Below, piece by piece: positions 1 to 64,000 of a stretch of DNA of 64,000 bases. The translations under genes and the position numbers were made by a program. The stretch covers positions 8,556,001 to 8,620,000 of the forward strand of contig CATNEN010000029.1 in NCBI GenBank assembly GCA_950097015.1. Reading direction: 5' to 3'. Origin of the DNA: Macrostomum hystrix. Taxonomy: Eukaryota > Animalia > Platyhelminthes. Every line of letters begins with the position of its first letter. Positions within the stretch are counted from its first letter, which is position 1. The notes beneath the pieces are model-generated. The model had not been told where the DNA came from and searched no databases. It worked only from the letters and a program-made list of their open reading frames with translations.

Positions 1-619
1 AATCATGCAAATGTTAGCCATATTTTATAAAGTATTTCGCATGAAGCAATCAGTAATTTTTACTAATTTAGACTTACGAAAGATAATTTAGACCACGAAA
101 TCGAGCTATTTTTGTGTTTCTCGTACTAAGCTACGAGTAATTCCTACAAAAATCACAAAACAATTTCATTTGTCAGAATTAAGTACTAACGATCACTAAC
201 TAAACGAGTGCCAACTAATGGTGTACTAACGGCAAGGCGTTTGTATTAACTATGTCAATTAATTTTAAAAATTCGCTTTTTCCCTTTTCGCATGTACATG
301 TTACATGCTGCGTGTGTCTAGAATAATTTGCGAATCACAAAAGCTAACTAGAGATGATTTAATATTCATAGGATATTTTTGTCTACAGAAGAAAAAGTCA
401 TAGACAAAAGATGGAACTGAAAGTAGCATTCAATTAAGATATTTTGGTTATGCGGGGCAATTACTTTATTTCGTCTATGGATGCGCCGGCTTTGCAATAT
501 TAAGCAATCAATCGGGTACAGTGTTCCACAGTGCTGAAATTTTTATTGCCGCTTTAGAAGACTAACGCGTTTACTCACACCTGACACAAAACTAAGACCA
601 ACCGCTGATGCTCTGAGTC

Positions 620-2815
620 ATGGCGGATGCTAGCAAAAAGCGATCAAAGAAGAGGACAGTAAACCCGGCCGAGAAGGAAGAAATCGTAAAGAAGAAACTT
701 ACCGAGTTTTACTCCAACGAGCTTAACAAGGAGCCGGTGCTTAAGAAGTGCTTCAATTCTGAAGCGGCTGTCTTACTTGGTGCCGGCGCTTTCGGTCATG
801 TATTCCTGGTCACAGCCAAGAAGGACATCACTTTTGATGATCTCGATAACATCACTCTCACCTTAGGCAGGGATGAGAAGCATGAGTTTCTTAACCAAGT
901 GGAGCCTCTGAGGGCATTAAACAAATCTGAGGTAATTCTGAAGAAAGGCCAGGGTGTGGCTATGAAATGCGAGACTGCATTTCTCTTTCAAGTGGAGAAC
1001 TTTCCTATCACTGCGAAGAACCTACCGGATGCAGATCCCGAAAGGTTTTCAGTATACAAGGAGTACAATACACTAAATGACATATTTTCAAGGTGAGACT
1101 CAGTCGCAATTACTCGTTTTCAATAGGATCCCGGCGTGAAATTTGCAGTATCTATTAAGTCATCAGCTCCATTTGAATTCTTCTATTTAAATCGCTGCTT
1201 GGATGGCTTTTATGATTTCACACAGATTCGGTTACAAAGACACCCGTGGCTTCACAAAGCCGTACGCTTTCGGACGCCTTGGGGACTATTCATATACCCA
1301 CATTGAGAGCTCCAAGAAGACGAAGATGTATGGCTTCCATTTTCTGATCTTGGAAATCTGTGGACCAGATATGGAGGACATGATGGAGATCTGCAGCTAC
1401 AACTGTCGTCAAAATGAGCAGCGTCTTTCAACTCGGTATGCAATGTTTTAACTTAAATAATGCTGCATTTCATAAAAAACTGCATGCACCAACAGCATAA
1501 ATAATAGAAGTAATCAACTAACTTTGCATTACAGACCAGGAAACTAACAAAATTAAAAAAACAACGATCGTTAGTTACTTCGGTTATTGTAGGGTTGTAA
1601 TAAGAAGTAATCAGTTCAATATACGTTTTCTAGAAATTTAGGTGCACGACAAAAAAACTTTGATTTTGAGTTTATATTTACAAGCGCTGCTATTCGCTTC
1701 TTTTTATCTAGGAATATATTTAGCATCGCAAGTGTTGTCTATCTGTGATTTTATCATTAAAATTGCATTCCCTCAGTACGGTCTTCATGGTTGGCGACCA
1801 GTTCTTATCGAGAATACAGTGCATCCAGGACACAGCTCTCGGCCTGACGCACAACGATCTTAAATGCGATCAGCTGATGACAGGCAAGGGAGAGAATGGC
1901 AATACTATCTACCTGATTGACTACGGTCTAGTCTCGAAGTACAAGGAAACGTGGACGTCAACTATGGTGACTCCGCTTGGTAACCGCAGGTGGGCGCCGC
2001 GCTCCAATCACCAAATGGCTCCGCGAACTCCACTGTGCGAGCTTGAATCTGCCTGCTATGTTCTTCTGCGACTGCTCAAAAACCACTTCCCATGGGATGG
2101 CATGTTTGACCGGCAGATGATGAAGCTCCAGGAGTTCAAGGACCGCGGTGAGGAAGACTTGACGATGAAGACTGGTGACGAGATTCTCTACGAGGAGAAG
2201 CAGTACCTGTGGTTCTATCTTAAGAAGGAGTCTGGTAAAAAGCTCGGTCACCTCACCGAGGACGTTGAACAGGAGATTGAGAAGTACAAAGAGTTCTTTG
2301 AGGAGCGAAACGACAAGTGGGGTGACGGGGGCTCTCAAATGAAGGACATGATGGTCGATATGGCAAAGATGGGCGATGGGAACTACTGTGGCTTTGTTGA
2401 GAAAAAGATTGACTTTGCTGACGTTAACTACATTGGTATTCGCAAGCACCTGCTGAACATTTTCGATCTGTCCATGTACGCCCACAACCTAGAGTCTTCC
2501 GGTCTTCAAGGTGTCATGAAGCTGAATGTTGAGAACTTCTTCAAGGAGAACAAGGAGAAAAAGCAGCAGCGCACCGAATGCGGCCGCCCTGTGTACTATT
2601 ATTTTCCAGAGGGCGAGCACCACTGCTATTTCGAGTGGTTCTGCCGCAGCAAGGACTTCTGGGAAAACAGGCCGGAGTACTGGCACAAGCTGCTGGCCAA
2701 CAGGGAGGACCTGGCTGATATGCTACGTAAGCGTCAGGCAGGCACGAAGCCTGGCAGCGCGCCACTCGCGGCCATCATGCAGCCGCCTGCAGCCGCTACG
2801 CCAGACAAAAAATGA
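620..2815 (+). CDS. Divergent casein kinase 1 (CK1/TTBK-like) family protein kinase, 3 exons (620-1092, 1226-1435, 1777-2815), ~573 aa
   Basis: Gly loop GAGAFGHV, VAMK, catalytic-loop-like HNDLKCDQ, YLIDYG, GNRRWAPRSNH (CK1 GTARYASINTH), ELESACYVL, FPWDG, and RLSTR|TVFMVGDQFLSRIQCIQ (CK1 FSLKTVLMLADQMISRIE). Introns 1093-1225 and 1436-1776 are GT-AG, both phase 2, and join into one open frame (1722 nt). Confidence 0.9.
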
Positions 2816-3594
2816 GCATCGACGATTCACAGAACGCGATCATTTGATTGCGGCATCTCAAGAGAATTTCTTTGTCCTCATTTTTTAGTGTTTTTCTGTG
2901 AGCAACTCTTCCGGCATAACTGTCTCCCACCCGTTGATACTCTCATGAGGCCTGCGGCAGGCAGGCAGGATATTGTGGTTGGAAAGCTGATTGCTCATTT
3001 TATTTCACCATTTGGCGAACAATACAAGATTGCATTGAACACTGTATCGAACCGCCTAAGGCGTTCAGATTTATGCTTTTTATAAATTATTGGTGTAATT
3101 TCGTTTAATTTAAAAACTTTATTGAGTGTTTCCGAATAGAATAGATTTCACTGGAAAAAAAGGTACAGATTGGGTTGAATTAGAAGCCGGTCTGTTTGAT
3201 CTGCTGAACCATTCAAATTTGAATAATTACACCTTATCATTTTTGGAATTAAAAAGTGATATTTTCACTACTTAGTAGGCTGGCGAGGGTTATGCTACAT
3301 TTGTTTGCAGCACATCGTGGCGGCTGCAAGATCTTTGACCTCCAGCTACTAGCAGGAACGCGCTCCCATATGTGGCCATGATGATAAAAATATATTTAGG
3401 AGGCCTGTGGGCAATAGCACATCACTCGGTGACCGTTTTGGTAACAGCTATATAGATCGAATGACGAGCACTGCAGAAACACCCACGCAGTTGTGTACAT
3501 CTGACCTGCCTTCAACATCACTATTGCTTGGGATTGTCCCTTGTAGGCATCAATTACAAGACAAGCTACTAAGCCTTTTCTCCGCCTCTGCAAC

Positions 3595-3671
3595 TCAAAT
3601 AAATGTAGTCTCGACGCGGATTCGAGCTCAGGGATCTCTGTACGAGAGGCAGACGCGTTAACCGCCCCGCC
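3595..3671 (-). mobile_element. Truncated head of tRNA-derived SINE family A
   Basis: Reverse complement reads GGCGGTTAACGCGTCTGCCTCTCGTACAGAGATCCCTGAGCTCGAATCCGCG, matching the heads of the copies at 7.9, 13.1, 15.8, 27.5 and 40.4 kb. Confidence 0.7.
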
Positions 3672-6600
3672 ATGCAATATATGTCGTATATTAGCAGCAT
3701 TTGAAACATGAAATGTAATTGAAATTAGTCGTGAACAACAAGTTGAGCAGCCCGCTAGTCGCAGTTTCAGAGTCAAGAGGGAGCAGGATTTTAGAGACAA
3801 AAATATGCTCAAATTGTGTACGGACGCTATGAACTTTAGTTTTTGTTTGACCGAGCATTATGTTATTGCATAGTCGGCTGACACTTGCAAATTGATTACA
3901 ACCAGAGAGTTGCTTTTTAAAGATGCAGAACACTAATTTCTTCAATTGAGTAAAGTGATGAGTAAATAGGGGATGTCAGCAGAGTAGAAGGCAGGGCTTG
4001 CATATTAGAAGGTAGCTCTGCAACTTTGATGTGAAATGAGAAAAAGTGGCACTGTTGCTTTGTGTAAAATTACTAGAACAATGCTCCGCCGGCCACTCAA
4101 GCCAAGTGGCCCCGCGGCGCACTTTGGTTGGATTCCTGGCCGCGGGCGTTGCTGACCCAAGCGACTGGGCGGAAATTAGCAGGGGAAAAAACTGATTATT
4201 ATTGCATGTTGCATCTGCTATGCATGGCTACTAGCTAAGCTTTGGGAGCCCAGATGGTAGAAGCATTCATTTTAAATTTCTAGTTGTAAGCTGGTAAGTT
4301 GCTCTAACACTTATTGTTCATCAGATTTTCCTATTTGTACGCTCGTAACTAATTTCCTCTGGGCGCTCACACTTGAAGAGGGAAAGGCTGTGTTTGGAAA
4401 ATGTTTGCCATTCAGTCTGGGCAATTGTTGTTTGTGCTGCCAGAGTTGAGTGATGCGGAACTCAGTCCCCCCTTCTGCAGCCCGCTCCGACCCGGGCTAC
4501 TCAAGCTGTGCGTATCAGTCCCGATCATTTCACTCAGAAGCGCTCGCTGCCTCCGCCAATGCCGGCGATGGTCCAGTTAACTTTAATAGATCAATTAAGA
4601 CAACATTAGGCCGGTAGGGGCCGCGCAGGCTAAACGCGTCGTGTACGACCCCCACCCTCATCCCAGATCCCGGTTCCCGACAGCCTTTTGCCCCGTGCCC
4701 TAAACTGCCTTTTCAAGCGGCACCCTGATTGGCCAATTTCACGGCTGGCTAGTCTCCAATGAAATGTGACGGATGAGACTCTCCGGGCCCGTCACTCACC
4801 CGCCAAGAGTTCCCTGCTTCTCCCTAAGAAGGGGGCAATCCACCCTGTTCGACCTCCGTGCTGCCTATCGGTTTCCTGGCTCCAGCCGGGGCTGCAGGCA
4901 GTTTCTAAGAATGCCATACCGGCTGTGTTAAGAGTAGTCAGGATAGAGGCACAGAAGCGGATCAAAATGGTTCGGGGTGGGTGCGCCAGTTTGCTTCGCT
5001 AAGAAGTGATGTGTGATACTTCCTCGTCTAGCCCGACGCGTGAGTCCTGTCTGGCAGTTGAGCGGCTTTGTGATTAAAATTTAGGATGGAATTAATACTG
5101 CTTAAGTCTGGCGCTGGCAGAATGCTATGTTAGCTTGGAATTCCGCTGTCTTCTTTCTTCTCATTTAATTCTTGCCGATAAGCTTCTGCAAGCTTCACCT
5201 AGAATTGGTTGATTGTTTCCAGCGTGCATGGCTGAAACTAGACTGCGCTGAGTTTCCACGATTGAGCTGGTCCGGTCCACAAGACTCAGCTTTGACAGTT
5301 CCGTTGATTGTTCCGAGACGGAAAACAATTAGTGTGTCCGCAGAAAGGACTTGAGAGAAGAGGATGGGTCGACTTTTAAGGAATGCGGGGCCGATGGAGT
5401 CTTGGCCGTGACTGAGGAGTTCTGCTGAGTGATGGCGGACAGCCCGCTGAGCGGTGTGAAGCGGCCAGCTCCATCTTCCCATCCTCATCCTACCGCTTCC
5501 GACAGCGGGGGGCCTCGCGGGCAAACATTTTTGGCGCCTCACAAACTGAATTACGATTCAATTGACTGCTGGACCGAAGAGGATTTACGGTACTGGCCTG
5601 GGCTGGCAAGAATTAGTGTGTGGGAGAGAAAATTTAATTGGTTAGTGAGCTGGCTCATACCTGGTAATTAGCTTTCTGGAATAGCATTCTAAATGGGATG
5701 CAGTTGATTTGCTCCCGACAGTAGGACAGGCTGCCACAGCAGCAGTGCGGACGAAGTGGGGAGAGGTGCGCGGGAACCAGACACATGTTTACAGAGTTTT
5801 GAGCTGTGCCACCACTTCCCCACTGCTCCCACGCCCCGTCATCAGCTCAGACTTGGCCCCATTCAGCCTGCCTCATCGACAAGGCGCACCTTGGGTTGGC
5901 GGGCTGAGGCATGACTGCCAATTTGTTCTAATTAATTTCTTCTCTAATTTCCACACCGCCACATTCCCGGCTAGGCATCAGGCCTTCTTTAGTTCAGCTA
6001 ACTACAGCAGCTCCCGTGGAGACACCGACCTCTATTAGGCGCTGGGGTTGGGCTATAGTGAGAAGAGAGAACAACTCTGCAGTTACAGAAAATATTACTG
6101 ATTTCTTCCGCTATGCTCAGGAAAAGGGCAGAGCAGAGAAGACAGAAAATTCGGTGCGGATTCGAAGATTCATGAGCACACAACAGTCAGCCTAGCTTCT
6201 CTCACACTCCCCAAAAACTCTTCTTTGCTTTAGGATTTCCCTGAACTCGCCTCCAAAACCCTTTCTCCTAGCTCCCCGGTGGCTTCAGGTGAGCGGCTAG
6301 AAGCAGCAGCAGCAGCAGCAGCAAGAACTAACACTTCCGCGCGTGCAGCTAAGCAAGGCCGCTGGCCCGCCGCACCGATGGGGCTCAGAAGCAAATAGAC
6401 AAACAGCGCCCCTTCAGCTAATAGCTTAATAGGCTGTGTAATTAAGTCGGCAAATTCTGACTTCCTCTCAGCCCATAATATCCGGACAGGAGAGCACGAC
6501 TTTCTGAGTTGGCCTCCTCACCTATGACTACACTTGCCGCGCAGGCAGGCCTGCTCAGTGCTCAAAGCGCAGTGAGACAGACATGGCCGGGTAGTGAGGG

Positions 6601-6780
6601 GTCACAGCGATCAGTCCATTGCGGCGCCCAACGGCTAATGGCAAACAAACAATTCTATTAGCGTTATTGACCAGCGGAGCTGGCTATAGGGCCCGGCTGC
6701 GAATTAATTTAGCCTAATTGATCCCGCTATTAAATCAATGTCAGCCAGGGCTCGGGGTGGGCTTCCCTCAGACGGAGACC

Positions 6781-6836
6781 TACACACACACCACACACAC
6801 ACACAGACGCACACACACAGACGCACACACACACGC
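6781..6836. repeat. Imperfect (CA)n microsatellite; a (CAG)n tract lies at ~6299-6323
   Basis: Direct reading of the sequence. Confidence 0.85.
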
Positions 6837-7523
6837 ATCAAACACAAGCCGAGAAAGATAAGCGATGGAACAGACACGCCGAAGGTGAGTGAGGTGATGG
6901 TCTAGGGTGGGCCGAGGCGGTCCTCCCCAGCGGCGGCTCACTTTCCACAATCGGTGGCCCCAGCCACTCACAGATGGCAATTTACTCAGTCGGGCTACGG
7001 GAGGTGGGGTGGCGGGTGGCTCTCATTATGTCACCCACAGAGTCTGGGATGCGCGCAGACTCATTACTCTAAAGTCTGAGGCTATCAATATTATGAGCTG
7101 GCTTGCGGGACGTCACACACCCTGCTGCGTCGGCTAATTATTTGGCCCTAATTATTGATTTATGCTAATTATGAAATTGCTACAATGTTAATGCAATTAG
7201 CGAGTGCTTGAATGTGCATAAATACGTGAATTAACAATATTTCCTATTTAGCTACTGACCTCTTTCAGAGCTGAGTATTGTGCGAACTACACACTTAACC
7301 TAATTTGATTTAAACTTCTTTAACAAGTATCTAAAACTTCTTCTACGTTAATAAAGGCTAGAATCGAACGAATTTCTAGCCGGAAACGCAGCAGCAAGAA
7401 TCCTTACTAAACTTCGAAGCAGGAATCGTAGCGGGAGTCGCAGCAAAAGATTCATAGCCTGGAATCGTTGAAAAAGCGATAACAAATATTACAGAAGCTG
7501 GTAAACGTTGCTGGTATCTCAGC

Positions 7524-7934
7524 ATTAATAATAATAGTAATATAATATTATTAATAATATAATAATAACAATAATATAATAATAATAATAATAATTGCAG
7601 GAGGGCTGCGGGGCAATGGCACATAATTTGGTGGCACTAGACCTGCAGCCTGAGGGGCGGCAATTCTGCCCATTTCGCTGACTCCTGAGCACACACGCAC
7701 ACACGTATACAGGCACACACACACAGGTGTGTACATCTGCCCTGACTTCTCATCGTCAGGCAGTGTACATTTCACTGTGCCTTGGAGATTGGGCCTCAAG
7801 GGCGTAAATTGCACGACAAGCCCCCAAGCCTTCTCTCCGCGACTGCGCCCCAAATGAATGTGGCCTCGCGGCGGAATCGAGCTCAGGGACCCTGGTGCGA
7901 GAGGCAAACGCGTTAACCACTCTGCCACTCACCC
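7524..7934 (-). mobile_element. SINE family A, full length, (TTA)n tail, 13-bp TSD
   Basis: A box TGGCAGAGTGG and B-box-like GAGCTCGATTCC on the minus strand; flanks CTGGTATCTCAGC (7511-7523) and CTGGTATCGCAGC (7935-7947). Confidence 0.88.
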
Positions 7935-10782
7935 CTGGTATCGCAGCTAACCTATAGCTAGAATCGAAGCAGGAGGCCGACGCCGGTTTGCTAAGAAGAA
8001 GTGTTTGCTCTGAGAATCTGCTATGCTTCCATGCAGCTGCAGGATTTGCAACAATACAGCCGATTGGCTAAACGGCAGCGCTGTTTTGATGCCGTGACAG
8101 CTTTATCACAGCTGACAGCCCTGTATTCACTGCCACCGGGTGTAATTAAAAGTCAGGCAATTGGGGCGTCAATCAGAGATAATCGATTTAGTCGTCTCTC
8201 CATGCGCTAGCAAGCAAAGTCTTGTCTGCTGAATGAACTCAATTCAAGTCAATATTAAAGTTTCGCATTAAGCGTCAAAAATTGTTTTTGGAAGCCCCGG
8301 GGGGCTGTGGAACGCCAGGAAAATGCTGGGCAGGAGGTGGTGCTAAATCAGATGCCAATAAAACATCTGAGTTGCTGTTGTTTAGGCTTTTAAATAAGGC
8401 CTGACAATTTGTCCAAGCCGTTGATGCAGGGCTGGTGGAATTTTCAGGTGACGGCTGAGCGGTCGCCCCACTCCGGTGAGCTGTCAATTCGCCTGTCAGT
8501 GAAAACAATTCAGCAATCGGTGGTGTTGGCATTGGACAGGCGCCTGTCGACTTACTTTCTGATGAGTTTGCCAAATTGCGTTTTAGAAAAATGGGTTTGT
8601 GAAGTAAAAAAAGAAAGATGTGTTCGTGAAGTTGTGGAAGCATCGATAGATTTCTATCAGTGACATTGGCTTCTGAGGACCTCAAGCGTAGATTCAGCAG
8701 GACTACAATCCGCACGGCTCAGCTGGCTCACCTATGCGCGGATTGCAGCTCGGAACATCACTTGTGGGCAGAATAATTTCACACCATTTCAACTCTTGGC
8801 CAGGTAAATTCAGGCCGCAACAGGGCTCGATTGTCTCTTGCTCTGAGAATTAAAAAAAGGCGTCGATTCCTCCCAGAGGATTCCTCCCGATAGATGGGGG
8901 GATCGGAAAGTGATTTTCATTATTTGATGCGAGCGCGTGAGACCCGGAAGCTGAGCACAGGCAGGAAGCCGGCAGTGCTCTGACAAAGGAATTTGTTGCC
9001 CGGTTGAGGAGAAAAATAATCGCCTAGAATTGCCTCTGATGGCTGGGCATTGTTGCAAACGACTGTGAGAGAGGTAAAAAATATCAGAATAACGCTCGTA
9101 TTGGAACTGTTGCTTGCTAGAGAGAGGGAGAAGCGAAAGCAGCGGTCGAAATAAAGCTTTGAGACTTTTTGCACGCAGGAATCTTCCGTTTATCCCCAAC
9201 ACCGCGCCAGAGTTTTTCAGGTCAAAAGAGGAAAAAAGCTTGATTTGAGCTGATTAAGGAAATTCTCCCGGCTGCTGTTGTGACTGCCTCGGTTTAATGA
9301 TGCGCCATGGCGGACTCCAAGGCTTGGTCGCTTCCTTTCCTCTCTCTGGGTTTGTTTTTTTAAGCATGCTAGTATCGCAAACGGGGTCCCCGACTCCCCG
9401 GGAACCCAGGAAAATTCAAGTTTTTCCCCTGCTCCACAGCAGCGGCTCGGTTTCATAATTAATTAGGAGCCGGTCCATCTTGCGCGGCTTTACTGGCCAA
9501 TGTAGGCTAATTAGCCAATTATTGCCGCCCTGAATCAGGGGGGGGATTCAGCAACGAGTCGCTCTCCAGAAGTTGCCGATTTCTGCTGAATTGTAATTTG
9601 ATTGACCCGGAGATGAAAATGGCATTTTCCTGGGGGAGGGCCTCCATCCGCTTACCTTTCACTTTAATCTCATTGTGCAGGCGCCCCGGTCCCACTGATC
9701 CCATCAGGCTTGTGCCCAGGTGCGCTCTATCTGATGAGGCAGCTGCCTCATGTGCACCCCGCCACCACAGCTTCCGGCCAATCTTCCCCCGAATCAGTCT
9801 CCGACTACAAACATTGATGCTCCAATTGATTTCTTGGATTCTAAAATGAGTCCTTTGGGCAATCGATTGATGCCTCATTTTCCCCTAACCTTTCTCCCAT
9901 TAGGGAGGCTTTATAAACCCAGCAGCATTCCCTTCCTCAATTTTGCCTGCTATTGCTGTTCACTCCAGCGAATTCGTAGGGCCAGCATGAGACAGTTAAT
10001 TAAGATAGGGGCATTATCTTATTAGATCCCACTTACTAAAGGGAGGAGAGAGCAGGGCAGAGAGGGCCAGCCGCAGATCATTGTGGCGATGCGCTGGGCT
10101 GCTGGAGGGGAATGGGAGGCTGCGTCTGATCCAGGCGGCACATCACTCTGACAAGGATTGGGTGTCTGTGACATTGTGAGCCATAAAGCTGCCCCGCTAC
10201 AAACAGACCCGGATACTGAGCTACTGTGTTAGACACGGCAATTAATAAATTAGCGCACATTCGGGTCTGAAAGCTGGCTAATTCGGCCATTTGTCTCTTC
10301 CATTATCAAATCATTATGAGATGTTTGTCACCGCCGCCGCTAGCAGAGCTGAGGTATTACTCGTAGGTGGCTGCAGATAAGTGGCAAATCAAATTGTGAT
10401 GTCACTCTTTGTTCTGGCCTAATGCGCGGCCGCGAGAACCCAGCTGAACCATTGAGAATAATCTGGGCCGCAATCTGGGGCTTTGTACCTGCTCCCCAAA
10501 GCAACTGAAATGGATGGGGCATTGGGAAGGAGACGACAGAGGAGGTGGCTTTAGGGAACCAAGCGGCACTGGCTGGGATCTCAACTGCAATTGGTCCAGA
10601 GCCTGGTTGGCCTCCCACTCCTCCAACTCGTGTTTCCCCAGCGCCGAAACATCCTAGTCTCCCCACGACGCCTAGACGCTTTAAAATCGAGTGACGTCCC
10701 ACTCTAAGCTTGAAAGCGTCGTAGCTCAAAACTCTTAGTAGTCAAACATTTTTTGAGTAGTCCAAGCCTGCCTTCCTCAGTC

Positions 10783-12012
<1,230 letters not shown>

Positions 12013-13120
12013 CGAAATTCATCACTCACTGTTGCTCTAATCAGACAAAGAGTCTATGTAAACAGTTTTCTGCCTTGCTTATCAGCAACTTTGTGTTGTC
12101 CGTTAGTTTGTTAGTTTTTTATCATACAGCTTCATGCTTTTTTGACCCTTTCTTTGTTGCTATCGATGACACTGCTTGATTCGTGTCTGTTTTTATCGCA
12201 GCAGCAAGCGAGCTGCAATCCGCTTCATCTATCTGCGCTCTAGTCTGTCTCATTCGATACAATTTTTGTTTCCCAGCCTCTTCTACTCTGCCGGCCCTTT
12301 GTCTGTTTGCCTGTACAGCCAGTGCAGTTCTCGGCCCACTTATATAGCTATTGTGCCTTTCATCTTGTTAAAATGCCGTGTAAAAATTGTTAACAATCGA
12401 CTGAAAAAAAGATTAATTACTCAACTGTCATTGATTTCATATCAGAGGAGTGGGGTGGGTGCCGGTAGGGACTTGTAGTCAGGAAGCGCGAAAATTTGAA
12501 AATAATGGCAACATGGCAGGGCAGGCAGTGAACAGTCATCTGGTGGAAATATCATCATTCACACCTTAACTATGAGCTATCAGTGAGGCTGAGGAATGAT
12601 GCCTCTACAGGTGGCTGCTGAAGTGTCCGGGCGGCGTTGAGCGCTGGTAAAAGCGCGGCATAATGGGAGCCGAATTGAACAGCGTAAATTTAATTTGATT
12701 TTTACCTGTCGTCCCAGGTCCCACTGGGATTCCACAATCGAGTCGAACATGTGTCACACAGCAATGAAAACTGTTGGAAAATTTAATAAAACTAATACAG
12801 CATCGATTTCATGCGGGAGGGGGGATATAAATTTATCTAATAAATAGTCACTGATTTTAATCCGATAAACTCAAAAACATCAGCACAAAACATTGGATTT
12901 AAAATTAACTACCTGCTAGATTCCGAGAAAGGAGTCTTGTCTGATTGTAGCACCTGAAAGGGATCTAGGATACCTGACCAATTCTGAGTCATGAGCCACT
13001 CACATACGAGGTACGCGATGCGTATAGTGTTTTGACTCAATGGCCCAGAGCGCTGACATACCTGAGCAACCTGAGCAACCACAGCAATTACAATAGGAGA
13101 GCTGTTGTTGCACGAAAAAC

Positions 13121-13500
13121 GGGGGTGAGTGGCAGAGTGGTTCACGCGTTTGCCTCTCGCACCAAGGTCCCTGAGCTCGATTCCGCTGCGAGGCCGCATT
13201 CATTTGGGGCGCAGTCGCGGAGAGAAGGCTTGGGGGCTTGTCGTGCAATTTACGCCCTTGAGGCCCAACCTCCAAGGCACAGTGAAAGTGCACACTGCTT
13301 GACCATGAGTAAGGGCAGATGTACACATCTGTGTGAGCATGTGCCTGCGTATACAGAATAAGTGAGCGTGTGTGCTCAGGAGTGCTCAGGCGAATTGGGC
13401 AGAATTGCCGCCTCGCTGGCAGCAGGTCTAGTGTCACCAAATGATGTTCTATTGCCTGCAGTCCTTCTGCAACTATTATTATTATTGTTGTTGTTGTATT
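13121..13500 (+). mobile_element. SINE family A, full length
   Basis: GGGGGTGAGTGGCAGAGTGG (A box)...GAGCTCGATTCC (B box), shared ~250-bp body, (TTA)n/(TTG)n tail. Confidence 0.88.
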
Positions 13501-15079
13501 TTTGCTGCTATTAATATGGCACGTAAACTATTGGGCAGTGTAAACGCGAATCAGAGTTCTCCAGGTAAACTAAATGACAGTGCTGCAAAGTAGCAAAGAC
13601 GTTTCAGACAGTGCAAGTATACGGCGTTGATTTAGCGCCCTCGGCGGAAGTGACGTAAACATTTTCTAAGGGCCCACGCTTAAAACACGAAGCGGAGGAG
13701 AGCTGAGAGTCGCGGGCTGCATTCCTAAAGCCAATCAGAGCGGGAGGTCCGACAGCACTGAACCACAGGAGCATAACAGGAACGATACAGGACGAAACCA
13801 GTCGCTAGAACCGCAGAATGATGAACTGACATTCAAGCTCCTGCGTCAACTCTACAGCCCATGCAAAAATTGTTCGCTCATTATTCGCTCTAATTATTCG
13901 CTCTAATCACTTGGATAAGGCTTCATCTTTAGCTAGCAAGAACTTTAGCCGACCCACTCCAGCACAAGTTGGCTTGTTCTTTGACACCTAGATTCACAGT
14001 TGCATTTAGCAGTAATAAGTCCCACAACAATGAAAGTTAGTTTTGTCTAGCGGATACTAATCATTAAAGCATTTGTTAGCGGCAAAGCAATGAACCAAAT
14101 CAATTGTTTACGACCCACTCTTTTTACAAAACTCTGTAGCCTGCAACCAGCTACCGATTCCCTTCACAAACCATCAAAGTGCCGCCTTTGTTCTTGGGCC
14201 CATTGTACAGTTTAATAGCCACCAGCAGCTATTAATTTGCTCCTCGAGTGAAAAAAGCAACAGCTGCAGGGACTGCAAAACGCGTTACAAAAGAAGAGGA
14301 TGTTTTAACTTTTTTAAGCGTCTGCGCGAATTAAAACAAATACTAGGAGCCAGTGTATTGTGCGCAGCGATGAGCAAAGAGTGTCGGGTGCCGCTTATTC
14401 TTCTGACAAAGCGAGGGTTAATTTTGCATCGTGAATGCAATCGTTTTTTCTTAAAAAAGCCAATAAATGAACACAAGCCGCCTCATCACTAATGACATTG
14501 TCAAGAGAGCAAAATGATTAGGGAAAATCAGTCTATGTAAGGATTCGATTAGCTAAATGTTCGGCCTGTGCGTATACTACTACTAGTCCTGAACGTGAGT
14601 AGAAAGCGTGGGGCGTTTAGGCGGATTATCACGCTGATAAGTGTTTGGCAAATTATAGTACAGCTATGACAGGATAAGATTTGAGGGTTTCGTGAATGAG
14701 TATAGAGATGTACAATACCTCAGCTTCAGTGTCAGTTCTTGAGCTTGAAGAAGCCAACGAAATTTGGAAGGTGCTGCTTCGTGCACAATGGACAGGATTA
14801 GCTTCATAACTTTTAGTAATATACAAAATAGCTTTCACTCCCTGTTAGCTGCTTAATCTACTTCAAGTAGTTTGTCCTCAGTAATGGCTTAAACAGGCAC
14901 ACATTTTAGGCCGTTCGGCTCACATCAGGCCATTAAAAGGCATTGCTCGTAGACCAAGCAATGGAAAATAGAAAAAGCGCCAACTGAAGATTCATATTAG
15001 TCTAGATATGCGGGCTGTGAGAGGGCACGGTTTCATGGCTTCAGTACTCAAGTGCGTCAAGCATTGAAGGATGTGAGGC

Positions 15080-16057
15080 TCAGTAGTCTGGCGTCTTCCA
15101 CACCAGGATAGCATTGCGCACAACGTAGAAGTGGAAGAGCCGGCCGACCTCGTGCGTGCAGAAGGAGCCGTACTGGAAGCGGCCGACGATGACGTGCCAG
15201 GCGCGGTCGAACTTGGCGTCCAGCTCGGCCTTCATGTAGCGGGCGATCTCGCGTTCGTTATCGAACTGCTCCTGGGCGGAGCGGGCCAGCCGCACGATCT
15301 CCTCTTTGATGTCGTCTGGCAGGTCCGGGTCCTCGGTGATGATCTTGACGCCGTCCATCACTCCAGAGGATTTCTCGCGATTGCTCTGCACCTTCTCCCT
15401 GGGGATGTTTGGTGACTGGCAGTGTGAGCTTGCTCAAAATCGAGTTTCATTGGGTTTTCCAGCCCGGCTTAATAATAATAATAATTGCAGGAGGGCTGCG
15501 GGCAGTGGCACATCATTTAGTGACACTAGACCCACAGCCAGCGAGGAGGCAATTCTGCCCATTTCGCTGACTCCTGAGCACACACGCACACATATACTGT
15601 ACGCAGGCACACGCTCACACAGGTGTGTACATCTGCCCTGACTTTCTCATCGTCAGGCAGTGTACACTTCACTGTGCCTTGGAGGTTTGCCCACAAGGGC
15701 GTAAATTGCACGACCAGCCCCCAAGCCTTCTCCCCGCGGCTGCGCCCCAAATCAATGTGGCCTCGCCTGTGGAATCGAACTTAGGGACCGTGGTGCGCGA
15801 GGCAAACGCGAAAACCGCTCTGCCACCGACCGCCCCAGCCCGGCTTACATGTACTCCTGCTTGGGCACGAGGCCCAGCGTGTCGCAGAACTCCTCGATGG
15901 TGATGGTGCCGGAGTTGTCGTGGTCGAACAGGCGAAGCCATTTCTCCACGAACTTGTCCTCGTAGTTGTGCTTGCGACAGTAGGCCTCCAGCTCCTCCGT
16001 GGTGATCTCGCCGGAGAAGTCCGTGTCGATGGCCTCATAGGCTGTGAGGAAGTCCAT
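15080..16057 (-). CDS. Tegumental-allergen-like (TAL) protein: two EF hands fused to a dynein-light-chain-like domain; exons 16057-15849 and 15398-15080, 175 aa
   Basis: EF loops DTDFSGEITTEE and DHDNSGTITIEE; DLC motif EIARYMKAELDAKFDRAWHVIVG...GSFCTHE. The apparent ATG-TAA end of the EF ORF is AT|GTAAG (donor), and the phase-2 acceptor catccccag|G joins in frame (...KQEY-M-EKVQSNREK...). Confidence 0.9.
15472..15834 (-). mobile_element. SINE family A in the TAL intron, 13-bp perfect TSD
   Basis: CCAGCCCGGCTTA at 15459-15471 and 15835-15847; tRNA-like head at the right end and (TTA)n tail at the left. Confidence 0.92.
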
Positions 16058-17414
16058 TGCTGCTGGTTGAGCCTACTGAGTACGAAACTTGACAGGAAAG
16101 AAAACTGGGTGCGCCTCTGAGTTGTAGCGGCTGAGTAGGCTGGGGGCGAGTGCGGCTGACTTGAGCTGCCGTGCCTCAGATAATAAACTCTACGGCTCGC
16201 GAGGCAGGCAGCGGCGGGTGAAGCTCGGAGCTCGGGGCACAATGGAATTCGGCGCACTCCGCACAAGACACGCCTGGCCAGACTCTGCTCTCTATTTAGT
16301 TTCTACTGCAAGTCTGTTTGCACAATGGAAAATCTGCGAGCCCTGGCTGGGCTGGGCTGGGCACAGCTCCCCACTCCAATTTGTAACTGCCTCTGACCCG
16401 TGCCAAAGAAGCTTAGCTGCCGTCTCACGTTGGGTACTTTACCTGCCGAAAAGCGACTCAATCACAAGTTTAGAATGTCAGTTATGTTAGACTGGTTTGC
16501 ATTCAATTTCAGACCTATCGATATAAATGATTATAAATTCATAGCCAACAACTCCTTTGACAGTGAGTCTATCTCGGTGTAAATCTTTCAATACAACTGA
16601 CATCAACCGACTGGGTCAGCTGGAAGATGAGGGACAGAGATTTCAATGGAGAAGTATAGTGCGCTGCAACTTGAATAAAAGCATTTCTTCAATTGCGGCT
16701 TCATTAGAATGTGTGTGTGCATGTGCTTAGTCTGAGAACACAGGCAAAACACCTGTTTGGACTGCCTGCCCGCAGAAACTGAGAGCTGCTCAGTTAGCAC
16801 ACAGCACTCTACTCATGGAGTTCTCTAGTTTCTTACCTGCCTTTTTGAAATACTTGGATGGAATTCGAGAAGAACTGACTGGCTGACTGAATGTTTCAAC
16901 TTAAAAGAAGAGAATATTTTACATTTTTTTTCTGCTGGCATCTACGTGAATATGCTTGAATATTCACAGCTCACAGATGCATTCAAAGATTGAATGAAGC
17001 ATGTCGCTCTTTTTCATTTGAAATTCAGCAGACTGTAACATTTTCCCATCGAATTAATTAAAAAGGAAAGAAAATTGCACGGACTTTGTGCTCGCATAAG
17101 GGGTCTGATTTAGTAAGAACACTTGAGATCAAATCTCTGGCGATGCTATTGTGAGCCAGTGATTTTATAATTTTATAATGAAATTCAGACCCAGTTTTCA
17201 GTGAGCTTTTCTGGCAAAAGTTGAACTTGTCTGAAAAATTCAGTGCAGAAGCGCTCCCGGGGTAGCGACCAATCACGGCAGCTGGCCAACTGATTGGTCA
17301 CTTGGCGCCCTGAAGCCAGGCTAAAGCATAAGAACAGACCCGTCTCGAGAAAAATCCAGAAAAGTACACCAAAATCAGCTTGGCAAGAGACAGACTTCTT
17401 CATCAACGCGTGCG

Positions 17415-20400
17415 ATGCTGAACTTGACTTTTAACAACAGCGCCAGCGGCGGCGACACCTGCCTAAGGCACATGCAGCAGCGCAACCACCTGGTGGGCCT
17501 GTTTCTGTACTACAAGTGCAAGAACTACACCAAATTCGTGGACAAATTCTTGGAGATCCGGCAGCAGCAGGAGCAGCTGAACAGACGAGAGCTGCCAGCC
17601 GTGGTAGCCTGCATGACCATCTTCTGCCTGCTGATCCTGTTCGGCGCAGTGGGCAATGGCCTGGTGGTGCGGCTCATCTGCTGCGGCCGGTTCGGCAACT
17701 CTCCGCGCCACGTGTTCGTCCTGAACCTGGCCCTGTCCGACTTTGTACTGTGCACTGTCACACAGCCCATCAACATGCTGCGCCTGCTGCAGGACTACCT
17801 CAGCTGGGAGTATGGCACTCCGCTTTGCAAACTGGTCAACGGGCTCACAGGACTCAACCTGTTCGTGTCCACCTTCTCAATCATGGCTATTGCGCTGGAC
17901 CGGTTCCAGGTGAGTACCTGATTTCAGTTTATTTAATAATATTAAATACGCGGAATCGAACTCACGAACTTTGGTGCGAACTCTAGATCGCTCTGCCATT
18001 AACCCCCTTCGGGCTAACAGCAAGCGGTTATAGAATGGCGGAATCGAACTCACGAACTTTGGTGCGAACTCTAGATCGCTCTGCCATTAGCCCCCTTCGG
18101 GCTAACAGCAAGCGATTATAGAATGGCAAAATTGACTGCGATATGGTATATGAGGATTCCAATTTCAGTAGGTTTTGCAGAAACTGTTAGTCGCACCACT
18201 GCGATGCAGCAATAAGCAGGTAAATATTTGATTTCTGAGAATATTTGATGAGGTGACTTTTTCCGCATCCCATTTCGATGTGTCTGTTTCTTTGCGCAAA
18301 CATTACTTTTCCATTCGCACAGTTCAGGAAGTTTTAGATTGAATAATTTTTAACGGAGTGGAATTCCTTTTCTCCCGATCTCCCAATTGAAGGAATGCTA
18401 GTTTGATAGACTATGGATAGATGACTGAAGGACTGGTAGATGACTGATAGACTGTGGTAGATGACTGAAGGACTGCGGTAGATGACTGAAGGACTGTGGT
18501 AGATGACTGATAGACTGTGGTAGATGACTGAAGGACTGTGGTAGATGACTGAAGGACTGTGGTAGATGACTGATAGACTGTGGTAGATGACTGAAGGACT
18601 GTGGTAGATGACTGAAGGACAGTGGTAGATGACTGATAGACTGTGGTAGATGACTGAAGGACTGTGGTAGATGACTGAAGGACTGTGGTAGATGACTGAT
18701 AGACTATGGATAGATGACTGAAGGACTGGTAGATGACTGAAGGACAGTGGTAGATGACTGAAGGACTGTGGTAGATGACTGAAGGACTGTGGTAGATGAC
18801 TGATAGACTATGGATAGATGACTGAAGGACTGGTAGATGACTGAAGGACAGTGGTAGATGACTGAAGGACTGTGGTAGATGACTGAAGGACTGGTAGATG
18901 ACTGATAGACTGTGGTAGATGACTGATAGACTGTGGTAGATGACTGAAGGACTGTGGTAGATGACTGAAGGACTGGTAGATGACTGATAGACTGTGGCAG
19001 ATGATCGGAGAATGATGATGACTGATAGACTGTGGCAATTAACTGACAGAATGCAGATATCAAGCATTCTTAATCCAACGTAGCCGAAGGACAACCGGGC
19101 CAAATCTTATCATGACCAAAATTTCGGATGCCCGTTTGCTTGCACCCCAATCTACGAGTATGAAAAGATTATCAAGAACTAACCCTGTTGAGGCATTCAA
19201 ATTTACTCTCTGCAAAGTCTGTGGGAGAAGGATAATCCAAGGACAAAATCCTAACAAATTGCGGGGGACGTTGATATAGACAATTATTAGTTCAAGAAAA
19301 CTAACCGCTGGTTGGTTTTCTCCCGGCTGCCCCACCGTCCCACTTAAAAGATTGGACGCAGCAATTTAGCATCACCTGCGCTTGGCTAGCTCCTTTGAGC
19401 AGTATAGAGCTTCATTTTAGGCGAGACTGAAGCAGTTGAGCAATGCGCACTGCCCGTTATTGCACCTGCAGCCAATAAATTGCTGGCCAATAAGATATGG
19501 GACTGATTAGCACGAGAAAATGCAGCCGACAGCACAGCCGCAGCTATTGCGCGGCGCATCTGAAGGCTGCGTACGGCGGTTGAGTCCATGAACTGGCGGA
19601 CGCCACACCCACCCCCAATTATCCCAGCTGATGCTGGTACCCAATTAACAGCTGGGTGAACTGAAGTAATGCAGAGTTAAGTGTCTTGCTAAAGCACATA
19701 AATTGTTACAATGGAGTAGGGATTGAACCCGCGACCTTTAAGTCGTGAGCTGGACGCTGTAACCATAGGCTACAAACCCCTAGGCTAGGCTAACCAATAA
19801 TGGCTATTAGTACAACGGTTTGATGATGACAGGTTTTTAAAAGCCCCTAATGGTTCCTTAGGTTCGCCATCATCCCGCAGATCAAACAGAGCATTGGGAT
19901 TCGCAGCAAATTTCAAGTGCTAGAGTTTAAAGACTGCAGCATAGGGATTCGACTAAGAACATAAACAGTGAGCACCACTCAACACAGGGCCTGGGCACTC
20001 GCTGTTTAAATATTTTTAACTGACTGTCAGGCTCTCTTACCAGCAAAATGGTCAACGGGGACTAGAAAATGAAAAAGTACACACACACAAACAAGCCACT
20101 TGGAGATACTTCTGTCATTTCAAAATTATAACAGAAAGCACATACTCGAAAGCCTGCGTTTCATAGGTTGACTGAATCACAAGCCGTAGTAAAAAATGCG
20201 TGGCAAAAAAGTATTTGTGTATGGCATGGTTAGAGCTGTATTTTAATGGCTCAGACAATATTGAAGGTGACATTTCCATGGACTATATTTGATGATGACA
20301 TGACCATAGACTATATTTGATGATGACATGACCATAGACTATATTTGATGATGACATGACCATAGACTATATTTGATTATGACATGACCATAGACTATAT

Positions 20401-23279
20401 TTGATGATGACATGACCATAGACTATATTTGAAAATACGATAGCCAGGCTGTATTAGTAGATGACAAAACCAAGAAACAGCACTAAGAAGACCATAGTCC
20501 AAAAGCCTGAATTTAAGGTCTAGGCAATTTCAGTCTGAGTTCTTGTCTTGCATGAGATTAGTCTTGCAGAATAGGGATTCCCAAAATTGGATGGGATTGA
20601 TTGTCTGGGAAGCAATCTCAACCGGTCCTAGCGCAGGTGTTAATTGAGACGGTGAATTGGCTGGGCAAAGAGTTCGATGGCGTCACAAGAATCTGGAAAA
20701 TAATGCTACTCAATAATACTACAGCCAATCCTTGTTAGGCGCTTTTGGTTGTTTGTTTTATTTAAACAAATATCTATGCATTTCTGGCGAGAAATTTTCA
20801 AACATTTTTATCCTTTTCTAGGAAAAAAGTATTTTAAAAGCCAGTTTTCTCACGTTTCTTATTTTTTTTCGGGTTACAAACTACTGACGAGTAGTATTCA
20901 GGTTTGTTTAAATGCGTAGCTCAAATTGAAAAGTGGAAAGTTTTTGCACGGCTTTTTTCATGCAAAATGAAAGCCTAAGAGGCAATGTATAGGAAATTCC
21001 AGCGAGCCTAACCTAAGAATAGAAGCACTAGCTAGATAACCAGTTAAATGTTAATTGGCAGGTACAAATCTGCAGGAGTCAGAGGTTTGGCTTCTGGGTT
21101 CGGTAAAACTCTGAAAAATAATTTTTTTTTGTCGGTAAAATTTTTACTTAACTAGAATTTGAAGCAGATAGGATAGTATGGGGTAGATGTACAGCTAATG
21201 TCCCTATACACTATAACACTATTGTAGGGAATGAAGTATATTGTTCCAGGATACTTCTTGTTTCCCCTGGTCTGAAATTCGAACTCCATTCCTTTCGATT
21301 AGGAGTTAATTAAGGGATTTCGATAATGGATGTCGATTAAGGGAGCTTTGTCCCCTAGACTTAAGCCTCTCCGAAAGATAGATTTTTGAAGTTGTCAAAT
21401 ACCACTTCGTCACGTATTTTACCAAGGCTATATTTTCGTCACGTACCACTAGACTGTCCAGGGCCATTAGACACGTCACGTGACTGTCCATGACCATTTG
21501 ACACGTCACGTGACTGTCCACCGTGATTCGACACGTCACGTGACTGTCCACCGTGATTCGACACGTCACGTGACTGTCCACCGTGATTCGACACGTCACG
21601 TGACTGTCCACCGTGATTCGACACGTCACGTGACTGTTCAGGACCATTAGACACGTCACGTGACTGTCCAGGGCCATTTGACATGTCACGTGACTGACTG
21701 TCCATGACCATTTGACACGTCATGTGACTATTTAGGATCATTAGACACGTCACGTGACTGTCCACCGCGATTCGACACGTCACGTGACTGTCCAGGGCCA
21801 TTTGACATGTCACGTGACTGTCCATGACCATTTGACACGTCATGTGACTATTTAGGATCATTAGACACGTCACGTGACTGTCCACCGCGATTCGACACGT
21901 CACGTGACTGTCTAGGGCCATTAGACACGTCACGTGACTGTCTAGGGCCATTAGACACGTCACTTGACTGTCCAGGGCATTTCGTCACGTACCACGTGAC
22001 TGTCCAGGGCCATTCGACACGTCACGTGACTGTCCAGGGCCTTTCGTCACGTACCACGTGACTGTCCAGGGCCCTTCGATACGTCACGAGACTCTACTTT
22101 TCACCGCCTGCAGGCCATCGTACACCCGAGCCGCCTTGTCCTGTCCAGAGCCGGTCTGCTGGCCTGCGCCCTGGGCATCTGGGCCGCAGCCGCCGTGCTG
22201 GCCTCGCCGCTGCTTCTGTTCGCCAGGGTGGTGCAGAACGCGCTAGAGCTGCCGCGAGTGAGGCGCCTCTGCAGCGAGAGCCTGCCGCCGGAGGCGTCCA
22301 GCCAGCTGCTCCGGCAGGCCAAGCTGGCGTACAGCCTGGCAACGCTGCTGGTGCAGTACCTGATACCGCTGCTGGTGCTGGTGTCCGCCTACAGCCGGAT
22401 TCACGCCAGGCTGCGCAGGAAGATGCGCTACAGGCGGGAGAGCAGCCAATCGGCCTACCAGCTCAGCCGCGTTGTCCTGGAGGAGCGCAGGCACCGGCGA
22501 ACTAATCGCATCCTGCTGGCCATCAGCTTGGTGTTTGCGATGTCCTGGCTGCCGCTGACTGTCCTCAACATCTTCAACGACTTTCAGGTGCGAGAGCGGT
22601 ACCATAATAGCGGTAATCACGGTCATGGTATAACCTGTTTACAGCATGAAATCACTGTAGAAACGGATTGCTGAGGAACGATGAATGCACATTTTCTGTT
22701 TATCAAACAAAATGTGAAGAGACGGCATGACGAATGCGAACATATATCCATTACGAAGACTATAATTACAGTAGCCTTGGTTACAATAGCTACATAGCCA
22801 GCAGCTACTCGTCACATCTTATCGTCACTGCACCCCATTGGCAGGAGGGGCGCATCGACTTGACGAACTCCACCCGGGCGGGCAGCGCGGCGGCGCGCAT
22901 CAAGCGCCAGCAGGTGCCGCTTCAGCTGATCCAGAGCGTCTCCCTGATGTTTATCCTGCTGTCAAGCTGCGTCAATCCACTGCTGTACGGCTTCCTGAAT
23001 GAAAGCTTCCGCACCGAGCTGTTCCGCTTGCTGCGCTGCACGCGGCTGCTCGCGCCAGACGAGGCCGAGATCGCTGGCACCGAGACCAACGGAGGCCGTC
23101 GGCGACTGCACAGGCAGCCACAGCCGGCGACAACGCCATCACCCGAGGCGCTGCCGTTAGTGCCGACGGAACAGGTAAATGGGCGCCCTCGATGCGACCG
23201 AGAACGAGCAGCTTCAGCTTCGGGCAAGTCTGTGTCCTTTCCCACCATCGAAGTCTGGATCGATGCGGAGACCGCCTGA
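17415..23279 (+). CDS. Class A GPCR of the neuropeptide Y/F (RFamide) receptor group; exons 17415-17909, 22114-22587, 22845-23279, ~467 aa
   Basis: GN (TM1), NLALSD (TM2), CK..DRF|AIVHP (TM3), W (TM4), Y.IPL (TM5), SWLP...ND (TM6, acidic 6.59 position typical of NPY receptors), SSCVNPLLYGFLNESFR (TM7). All introns are GT-AG and phase 0. Confidence 0.9.
17950..18125 (-). repeat. Two tandem 88-bp copies containing a tRNA-like (SINE-A-related) head
   Basis: Minus strand TGGCAGAGCG...TTCGCACCAAAGTTCGTGAGTTCGATTCC; copies start at 17950 and 18038. Confidence 0.75.
18413..19035. repeat. 21-bp minisatellite (GTAGATGACTGAAGGACTGTG, with 19-bp variants), GPCR intron 1
   Basis: Direct periodicity; it accounts for the SSTTVLQ-type ORFs. 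Confidence 0.95.
19521..19780 (-). mobile_element. tRNA-derived SINE family B with CORE/MIR-like central domain
   Basis: Minus strand TGTAGCCTATGG (A box)...GGTTCAATCCC (B box)...TAGCAAGACACTTAACTCTGCATTACTTCAGTTCACCCAGCTGTTAATTGGGTACC. Homologous copies lie at 40.9 and 42.9 kb. Confidence 0.82.
20281..20432. repeat. 28-bp minisatellite (GACTATATTTGATGATGACATGACCATA) x~5
   Basis: Direct periodicity. Confidence 0.9.
21445..22090. repeat. 30-bp minisatellite built on the palindrome GTCACGTGAC, ending just before the GPCR exon-2 acceptor
   Basis: Unit e.g. CCGTGATTCGACACGTCACGTGACTGTCCA. Confidence 0.93.
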
Positions 23280-23569
23280 CAACGATGATTGGACAGATTT
23301 GGGCCGTTTGTAGCCGGAAGGGCAAAGGCTTATTATATATTTGCCAACATTCGCACGGTTGTCTATCAAGCATCCGTTCACTGAGTTACTACAAGAATCA
23401 AATGAAATCTGATTTAAAACTATAAAAAACATCTACCTGTCCCCAGTTCTGCAATGCGATCCCGTACCTGTTTTGAGCAACCTGTCTGTCGTCTTTTCAG
23501 TATGTAGTCCTGTTTCTGTCTACAACCAATCTTCATTTTCTCAATCTTTATCTCATTGCATAGTATCTT

Positions 23570-23770
23570 TAAATGACCAATCTCACGCTCCCGTGTCTCC
23601 GCATGACCAATCTCACGCCCCTGTGTCTCTGCATGACCAATCTTATGCTCCTGTGTCTCAGCATGACCAATCTCACGCCTCATGACCAATCCCCTGTGTC
23701 TCCGCATGACCAATCTCACGCCCCTGTGTCTCTGATGATCAATTTCATACCCCCGTGTCTCTGCATGAGC
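23570..23770. repeat. ~30-bp minisatellite (CATGACCAATCTCACGCCCCTGTGTCTCTG) in the probable GPCR 3' UTR; AATAAA at ~23816
   Basis: Direct periodicity downstream of the stop at 23279. Confidence 0.8.
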
Positions 23771-25218
23771 ACTACGAGCAACCTCATTCCCAAACGACCC
23801 AACGTCTGCATGTATTAATAAAAAAACTCTCATCTGTTGTCAATGGAGTATTATTTTGATTTTCTACTTGGAAAGTGGAATAGTCATTAATATGAGACGC
23901 ATGTTACACGATAGAATCAACAGTATCATAATTACCTGTGTTACCTGCTTGTATAAACTGTACTTTATTGTTTCTGACACGTTGCATATTGATTAAACCA
24001 CGTCTGTTTACAAAGAACTAACAGATGATCTCGCTTTGTGCACTTAGTGTCCAACAAACAATGGGTTCATTATAAACAGTTTTACAACTAATTAATTTCT
24101 TTAAAAAATTGTATCGCCTCAGCAGGTCTTGGACTTTTGGACATCTCGCCTTTTGCTCTCCAATTCTTAGAACAACAATAAAAAACGTCAAAACGGGAAA
24201 ACAAATAGGAAAACTAGCTTGCAATTGCAATTGATAAATTTTCGGTGCATGCCTTCATTCCGATTCGGAAGCAGATTCTGGTGAATTCGTCAACGTTTTC
24301 AGTCGCTGCATCAACGGAAACGACGGAAACGGCCTAACAAAGGTGGCTAGGACAGGAAACCCAGATCAAGGAAATAATGCTTTGCCGATAAGAAAATTTA
24401 TTTATTGGCAATGCTAATTGGAACTGTCAGAATATGAAAGTAGCAGAACATGCGATTCTGCACGATCCCAAGACTGAAAACATGCTAGATACGAACTCAA
24501 TTACGATAAATGGAGATGTCCTTACGCTCGTAATTGTACACCAATCGGTTTACAAGCGATAAGACAAATTGATAAATGATTACTCTTCGACGTAATGATT
24601 TCATGTCAACATAATTCATTTACTCTCGTTCTAAGAATTTATTTTCACAATCCTACTAATAGTAGACTAACCTACCTAATGGTTGACAAAAATATTATCA
24701 GGTGTAACAAAAAATTATCTCGCTACGCAATTAGCTTAGTGAACGCGAGGCGGCAAGTTAATCGTTGTTTATGCAATCCAAGGCTAATCAGTGCAGTGCT
24801 GCAGTTTCACCCCACTCAACGGCATTCGAGATTTGACCTGTATTGAGAAATTCAAGCTGCATGCATACATTTAAGAATGGCACGCATATTTTCTGACCTG
24901 TCCACATATGCTCATTACCTTCTCAAACCAGTTTCTCTCTTCAACTAGAAGAAGACAAGCCGGGGTAAATCATAACCCTTCCCCCACTGTCCTCCAAACT
25001 CCACCCTCCCCAAGATGCGTCTTACCTTTTACTAGACAGCCACCCCAACCGCAGTTGGTCAGCGCTGACTCAGTCGGTCGTTCAATCTTGCTCACGGATT
25101 TTCCTATACTGCACTGCCGCTGTGATCTATTTTTAGATACAGGCTTAGACCATGCCTGCGCAACGAACGACCATTACCGTGCGACCTCAGGCTTTCTGGT
25201 ACGGGTGGGGTGGGCGCT

Positions 25219-25372
25219 GTCACGTGACTCCAGCAGTGCGGTGAGAGGGAGGGACAGGGAGGGACAGGGTGAGGCGCTTGTTAAATAAAAGCCTTTGGCT
25301 TGTCCTCAGCAGGCAGATTTCCATTGAAAGCAGCTGAGAGACACGGCACACACTGCATTCATTTGCTCATTG
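25219..25372 (+). promoter_or_regulatory. Putative promoter and non-coding first exon of the CAP gene
   Basis: GTCACGTGAC E-box at 25219-25228, AT-rich TTAAATAAAA at 25281, then an ATG-less segment ending at a strong donor TTG|GTGAGT (25373). Confidence 0.45.
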
Positions 25373-25430
25373 GTGAGTAAACAATCTTGTGCGTTCTTAG
25401 TAGATATGTCATTGCCGCAAACTGTAAGAT

Positions 25431-26237
25431 TCTGGATTCTGGACTGGGTCATGAATAATTCGAGACTGGGTCATGGGCTGACTCTTGACTGGGTCATGGG
25501 CTGACTCTAGACTGGGTCATGCGCTGACTCTAGACTGGGTCATGGATGCTTTTAGATTGGGTCATGGCTGACTCTAGACTGGGTCATGGGCTGACTCTAG
25601 ACTGGGTCATGGCTGATTCTGGACTGGGTCATGAATAATTCGAGACTGGGTCATGGCTGACTCTAGACTGGGTCATGGGCTGACTCTAGACTGATTCTAG
25701 ACTGGGTCATGACTGATTTTAGACTGGGTCATGGATGATTCTAGACTGGGTCATGGCTGATTCTGGACTGGGTCATGAATAATTCGAGACTGGGTCATGG
25801 CTGACTCTAGACTGGGTCATGGGCTGACTCTAGACTGGGTCATGGATGCTTTTTGATTGGGTCATGGCTGACTCTAGACTGGGTCATGGGCTGACTCTAG
25901 ACTGGGTCATGGGCTGACTCTAGACTGGGTCATGGATGATTCTAGACTGGGTCATGGGCTGATTCTAGACTGGGTCATGGATGCTTTTAGATTGGGTCAT
26001 GGCTGACTCTAGACTGGGTCATGGCTGATTCTAGACTGGGTCATGGCTGATTCTGGACTGGGTCATGGATGATTCTAGACTGGGTCATGGGCTGATTCTA
26101 GACTGGGTCATGGATGCTTTTAGATTGGGTCATGGCTGACTCTAGACTGGGTCATGGGCTGACTCTAGACTGGGTCATGGGCTGACTCTAGACTGGGTCA
26201 TGGGCTGACTCTAGACTGGGTCATGGGCTGACTCTAG
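25431..26237. repeat. 22-23-bp minisatellite (TCTAGACTGGGTCATGG[A/C]TGA[T/C])
   Basis: Direct periodicity; same family as 30605-32485. Confidence 0.95.
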
Positions 26238-26544
26238 AATTCTTTCGCCCAGTTGGAACTTGCACCTATCAGGAAGATCGAATGCCACTGTAGCATATGC
26301 GAAAAATCTGTACCAACACTGAAATGCACTTTCAAGTCTCCATTGAGGGCAGCAAAAATGGTTTAAAATATTTGAAACCTCAGCAGCGTCTTTCAGACTT
26401 AACTATTTGCTTAGCTCCAATGTCCCAAAGAAGGGATAAAAAATTCTTCTTTGCTGCTTCAGCTGCACTAGAACTGCAAGATGTGCATATTTCAGATGAC
26501 TGCTGCTGTTGCAACGAACAAGCCAAGCACAACAGCTCCCGAAT

Positions 26545-27090
26545 CCCCAACAAGCCCGCAGGACATGAGTCTGTAAAGTGTCCCCAAATCCCCCCAACAA
26601 TCCCGCAGGACATGAGTCTGTAAAGTGTCCCCAAATCCCCCAACAATCCCGCAGGACATGAGTCTGTAAAGTGTCCCCAAATCCCCCCAACAATCCCGCA
26701 GGACATGAGTCTGTAAAGTGTCCCCAAATCTCCCCAACAATCCCGCAGGACATGAGGCTGTAAAGTGTCCCCAAATCTCCCCAACAATCCCGCAGGACAT
26801 GAGTCTGTAAAGTGTCCCCAAATCTCCCCAACAATCCCGCAGGACATGAGGCTGTAAAGTGTCCCAAAATCTCCCCAACAATCCCGCAGGACATGAGTCT
26901 GTAAAGTGTCCCCAAATCTCCCCAACAATCCCGCAGGACATGAGTCTGTAAAGTGTCCCCAAATCTCCCCAACAATCCCGCAGGACATGAGGCTGTAAAG
27001 TGTCCCCAAATCTCCCCAACAATCCCGCAGGACATGAGTCTGTAAAGTGTCCCCAAATCTCCCCAACAATCCCGCAGGACATGAGTCTGT
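26545..27090 (+). repeat. 47-bp minisatellite, 12 copies, each containing CAG|GAC-ATG-AG[T/G]-CTG-T; the last copy is the real acceptor/start of the CAP gene
   Basis: The G of CAG falls at 26561, 26608, 26654, 26701, 26748, 26795, 26842, 26889, 26936, 26983, 27030 and 27077. Confidence 0.95.
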
Positions 27091-30000
27091 CAGAGTTCCG
27101 ACAGTCGCTGGTGCAGCTGCAGAACGGTCGCCGGGCTCTGCACGGTGCCGCCAGCCTGCGTCCGGCCAGCGACCTCGACCGGACGGCGCAGGCGTGGGCG
27201 GAGGCGCTGGCAGCTAGGGGCAGCCTGGAGAACAGCGCCGAGGCAAAGCGTGGCGAATGCGGCGAGTGCATCAGCATGCGCAGCGCCGAGGGCCAACCAG
27301 CTGAGATCAGCGGTGAGTCGCAATGCGTTTTAGGCCCTCCACTAGAACTTATTGTTTTCCAAGGCCTTCTGAACAACTATAAAAAGGACGTTACACTGAC
27401 GAGTGGTTGGCTTATTTGGGATTCATATAAGGTAGTTATGGTTGTATGGAATCTACTTTTCACATATGCACAGTGAGGGGGTGAGCGGTTAACGCGTTTT
27501 CCTCTGGCACCAAGGTCCCTGAGCTCGATTCCTCGGCGAGGCCGCATTTATTTGGGGCGTAGTCGCGGAGAGAAGGCTTGGGGGCTTGTCGTGCAATTTA
27601 CGCCCTTGAGGGCCCAACCTCCAAGGCACAGTGATAAGTGTACACTGAATGACGATGAGAAGTCAGGGCAGATGTACACACCTGTGTGAGTGTGTGCCTG
27701 TATACGTGTGTGCGTGTGTGCTCAGGAGTCAGCGAAATGGGCAGAATTGCCTCCCTGCTGGCTGCGGGTCTAGTGTCATCAAATGATGTGCCACTGCCCG
27801 CAGCCCTTCTGCAAACAGTTATATTTATAATTTTTAGTTAAGTACAAAGTACACTCGAACTGACTGTTCGTGACATTGATATGATTTTTCAGTAAGTTTA
27901 AAATAGCGCGAAAATCCTTTCACGGCCGTCGCGTAGAGGCGCACAGCTACTGACACTCGGCCTACTGAAAAAAAAATTATCTCCCCCCGCCTGTCCACAC
28001 ACAGCCGAGGAGGTGGTCAGCCAGTGGTACCGCGACATCGACAAGTACAACTTCGCCGACGGCAGCGGCAAGGCTGGCAACTTCACCCAGATGGTCTGGC
28101 TGGGCAGCCGCGAGGTCGGAGTTGGCCGCGCCAAAAGCGGCGGCCGGGTGGTGGTGGTGGCACACTACCGGCCTCCTGGCAACGTGCGCGGCCGATACGC
28201 CGCCAACGTCCGACCGGCTGAGTCGGCTGGTGCAGCCGCCTCGCGTGAGTTAGCCGCAGCCGGCTGCCGAGTCAACACCAGCACGATCGAGCGCGAGGAG
28301 GTGCGCGGCGAGGACGGCCGGCTGTTCATTGTTGAGAGGGAGCGGATTAGTTTCGTGGACGAGCATGGAAATGTGAGTTGGGCTGTGTGTTTCGACTCGT
28401 GTCTCTTGGAGTGATTAAGGTTCAACCTAGTTGCTTAATCGTCTCGAAAATTTACACCGACCTCAGGAGAAGGAGAAGATTATCGAGCGTCGACAGGAGA
28501 AGCCGGAGCTCAAACCTGTGCCACCGGAGCTGCTGGCTGCTCAGGGTCAAGTCCTGGATGCAACTGTGAGAATTCGCGATGATTGTGTTTGTGGCTGAGG
28601 AAGGAAAGGATAGACAGCGGAGGAGGGAGAGGATAGACAGCGGAGGAGGGAGAGGATAGACAGCGGAGGAGGGAGAGGATTGACAGCAGGAAGGAGGGAG
28701 AAGATAGACAGCGGAAGGAGGGAGATAATAAACAGCGGAGGAGGGAGAGGATAGACAGCGGAGGAGGGAGAGGATAGACAGCAGAAGAGGGAGAGGATAG
28801 ACAGCGGAGGAGGGAGAGGATAGACAGCGAGAGAGGGAGAGGATAGACAGCAGAAGGAGGGAGAGGATAGACAGCGCAGGAGGGAGAGGATAGACAGCGG
28901 AGGAGGGAGAGTATACTCGTAGACAGCAGAGGAGGGAGAGGATAGACAGCGGAGGAGGGAGAGGATAGACAGCGGAAGAGGGAGAGGATAGACAGCGGAG
29001 GAGGGAGAGGATAGACAGCGGAGGAGGGAGAGGATAGACAGCGGAGGAGGGAGAGGATAGACAGCGGAAGAGGGAGAGGATAGACAGCAGAAGAGGGAGA
29101 AGATAGACAGCGGAAAAGGGAGATAATAAACAGCGGAGGAGGGAGAGGATAGACAGCGGAGGAGGGAGAGGATAGACAGCAGAAGAGGGAGAGGATAGAC
29201 AGCGGAGGAGGGAGAGGATAGACAGCAGAAGAGGGAGAGGATAGACAGCGCAGGAGGGAGAGGATAGACAGCGCAGGAGGGAGAGGATAGACAGCGGTTG
29301 AGGGAGAGTATACTCGTAGACAGCAGAGGAGGGAGAGGATAGACAGCGGAGGAGGGAGAGGATAGACAGCGGAGGAGGGAGAGGATAGACAGCAGAAGAG
29401 GGAGAGGATAGACAGCGGAGGAGGGAGAGGATAGACAGCGGAGGAGGGAGAGGATAGACAGCAGAAGAGGGAGAGGATAGACAGCGCAGGAGGGAGAGGA
29501 TAGACAGCGGAGGAGGGAGAGTATACTCGTAGACAGCAGAGGAGGGAGAGGATAGACAGCGGAGGAGGGAGAGGATAGACAGCGGAAGAGGGAGAGGATA
29601 GACAGCGGAGGAGGGAGAGGATAGACAGCAGAAGAGGGAGAGGATAGACAGCGGAGGAGGGAGAGGATAGACAGCGGAGGAGGGAGAGGATAGACAGCAG
29701 AAGAGGGAGAGGATAGACAGCGCAGGAGGGAGAGGATAGACAGCGGAGGAGGGAGAGTATACTCGTAGACAGCAGAGGAGGGAGAGGATAGACAGCGGAA
29801 GAGGGAGAGGATAGACAGCGGAAGAGGGAGAGGATAGACAGCGGAAGAGGGAGAGGATAGACAGCAGAAGAGGGAGAAGATAGACAGCGGAAAAGGGAGA
29901 TAATAAACAGCGGAGGAGGGAGAGGATAGACAGCGGAGGAGGGAGAGGATAGACAGCGGAGGAGGGAGAGGATAGACAGCGGAGGAGGGAGAGGATAGAC

Positions 30001-33000
30001 AGCGGAGGAGGGAGAGAGGATAGACGGAGGAGGAAGAGGATAGACAAGGGAAGAATTGCGTTACCAAAAAGAATGATACAAGTACGAAGTTCACGAATGA
30101 ACAACGCTTTCACGCCTTTTCGTTGAAAGAAAATCTGATTTAGTTTAACGGTAGTCATAAATAACTCGTAACGAAGCAAGATAATAAAACTTTCTATTTA
30201 CTGAAAAGCATGGAAAACAAAATGGGGTGGGTATCGCGCAATTTCCTATTGCGGTCTCCCAAGTCTAGTCGGAGCAGGAATTTATGAGCTAGTCTGGCTC
30301 AACATCGCAAATCCTTTATGGACCTAGCTGGTATTTCAGCTGGCTGTCCCTGATTTCCATAGTGTTGGAAGACAAAAGCTGAACAGCAGGCGTGTCCCGG
30401 ATATTTAAAACGGCTGTAAACATTGCTGCAGAAACTTTTCTGAGAAATTTTTAATTTCCTGAATTCCTCACGGCCAGCCGGAAAACATTTAGAAGACATT
30501 TTTTACAGCACAAATTCTCTTTTAGCTGTTCTAAGGAAAAAGTTAGACCACAGGGGAGGAAAGATGACCCAGTCTAGCTATTTGGAATTCCTGTTACGAA
30601 AGTACTGATTCTAGACTGGGTCATGGATGATTCTAGACTGGGTCATGGATGATTCTAGACTGGGTCATGACTGATTCTAGACTGGGTCATGGATGATTCT
30701 AGACTGGGTCATGGATGATTCTAGACTGGGTCATGGATGATTCTAGACTGGGTCATGGATGATTCTAGACTGGGTCATGGATGATTCTAGACTGGGTCAT
30801 GACTGATTCTAGACTGGGTCATGGATGATTCTAGACTGGGTCATGGATGATTCTAGACTGGGTCATGACTGATTCTAGACTGGGTCATGGATGATTCTAG
30901 ACTGGGTCATGGCTGATTCTAGACTGGGTCATGGATGATTCTAGACTGGGTCATGGATGATTCTAGACTGGGTCATGACTGATTCTAGACTGGGTCATGG
31001 ATGATTCTAGACTGGGTCATGGATGATTCTAGACTGGGTCATGACTGATTCTAGACTGGGTCATGGATGATTCTAGACTGGGTCATGGATGATTCTAGAC
31101 TGGGTCATGGATGATTCTAGACTGGGTCATGGCTGATTCTAGACTGGGTCATGGCTAATTGTAGACTGGGTCATGGATGATTCTAGACTGGGTCATGGCT
31201 GATTCTGGACTGGGTCATGACTGATTCTAGACTGGGTCATGGATGATTCTAGACTGGGTCATGGCTGATTCTAGACTGGGTCATGGCTAATTGTAGACTG
31301 GGTCATGGATGATTCTAGACTGGGTCATGGATGATTCTAGTCTGGTGGGTCATGGATGATTCTAGACTGGGTCATGGATGATTCTAGACTGGGTCATGGA
31401 TGATTCTAGACTGGGTCATGGGCTGACTCTAGACTGGGTCATGGGCTGACTCTAGACTGGGTCATAGGCTGACTCTAGACTGGGTCATTGGCTGACTCTA
31501 GACTGGGTCATGGATGCTTTTAGATTGGGTCATGGATGATTCTAGACTGGGTCATGGATGATTCTAGACTGGGTCATGGATGATTCTAGACTGGGTCATG
31601 GCTGATTCTAGACTGGATCATGGATGATTCTAGACTGGGTCATGGATGATTCTAGACTGGGTCATGGCTGATTCTAGACTGGGTCATGGATGATTCTAGA
31701 CTGGGTCATGGATGATTCTAGACTGGGTCATGACTGATTCTAGACTGGGTCATGGATGATTCTAGACTGGGTCATGGATGATTCTAGACTGGGTCATGGA
31801 TGATTCTAGACTGGGTCATGGCTGATTCTAGACTGGGTCATGGATGATTCTAGACTGGGTCATAGGCTGACTCTAGACTGGGTCATGGGCTGACTCTAGA
31901 CTGGGTCATGGATGCTTTTAGATTGGGTCATGGATGATTCTAGACTGGGTCATGGATGATTCTAGACTGGGTCATGGATGATTCTAGACTGGGTCATGAC
32001 TGATTCTAGACTGGGTCATGGATGATTCTAGACTGGGTCATGGCTGATTCTAGACTGGGTCATGGCTGATTCTAGACTGGGTCATGGCTGATTCTAGACT
32101 GGGTCATGGCTGATTCTAGACTGGGTCATGGCTGATTCTAGACTGGGTCATGGATGATTCTAGACTGGGTCATGGATGATTCTAGACTGGGTCATGGATG
32201 ATTCTAGACTGGGTCATGGATGATTCTAGACTGGGTCATGGCTGATTCTAGACTGGGTCATGGCTGATTCTAGACTGGGTCATGGATGATTCTAGACTGG
32301 GTCATGGATGATTCTAGACTGGGTCATGGATGATTCTAGACTGGGTCATGGATGATTCTAGACTGGGTCATGGATGATTCTAGACTGGGTCATGGCTGAT
32401 TCTAGACTGGGTCATGGCTGATTCTAGACTGGGTCATGGCTGATTCTAGACTGGGTCATGGCTGATTCTAGACTGGGTCATGGCTGGTTTTCGACCGTGA
32501 CAATAATGAAATTAGTCATAATTGACTCTACTGGTTCTCACACACTGGACTCAGGAAACCGAGATGGCCAAGTTCGGCCGTGAGGTGCTGCAGCGGCACA
32601 ATCATCACAGGTTGCGGCACGGAGCTCCGGAACTGGCCCTGAACGCCGAGCTGTCAGCCAAGGCGCAGACCTTCGCAGCGGAGCTGTGCAGCAAGGCTAA
32701 GCTATACAACAGCAGCGCTACACACGGCAGCGACAGGCTGGGAGAAAACATTGCCAGCCGCTGGAGCAACGGAGAGACCGACTACAACGGTGAGGCTGGG
32801 ATTCATGGGACTCGTCTGGGATTCGATTTGGGACTGGGATCTGTTTGATGACTCGGCTGGGATCCAGTGTGGGACTGGGATCTGTTTGGAACTGGGCTGG
32901 GATTAGGTGTGGGTCTGGGATCTGTTTGGGACTCAGCTGGAATCCAGTGTGGGACTGGGATCTGTTTGGGACTGCGCTGGGATTAGGTGTGGGTCTGGGA

Positions 33001-34196
33001 TCTGTTTGGGACTCAGCTGGAATCCAGTGTGGGACTGGGATCTGTTTGAGACTCGGCTGGGATCCAGTGTGGGACTGGGATCTGTTTGAGACTCGGCTGG
33101 GATCCAGTGTGGGACTGGGATCTGTTTGAGACTCGGCTGGGATCCAGTGTGGGGCTGGGATCTGTTTGGGACTCAGCTGGGATCCAGTGTGGGACTGGGA
33201 TCTGTTTGGGACTCAGCTGGAATCCAGTGTGGGACTGGGATCTGTTTGAGACTCGGCTGGGATCCAGTGTGGGACTGGGATCTGTTTGAGACTCGGCTGG
33301 GATCCAGTGTGGGGCTGGGATCTGTTTGAGACTCGGCTGGGATCCAGTGTGGGACTGGGATCTGTTTGAGACTCGGCTGAGATCCAGTGTGGGACTGGGA
33401 TCTGTTTGAGACTCAGCTGGGATCCAGTGTGGGACTGGGATCTGTTTGAGACTCGGCTGGGATCCAGTGTGGGACTGGGATCTGTTTGAGACTCGGCTGG
33501 GATCCAGTGTTGGACTGGGATCTGTTTGGGTCTCGGCTGGGATCCAGTGTGGGGCTGGGATCTGTTTGGGTCTCGGCTGGGATTAGGTGTGGGTCTGGGA
33601 TATGTTTGGGACTCGACTGGGATCCAGTGTTGGACTGGGATCTGTTTGGGTCTCGGCTTGGATCCAGTGTGGGACTGGGATCTGTTCGGGACTCGGCTTG
33701 GATCCAGTGTGGGACTTGGATTCATCCCAAACTGTGTCAATACAAATAGTAAATTGAATCAAAGACGGTCGCATTTCTATTGCAGCTAATGATGTCGTCG
33801 ATCACTGGTACAACGAGGTGGAGAAATTCCGATATAATGAGGAGCCCTCGGACATCAACGGAATTGGTGAGCTAGCTCGTAGCTTCTCGTTTTTCTCGAC
33901 GAATTTCTACCGTAATTCAGATGTCCGTCAGTTTTGTTGACCACTTTGATATGAAATTCTCACTGCTCTACTGCAAGTAGGCTTAAACGCGTAAGTAGCA
34001 TATTATTTATACGCATCCACTGCCCGCAGGCAACTTCACGCAGGTGGTGTGGAAGGGCTCCCGCGAGCTGGGCGTCGGTAAGGCCATCCACCGAGGCGCC
34101 GACGGCTCGCACAAGGTTGTAGTGGTTTGCTACTACCACCCTAGCGGCAACGTCATGACCAGCTTCCGGCAGAATGTTCAGAAGCCGAGCAAATGA
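27081..34196 (+). CDS. Double CAP/SCP-domain protein, GAPR-1/GLIPR2-like (flatworm group-2 VAL type); exons 27081-27312, 28005-28372, 28467-28565, 32555-32789, 33786-33866, 34030-34196, ~393 aa
   Basis: Domain 1: AQAWAEALA..KRGECGEC..WYRDIDKYNF..GNFTQMVW..VGVG..VVAHYRPPGNV. Domain 2: HNHHRLRHG..AQTFA..GENIA..WYNE..GNFTQVVW..LGVG..YHPSGNV. All junctions are GT-AG with consistent phases (1,0,0,1,1). No signal peptide or Cys-rich tail is evident. Confidence 0.9.
27476..27830 (+). mobile_element. SINE family A in the CAP intron
   Basis: Head GGGGGTGAGCGGTTAACGCG...GAGCTCGATTCC, shared body, AT-rich tail. Confidence 0.85.
28610..30035. repeat. 23-bp purine-rich minisatellite (GAGGGAGAGGATAGACAGCGGAG) with recurring variant blocks
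   Basis: Direct periodicity; it accounts for the 575-aa and 515-aa minus-strand ORFs. Confidence 0.96.
30605..32485. repeat. 22-bp minisatellite (TCTAGACTGGGTCATGGATGAT), ~1.9 kb
   Basis: Direct periodicity. Confidence 0.96.
32793..33722. repeat. 40-bp GGG-rich minisatellite filling most of the CAP intron 32790-33785
   Basis: Unit GGGATCTGTTTGAGACTCGGCTGGGATCCAGTGTGGGACT. Confidence 0.95.
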
Positions 34197-34574
34197 CGTA
34201 GTCAATGCCAGCATCGTAGAGATTGACAGCACAAACTGAGCCAGATATTTTTCAGCTTCACTAATAGTATCTGACTCCAAGAAACTCCTAACAGATGGTG
34301 GGGCTTAATTTTGCATATTATTTAGAACGGTAGCTCATGTCTGAGTCGAATTTCTGTCACTTTGATAATTATTACGCTTTTATAATTATTACGCAATAGT
34401 GGCTTGCTAAACCTAATTGCATGTGCATAAGAAAATCTAAGGACCCGTCCTAGTAGCCGCTCAATGTTCGGTAGATAGGGTTCGACCATAGACATAAAGG
34501 GAACTAGGCACCCTAGACAAGATGAATATATCTGACACCTGAACCCACTTAGGCCGGATGTAGAGTCGGAGGGA

Positions 34575-34742
34575 GCCGCATATCCAAAGGCTGTGTACAG
34601 CTGTTCAGTCCGTGGACTGGGTAGTTGAACTAAAGCCATAATAAATGAAGTGCATTGCTCAAATTGCCAAATAGTTTCACCTAGACTGAAATTCGAACTC
34701 CGGACCTCGTGGTCACGTTGCGGCTGTACCACACTGGCTATA
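34575..34742 (-). mobile_element. Decayed SINE-B-like fragment
   Basis: GGCTGTGTACAGCTGTTCAGTCCGTGGACTGG matches the B-family body; degenerate B box (GGAGTTCGAATTT) on the minus strand. Confidence 0.5.
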
Positions 34743-35774
34743 CCTCTGGCCTAATGAGAAAGGCGTCGTCAAGGAAACGGCGTGAAAGCTCACGGGTTCC
34801 AAAGGATTCCCAAGTTTAAAAGCCATTGTTACTAGCAGCGGTCCTTGATTCACACTATAGTACTTATAATAACTATTAGTAAGCTGTTCATCAACAAAAT
34901 ATTCAACCAATCGGCGGGGTGTCTGGTGGCAAAAACCACCAATATAGAAGACATAAGCACCGGGTTCGGCATCTCAATGATAGCTGCTTTTGTTGAAGGT
35001 CCCGACGGTCACCGCTTATGCTCTAGACGGTGTTGAACGGGGCGCTGGTCACTGGGATGCTGAGCTCAAAGGTCCCTACTCAGATTTTTTAACAATATGG
35101 ATTCGCCATAGAGGTTTGTACAGAGCAATACTTGTCAGGCCCTTTTCAACAGGTTCTTCCACAAGAATCTTTGAAAGTTAGTTTATCGTAAAAGGGCGGA
35201 AAGTTGTGATCCATATGGGGGACTTTCACGAAAATCGGTCATTCGGTTTGGGAGCTATCGTCAAGTAGGCAGCGGGTATTTGAAATTTTCTACTGCTGGC
35301 CAAATGCCTTATCGATCAACTAGAAGTTTCTATTGTTTTAGTTTTCTCAAAATCATGCAGAAGTGATTTTTTCTGAATGGGTCCGCATGACTTCCTCTTT
35401 GGTTTGGCGATGCTTTGCTCTCTATCCGCTTATACAATGATTAAAGTACAGTATTACTAATCAAGTATTTTTAGTAGCTAAAATGTTTGCTTCTCCACAA
35501 TATATTCGTATATGTTGAAAACGGAATGATATATTGATCTGAAGCTTGAGTTATTTTCTATTTAGACTTGTGCATAGCTAGGTTGGGCTTCTCTGAAGAG
35601 AAGCACTGATTAGTGATAGAGAGGCGAGAGCAAATAGGCTGTTAAACTAGATATAGCTATTTTTGTGTCAGTAATATTCTGAATAAATTATTTAACAGCA
35701 CAAAGTCTAGACTATATACAGTTCAGTTAATTGAGGTCTTTGCTGGTCATATGAAAGTTCAGGCTGTTATGACA

Positions 35775-36212
35775 GTGATTGGTCATATGAAGTTCAGGCT
35801 GTTATGAAGTGTTGGTCATATGAAGTTCAGGCTGTTATGAAGTGTTGGTCATATGAAGTTCAGGCTGTTATGAAGTGTTGGTCATATGAAGTTCAGAGTG
35901 TTCTAAAGTGTTGGTCATTTGTAGTTCAGAGTGTTCTAAAGTGTTGGTCATTTGTAGTTCAGAGTGTTCTAAAGTGTTGGTCATTTGTAGTTCAGAGTGT
36001 TCTAAAGTGTTGGTCATTTGTAGTTCAGAGTGTTCTAAAGTGTTGGTCATTTGTAGTTCAGAGTGTTCTAAAGTGTTGGTCATTTGTAGTTCAGAGTGTT
36101 CTAAAGTGTTGGTCATTTGTAGTTCAGAGTGTTCTAAAGTGTTGGTCATTTGTAGTTCAGTGTGATTTAAAGTGTTGGTCATTTCTAGTTCAGAGCGATT
36201 TAAAGTGTTGGT
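35775..36212. repeat. 33-bp minisatellite, intergenic
   Basis: Units AGTGTTGGTCATATGAAGTTCAGGCTGTTATGA, then AGTGTTGGTCATTTGTAGTTCAGAGTGTTCTAA. Confidence 0.95.
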
Positions 36213-37189
36213 CGGTTAAAAAAATTCAGCAGCTTAGAGTCTAGATATTATATGTACTATTATCGAATTTATTTAAAGCGAATTACAGAGTTTAATTGCA
36301 AATATTTTGAAAGGTGAAATCGACGAACTTATATTGTATTTTCAAAATATAAAATAAAAATAAAAGTTTAAAAAATCGAAGCGACGTTTAGTGAAAGAAT
36401 CATAACTCACTCACTATTTTTAATCATTTAAAATATTTCCTATTTTTAAGTGACTATAAAGCTACTTAAAACATTATGTCCATAGAAGAATACAGCAAAT
36501 ATTGCTCCGTGAATCCAGTTAAATAGTAAATAGTTTTAAAACAAACATGACCCAGATATAGCTTTGGGCTGGCTAAACTGATAACCTATAGTTGACAGTG
36601 AGAAAAGGGTGAAGACAAAGTAGGTAAAGTAGAAACCTTGAACATAGCGCACAAAAAACTTTCAGTTAAACAAAACTACCTTAACGAATTATGCTATTTA
36701 ATAGCCGATTATAGTATTATTGCGACTAATAAAGCTAAACTTATAAAAATCGACCAGGCGAGACAATATAAGAGATGCTGCATGATAAAAGTGCATATGC
36801 GCAGTTTGTGCATGCATTAATTTTTCAGCCCTAAACCGCAAATTAAGTTAAAAAATAAAAGAGAATTTTAAAGTAAAATCAGCGACACATGAAGTGAAAT
36901 GGACAATAATTCTGGATTAACAAATAGATCCAGCTAAGTTACCATCAGCCCGCAATAGATCTTCCCTGTTTGCGATACGAAAAACAAAAATGTCATAAAG
37001 TGGGATTTAGATTTTTTTCAACATCGAGGCACTAACAAGGCGTCCCTGCTATCATCTGACAAGTAGGCACGGCATTGACGTGAAATTTATTTAACATATC
37101 GTGACGTAATCCTAAAAAAATATTTTAAAAATGTTGAGACACCATCGCGCCAAAGTTCGTTATCTTCACGTAAGAAAAATTGCAAATCC

Positions 37190-40100
37190 TCAATTGTTCT
37201 GATTCTGTTGGTTGTTCTCAAAGAACATAAAGTCCTGAAATGATTGAAAAACATCAAACTCTTATCTGTGAATGCCTGAATAGCACAATGAGCGCAACAC
37301 TTAACCGTCTGAAATCCTCAGAATAAATACGAGTATATCCACACAGTAGGTAGACTTTAGGGATAGAGAAATATTGCCAATTTCCTCTGGTAGGGTAGAT
37401 CTCTGCGTGGCATTTGGTGCGTGGCTGTGCAAACACACTCGCACACAGCTGTCAAACTAAGTAGCTGGGAAATAGAGAGCCTTATTGATTAATTACAATG
37501 CACACTTAAAACCGGACGGATCTCTCCTAAGTTACTATCTTAAATTGCACTCCGTATTTAAATAAGATCAGGATTGAAAAAAAACTTTCCTTCAGGTAGA
37601 CGAGCGGGTGCAACTATACCCTTAACAGAGTGCAATAATGCCTCGTCATCTGCTAAGCAATATCAAGACAGGCTTCTCTCGACTGGGTTAAAAAGCTAGG
37701 TCGTATATAGATATATGGGCCCGGACAGGCCAATGTGACTCCATTAGTCTCACCGCGGGATCGTCTGAGGGCTCTAACCCTTATATAGACATTCGGGATG
37801 GGGGTTTGAGTAGCCGAGAAGTGCAAATGGATTATTTGAACAGCCTAGATTTGCATATACGCTTCAGCACACAGACAGGATTGTGAGTGGGACGGTAGAG
37901 AAGGTTTTAAATCGAAATCCTAGAAACGCTGCGATCCCAGATCCTACTCTTAATTTCTTCATTATATAAAACCAAATCAACAACTATAACCTAAGTTTCT
38001 AATAATAATCCCAAGAATTAGATAACAAATCCAAGTTTCTAAAAAAATCCAATAAAAATCACAAATAAAAGATTCCAATTGAAATCCCAAGAAAAAGATC
38101 CGAAATCCCAGTTCCCAATAGAAATCTCAGGAATAAGATCCCAAATCTCAGTTCCCAACAATATCCCACGAATAAGATCCCAAATCTCAGTTCCCAACAA
38201 TATCCCAGGAATAAGATCGCAAATCTCAGTTCCCAAAATATCCCAGGAATAAGATCCCAAATCTCAGTTCCCAAAAATATCCCACGAATAAGATCCCAAA
38301 TCTCAGTTCCCAAAAATATCCCAAATCTCAGTTCCTAATAGAATCCCAGGAATAAGATCCCAAATCTCAGTTCCCATTAGAAATCCCTGGAATAAGATCC
38401 CAGATTCCAGTTTCAAATCGAAATCCCAAGAATAAGATCCCAAATTCCAGTTTCAAATTGAAATCCCAGGAATAAGATCCTAAATTCCAGTTTCGAATAC
38501 AAATTCCAATAATAAGATCCCGAATTACAGTGTCCAATACATATCCCAAGAATAAGACCCCAAATGCCAGTTTCCAGTACAAATCCCGAAGTATAAGATC
38601 CCAAATTTAAGAAAACGAAATCCCGATTTTAGATTTTTAAGTCCCGAAAATGCGATCCTTAGCATTAGCTCCCCAATCCCCCAAAATAAATCCCGAAAAT
38701 GACCCGAAATCCAAATCTGAATCCCAAAACTGTGCAAAATGGAGAAAAGCACAAGAACTCACAATGAGAAACACGGCGCCAATCATGGTGGCCTTCATCT
38801 TCACGTCCAAATCCATGGGGACTGAAATTTGTGTGCAGTGGCAAGTTGATGCGTAAATATCAGATCCGGAATTATTAAAGACATTTAGGATATTGAAATG
38901 TGATAAAGTCCGGGCCGACTTACAGGAGACGCCAAAGTTGTCGGCATCGGTGAAATATTCGCGAATGAAGCCGGACCATTGCTTGCTGATTTTGCCCACC
39001 TCATGTGCCATGTCCGCTGAGAACACCTTGATAATTTGAGCAGTAGGTATATACGATAGGAAGTGAAAAAATCCATTAAATCAATACCAGAGACACGGAG
39101 GTCAATGGGATTCCGCTCCCCAATTAGACACGGAGGTCAATGGGATTCCGCTCCCCAATTAGACACGGAGGTGAATAGGATTCCGCTCCCCAATTAGACA
39201 CGGAGGTCAATGGGATTCCGCTCCCTAATTAGACACGGAGGTCAACGGGATTCCGCTCCCCAATTAGACACGGAGGTCAATGGGACTCCACTCCCCAATT
39301 AGACACGGAGGTCAATGGGACTCCACTCCCTAATTAGACACGGAGGTCAATGGGACTCCACTCTCCAATTAGACACGGAGGTCAACGGGATTCCGCTCCC
39401 CAATTAGACACGGAGGTCAACGGGATTCCGCTCCCTAATTGGACACGGAGGTCAATGGGATTCCGCTCCCCAATTAGACACGGAGGTCAACGGGACTCCA
39501 CTCCCTAATTAGACACGGAGGTCAATGGGACTCCACTCTCCAATTAGACACGGAGGTCAACGGGATTCCGCTCCCCAATTAGACACGGAGGTCAACGAGA
39601 TTCCGCTCCCTAATTGGACACGGAGGTCAATGGGATTCCGCTCCCCAATTAGACACGGAGGTCAATGGGATTCCGCTCCCCAATTAGACACGGAGGTCAA
39701 TGGGACTCCACTCCCCAATTAGACACGGAGGTCAATGTGATTCCGCTCCCCAATTAGACACGGAGGTCAATGGGATTCCGCTCCCCAATTAGACACGGAG
39801 GTCAATGGGATTCCGCTCCCCAATTAGACACGGAGGTCAATGGGATTCCGCTCCCCAATTAGACACGGAGGTCAATGGGATTCCGCTCCCCAATTAGACA
39901 CGGAGGTCAATGGGATTATGTGCTCATACTCAGCGCAGAGTACCAACCTTGAATTCTTGGTCCCAGGTGCAGCAGGGTCCCTGGCAGATGCACACAGGGC
40001 CTCTAATCAGCAGCACAACCTGTCTGTCGGCATTTTGAATCTCGTACCGTGGCTCCAGGCAGGAGGACTGCTGCCTGACGTATCCGACAACAGTGCCTGG

Positions 40101-42619
40101 CGGGGCTTCAATCTGCAGCTCGTGGGCGCAGGCGTCGGCGCCGGCCAGGCAGTAGCAGCCGGGGCAGGCCAGGCACTTGAATTCTCGGCTGACCCTGATG
40201 ACCTCCGTGCCCAGGTTGTCGGTGATGTGCATGACAAAGCCGCGCTGCGGTCCGCAGCACTGGCGGGCGCAGACATCCGACTCCTCGGCGGCGAAGTACA
40301 CCTTGGCGGCGCGAGCGGGCGGGATGAGGTCACGCTTTGGAGTCTCAAGACACTCTACAAAAGTACATCAACTAACTGGGGGAGATTTGCAGAGCGGTCT
40401 AACGCGTTTGCCTCTCGCACCAATGTCCGTGAGCTCGGTTCCGCGGTGAGGCGACATTCAGTTAGGACGCAGCCGCGGAGAGAAGGCTTGGGGGCTTGTC
40501 GTGCAATTTACACCCTTGAGGCCCAACCTCCAAGGCACAGTGAGAGTGTACACTGCCTGACGATGAGAAAGACAGTGCAGATGTACACACCTGTGTGAGC
40601 GTGTGCCTGCGTGCTACAGTATCTGCGTGCGTGTGTGCTTAGGGGTCAGCGAAATGGGCAGAATTGCCCGTTATTATTACATCAACTGGTTGCTCCGAAA
40701 ATCTAGAGGTCGGGAGTTCGAATCTTAGCCCAGCAGAAACTCAGTCCATGAACTAAACAGCCTTTAAATGAATTATATAAGTAGTTACTGCTGCGTCGCT
40801 GGCTTTATACCTCGGTACTAATTGGGCTATGCATAATTTCTCTCTATTCCATTAATAATAATAATTGATTACACCAGCCCCAATCGGGTCAGATGTGCAG
40901 CCGACAGCACAGCCGCAGCTAATGCGCGGCGCATCTGAAGGCTGCGTACAGCTGTTCAGTCCATGGACTGGGGAGGGACGCCAAACCCCACCTTCAATTA
41001 TCCCAGCTGGTGCTGGTACCCATTTAGCAGCTGTTGTGAACTGTAGCAATGCAGAGATAAGTGTCTTGCTACAGGAGACAAATTGTTTCAGTGGAGTCGG
41101 GAATCGAACCCCCGACCTTCAAATCGTGAGTCCGACGCTCTAACCAATATGCTACAACCTTTTTAATTAAATAAAATAAATTAAAACATTAATTAAAACA
41201 AAATTCCAGTTAAAAAATACACAGATAGATAGGGAAAAGGCAGAACAAAAAGTGCAACAGTTGAAGAGTTTCTAAATAACAGCCAGCTTTGGCATCACAA
41301 AACAACTGGAGGGGTTAAACAGACACTGCTGAAGGGAAGGGGTATAGAGAAAATACATCAGTGGGTATTTTTGCGATCAATTCTCCACTCCAGTGTCTAT
41401 TGCTTTGCACACTGGGCTACAGGGTAGCCCCTGCCGAATGCTCGGGCATAAACCAGTTGGGGCTGGGCCCACAACTAAACAGTGTCGGCTTAGTCCGCAC
41501 ACTGCATGCCAGTTAAGCAGTTCAAAACATCAACTGTCGATTAAGGACCGAATAATTAGCCATAAGAGCTAACATATTGGCTTGAAAAGGATGATAACTT
41601 TGTGGGATCTTGTATCAAATTACTTAGCCTACACACTGAATTTACTGATTGACAGCTGAATTGATTTTGCAATCTGCAGCAGGACGAACATCTCACCCCA
41701 CTAGCTAAAAATCAATGAAATCTCACCCCACTGGCTAAAAATCAATGAAATCTCACCCCACTGGCTAAAAATCAATGAAATCTCACCCCACTGGCTAAAA
41801 ATCAATGAAATCTCACCACACTGGCTAAAAATCAATGAAATCTCACCCCACTGGCTAAAAATCAATGAAATCTCACCCCACTGGCTAAAAATCAATGAAA
41901 TCTCACCCCACTAGCTAAAAATCAATGAAATCTCACCCCACTGGCTAAAAATCAATGAAATCTCACCCCACTGGCTAAAAATCAATGAAATCTCACCACA
42001 CTGGCTAAAAATCAATGAAATCTCACCCCACTGGCTAAAAAATCAATGAAATCTCACCCCACTGGCTAAAAATCAATGAAATCTCACCCCACTGGCTAAA
42101 AATCAATGAAATCTCACCCCATAGGCTAAAAAAGCATCATCCACGTTAAAAAAATTCTTCGAATTCGATATAAATTTTAAATGAGCAGCTCACCTGCTGA
42201 CCCACGCTATTCTTAATCTGGTATTTGTTCTTCGTCTCCCAGTTAGTGAACACCTCTAGCAACTCAATCTGCTGGTGCACCAGCAGCTGGTCCACCTGAG
42301 TCAGGTACTCAAGGCCGGGCGGACAGCCGGGCAGAGCGGCCGGTTTGTTCATCCACACCACTTGGCCCGGTGCGGGAGCCGCGCCTTGCTGCTGCTGCTG
42401 TTGTGGCTGTCCATAACCAGGTTGTGGCTGTCCATAACCAGGTTGCGGCTGTCCATAAGCAGGTTGCGGCTGTCCATAACCAGGTTGTGGCTGTCCATAA
42501 CCAGGTTGTGGTGGTCCGTAACCAGGTTGTGGTGGTCCGTAACCAGGTTGTTGTGATCCGTAACCAGGCGCAAATCCAACAGGTGGTGGCTGGTGATGCT
42601 GCTTTGATGAGTCAACCAT
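37190..42619 (-). CDS. PLSCR: Phospholipid scramblase (PLSCR family); exons 42619-42194, 40301-39948, 39026-38924, 38821-38763, 37234-37190, 328 aa
   Basis: [39 protein letters not shown]|[42 protein letters not shown]|[20 protein letters not shown]|DFMFFE matches PLSCR1-type scramblases. All introns are GT-AG with matching phases. Confidence 0.95.
38085..38640. repeat. Degenerate ~33-bp minisatellite (ATCCCAGGAATAAGATCCCAAATCTCAGTTCCC) in the last PLSCR intron
   Basis: Direct periodicity. Confidence 0.88.
39088..39916. repeat. 35-bp minisatellite (GACACGGAGGTCAATGGGATTCCGCTCCCCAATTA), PLSCR intron 2
   Basis: Direct periodicity. Confidence 0.96.
40378..40677 (+). mobile_element. SINE family A, 3'-shortened, 10-bp TSD TACATCAACT
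   Basis: TACATCAACT at 40364-40373 and 40678-40687; head, body and short TTA tail. Confidence 0.85.
40860..41158 (-). mobile_element. SINE family B (CORE-like), with (TTA)n tail
   Basis: Minus strand TAGCATATTGG...GGTTCGATTCC...GCAAGACACTTATCTCTGCATTGCTACAGTTCAC..CAGCTGCTAAATGGGTACC. Confidence 0.82.
41693..42125. repeat. 30-bp minisatellite (CTGGCTAAAAATCAATGAAATCTCACCCCA) x~14, PLSCR intron 1
   Basis: Direct periodicity. Confidence 0.96.
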
Positions 42620-42879
42620 AATGCTTGGATAGGTTGGACCACGTATAGCTTAAATTATATAGTCAGCTAACCTGAAACAGATTCATATATAATAGTTGCG
42701 TTAAAACTCTTTTAAAGTTATGTGTCATGACTGTTATCGTTATCAAACTTGCTGTACGTTAAACATATGAATCGTCGCTATTGGCCGAAATTGGTCATGT
42801 CGCATATAATGTTTTTATAAGGAACAGGTTTTTATGGAATAAAGCTTTAGTTAATAATACTAATAATAGCAACTAATGC

Positions 42880-43112
42880 CACATCTAAAGGCTGCTGCGT
42901 GACGCTGTGTACGGCTGTTCAGTCCATGGACTGGTAAGACCTGCCCCACTCACCCTCAAATAGCCCAGCTGATGCTAGTAGTCATTTAACAGCTGGGTGA
43001 ACTAAAGCAATGCAGAGTTAAGTGTCTTGCTAAAGGGCACAAAATTGTTCTAGTTAAGTCAGGAATCGAACCCCGACCTTCAATTCGTGAGTATGATGCT
43101 CTAACCACTAGG
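42880..43112 (-). mobile_element. SINE family B (CORE-like)
   Basis: Minus strand GCCTAGTGGTTAGAGC...GGTTCGATTCC...GCAAGACACTTAACTCTGCATTGCTTTAGTTCACCCAGCTGTTAAATG. Confidence 0.8.
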
Positions 43113-43949
43113 CAAAACTTTTATAGTCTAACTTGGCATGTACCAAATGTATCCTTAAAATATATGTAAACTTCAAGAAAACTATTTTCTTAATTATTAT
43201 AAAACAAAAAAGTAGGTCACATTACATTCACGAGATTGTGCAGCTGCAGATGGCATTCTGTGTTGGCTTATTCGTAGGCATGAGGGCACACTGACAGGGT
43301 TAAAGCAATTGACTATTATTTTCTAAATGTTGCGGTGGTCAAACTAAAACTTGATTGCAAAAAACCTTCTTATCTAAGATAAGTGTAACCTCCCTATCCA
43401 TTCTAAATTGGCTGAGACAGTTCAAAGCTATGCCTGTTGCTAAAAATAGGCCCTTGCACTTGTGCAACTCAGAATGCGAAGTAACATATATGTTTAAGGG
43501 AGTGACTGATTGACCAAAAATGGAATCTTATTAATCATGAATGCTTATTATTCAAGGCAAAATATTTGCTTCTAGTAAAAGCACATTTACCACAACCAGA
43601 AATAAAGAACATGACATTAAAAATTCTGAACACAAGAAAACAGTCTTTAGTCCAGTTTTATTGACTATGGCAAAGCATGTTCTAAATAATGTCAGTGTCA
43701 AACTTTAGATACAGGTTAAAGAATAAATTTCTTTATTTACCATATATAGCAATTTAATAAGAACACAAAAGTTACAAGACAAAAATATTTTCAAGACTGT
43801 AAGATAGCACAATGACTTTATGGCTGGAAAAAATAAACAAGTGAAAGACTGCACTCAGTCTCCCACCACCTACCACAAGCAATCCATCAGCTTTTTGTGC
43901 TGACCTGCACTTCCTCTATACATGTTGATCTATGTATTATTTACTTAGT

Positions 43950-46900
43950 TATCTTACATGTAAGGTCAAGTTGCCTATGTCCTAAGGCTTGAAATTGGGG
44001 CAAACTGCATTTTAGTAGCCACATTTCAATTAGGATTTATGCAGAGGGCATCTTGTATTCACAAGTAAATCTCTCTTGAAAACAAGAGATTAATTTCCAT
44101 GCATGCTTGTGTAGTGAGCCACTGCTTAGGGGCCTATTGGTGTCTCACTAGCTGTCAGTAGCCCCACCTGCAAGGTAGCTTAGGTGTCCCCTTTTTGCTT
44201 GCATTGAGTGGCTGCCCGGCCCGCCCTCTCTGGCGTTGTCTGGTCTGTCCCTCTCTGCCCTTTCCTTCCCGGCGGCGCCTGCACTTAAAGTGTGTTGTCT
44301 CTTCCCCCCAGGGATGAGTCATCACCTCTTTGTCCCGCGCTGGCTTTGTTGTCCCTTGTCCTTTTTCTTTGTGTGTGGTTGTCTGCACTCAGTCAGCGCG
44401 TGATTCTCCTCATGTGACTGGCCTCTCTCTTTGTCTTTTAAAGTGCAAGTAAACATGTTTACTGCACTTGGGGCTTTGATGGGACAGGAACCTACGTAGG
44501 AGTGACGTTTCTGGTGCCACTGACGTCAGTTGCTATTTTTAGAAACCACGTGATTCCATCACGCTGCGCTCTGCTGTCCATCCGGTGACGGGCTATACGC
44601 CGCACTTCCTAGTCTACGGCAGAGAGTTTCGCCTACCGATTGACAACACCCTAAAGAAGCTGCCTGAGTACGACAACCTGCCTGAGTATATCAAAGACTT
44701 CCAACATCGACTCGACGAAGCGACCGAGCTAGCCAAAAACCGACTGGCCCTACATCAGCAGCTACGAGACGAGCACTACTCAAGCCTACCAGCAGCGAAG
44801 ACGCTCAAGCCTGGCGATCTAGTTTTCATCAACAATCCAACGCTACAACCAGACGAGGCGGCTAAATTTCACCGTCCTCGGAAAGCCCTTTATGAAGTCG
44901 TTGAGCAAAAGGGTGAGGTGGTTTACAAGATCAAACGTAAATTACCCAACCCCCGAGCCCGACGCGATGAGCAGGTTGTTCACAGACGGAACCTGCTGTT
45001 GGTCCCAAGCGCCGACTACGCTCTCTCAGATCCGGAACTCGACGCTAGACCGCGACAACGACGCCGAGGCTCTGCAGACGGCCCAGGACCTGCGACCCTG
45101 CGACTGTCTGTGAAGGCCCGGATGACTCCGACGACGAGGAAGAAGAGCGACCCCTCCGGCGGTGGTACTTCCGACAACCATCGACTATGGAGATCCCGCC
45201 TGGAGAAGGTCCCACGACAGCACCGACTAATCAGGCGAGTAATCCTCGGTGTGATCCACTGCCGTATGGTGACCGCCAGGTTTCTCTGTCTGAAATGAGT
45301 GTGTCTGTTCCTGCTCTTTCTCCCTCTGTTTCTCTTCCACCTCCTGAGCCTCCCTCTCTTGGTGCTCAGAAAGGGGATGTTACTTTGCCAATTGCCCCCG
45401 ACGAACCTGAACCTCTGGGTTTTCATAGGCCCATAAGGGATCGTAGGCAGCCTGATCGGCTAGTTTTAGATCCTAGGGCGAAAACCTATGTTAGCGGCGT
45501 AGCCCGCAGAGTTCGTCGCCTTTTACCCCGTTGCAGCTGGACAATGCGGTCTTCTAAACGCAGCCACGCACCTCGCCCGGATTCGTCCGACGAAGAGAGC
45601 CCAGCCAGGAGGCGCCGGCCAACGCAGTCCGACGCAATGTCCGTCCGAGTGCGTGCTATAGGTGCCGCTGCCGGGCAGTTTGAGCCGTTCGGTGGCCCGT
45701 GCAACGCACCCTGCGTACCCGTTCACCTCCGCGTCGGAACCCCGGCCGCCCTTCGAGCGGCCCGGGAGAACAGATTTTACGAACGGCAGCGCCAGACGGA
45801 CAACCTGGATGCACGCCGGCTGGTCAGCCACACAGCCAGTTCCGCGCCACGGCCCGTGTCCCCCGAAGTGGACTGTGACCCGATCCTGCGCGGAATCCGC
45901 CAAATTCGCATGACGCCGAGTGTGACATCAGCGACGTCCACGCCGGCTCGTCAGCCGCTGGCTCCGATGCAACATGGCAGCTGGCTGCCTGCGCAGGCTT
46001 TACCGGCTCCAATCACCCCCTTAGAGGGTAGGAGCGAGGTAGCAGGGACATTGAGGATGACCCGCCGTCCTCTGTCCCCGCTCCACCTGCAGTTGAAGGT
46101 GAAAGCCGCCGAAGATGCCACCCGCGGTCGTGCCCGTCCTGAAGCTGCCGACGGCGCCGCCGACATTCCGCGACGCCGGTACAATGACCGACACTGGAGA
46201 AACCGCCCAACTGCGTGAGGCCGCGGCCCAAGACCTGGCGGCCCTGATCGCCGACGCGGCGAGATTTAATGTCAGCCTAGATTACCACAGCTGGCCAAGA
46301 CTCAAGGAGGTCCAAAGCCTGAGTGTGGCGGACCAACAGGTGATCCTGGACACCGCACTAGACCTGGCGCGCCCCCATTTGCGACCGGCTCAATACCCAG
46401 TGGCGGCTTGGGCTGCCGCTGAGTCCTTCGCCAAGGTCGTCACTACGAGGCCAAAGGTGCCCGACGCCCATTTCTTCTTAAATGGAGTGTAGACAACCCT
46501 TTAGCACTAGGTAACGCGACATCAGAGGCATCCCTACCTATACCTAGGGGCTCTGCCTAACAATTGTTTCTCTGTATGATCTGTTGACCTGTCAATTTTA
46601 TCCCCTTACTTCTCTTTGCTGACACCATGTCTTAAAATTGACATCCGGCCCTTTTCCGCCCAGTGCAATCGACATGTTTATTGCTTCTCTTTAGTGTGTA
46701 TTCGTGTTTGTCCTTTTCCCCCTTTTTTGGTTTGCTAGCGTTTGATTTTGCCGGGCAGTTTGCCCTTTTGTTTTAAGCTCTTTAATACACCCATTATTTT
46801 CGTTTGTTCAATAAATTTTCTCCGTTGTCTCTCCGACTATTTATTTGGACGGGGAGAGTGTAGTGAGCCACTGCTTAGGTGCCTATTGGTGTCTCACTAG

Positions 46901-47563
46901 CTGTCAGTAGCTCCACCTGCAAGATAGCTTACTATGTACCTTACATGTATCTTACATGTAAGGTCAAGTTGCCTATGTCCTAAGGCTTGAAATTGGGGTA
47001 AACTACATTTTAGTAGCCACATTTCAATTAGGATTTATGCAGAGGGCATCTTGTATTCACAAGTAAATCTCTCTTGAAAACAAGAGATTAATTTCCATGC
47101 ATGCTTGTGTAGTGAGCCACTGCTTAGGGGCCTATTGGTGTCTCACTAGCTGTCAGTAGCCCCACCTGCAAGGTAGCTTAGGTGTCCCCTTTTTGCTTGC
47201 ATTGAGTGGCTGCCCGGCCCGCCCTCTCTGGCGTTGTCTGGTCTGTCCCTCTCTGCCCTTTCCTTCCCGGCGGCGCCTGCACTTAAAGTGTGTTGTCTCT
47301 TCCCCCCAGGGATGAGTCATCACCTCTTTGTCCCGCGCTGGCTTTGTTGTCCCTTGTCCTTTTTCTTTGTGTGTGGTTGTCTGCACTCAGTCAGCGCGTG
47401 ATTCTCCTCATGTGACTGGCCTCTCTCTTTGTCTTTTAAAGTGCAAGTAAACATGTTTACTGCACTTGGGGCTTTGATTATGGGACAGGAACCTACGTAG
47501 GAGTGACGTTTCTGGTGCCACTGATGTCAGTTGCTATTTTTAGAAACCACGTGATCCCATCAC
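43950..47563. repeat. ~613-bp direct repeat (43950-44562 and 46948-47563): 160 bp of non-LTR flank plus ~453 bp of LTR
   Basis: Near-identical sequence at an offset of 2998-3001 bp. Confidence 0.93.
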
Positions 47564-47829
47564 ATGTTTTCTAACTCTGCACTGACCCTATGGGGGGCCC
47601 CTGCCTATAAAAGAAAGCTCCCTGCTCCTCTGGCTCTTTAGAAGCGTCGTTCTAGTTCTGGTTCTTCTCTGATAGCGATACTCTGACTTCGATATAGTCA
47701 CTGTGCCATCAGTGTCTAAGTTTCCTACTTCAGTCTCTACATGTGACTGCACGTAAGCTCAGTTCTGGCTAAGTCCCGAAACTAACTTAGCCTTCCACCC
47801 CACCATCCGAGCTACGCAGGACACTAACA
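44110..47829 (+). mobile_element. Rearranged Ty3/Gypsy LTR retrotransposon: partial LTR 44110-44562, integrase C-terminus 44563-~45480, extra ORF region to 46492, PPT 46848-46858, LTR start 46859-~46932, probable full LTR 47108-~47829
   Basis: Integrase end LRSAVHPVTGYTPHFLVYGREFRLPID...LKPGDLVFI...ALYEVV...VVHRRNLL and tail RPIRDRRQPDRL. Polypurine tract GACGGGGAGAG abuts TGTAGTGAG. There are three TGTAGTGAGCCACTGCTTAGG LTR starts and TATAAAA at ~47606. The right LTR boundary is uncertain. Confidence 0.85.
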
Positions 47830-49699
47830 GCCTGTAATTGCAACTGAAACTCTGCACTGTGTGCTTCTTGAGACTTTGTGACTTTATCTCTTTCGGGCCA
47901 AGGATCCTTCACCTCACCGAAGGCAGATGTCCTGACGCCCTGGTGGCAGCACTACTACTACACTACCTAGTATTCTTGGACTTCATATTGGAGTTTGCCG
48001 GATCCCGCATTGTTAGCAGGACGACTGGTACAACACTTGGGATCAAAGTTTGCATACATGTCTATTGGCCGGAGGTCAAAACCGCAGTGCTACAACTGCA
48101 GTATTTGCTGTACTTTTACTTATCATAGTGCTGATATAAGAAAGCAATTATCATTTAACATTTGGTTAATAGTATGACTATATGACTATTCTTCATTTTG
48201 GCTAATGGTTCAAATATTTTATATAATATACAAACTGCATATAAAAGAGAAATTTTCACTAGCAAACTTGGGCATGCGAATTCCTTACAATGCAGATTTC
48301 AGCAAGCAAATATCCATTAGCAGGTTTTAGCAAGCAGACTTTAGCCATCTAACTTTTGCTAACAGATTTCTTATTAGCAAAACTAATAGACCTATGTTTT
48401 ATGTCTCTCCTCTCAGTGAGATAATGTTGTTGCTACTCTAAAAGTTTTATTAGCTATGTTGATGGAAAAGAAACTGCTGTTTAAAAAAAAAATTTTTAGA
48501 ATTGCTGCTATATACAGATAGGACATTCATTATCTATAGAAGTTCTAACCTTGTTATATATATATCCTTGAAAATGTTGTGCTATAAATTTAGACAAATA
48601 CATTACATATAATCATAAAAATTATAAAGGGTCTATTAGTATAAAAAAGGTAGTTGTTATTTGTCCGGTTAATTATTTTATCTTACAAATGATAGAGGTT
48701 CTCGTGGTAGCACTACAACCCGTTATAACTTTGTTAATCACTCAAGAGGAAAGCCTATCGAGGAGTTAAAATTGTGGTCCTTGCTGTTGATCCGGGTATC
48801 GTCCTTCACTGGTGACCCAGTTGACTTTTTAGAAGTATTCAAATGAGTCGCTACAACTTCACGCTTCAAAGGAACTTAGGTTACTCTTTAGTTGGATAAA
48901 AATACAAATCAAACAGACATTAGTTAGATATAAACAATTTGGCTTTAAAGGGAAGATCTCTTCCGAAATGCATAGTTTGGTGCCTTCCTTCTAATGCAGA
49001 CATTTGGTAGTGAAATCTAAAATTAACAATAAAATCACTAACTGGACGAATAATCAAACGGCTAGGCCTACCATAAAAAATATGTGCTTTAATTAAAAAA
49101 CAAAATAGGCCCAATAAAATTTCTGCTGTTGAAAAATTACAACTAAATCACAATAATGATCAAAATAAAACTACTAAAAAGACAGATTAATTAAGAATTT
49201 TCAATGTTTTTAATTGTTTTCAAAAACAAAACAAAATAAAGAACAGTCTAATTATATGGCTAGATGAACTATGCTTATTCAATTATTTTTAGGCCCTAAC
49301 CAGTTACAGTAGTAAGTCCAAGACATAGGCCAGTTCATCGTTAAATGTTGTCTTTTTGCCTTTTCTTCCTCTATAGTACATAGTATAGTAGCTATAGTAG
49401 CTAGCATATCATTTAGTATATCGTCTATGACAACATGTATAGGACTATAGTCTATAGTAAAGGTCTATGAAATTACAGCTCTGTGATAAATTAGTCAGTT
49501 TGTATGGTTACAATAGTGTAATAATACAAGCAAGCGCAATTGATAAACCTATAGTTGTGAGCCGAAGACAAGAGCTATTATTAAGTAAATGACGGAGACA
49601 GTACTACGAGTATAAAACCATGTACCTGTTTAACCCGACAGATATTCAGACACATATTCAAAACAATCGCTCCCGATTTTTAACAAAAACACCCCATCG

Positions 49700-50195
49700 C
49701 AGTGGCGTATCTAGGGGGGGGGGGATACGGGGATATATCCCCCCCATTTCGCCGACCGAAGAGTGTCACCAACCCACGAAAAGTCGAAGACGAACGTTAT
49801 GGCGGAATGTCATAGTCGTAATGTCGTTATTCGGCACAATGATGTTCTGAATTATTCATTTTTTCAGTCAACTTTCCCATCACTTTTCCTCTTCACCCAC
49901 CAGAAATTTTTCCACCGGGGGGCATAGCCCCCCGGACCCCCCTCTTATTTTCCCTTCATCAAATACCCTTTTCTGCGGAGTCATTTTTCAATGAGCGTCA
50001 ATAAGTTCATAATCATTACTCCATATTTTTGCCATAAATGTATAACAAAGTAATTAAAAAGGTTGCGAAATCGTTGTCTGCAAATAGACTACAAAAGCTT
50101 ATTTCAGTTTTTTAGCAGCAGTATGAGACTCATTTCTCTGATAGTTGAAATTGTAAATTTATCCCCCCCATTTTAAAATCCTAGATACGCCGCTG
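49700..50195. mobile_element. hAT-type MITE, 496 bp, 16-bp TIR, 8-bp TSD CCCCATCG
   Basis: CAGTGGCGTATCTAGG ... CCTAGATACGCCGCTG; TSD at 49692-49699 and 50196-50203. Confidence 0.92.
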
Positions 50196-51409
50196 CCCCA
50201 TCGAGTTGTCTTTTTCCTTTAAGTTTACGCAATCGATTCGCTTAAAATAAAACCAAATTTATTCGGCTTCATGCTGTGGTTCCCAATATACCATCTTCTA
50301 AAGTCTGCCTGGCGACGTCGGAATTTTTTATCTATTTAACTGCTTTAAAATTGCTTCAATTATTAAAGGAAGATTAAACTGCTGATTCCTTTGAAATTTG
50401 TGCCAGATTTTTACGCGAGTCCTAGCGTTTCAAAGACACCTCGCATGTCTCAGAGGATGCTTTTTTCCCCGAGTTATTCGCATCTGAATCATGTTTTCCC
50501 ATTTACAATTTCGTGCTTTTTGCTACGGGTATCAATCTGTTTCAGACGCCACGCCCGAGCATTAATCAGGAGCACAACAAAGTTTTTGTTGCTTTCTAAC
50601 GCATAACTCTGCTTTAAAACGACTGCCCTGGTGACGACCGAAGTATTATACTTCCTGAGATATTCACGCCTCAAGTTTGTTTCATAGTAGTCATAGTGCA
50701 GCCCTCTTCAAATGCACAATAAATTTAAGTGATCTCCCTGAACTCATTTACTGCTGTACCTTCACGAAACTTTAGCCCCACTTTTACGCACCCACAAGCT
50801 TTATAATGGCACCTCGAAAAAGCTAAAAGCTGTTGTCGTTTTTCAGGTATTTTACTTCAAAGTGTGTTGTACTTCATTTTTTAAAGAAAGAAATGACGTA
50901 AATGGCGGAGTATGAAGTAAATTTCGAGGTACAATATTTTTTATTGAAGTAAGAAAAGACGTGAATGGCGAAGTATGGAAGTAAATTTCGAGGTACAAAA
51001 CGATGAAAAGCGTATGCTGTCTATTGTATAAATAATAATTTTTTTGAAAAGCGAACGTTCGAGCGGCTTTATACGAGTGTGAATAGTTTTGATAGTCAGA
51101 TAGTTAGTGGTCAGATAGTTCATAGATGGAGGAATTTTTAATTAATTGTCAACCAGCTCAGCGCAGAAGTAGCATGTCACATTGATTTTGCCGTCATGAT
51201 GTCAGCAAGCTGTGTGATACTAGTAAAGACAAGAGGGGCATTCGGTCTGAAAGTTGTGATAAATTTTCATTTAATTAGTTTTTACGAGCTTTTATGCAGT
51301 TCATCTGCTTTCTATGTAGGAACCTACCTAATCTATTTTTCAGCTTCTGCCAGGCGGTTCCTCAAACCCACAAGCCTTGCAGCATGGTTGTTCGGAAGCC
51401 TCAGAAAAA

Positions 51410-51868
51410 TTAATGATGGCCGTTTTGATTAGCCTGCGTGCAGCACCCAGTTTTCTTTCTGAGAAGTCTTTTTAAGTCGGTGCATTTGTTGAGCAACAAA
51501 TTTCTGCCAAACATGCTGGCAAAAACACCACAAGAATGTGAATCTCTTTGCTGGGTGCAAATCCGGGAAATTAGAGAAAAGTGTGCTGCATGTAAGCCAG
51601 AAATTCCAAGATCAGCTAATGCACGTATGATAGCAGCATCAGGCGAAGCCAAAAGAGCACTAAAAATGTTTCGGTGTTATTGGGTTGGACTTAAAAGAAC
51701 AAGATCCGTTTGTGCCCTTACAAAATCTGTAGCCCTAGCGTTACTTTGTGGAACTCACTTTAACCTGCAGACATATTGGTGTGCAGCTTGTCGTCTTACG
51801 TCGGAGTTTCGCAAGGAGTCAAGATAAATGCATTTTCTATCCTTGCAGTCAATCGCCAGGAGCCAAAA
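51410..51868 (-). pseudogene. Ulp1/C48 SUMO-protease-like C-terminal half, with a 99-nt intron (51758-51660), inside the TIR element
   Basis: Spliced reading FWLLAIDCKDRKCIYLDSLRN...QYVCRL-N-ALLASPD...CTQQRDSHSCGVFASMFGRNL matches the Ulp1 motifs (H)W.L..D.....Y.DS and QQ.D..CG.F. GTGAGT..TTTTAG, phase 2, restores the frame. Confidence 0.72.
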
Positions 51869-52874
51869 GACAACTCGATGGGGTGTTTTTGTTAAAAATC
51901 GGGAGCGATTGTTTTGAATATGTGTCTGAATAGCTGTCGGGAAACAGGTACATTATAAAAACATCTGTTATGTTATAGGACGATCTTAAGTGCAGTAACT
52001 TCATAGAAGAAACCGAATATCGAATTTCGCGCGGTCCATTAAAAATAACAACAACAACAACAACAAAGAACTGCTCCCGCCAGCCACGCAGTGGCCAGAG
52101 AGGGGGAGAGCAGTCAGAGAGCGCGTTTCTGGGCCAACGATCTCAAAAAGTCACACCCGCTAGCTTGGTCCGGGGCGCCAGCATCACTCAGAAGCCGTTC
52201 AGGAAATCTCGCCGTTCGCCCTTGGCCTCGCCTGCGCGGTCCCTGCAGCTTGAACAGCAGCACGTCGTGTAGTGGCTCAGGGCAGCGGGCCTCCGACCGG
52301 ATGACGTGGCCAGCCAGTCGAAGTCGCCGCGGAGCGCGGCCCAGGCCAGTCCTCGTATTTAATTATTTAAATAAATTTATTTTATTAAAAATAAACAAAA
52401 CATTTATAGTCGTTTTAAGACACCAGAAAGGTTTTTTGTCAATAGTTGGGTCGACAAACTCTTATTATAGGTGTCTCCCTCTATATATTTAGATCTGCGG
52501 CATGCAACAGATACGAGCTATTGTTTCAATGTTAGGCTCGCATTTCGCCAGCCGCCTGTCGGCCCAATCATTTGCGCCACTTGTTCCTCTTCTTTTATTT
52601 TTCAAAATTATAGGCAGGGGCTCTGGCGCCAACTTTTTGCGCCAACTTTATAAACAAGATCAATAATTCCGTTGATTTTTATGGCTGCGCCACATGTGCT
52701 GGCTGAGAAAATTGCTATTTACTGTTCCTTTTTTCATGTATTTTTTACTATCAATTTTCTATATGTATATATGTATGCAACATTCGACATCAAAAGATCC
52801 TCCAGAAATTCTCAGATGGTAGCTCAGAGCGTGGCATGAGAATATCCATGTCTGTAAGATATTTTTGTCTCTGT

Positions 52875-53978
52875 TTAAACTACGAGTGCACAAACTACTG
52901 CGAGTAGGAGTTTAGCGATTCTCTTTAATGAATCTTCTTTAACTACGCTCGTACACTTTTCATCCTCTGGCTCGGCTCGTTGAACAGGCGCAGACTTCGG
53001 CCGCACCAGCCGGCACTCCTCGGCGCGGGCGTCTTCAGGCTCAGCACCATCGGCTGCAGCAGGCAGCGACGAGCAGCCATCCGCATTTAACGATGGCGAA
53101 GGATCGAAGGCCAGCGAGCGGGAGGCCACCAGGTGGCAGTGACCAGCTGCACGCCGCTGACGGAGGAGGCGTCGCATTCCAACGGTAGTTGGGTGGGTAC
53201 CGTCTGCTTCAGCGGCGGCCAGTAGGTCGAAGCTGCGAGCCGCTCGCCGAATGCGGCGTGCCTTATTGATAAGGCGGAAGCGACTCCAGTAGATACACAG
53301 AGGCGGTACGTGAGCAGAGTGCACACTAGCAAGTTCTTCAGTGTGAAGAACACGTTTGTGTAGCTCGTTGTGTTGTGGCTAAACATCATGTAGAGCCGGA
53401 TGATAAGGTAGAGCAGGTCCTGCAGCAGCATTGACATGACGATGCCCAGCAGTACGTCTGGAGTGAAGACGCAGTAGGATTGGTCGGGATCAGTTGCAGC
53501 CACCGTGGCCGCAGCCTCGACCACAGCAGAAAGCGGCTTCTCGGACTGGTGCTGCTTGCTCAATCGCTGCGCGGTAACCACCAGAACGAACTGCAGCAGT
53601 GACCAATCCAGATGCTGAGAATCAGCTTGATGAGACTGCAGTCCCGCTTCACTGCCTCCTCTTTCAAGGCCTCAAGGAATTCGAAAATGTCTGCGGCCGT
53701 GCCGATGAAGACCAGCAGCTGCTAACGTTAATCGCTCTGCTATCCACACTCGATTATTTTCATCTTGTCCCATTTTCAGCAACTGTGCTGAACTTAAATC
53801 AGTTCAAGGCTCAACAGCAAAGACGTACATTGCCGATCTTTTTCGCTTGGCAGGCCAGATCGTCCAGGTGGTCTTGTAGGTGATGGTGCACTCAATGCGC
53901 CACTCGACTAGCTCTAGCTCCAGGAACCAGGTGGCCGGCACTGTGATCAGCAAGTAAAAAAATGCGGATGGACAAAAC
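52875..53978 (-). CDS. TMEM26: TMEM26-family multipass membrane protein, 3' part (exons ~53978-53829 and ~53721-52875), with three apparent 1-nt frameshifts; 5' exon(s) not found in the window
   Basis: (W)FCPSAFFYLLITVPATWFLEL, QLLVFIGTAADIFEF, IWI(W)SLLQF and QDLLYLIIRLYMM...VFFTLKNLLVCTLLTYRL correspond to TMEM26 [22 protein letters not shown] / LLMFVGTAADILEF / IWTWSMLQF / QDGPFLVVRL...VFFAAKNFLVVVLQLYRL (recalled family motifs). Confidence 0.75.
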
Positions 53979-54562
53979 CTGCAAAGATTCAAGCAGGCTC
54001 TGTATGTCCGCTCTCCATGGGTTCATGCACGTCATGATGATATTTCTAAATGACTGTCAGCTAACGAATAAAAAATTTTGCGTATTCCGCTGATGTACGA
54101 CTAAGAATCTTAAGCAAGATTCTAAAGCCGACTATTGCTCATTCAGACCGTTGCTGTCGAGTAACCAGTGGCTTAGCCAGGATTTTTTTCTAGGGGTGGG
54201 CCACTACCAGAGGGCGCCACTACCAGGGGGACCCCACTACCAGGGGGCGCCACTATACCAGAGGGAGCCACTACCAGCTGGGGGCGCAACTACCAGGTGG
54301 CGCCACTACAAGGGGGTTCCACTACCAGGGGGCTGGCTGTGTCCCCGCGTGTAACTGGCCTCTGGTTTTGTGGTTGCATAATGGGCACATAATCTAATCT
54401 GCTGTTTCAAACAACCATTGTGTTTTGTACATTTAATACGAGGTCATGATTGGCCCTTCCCGAGACTTAACAACCAATGCGACAGTTACATTACGCCTTG
54501 TCAGACTTCACAGCCGCAAACTGGGATAATCTGATAACGAATTTATAGCGGTGAACAACTGA

Positions 54563-57500
54563 TTGCATCCATGAATGGTCATTGCATCCATAAATGGTCA
54601 TGCATCCATGAATGGTCATGCATCCATGAATGGTCATGCATCCATGAATGGTCATGCATCCATGAATGGTCATGCATCCATGAATGGTCATGCATCCATG
54701 AATGGTCATGCATCCATGAATGGTCATGCATCCATGAATGGTCATGCATCCATGAATGGTCATGCATCCATGAATGGTCATTGCATCCATGAATAGTCAT
54801 TGCATCCATGAATAGTCATTGCATCCATGAATAGTAATAGCATAGATTAATGGTCATTGCATCCATGAATAGTTATTGCATCCATGAATGGTCATGCATC
54901 CATGAATAGTCATTGCATCCATGAATGGTCATTGCATCCATGAATGGTCATGCAACCATGAATGGTCATTGCATCCATGAATGGTCATGCAACCATGAAT
55001 GGTCATGCATGCATGAATGGTCATGCATCCATGAATGGTCATGCATCCATGAATAGTCATTGCATCCATGAATGGTCATGCATCATTGAATAGTCATTGC
55101 ATCCATGAATAGTAATAGCATCGACTAATGGTCATTGCATCCATGAATAGTTATTGCATCTATGAATAGTTATTGCATCCATGAATAGTAATAGCATCGA
55201 CTAATGGTCATTGCATCCATGAATAGTTATTGCATCCATGAATGTGTATTGCATCCATGAATAGTTATTGCATCCATGAATAGTCATTGCATCCATGAAT
55301 ATATAGTCATTGCATCCATGAATAGTCATTGCATCCATGAATAGTCATTGCATCCATGAATATATAGTCATTGCATCCATGAATAGTCATTGCATCCATG
55401 AATAGTAATAGCATCGATGATTGATCAATGCATCCATATGAATGGTGATGGTATAATCCATGAATGATCAATGCATCCACGAATGGTGATGGCATCCATG
55501 AATGGTCATGCATCCATGAATGGTCATGCATCCATGAATGGTCATGCATCCATGAATGGTCATGCATCCATGAATGGTCATGCATCCATGAATGGTCATG
55601 CATCCATGAATGGTCATGCATCCATGAATGGTCATGCATCCATGAATGGTCATGCATCCATGAATGGTCATGCATCCATGAATGGTCATGCATCCATGAA
55701 TGGTCATTGCATCCATGAATAGTCATTGCATCCATGAATAGTCATTGCATCCATGAATAGTAATAGCATAGATTAATGGTCATTGCATCCATGAATAGTT
55801 ATTGCATCCATGAATGATCAATGCATCCACTAATGGTGATGGCATCCATGAATGATCAATGCATCCACGAATGGTGATGGTATCCATGAATGATCAATGC
55901 ATCCACGAATGGTGATGGCATCCATGAATGATCAATGCATCCACGAATGGTGATGGCATCCATGAATGATCAATGCATCCACGAATGGTGATGGCATCCA
56001 TGAATGATCAATGCATCCACGAATGGTGATGGCATCCATGAATGATCAATGCATCCACGAATGGTGATTATAACAGGAAAGTTTTGCCTTCCTGTTACCT
56101 TCTGCCACAGCAACAGAGAGATAAACGCTCCACGGGCCAGAGGCCCGTTTCTGTGTGGACTCCGGAGTCACATGAAAAGCGGCAGCGAAGCTCTGCCGAT
56201 CTCGCTTCCAGTGTATTTAAATTCATGCAGCGCGCACAACAGAGGCAGAATGGGGAGAGAGGGAGAAACGCTGGGAGATTGCTAACACAGGGGCAGCTGT
56301 TTCTTTGTCCCACACGCACACGCTCCCCAGCGAACGCTCGCCGAACTTCTTCCTCACATTCCTGGGCCGTATCGATCCACGGACGCCTCGTCGTGTACGC
56401 GAATCATGTGAGCCATGCAAATACTCTGTTCTGAAGCGTATTGGCAAGGCTTACAGTGATGGCATCCATGAATGATCAATGCATCCACGAATGGTGATTG
56501 CATCCATGAATGATCAATGCATCCACGAATGGTGATGGCATCCATGAATGATCAATGCATCCACGAATGGTGATGGCATCCATGAATGATCAATGCATCC
56601 ACGAATGGTGATGGTATCCATGAATGGTCACTGCATCCATGAATGATCAATGCATCCACGAATGGTGATGGTATCCATGAATGGTCATTGCATCCATGAA
56701 TGATCAATGCATCCGCGAATGGTGATGGCATCCATGAATGGTCATTGCATCCATGAATGATCAATGCATCCACGAATGGTGATGGCATCCATGAATGGTC
56801 ATTGCATCCACGAATGGTGATGGTATCCATGAATGATCAATGCATCCACGAATGGTGATGGCATCCATGAATGATCAATGCATCCACGAATGGTCATTGC
56901 ATCCATGAATGATCAATGCATCCACGAATGGTGATGGCATCCATGAATTGTCATTGCATCCACGAATGGTGATGGCATCCATGAATGATCAATGCATCCA
57001 TGAATGGTCATTGCATCCACGAATGGTCATTGCATCCATGAATGATCAATGCATCCATGAATGGTCATTGCATCCACGAATGGTGATGGTATCCATGAAT
57101 GGTCATTGCATCCATGAATGATCAATGCATCCACGAATGGTGATGGCATCCATGAATGATCAATGCATCCACGAATGGTGATGGTATCCATGAATGGTCA
57201 TTGCATCCATGAATGATCAATGCATCCACGAATGGTGATGGCATCCATGAATGATCAATGCATCCACGAATGGTGATGGCATCCATGAATGATCAATGCA
57301 TCCACGAATGGTGATGGTATCCATGAATGGTCATTGCATCCATGAATGATCAATGCATCCACGAATGGTGATGGTATCCACGAATGGTGATGGCATCCAT
57401 GAATGATCAATGCATCCACGAATGGTGATGGTATCCATGAATGGTGATGGCATCCATGAATGATCAATGCATCCACGAATGGTGATGGTATCCATGAATG

Positions 57501-58510
57501 ATCAATGCATCCACAAATGGTGATGGCATCCATGAATGATCAATGCATCCACGAATGGTGATGGTATCCATGAATGGTGATGGCATCCATGAATGATCAA
57601 TGCATCCACGAATGGTGATGGTATCCATGAATGGTGATGGCATCCATGAATGATCAATGCATCCACGAATGGTGATGGTATCCATGAATGATCAATGCAT
57701 CCACGAATGGTGATGGCATCCATGAATGATCAATGCATCCACGAATGGTGATGGCATCCATGAATGATCAATGCATCCACGAATGGTGATGGTATCCATG
57801 AATGGTCATTGCATCCACGAATGGTGATGGCATCCATGAATGGTCATTGCATCCACGAATGGTGATGGCATCCATGAATGATCAATGCATCCACGAATGG
57901 TGATGGTATCCATGAATGGTCATTGCATCCATGAATGATCAATGCATCCACGAATGGTGATGGTATCCATGAATGGTCATTGCATCCATGAATGATCAAT
58001 GCATCCACGAATGGTGATGGTATCCATGAATGGTCATTGCATCCATGAATGATCAATGCATCCACGAATGGTGATGGTATCCATGAATGGTCATTGCATC
58101 CATGAATGATCAATGCATCCACGAATGGTGATGGCATCCATGAATGATCAATGCATCGACGAATGGTGATGGTATCCATGAATGGTCATTGCATCCATGA
58201 ATGATCAATGCATCCACGAATGGTGATGGTATCCATGAATGGTCATTGCATCCATGAATGATCAATGCATCCACGAATGGTGATGGTATCCATGAATGAT
58301 CAATGCATCCATGAATGGTCATTGCATCCATGAATGATCAATGCATCCACGAATGGTGATGGTATCCATGAATGGTCATTGCATCCATGAATGATCAATG
58401 CATCCACGAATGGTGATGGTATCCATGAATGGTCATTGCATCCATGAATGATCAATGCATCCACGAATGGTGATGGTATCCATGAATGGTCATTGCATCC
58501 ATGAATGATC
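54563..58510. repeat. ~4-kb satellite of 18-19-bp monomers (GCATCCA[T/C]GAATG...), with 38- and 57-bp higher-order units
   Basis: Direct periodicity; the 6-aa and 19-aa periodic ORFs reflect the 18- and 57-bp units. Confidence 0.96.
56069..56455. mobile_element. 387-bp insertion in the satellite, probable solo LTR
   Basis: 5-bp TSD GTGAT (56064-56068, 56456-56460); ends TATAAC...CTTACA (TG..CA with one change); TATTTAAA at 56214. Confidence 0.6.
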
Positions 58511-58727
58511 ATTGCATCCCGAATTATCATTCTACGATGATTATTTGTAGTTTTTATGCGTTACAATTCATTGTTTGTTTGCCATTCGGCATTGAACCTA
58601 GACGAATGTTCAATTTATTCGAAAGAAGTAACAAGAACGAACATAGACGAAACCTATGTGATGAATGTGATGAATGCTCAAATGAACACCAACAAAAGTT
58701 AACTTTCAGTCAATGCAGTCATTAAAG

Positions 58728-60481
58728 CTATTCAAAAAAGAAATCAATGATGTTCGAACTGCCGTTCACTTGGATTCGCATTTTTTTCTCTGGTGGGCCT
58801 TGGACCCGATGAAACTCCTCATCTCCACTAATGGATGGCGCAGCCTCAGTACGATCCATACAATCCAAAGACTTCTTCATGGCGGTATGCACGTTCACAG
58901 AGGACTTGTACAAACTGCGATCACGCCTCTTATGCAGATATCGCCGAACGGTCGCCTCCGACTTGTGACCCGTCACAAGCATGATGTCGTGGACAGCATG
59001 CCCTTCGCTTTCCAAGTCGCAAATGCGCGTGACTCTAAAAATGCAATGGTATCTTGTTCAGAAAGGTGAACAAACAATTATGCTTTTACTTTTACTTCGT
59101 AACACAAATATATACTCACCTAATGCATTGGTATAAGGCTTGCTTAGCTTAGCCTTCTCGGTTAGGTTCTTCATGAACTCTTGTAAATAACGCAGACCAC
59201 GGTGTGCCTTATCAGAGAAGATAAACTTCTTCCCAATGGTGCTCTTCATAGGACGAGGTAGAAAGTGGTCGCCGGAATCCGGAATCACCGACTCGTACAG
59301 TTCTAGCAGCTCAAGATCATATATTCTAGCGTGCTTCAAATCGGCGACCTGACCAGCGTCCAGTGTTGCTAATCGATTATTCGATGGTAGCGTCGGCAAA
59401 CAGGCATACTGCCGTCCATCCGAGTCGACACCTCGCACCAGAAAGTTCCGATTGAGAAACGTCTTCATGTGCTCCCGTCCACGCTCTCCAACCTGATACA
59501 TGAGATTGAATAGCAATTTGTAAGCTGAATAACACTAGTCAGGTCATGTAGCTGACAAACGCACAGTTGAGGGCCAGAGCCAAGACTTGCGATCTATTTA
59601 TTATGCACAGACTGGTCGCTGAATGTACATTGATTATTGAAACGATTTGATAGGTTGAGGGCTAAAACATGCACTGACACGCAGGTGCATATGCGGTGAG
59701 TAAACACTGCTAGAGTGAGACAGCGCACGAGAGAAGGGGAGTAAGATAACATACTCCCTTAGATAGAAAGTAAACGAGGTCTAAAGCATAAAAGTGCAAC
59801 CGCAAACCCAACACAATTCATCTTGGAGTCGTTCTCCGTCACTACGATCAAAGTAGTCGCGCAATTTAACCATATCTCCCTCCTCGATTGGATCGTAGCT
59901 TTGAACTGTCTTGCCAGACTTGATAAATTCACGGACCTTGAATTCGAGCATCCTGTTTGAGCCATCAAACACGGTCCCAGTAGCAACCAGATTTGTCTGT
60001 CTCTTCACAATGATATTCAAATATCGCTGGATAGCGGCTCGGATGCAGACTAACGACGATGGTGAATCTCTCACCGCTCTTTGTTTTCAACTGGAAGTAG
60101 AATAATCGAAGAGATACTGATTCAGGGTGTTGTCATTCACTTTCGCCAAATCGGAGTTCAGACCGCGACCCTCCAGAAATTCGACAAACTTGCGCCCATG
60201 ATCCTCCATCTGTTTCCGACTGCTTTGAGTTAGACTTTCCATCTCAGCTTCATCGATGCTGGTAAGTTGTTCACGAATATCAGCAGGCAGATCGGATGAG
60301 TTCGCTTTGTCGCCGATGGAGCTCTCACAAAACAACAAGAACTGGGTCACTATAGCTCATCACGACGGCAGTCATTGCGCGACAGTTCGGCCACGAGATC
60401 CAACTCGGACTGGGACAAAGCATTTAAGCTATCGACAGGAAGATTATAAAAATTTAGAAGATGCACACTTCTAGCATCCAT
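58728..60481 (-). pseudogene. Crypton-type (DUF3504-like) tyrosine recombinase gene with introns, disrupted by at least 4 frameshifts
   Basis: SPSSLVCIRAAIQRYL, DPIEEGDMVKLRDYF..ERLQ, YQVGERGREHM, FMKNLTEKAKLSKPYTN..(CI)R|VTRICDL, IMLVTGHKSEATVRRY (R...HxxR...H...Y tetrad). An 85-nt intron 59119-59035 is GTGAGT..TTTTAG, and a second intron is probable at ~59530-59800. Confidence 0.8.
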
Positions 60482-61334
60482 GTCTAGGCTTCCAGGTTTG
60501 TTAATATTTCTCTCTAGTCTAAGCATGTGCTCTTCTCCCCTGCTTGCCTCAATCAACTTTCGTCCTTAGTACAAAACAGAATATAAAATTTTTCAGTGCG
60601 TTGCAATGCAAGTTTTGTCTATGGTAATCCTCAATGCTAATATCGTCAAATAGGCTAGAGAGGCGTATGAATACACTCTACCATAGACATCAAAGTTTTC
60701 TTCAAGTTTTCTTCACACCCCCTGCTACGAGCGTCTCACTTTTCTATGCCACAGACAGTTCATACGATTTGATCGTCCAATAGCGATACAATGAAAAGAA
60801 ACAGCGGCCCCAGTGCGTGACAACGATTGTTTTGCGAGCGCCGGTAGGCACTGCAGGGGCCGCTGTTCATTTACTCATTGCATCCATGCAAAACGAATTC
60901 CGGTTTATTGCTTCTCTGCAAGCCTACATATACTCTTGCAGAGATGGCTGAATTATTTCGCAATTCGGTTCTATTTTCGCTAGTCGATTACCGCCCTGAA
61001 TCTGCACCTGGCAAAGCAATCAGAGAGGCGGCATTCAGGACCAGCTGGCACAGTTAGGGACCGAAATCAGCTTTTTCCCTCATCTTTAGCTGAGTTTCCG
61101 CAGTTTCACAGAAACACAGCTAGCTGTTTAAACTTAGTCCTTTGAATTGCAATCGCTTTTCAACTCAATTATTTCGCGGCAAAGGCAAACAATTTTACCG
61201 GTAACTGCATGAAAATATTTCTGTATTGAAGAAGTGACTTTTCATTTGCGTCGCCAGCATATGCTAGCTAAGAAAAAAAGAAATAATTTACAGAACCGAT
61301 TGGTTGATGACAATAATTTACAATTTATATGCCA

Positions 61335-62372
61335 CACAGCCGATTCCCTACACTCAAACATCAGTCCCACACCGATTCCCCACACTCAAACATCAGTCCC
61401 ACACCGATTCCCCACACTCAAACATCAGTCCCACACCGATTCCCCACACTCAAACGTCAGTCCCACACCGATTCCCCACACTCAAACATCAGTCCCACAC
61501 CGATTCCCTACACTCAAACATCAGTCCCACACCGATTCCCCACACTCAAACATCAGTCCCACACCGATTTCCCACACTCAAACATCAGTCCCACACCGAT
61601 TCCCTACACTCAAACATCAGTCCCACACCGATTCCCCACACTCAAACATCAGTCCCACACCGACTCCCCACACTCAAACATCAGTCCCACACCGATTCCC
61701 TACACTCAAACATCAGTCCCACACCGATTCCCCACACTCAAACATCAGTCCCACACCGATTCCCCACACTCAAACATCAGTCCCACACCGATTCCCTACA
61801 CTCAAACATCAGTCCCACACCGATTCCCTACACTCAAACATCAGTCCCACACCGATTCCCCACACTCAAACATCAGTCCCACACCGATTCCCCACACTCA
61901 AACATCAGTCCCACACCGATTCCCCACACTCAAACATCAGTCCCACACCGATTCCCTACACTCAAACATCAGTCCCACACCGATTCCCTACACTCAAACA
62001 TCAGTCCCACACCGATTCCCCACACTCAAACATCGGTCCCACACCGATTCCCCACACTGAAACATCAGTCCCACACCGATTCCCCACACTCAAACATCAG
62101 TCCCACACCGATTCCCTACACTCAAACATCAGTCTCACACCGATTCCCCACACTCAAACATCAGTCCTACACCGATTTCCCACACTCAAACATCAGTCCC
62201 ACACCGATTTCCCACACTCAAACATCAGTCCCACACCGATTCCCCACACTCAAACATCAGTCCCACACCGATTCCCCACACTCAAACATCAGTCCCACAC
62301 CGATTCCCCACACTGAAACATCAGTCCCACACCGATTCCCCACACTCAAACATCAGTCCCACACCGATTCCC
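61335..62372. repeat. 32-bp minisatellite (CCACACCGATTCCCCACACTCAAACATCAGTC) x~32
   Basis: Direct periodicity; it accounts for the three overlapping 243-380-aa ORFs. Confidence 0.96.
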
Positions 62373-63199
62373 CCAATTCTTGCGCGCATGGCCTGAGTAA
62401 ACGTATTTTTGCTAAACTGGCCTGCCAATTGAGCAGTGTGCTGTGATCTGACAGGCTTCATCTGAGTCCGCCCAGACAAGATTTACGTCAGCTCAATCAG
62501 CTGTTGATTATTTGCTAGCCGGTTTGAAAGATTTTTCCAGCGACGGATATGGGGTGTCGAATTGAACCACCTGGCCTAATTTACAGCGAAATTTCTGCTA
62601 CAGCAATTACAACTACAACAATGCTGAGGTGAGGAATTTAGCAAGCAGATTAACTCTGGCACGAAGAGTACATTGCCTTGCGATCAGGCCATTTCTTCAC
62701 CAAAAGATGTGAAATGGGCCTGAATCGGTACACGTATTTTTATTAAGCTTAACTTCATTGCTAAGGGGATTAAATATTCGAAAAACTGTTTTAGATAGGA
62801 TTTTTAATGCATTCAATCAGAGCCAGTTTTGTCAACGTGCATACCACTGCCAATTTTTATGATTGCATCAGGGCCAGTTTTGTTAAAAGTGAGTACACTG
62901 ATAAGAATTTCACTGTGTCAACCCCACTGGCGAGACAGTCAGTGTGAATTCATAAACAGATTACATCACAATAAAATTCATCACAGCTTTTCTCACCCCT
63001 GTGTGTGTGTGTGTGTGTGTTTGATTTTAATAGATGAAATGTGCATAGCAGACTTCAATTCAATTCAACGATATATTGCTCAATACTAGCGAGACATCTA
63101 CTCCTTTCTTACTACAACATAACTGAATCATCAAACCTTGTCTCTATTTCAATCGAGAAAAGTGAACAACATTTTTCTAAATAATCGTGTCAAACAGTT

Positions 63200-64000
63200 A
63201 TTTGACACTGTATAATAGAGGCCAGTGCCTCTGTTGGGATTTCAACCTGACACTTAAATTCTATTCGCAATTTGATGCCGTAGTTGTTCGCTGCAAAAGC
63301 TTCAGTGTCTCGTTGAAGTATGAACTGAAAGCTGTGTCATCGTCTCTCGTTCAAGTGCTGGAGCTAGAAAACGTTTCCGTCACGGATCCGTCAGTTCAAT
63401 TTGTCTTATCGCAACTGCAGCTATTGTCAGAAAGTCCTACGAGTCGTCAGTATGAGTTAGCCACACTAAGACAGTCTGCTTTAATTTACCTGATATGTAG
63501 TTCGGCGTACTCGCAGCTTCGTAATCTGCTACCTCTTCCCCATCAGCGGACACTGCGAACACATTTGGCTGGACTTGGAGAAGTTGGAACACGCGGACTC
63601 CGAAGAGACCATTCGGACAGTTTTTACAACGTTACGTGGACCTCAGCTAAAATGCGTAGCATTACGTCCAACCGTCCAACCGTCAGTCAGGTTTAGGTGC
63701 AAACATTTGTTCGGTTACGCAGAGGACAGTCCAGCAAAGGCAGCTCGCAGCATTCTAGCCATAATGCTGAAACCATTGACTGGGGCAAGCCCATCATTCT
63801 ACGGCTTATTCCTATTTATCTGCTCAAAGCAGAATTTCTAAAGCAAAGCATCAGTAACTGCATCGAGCAGGTGAACAGGCATGGTGGTTCTGTATTTGCA
63901 CTGTTTGGTGACAATCACCCAACAAATAGAAGGTGCTTTGCCATGTTTAAGGATCTGTCACAGACCAAGGATCGGATTGGAATTGATGCGAATCATCCAA
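63200..64000 (+). pseudogene. Decayed P-element/THAP9-type transposase, running off the window end
   Basis: RQYELATLRQSALIYLICSSAYSQLRNLLPLPHQRTLR, then across frameshifts VQPSVRFRCKHLFGYAEDSPAKAARSILAIMLKPL and RLIPIYLLKAEFL...GGSVFALFGDNHPTN. Confidence 0.72.

Follow-up and report, generated by a model that had tools for sequence, protein, structure and literature searches.

Among the closest known relatives of the gene considered here are the trematode TAL/CaBP proteins. They include SmTAL1-13 (among them Sm22.6, Sm21.7 and Sm20.8), CsTAL3 and FhCaBP1-4, and the window protein resembles them in having two EF-hands at the N-terminus, then a linker, and at the C-terminus a dynein light chain (DLC) domain in a chain of 170-190 residues. 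The function of the TALs is itself unknown (PMC3317908, PMC5431922). The family has been described 'from parasitic platyhelminths' (PMC3317908), and structural and vaccine work has called the EF-hand/DLC fusion 'found only in trematodes', hence parasite-specific, and 'seemingly exclusive to trematodes' (PMC12347358, 2025). A 2012 EST table of 'pan-platyhelminth' genes contains a schistosome 'tegumental protein' with BLAST matches in Schmidtea and M. lignano ESTs (PMC3510090), and part of another report describes a BLAST comparison of the S. mansoni proteome with free-living flatworms (PMC12058154). The 'allergen-like' mentions in PMC12983594 were considered as TAL evidence and rejected because VAL proteins are meant. 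No paper documenting the fusion in Macrostomum or planarians was found among those searched.

The window is a 64,000-nt stretch of the Macrostomum hystrix assembly (contig CATNEN010000029.1, 8,556,001 to 8,620,000), and positions are counted from its first base. Two minus-strand ORFs in 16057-15080 were listed apart, one of 70 aa (15845..16057) and one of 103 aa (15080..15391). The first-pass annotation proposed that they are the two parts of a hidden 175-aa EF-hand/DLC fusion joined through a phase-matched acceptor. Read from the sequence on the minus strand, the 3' end of exon 1 is GAG TAC AT at 15849 and the donor GTAAGC follows from 15848, with the apparent TAA stop of the EF-hand ORF forming part of the consensus donor AT|GTAAGC. 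The acceptor ..CCCCAG ends at 15399, and the G at 15398 opens exon 2 and completes a split ATG codon, after which the frame reads GAG AAG GTG CAG and continues to the TGA at 15082-15080. Exon 1, called from the ORF and Pfam (15849..16057, minus strand), starts with the ATG at 16057-16055 and encodes the EF-hand pair in codons 1-69 plus the AT of codon 70. The intron (15399..15848, minus strand) is 450 nt long, runs from GTAAGC to CCCCAG and lies in phase 2 within codon 70 (ATG); its assignment draws on the sequence and on the junctions of the orthologue and paralogues. Exon 2 (15080..15398, minus strand) opens with the final base of codon 70 and runs through codons 71-175 to the stop; it encodes the linker and an LC8-type DLC domain. 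The codon sum of exon 1, split codon 70 and exon 2 is 69 + 1 + 105 = 175. The gene is solitary in its surroundings. It lies between a homeobox fragment (homeodomain C-terminal, 11518-12012, plus strand) and rhodopsin-type GPCR exons with DRF and NPLLYGF motifs (17415-23279, plus strand).

Pfam matched both exons, and the EF-hand plus DLC architecture was confirmed. Exon 1 matches PF13499 (EF-hand_7) at 9.4e-11 and PF13405 (EF-hand_6) at 2.2e-11, the latter over two stretches of which residues 37-61 are the best, and exon 2 matches PF01221 (Dynein_light) at 1.9e-23. The Dynein_light (LC8) domain, also recovered through LC8 chains in the PDB, covers residues 22-102 of the exon 2 translation (15092..15334, minus strand). 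An N-terminal EF-hand pair and a C-terminal PF01221 domain, the features of family membership, are present in the predicted 175-codon chain (family range ~170-190 aa). The two calcium loops were assigned by the canonical EF-hand loop pattern, which is established knowledge. Loop 1 (DTDFSGEITTEE, codons 11-22, 15992..16027, minus strand) has D1, D3, S5, G6, I8 and E12, which fill every canonical Ca-ligand position. Loop 2 (DHDNSGTITIEE, codons 45-56, 15890..15925, minus strand) is likewise canonical by sequence. FhCaBP2 and FhCaBP4 differ in that Ca2+ is bound by loop 2 only (PMC12347358). The product would be a cytosolic protein of ~20 kDa in which a short helical linker joins two N-terminal EF-hands, both canonical and Ca2+-binding, to an LC8-type DLC at the C-terminus.

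Database searches were run per exon or with the M. lignano orthologue, P0001, as the query. The best PDB match of exon 1 was the N-domain of the Clonorchis tegumental protein of 20.8 kDa (CsTAL3, 5x2e; E 2.6e-14, 56 bits). Residues 3-66 align with residues 3-66 of 5x2e gaplessly at ~45% identity, and this match ranks above every calmodulin, centrin and CDPK. Exon 2 matches LC8 chains in the PDB at E ~2e-17 and the Fasciola CaBP2 DLC domain weakly, at E 2e-4. The trematode members were reached by a profile and an exhaustive HMM search that extended past the exon 2 word search. This family profile was built from the Macrostomum members and one Fasciolopsis protein, and its match to CaBP4 of F. 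hepatica (9voa) spanned the full length, with 5.4e-38 for positions 2-177. Against 1.84 billion representatives the profile found 39 proteins below 1e-30 and ~60 full-length colinear matches of 165-210 aa. Thirty matches were looked up, and all those that carry an organism name are flatworms. The named trematode members come from Paragonimus, Trichobilharzia, Schistosoma, Opisthorchis/Clonorchis, Calicophoron, Fasciola and Fasciolopsis, with several titled 'Tegument antigen', and the Paragonimus 'tegument antigen' matches the profile at 3e-48. The other named members are from the monogenean Cichlidogyrus, the cestode Schistocephalus ('Antigen Sm21.7') and M. lignano, and the environmental members without an organism name are P0009, P0019, P0022, P0026 and P0073. 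ESM Atlas neighbors are Platyhelminthes throughout and include 'Antigen Sm21.7'. The trematode TAL/CaBP proteins align colinearly from end to end; P0012, for example, is 30% identical over 98% of the query. No protein identical to that of the window gene was present in a 5.8-billion-protein collection.

Gene structure provides a further comparison with the trematodes. Three exons make up the F. buski tegument-antigen gene (L027), whose phase-0 intron MIT|RW sits at the exact aligned site of the Macrostomum FVE|KW intron. Its phase-2 intron lies in codon A69, which is 0-2 residues from M70 of the window gene, a distance that depends on the alignment in this weakly conserved linker.

Trees were calculated by quick searches over 89-175 columns, with SH-aLRT support only and with plain LC8 as the root. 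Every fusion fell into one group apart from plain LC8 with a support of 96-98. A crown clade of 51 rows (support 99) contains all trematode and monogenean members together with M. lignano P0025, P0030 and P0061, and P0046 of Schistocephalus, the single cestode member, branches just outside it. The window exon is also outside the crown, in a basal subgroup that it shares with P0001, P0003, P0004 and P0006 and with two unnamed sequences, P0010 and P0022; so far this subgroup consists of Macrostomum sequences and unnamed environmental mRNAs only. The deep branching order is provisional because the trees were quick and the alignments short. Placement in the TAL family by the first-pass annotation was upheld insofar as all fusions form one group against LC8 (98) and was not upheld insofar as the window gene is excluded from the crown that holds the classical TALs. 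By tree and domain scores the window gene belongs to the superfamily but is orthologous to no classical TAL, and its position outside the 99-supported crown means that TAL function is not simply transferable to it.

The basal position of the window subgroup next to LC8 could be explained by a convergent fusion, in which Macrostomum joined an EF-hand pair and an LC8 apart from the neodermatan TAL/CaBP proteins and the window gene would not inform on their ancestor. The strong likeness of the DLC exon to LC8 and its weak likeness to FhCaBP2 fit this explanation, whereas the EF-hand exon does not, being nearest the CsTAL3 N-domain, above calmodulins, centrins and CDPKs, and colinear with it from residue 3. 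Two intron positions and phases are common to the trematode TAL gene, and the occurrence of M. lignano fusions within the crown places the family in Macrostomum wherever the window copy sits. Convergence is considered improbable. Sequence, structure match and gene structure together argue for one ancestral fusion, and the homology with trematode TAL/CaBP proposed by the first-pass annotation was borne out by the 5x2e match, the FhCaBP4 match and the shared introns.

The word search with exon 2 matched four M. lignano proteins, including the annotated BOX15_Mlig001380g1 (P0001, 175 aa), which is labeled 'hypothetical protein' and, in UniProt, 'uncharacterized protein'. Residues 1-69 of P0001 are 97% identical to exon 1, residues 71-175 are 90% identical to exon 2, and residue 70 is the split M. 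The two genes are alike in their 175-aa length, domain order and split codon at the EF-hand/DLC junction. They differ in their introns: in M. lignano a further phase-0 intron of 92 nt separates the EF-hands, and the second intron is 82 nt long and free of the SINE. When the window gene was aligned with two M. lignano loci, similarity ran through the exons, ended at GAGTACAT|GT and restarted at CCCAG|GGAGAAGGTG, and the 450-nt window intron could not be aligned with the 82-nt intron of M. lignano. Exon DNA identity is 89-93%, and three coding blocks compared with M. lignano, which is another species at dS ~0.5, gave dS 0.50, dN 0.032 and dN/dS 0.065. Support for the splice model is comparative evidence. 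The proposed 175-aa join held up: it is an in-frame phase-2 GT..AG junction, P0001 is colinear across it, and DNA conservation is limited to the exons. With a colinear orthologue and DNA conservation bounded by the proposed splice sites, the predicted junction is no chance fit, and the locus is, by the same comparisons, a real, conserved gene.

Fused sequences without the intron were found in environmental data. Full EF-hand/DLC fusions with UTRs occur on JGI and Logan contigs of 0.9-1.0 kb that have no intron (L028, L029, L030 and L031). P0009 and P0022 are encoded as uninterrupted fusions on such mRNA-like contigs, and P0022, which belongs to the window subgroup, was present in three samples. 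These contigs indicate that fused mRNAs of the window subgroup exist in nature.

The same data bear on the reading of the locus as two genes, a 70-aa EF-hand miniprotein that ends at the TAA within GTAAGC and a 92-aa LC8 translated from an internal ATG (MDGVKII...). Both ORFs do open independently, but the conservation around them is bounded exactly by the AG acceptor and the GT donor. An LC8 of ~90 aa from the internal ATG would look normal, yet M. lignano shares the 13 conserved linker codons before this ATG, and of the five base differences in them four are synonymous, which argues against a separately translated LC8. P0002 of M. lignano (145 aa) is without an intact EF-hand part, whereas the orthologue and at least seven further M. 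lignano proteins are annotated as fusions. The split codon is common to all three nearest paralogues, and the environmental contigs hold the fusion uninterrupted. Two separate genes are very unlikely at this locus, and the single two-exon gene is the preferred model.

Some M. lignano models in the family are probably wrong in places. P0007 has a frame-shifted C-terminus, P0002 (145 aa) has a bad N-terminus, and P0005 is 235 aa long. Because several family members look mis-modeled, the public annotation under-reports the fusion.

Paralogues were sought in the assembly of 220 Mb in 42 contigs. The best four DLC matches in the genome are 100, 79, 64 and 57% identical to the query exon. The M. lignano proteins form a parallel series, with 90% (P0001), 78% (P0003) and 62% (P0004) identity to the same exon and ~58% identity of P0006 to P0001. 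This identity series indicates 1:1 orthologues in two related but different species. Contamination by a parasite was rejected as the source of the sequence: each of the four closest paralogues has an M. lignano protein as its nearest relative, in 1:1 order, and the assembly amounts to 220 Mb in 42 contigs. The first-pass annotation had assumed a free-living macrostomid host, and this was supported: the nearest relatives are all from M. lignano, in 1:1 correspondence and at dS ~0.5. To our knowledge, all Macrostomum species are free-living. The host has a ciliated cellular epidermis and no syncytial neodermal tegument.

In the three nearest paralogues (C38, C10 and C7), the EF-hand exon ends in ..TACAT|GTGAG and one base of the same codon follows the AG. 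Pairing of exon matches by contig, strand and order gave ~15 loci in the genome at which one or more EF-hand exons are followed by a DLC exon within ~1 kb, including a tandem cluster on C25 at 5860210-5874948 (5.86-5.87 Mb). In size the family of this genome compares with that of S. mansoni, which has 13 SmTALs (PMC3317908). For the C10 paralogue there are two candidates for the first EF-hand exon, ~1.1 kb apart (L021:1495-1611 and L021:2677-2973), one of which is 97% identical to M. lignano P0004 while the other is divergent. The two may be alternatives for the first exon or the result of a partial tandem duplication.

The window gene lacks the phase-0 FVE|KW intron between the EF-hands, which would fall at 15944/15943 in exon 1. 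The orthologue in M. lignano, three paralogues of the same genome and the TAL gene of F. buski all keep this intron, and its presence in orthologue, paralogues and trematode homologue alike means that it was lost from the window copy. The pattern is one of a clean, lineage-specific loss of the first intron with retention of the second.

The second intron has been enlarged by a dispersed SINE-like repeat of ~364 nt (15471..15834, minus strand), which was recognized by its genome copies and covers intron positions ~14-380. The element is present in very high copy number; a first look gave 3911 candidates for it in the genome, and 40 scored copies are 94-96% identical. The intronic copy ends in (ATT)n and is flanked by perfect 12-nt direct repeats, AAGCCGGGCTGG, at 15835-15846 and 15459-15470. 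The (ATT)n end and the 12-nt target-site duplication fit what looks like a young SINE-like insertion. Without the repeat the intron would be 74 nt long, near the 82 nt of M. lignano. Neither ARAGORN nor Rfam (E<=1) found a tRNA in the intron, and the only hit from Rfam, to mir-297 at E 0.2, is due to chance; a 'tRNA-derived' label for the repeat would be a guess from one GTTCGATTCC motif. Elsewhere in the window, the ORF translation at 13000-13440 is similar to the one read from the repeat in the intron (…ARRQFCP…PEHTR…), and this segment is probably a further copy of the element.

It is highly improbable that the locus is an unexpressed or decaying duplicate with an intron disrupted by the SINE, for the young 364-nt repeat inside the intron and the loss of the first intron, a possible sign of retroposition, have to be set against a dN/dS of 0.065 at dS 0.5, two intact exons with consensus splice sites, a SINE that lies 13 nt inside the donor and 60 nt from the acceptor with both splice sites untouched, and a retained second intron, which means that this is no processed copy. 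The locus in this free-living Macrostomum is very probably a single intact gene, with two exons under selective constraint, that encodes an EF-hand pair, a helical linker and an LC8-type DLC, is orthologous to BOX15_Mlig001380g1 and belongs to a basal subgroup of the TAL/CaBP family.

Structural comparisons started from the AlphaFold model of the orthologue P0001, which has a pLDDT of 94. Its top Foldseek match was 9voa over 183 columns, followed by LC8 chains, on which the P0001 model superimposes with an rmsd of 1.1-1.4 A, 38-41% identity and a TM score of 0.9 on the target. Canonical LC8/DYNLL is a stand-alone protein of 89 aa, whereas the window protein adds a 70-aa putative Ca2+-sensor domain and a 20-aa linker. 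Its C-terminal 85 residues share the LC8 fold and keep the WHV/CIVGR...THE strand at the modeled interface, with a one-residue insertion in the swapped-strand region relative to LC8. At 38-41% identity to LC8, the DLC domain is far less derived in the window gene than in the TALs.

When two copies of exon 2 were modeled, they formed a symmetric dimer whose interface lies at residues 65-81 of the exon 2 translation, in the strand region WHVIVGR...THE. The homodimer score was 0.35 compared with 0.01 for the best control, a pass that may reflect memory of solved LC8 dimers. The score mark was reached by 21 of 30 solved homodimers (17 of 29 among eukaryotes) and by none of 23 solved single chains. 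The dimer runs agreed in at least 98% of contacts, with a partner pLDDT of at least 85. Since the pass is possibly memory of LC8 structures, it is read as likeness and not as binding. A DLC-mediated homodimer would be expected, from the model and from the TAL/CaBP proteins (PMC12347358).

These features suggest a mechanism for the preferred gene product. The DLC domain would form an LC8-style strand-swapped homodimer that clamps partner peptides or dynein components. Ca2+ at the EF-hands would shift the N-domains relative to the dimer, and would thereby make partner binding depend on Ca2+, in line with the 'calcium-gated switch' that has been put forward for Fasciola CaBP4. The protein is best read as a putative Ca2+-regulated, LC8-type dimeric hub with predicted Ca2+ binding.

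The claim that the fusion was 'hidden' was only half right. It is split in the ORF list, but two-domain M. lignano models, including the same 175-aa model, are public in GenBank and UniProt. What is new is a member of a known family that contradicts the trematode-only descriptions, although it is already visible in public annotation. The public fused M. lignano models and the 2012 EST listing reduce the novelty, and importance is limited in that the fused models were already available and needed only to be noticed.

A fusion in free-living Macrostomum means that the design is older than flatworm parasitism. The first-pass annotation had suggested that the architecture predates parasitism, and the M. 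lignano orthologue, ~15 sister loci and shared introns support this view. Together these loci show that the design and even its intron structure existed before Macrostomorpha split from the lineage leading to the parasites. The evolutionary message, that architecture and introns are older than Neodermata, is a modest one. A design older than that split is no adaptation to parasitism or to a syncytial tegument.

For questions of function the gain is practical: the system is free-living and tractable, and this member of the family is less derived, its EF-hands being canonical and its groove LC8-like. We tentatively consider, with more doubt than confidence, that the window subgroup is a living stand-in for an ancestral 'proto-TAL', a near-unmodified LC8 dimerization hub put directly under Ca2+ control by two functional EF-hands. 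Free-living flatworms would have used it in their ciliated epidermis or in other cells, and it would have been the source of the divergent tegumental allergens of flukes and tapeworms. If this reading were true, the cellular function of the TALs would be open to dissection in a transgenic free-living model.
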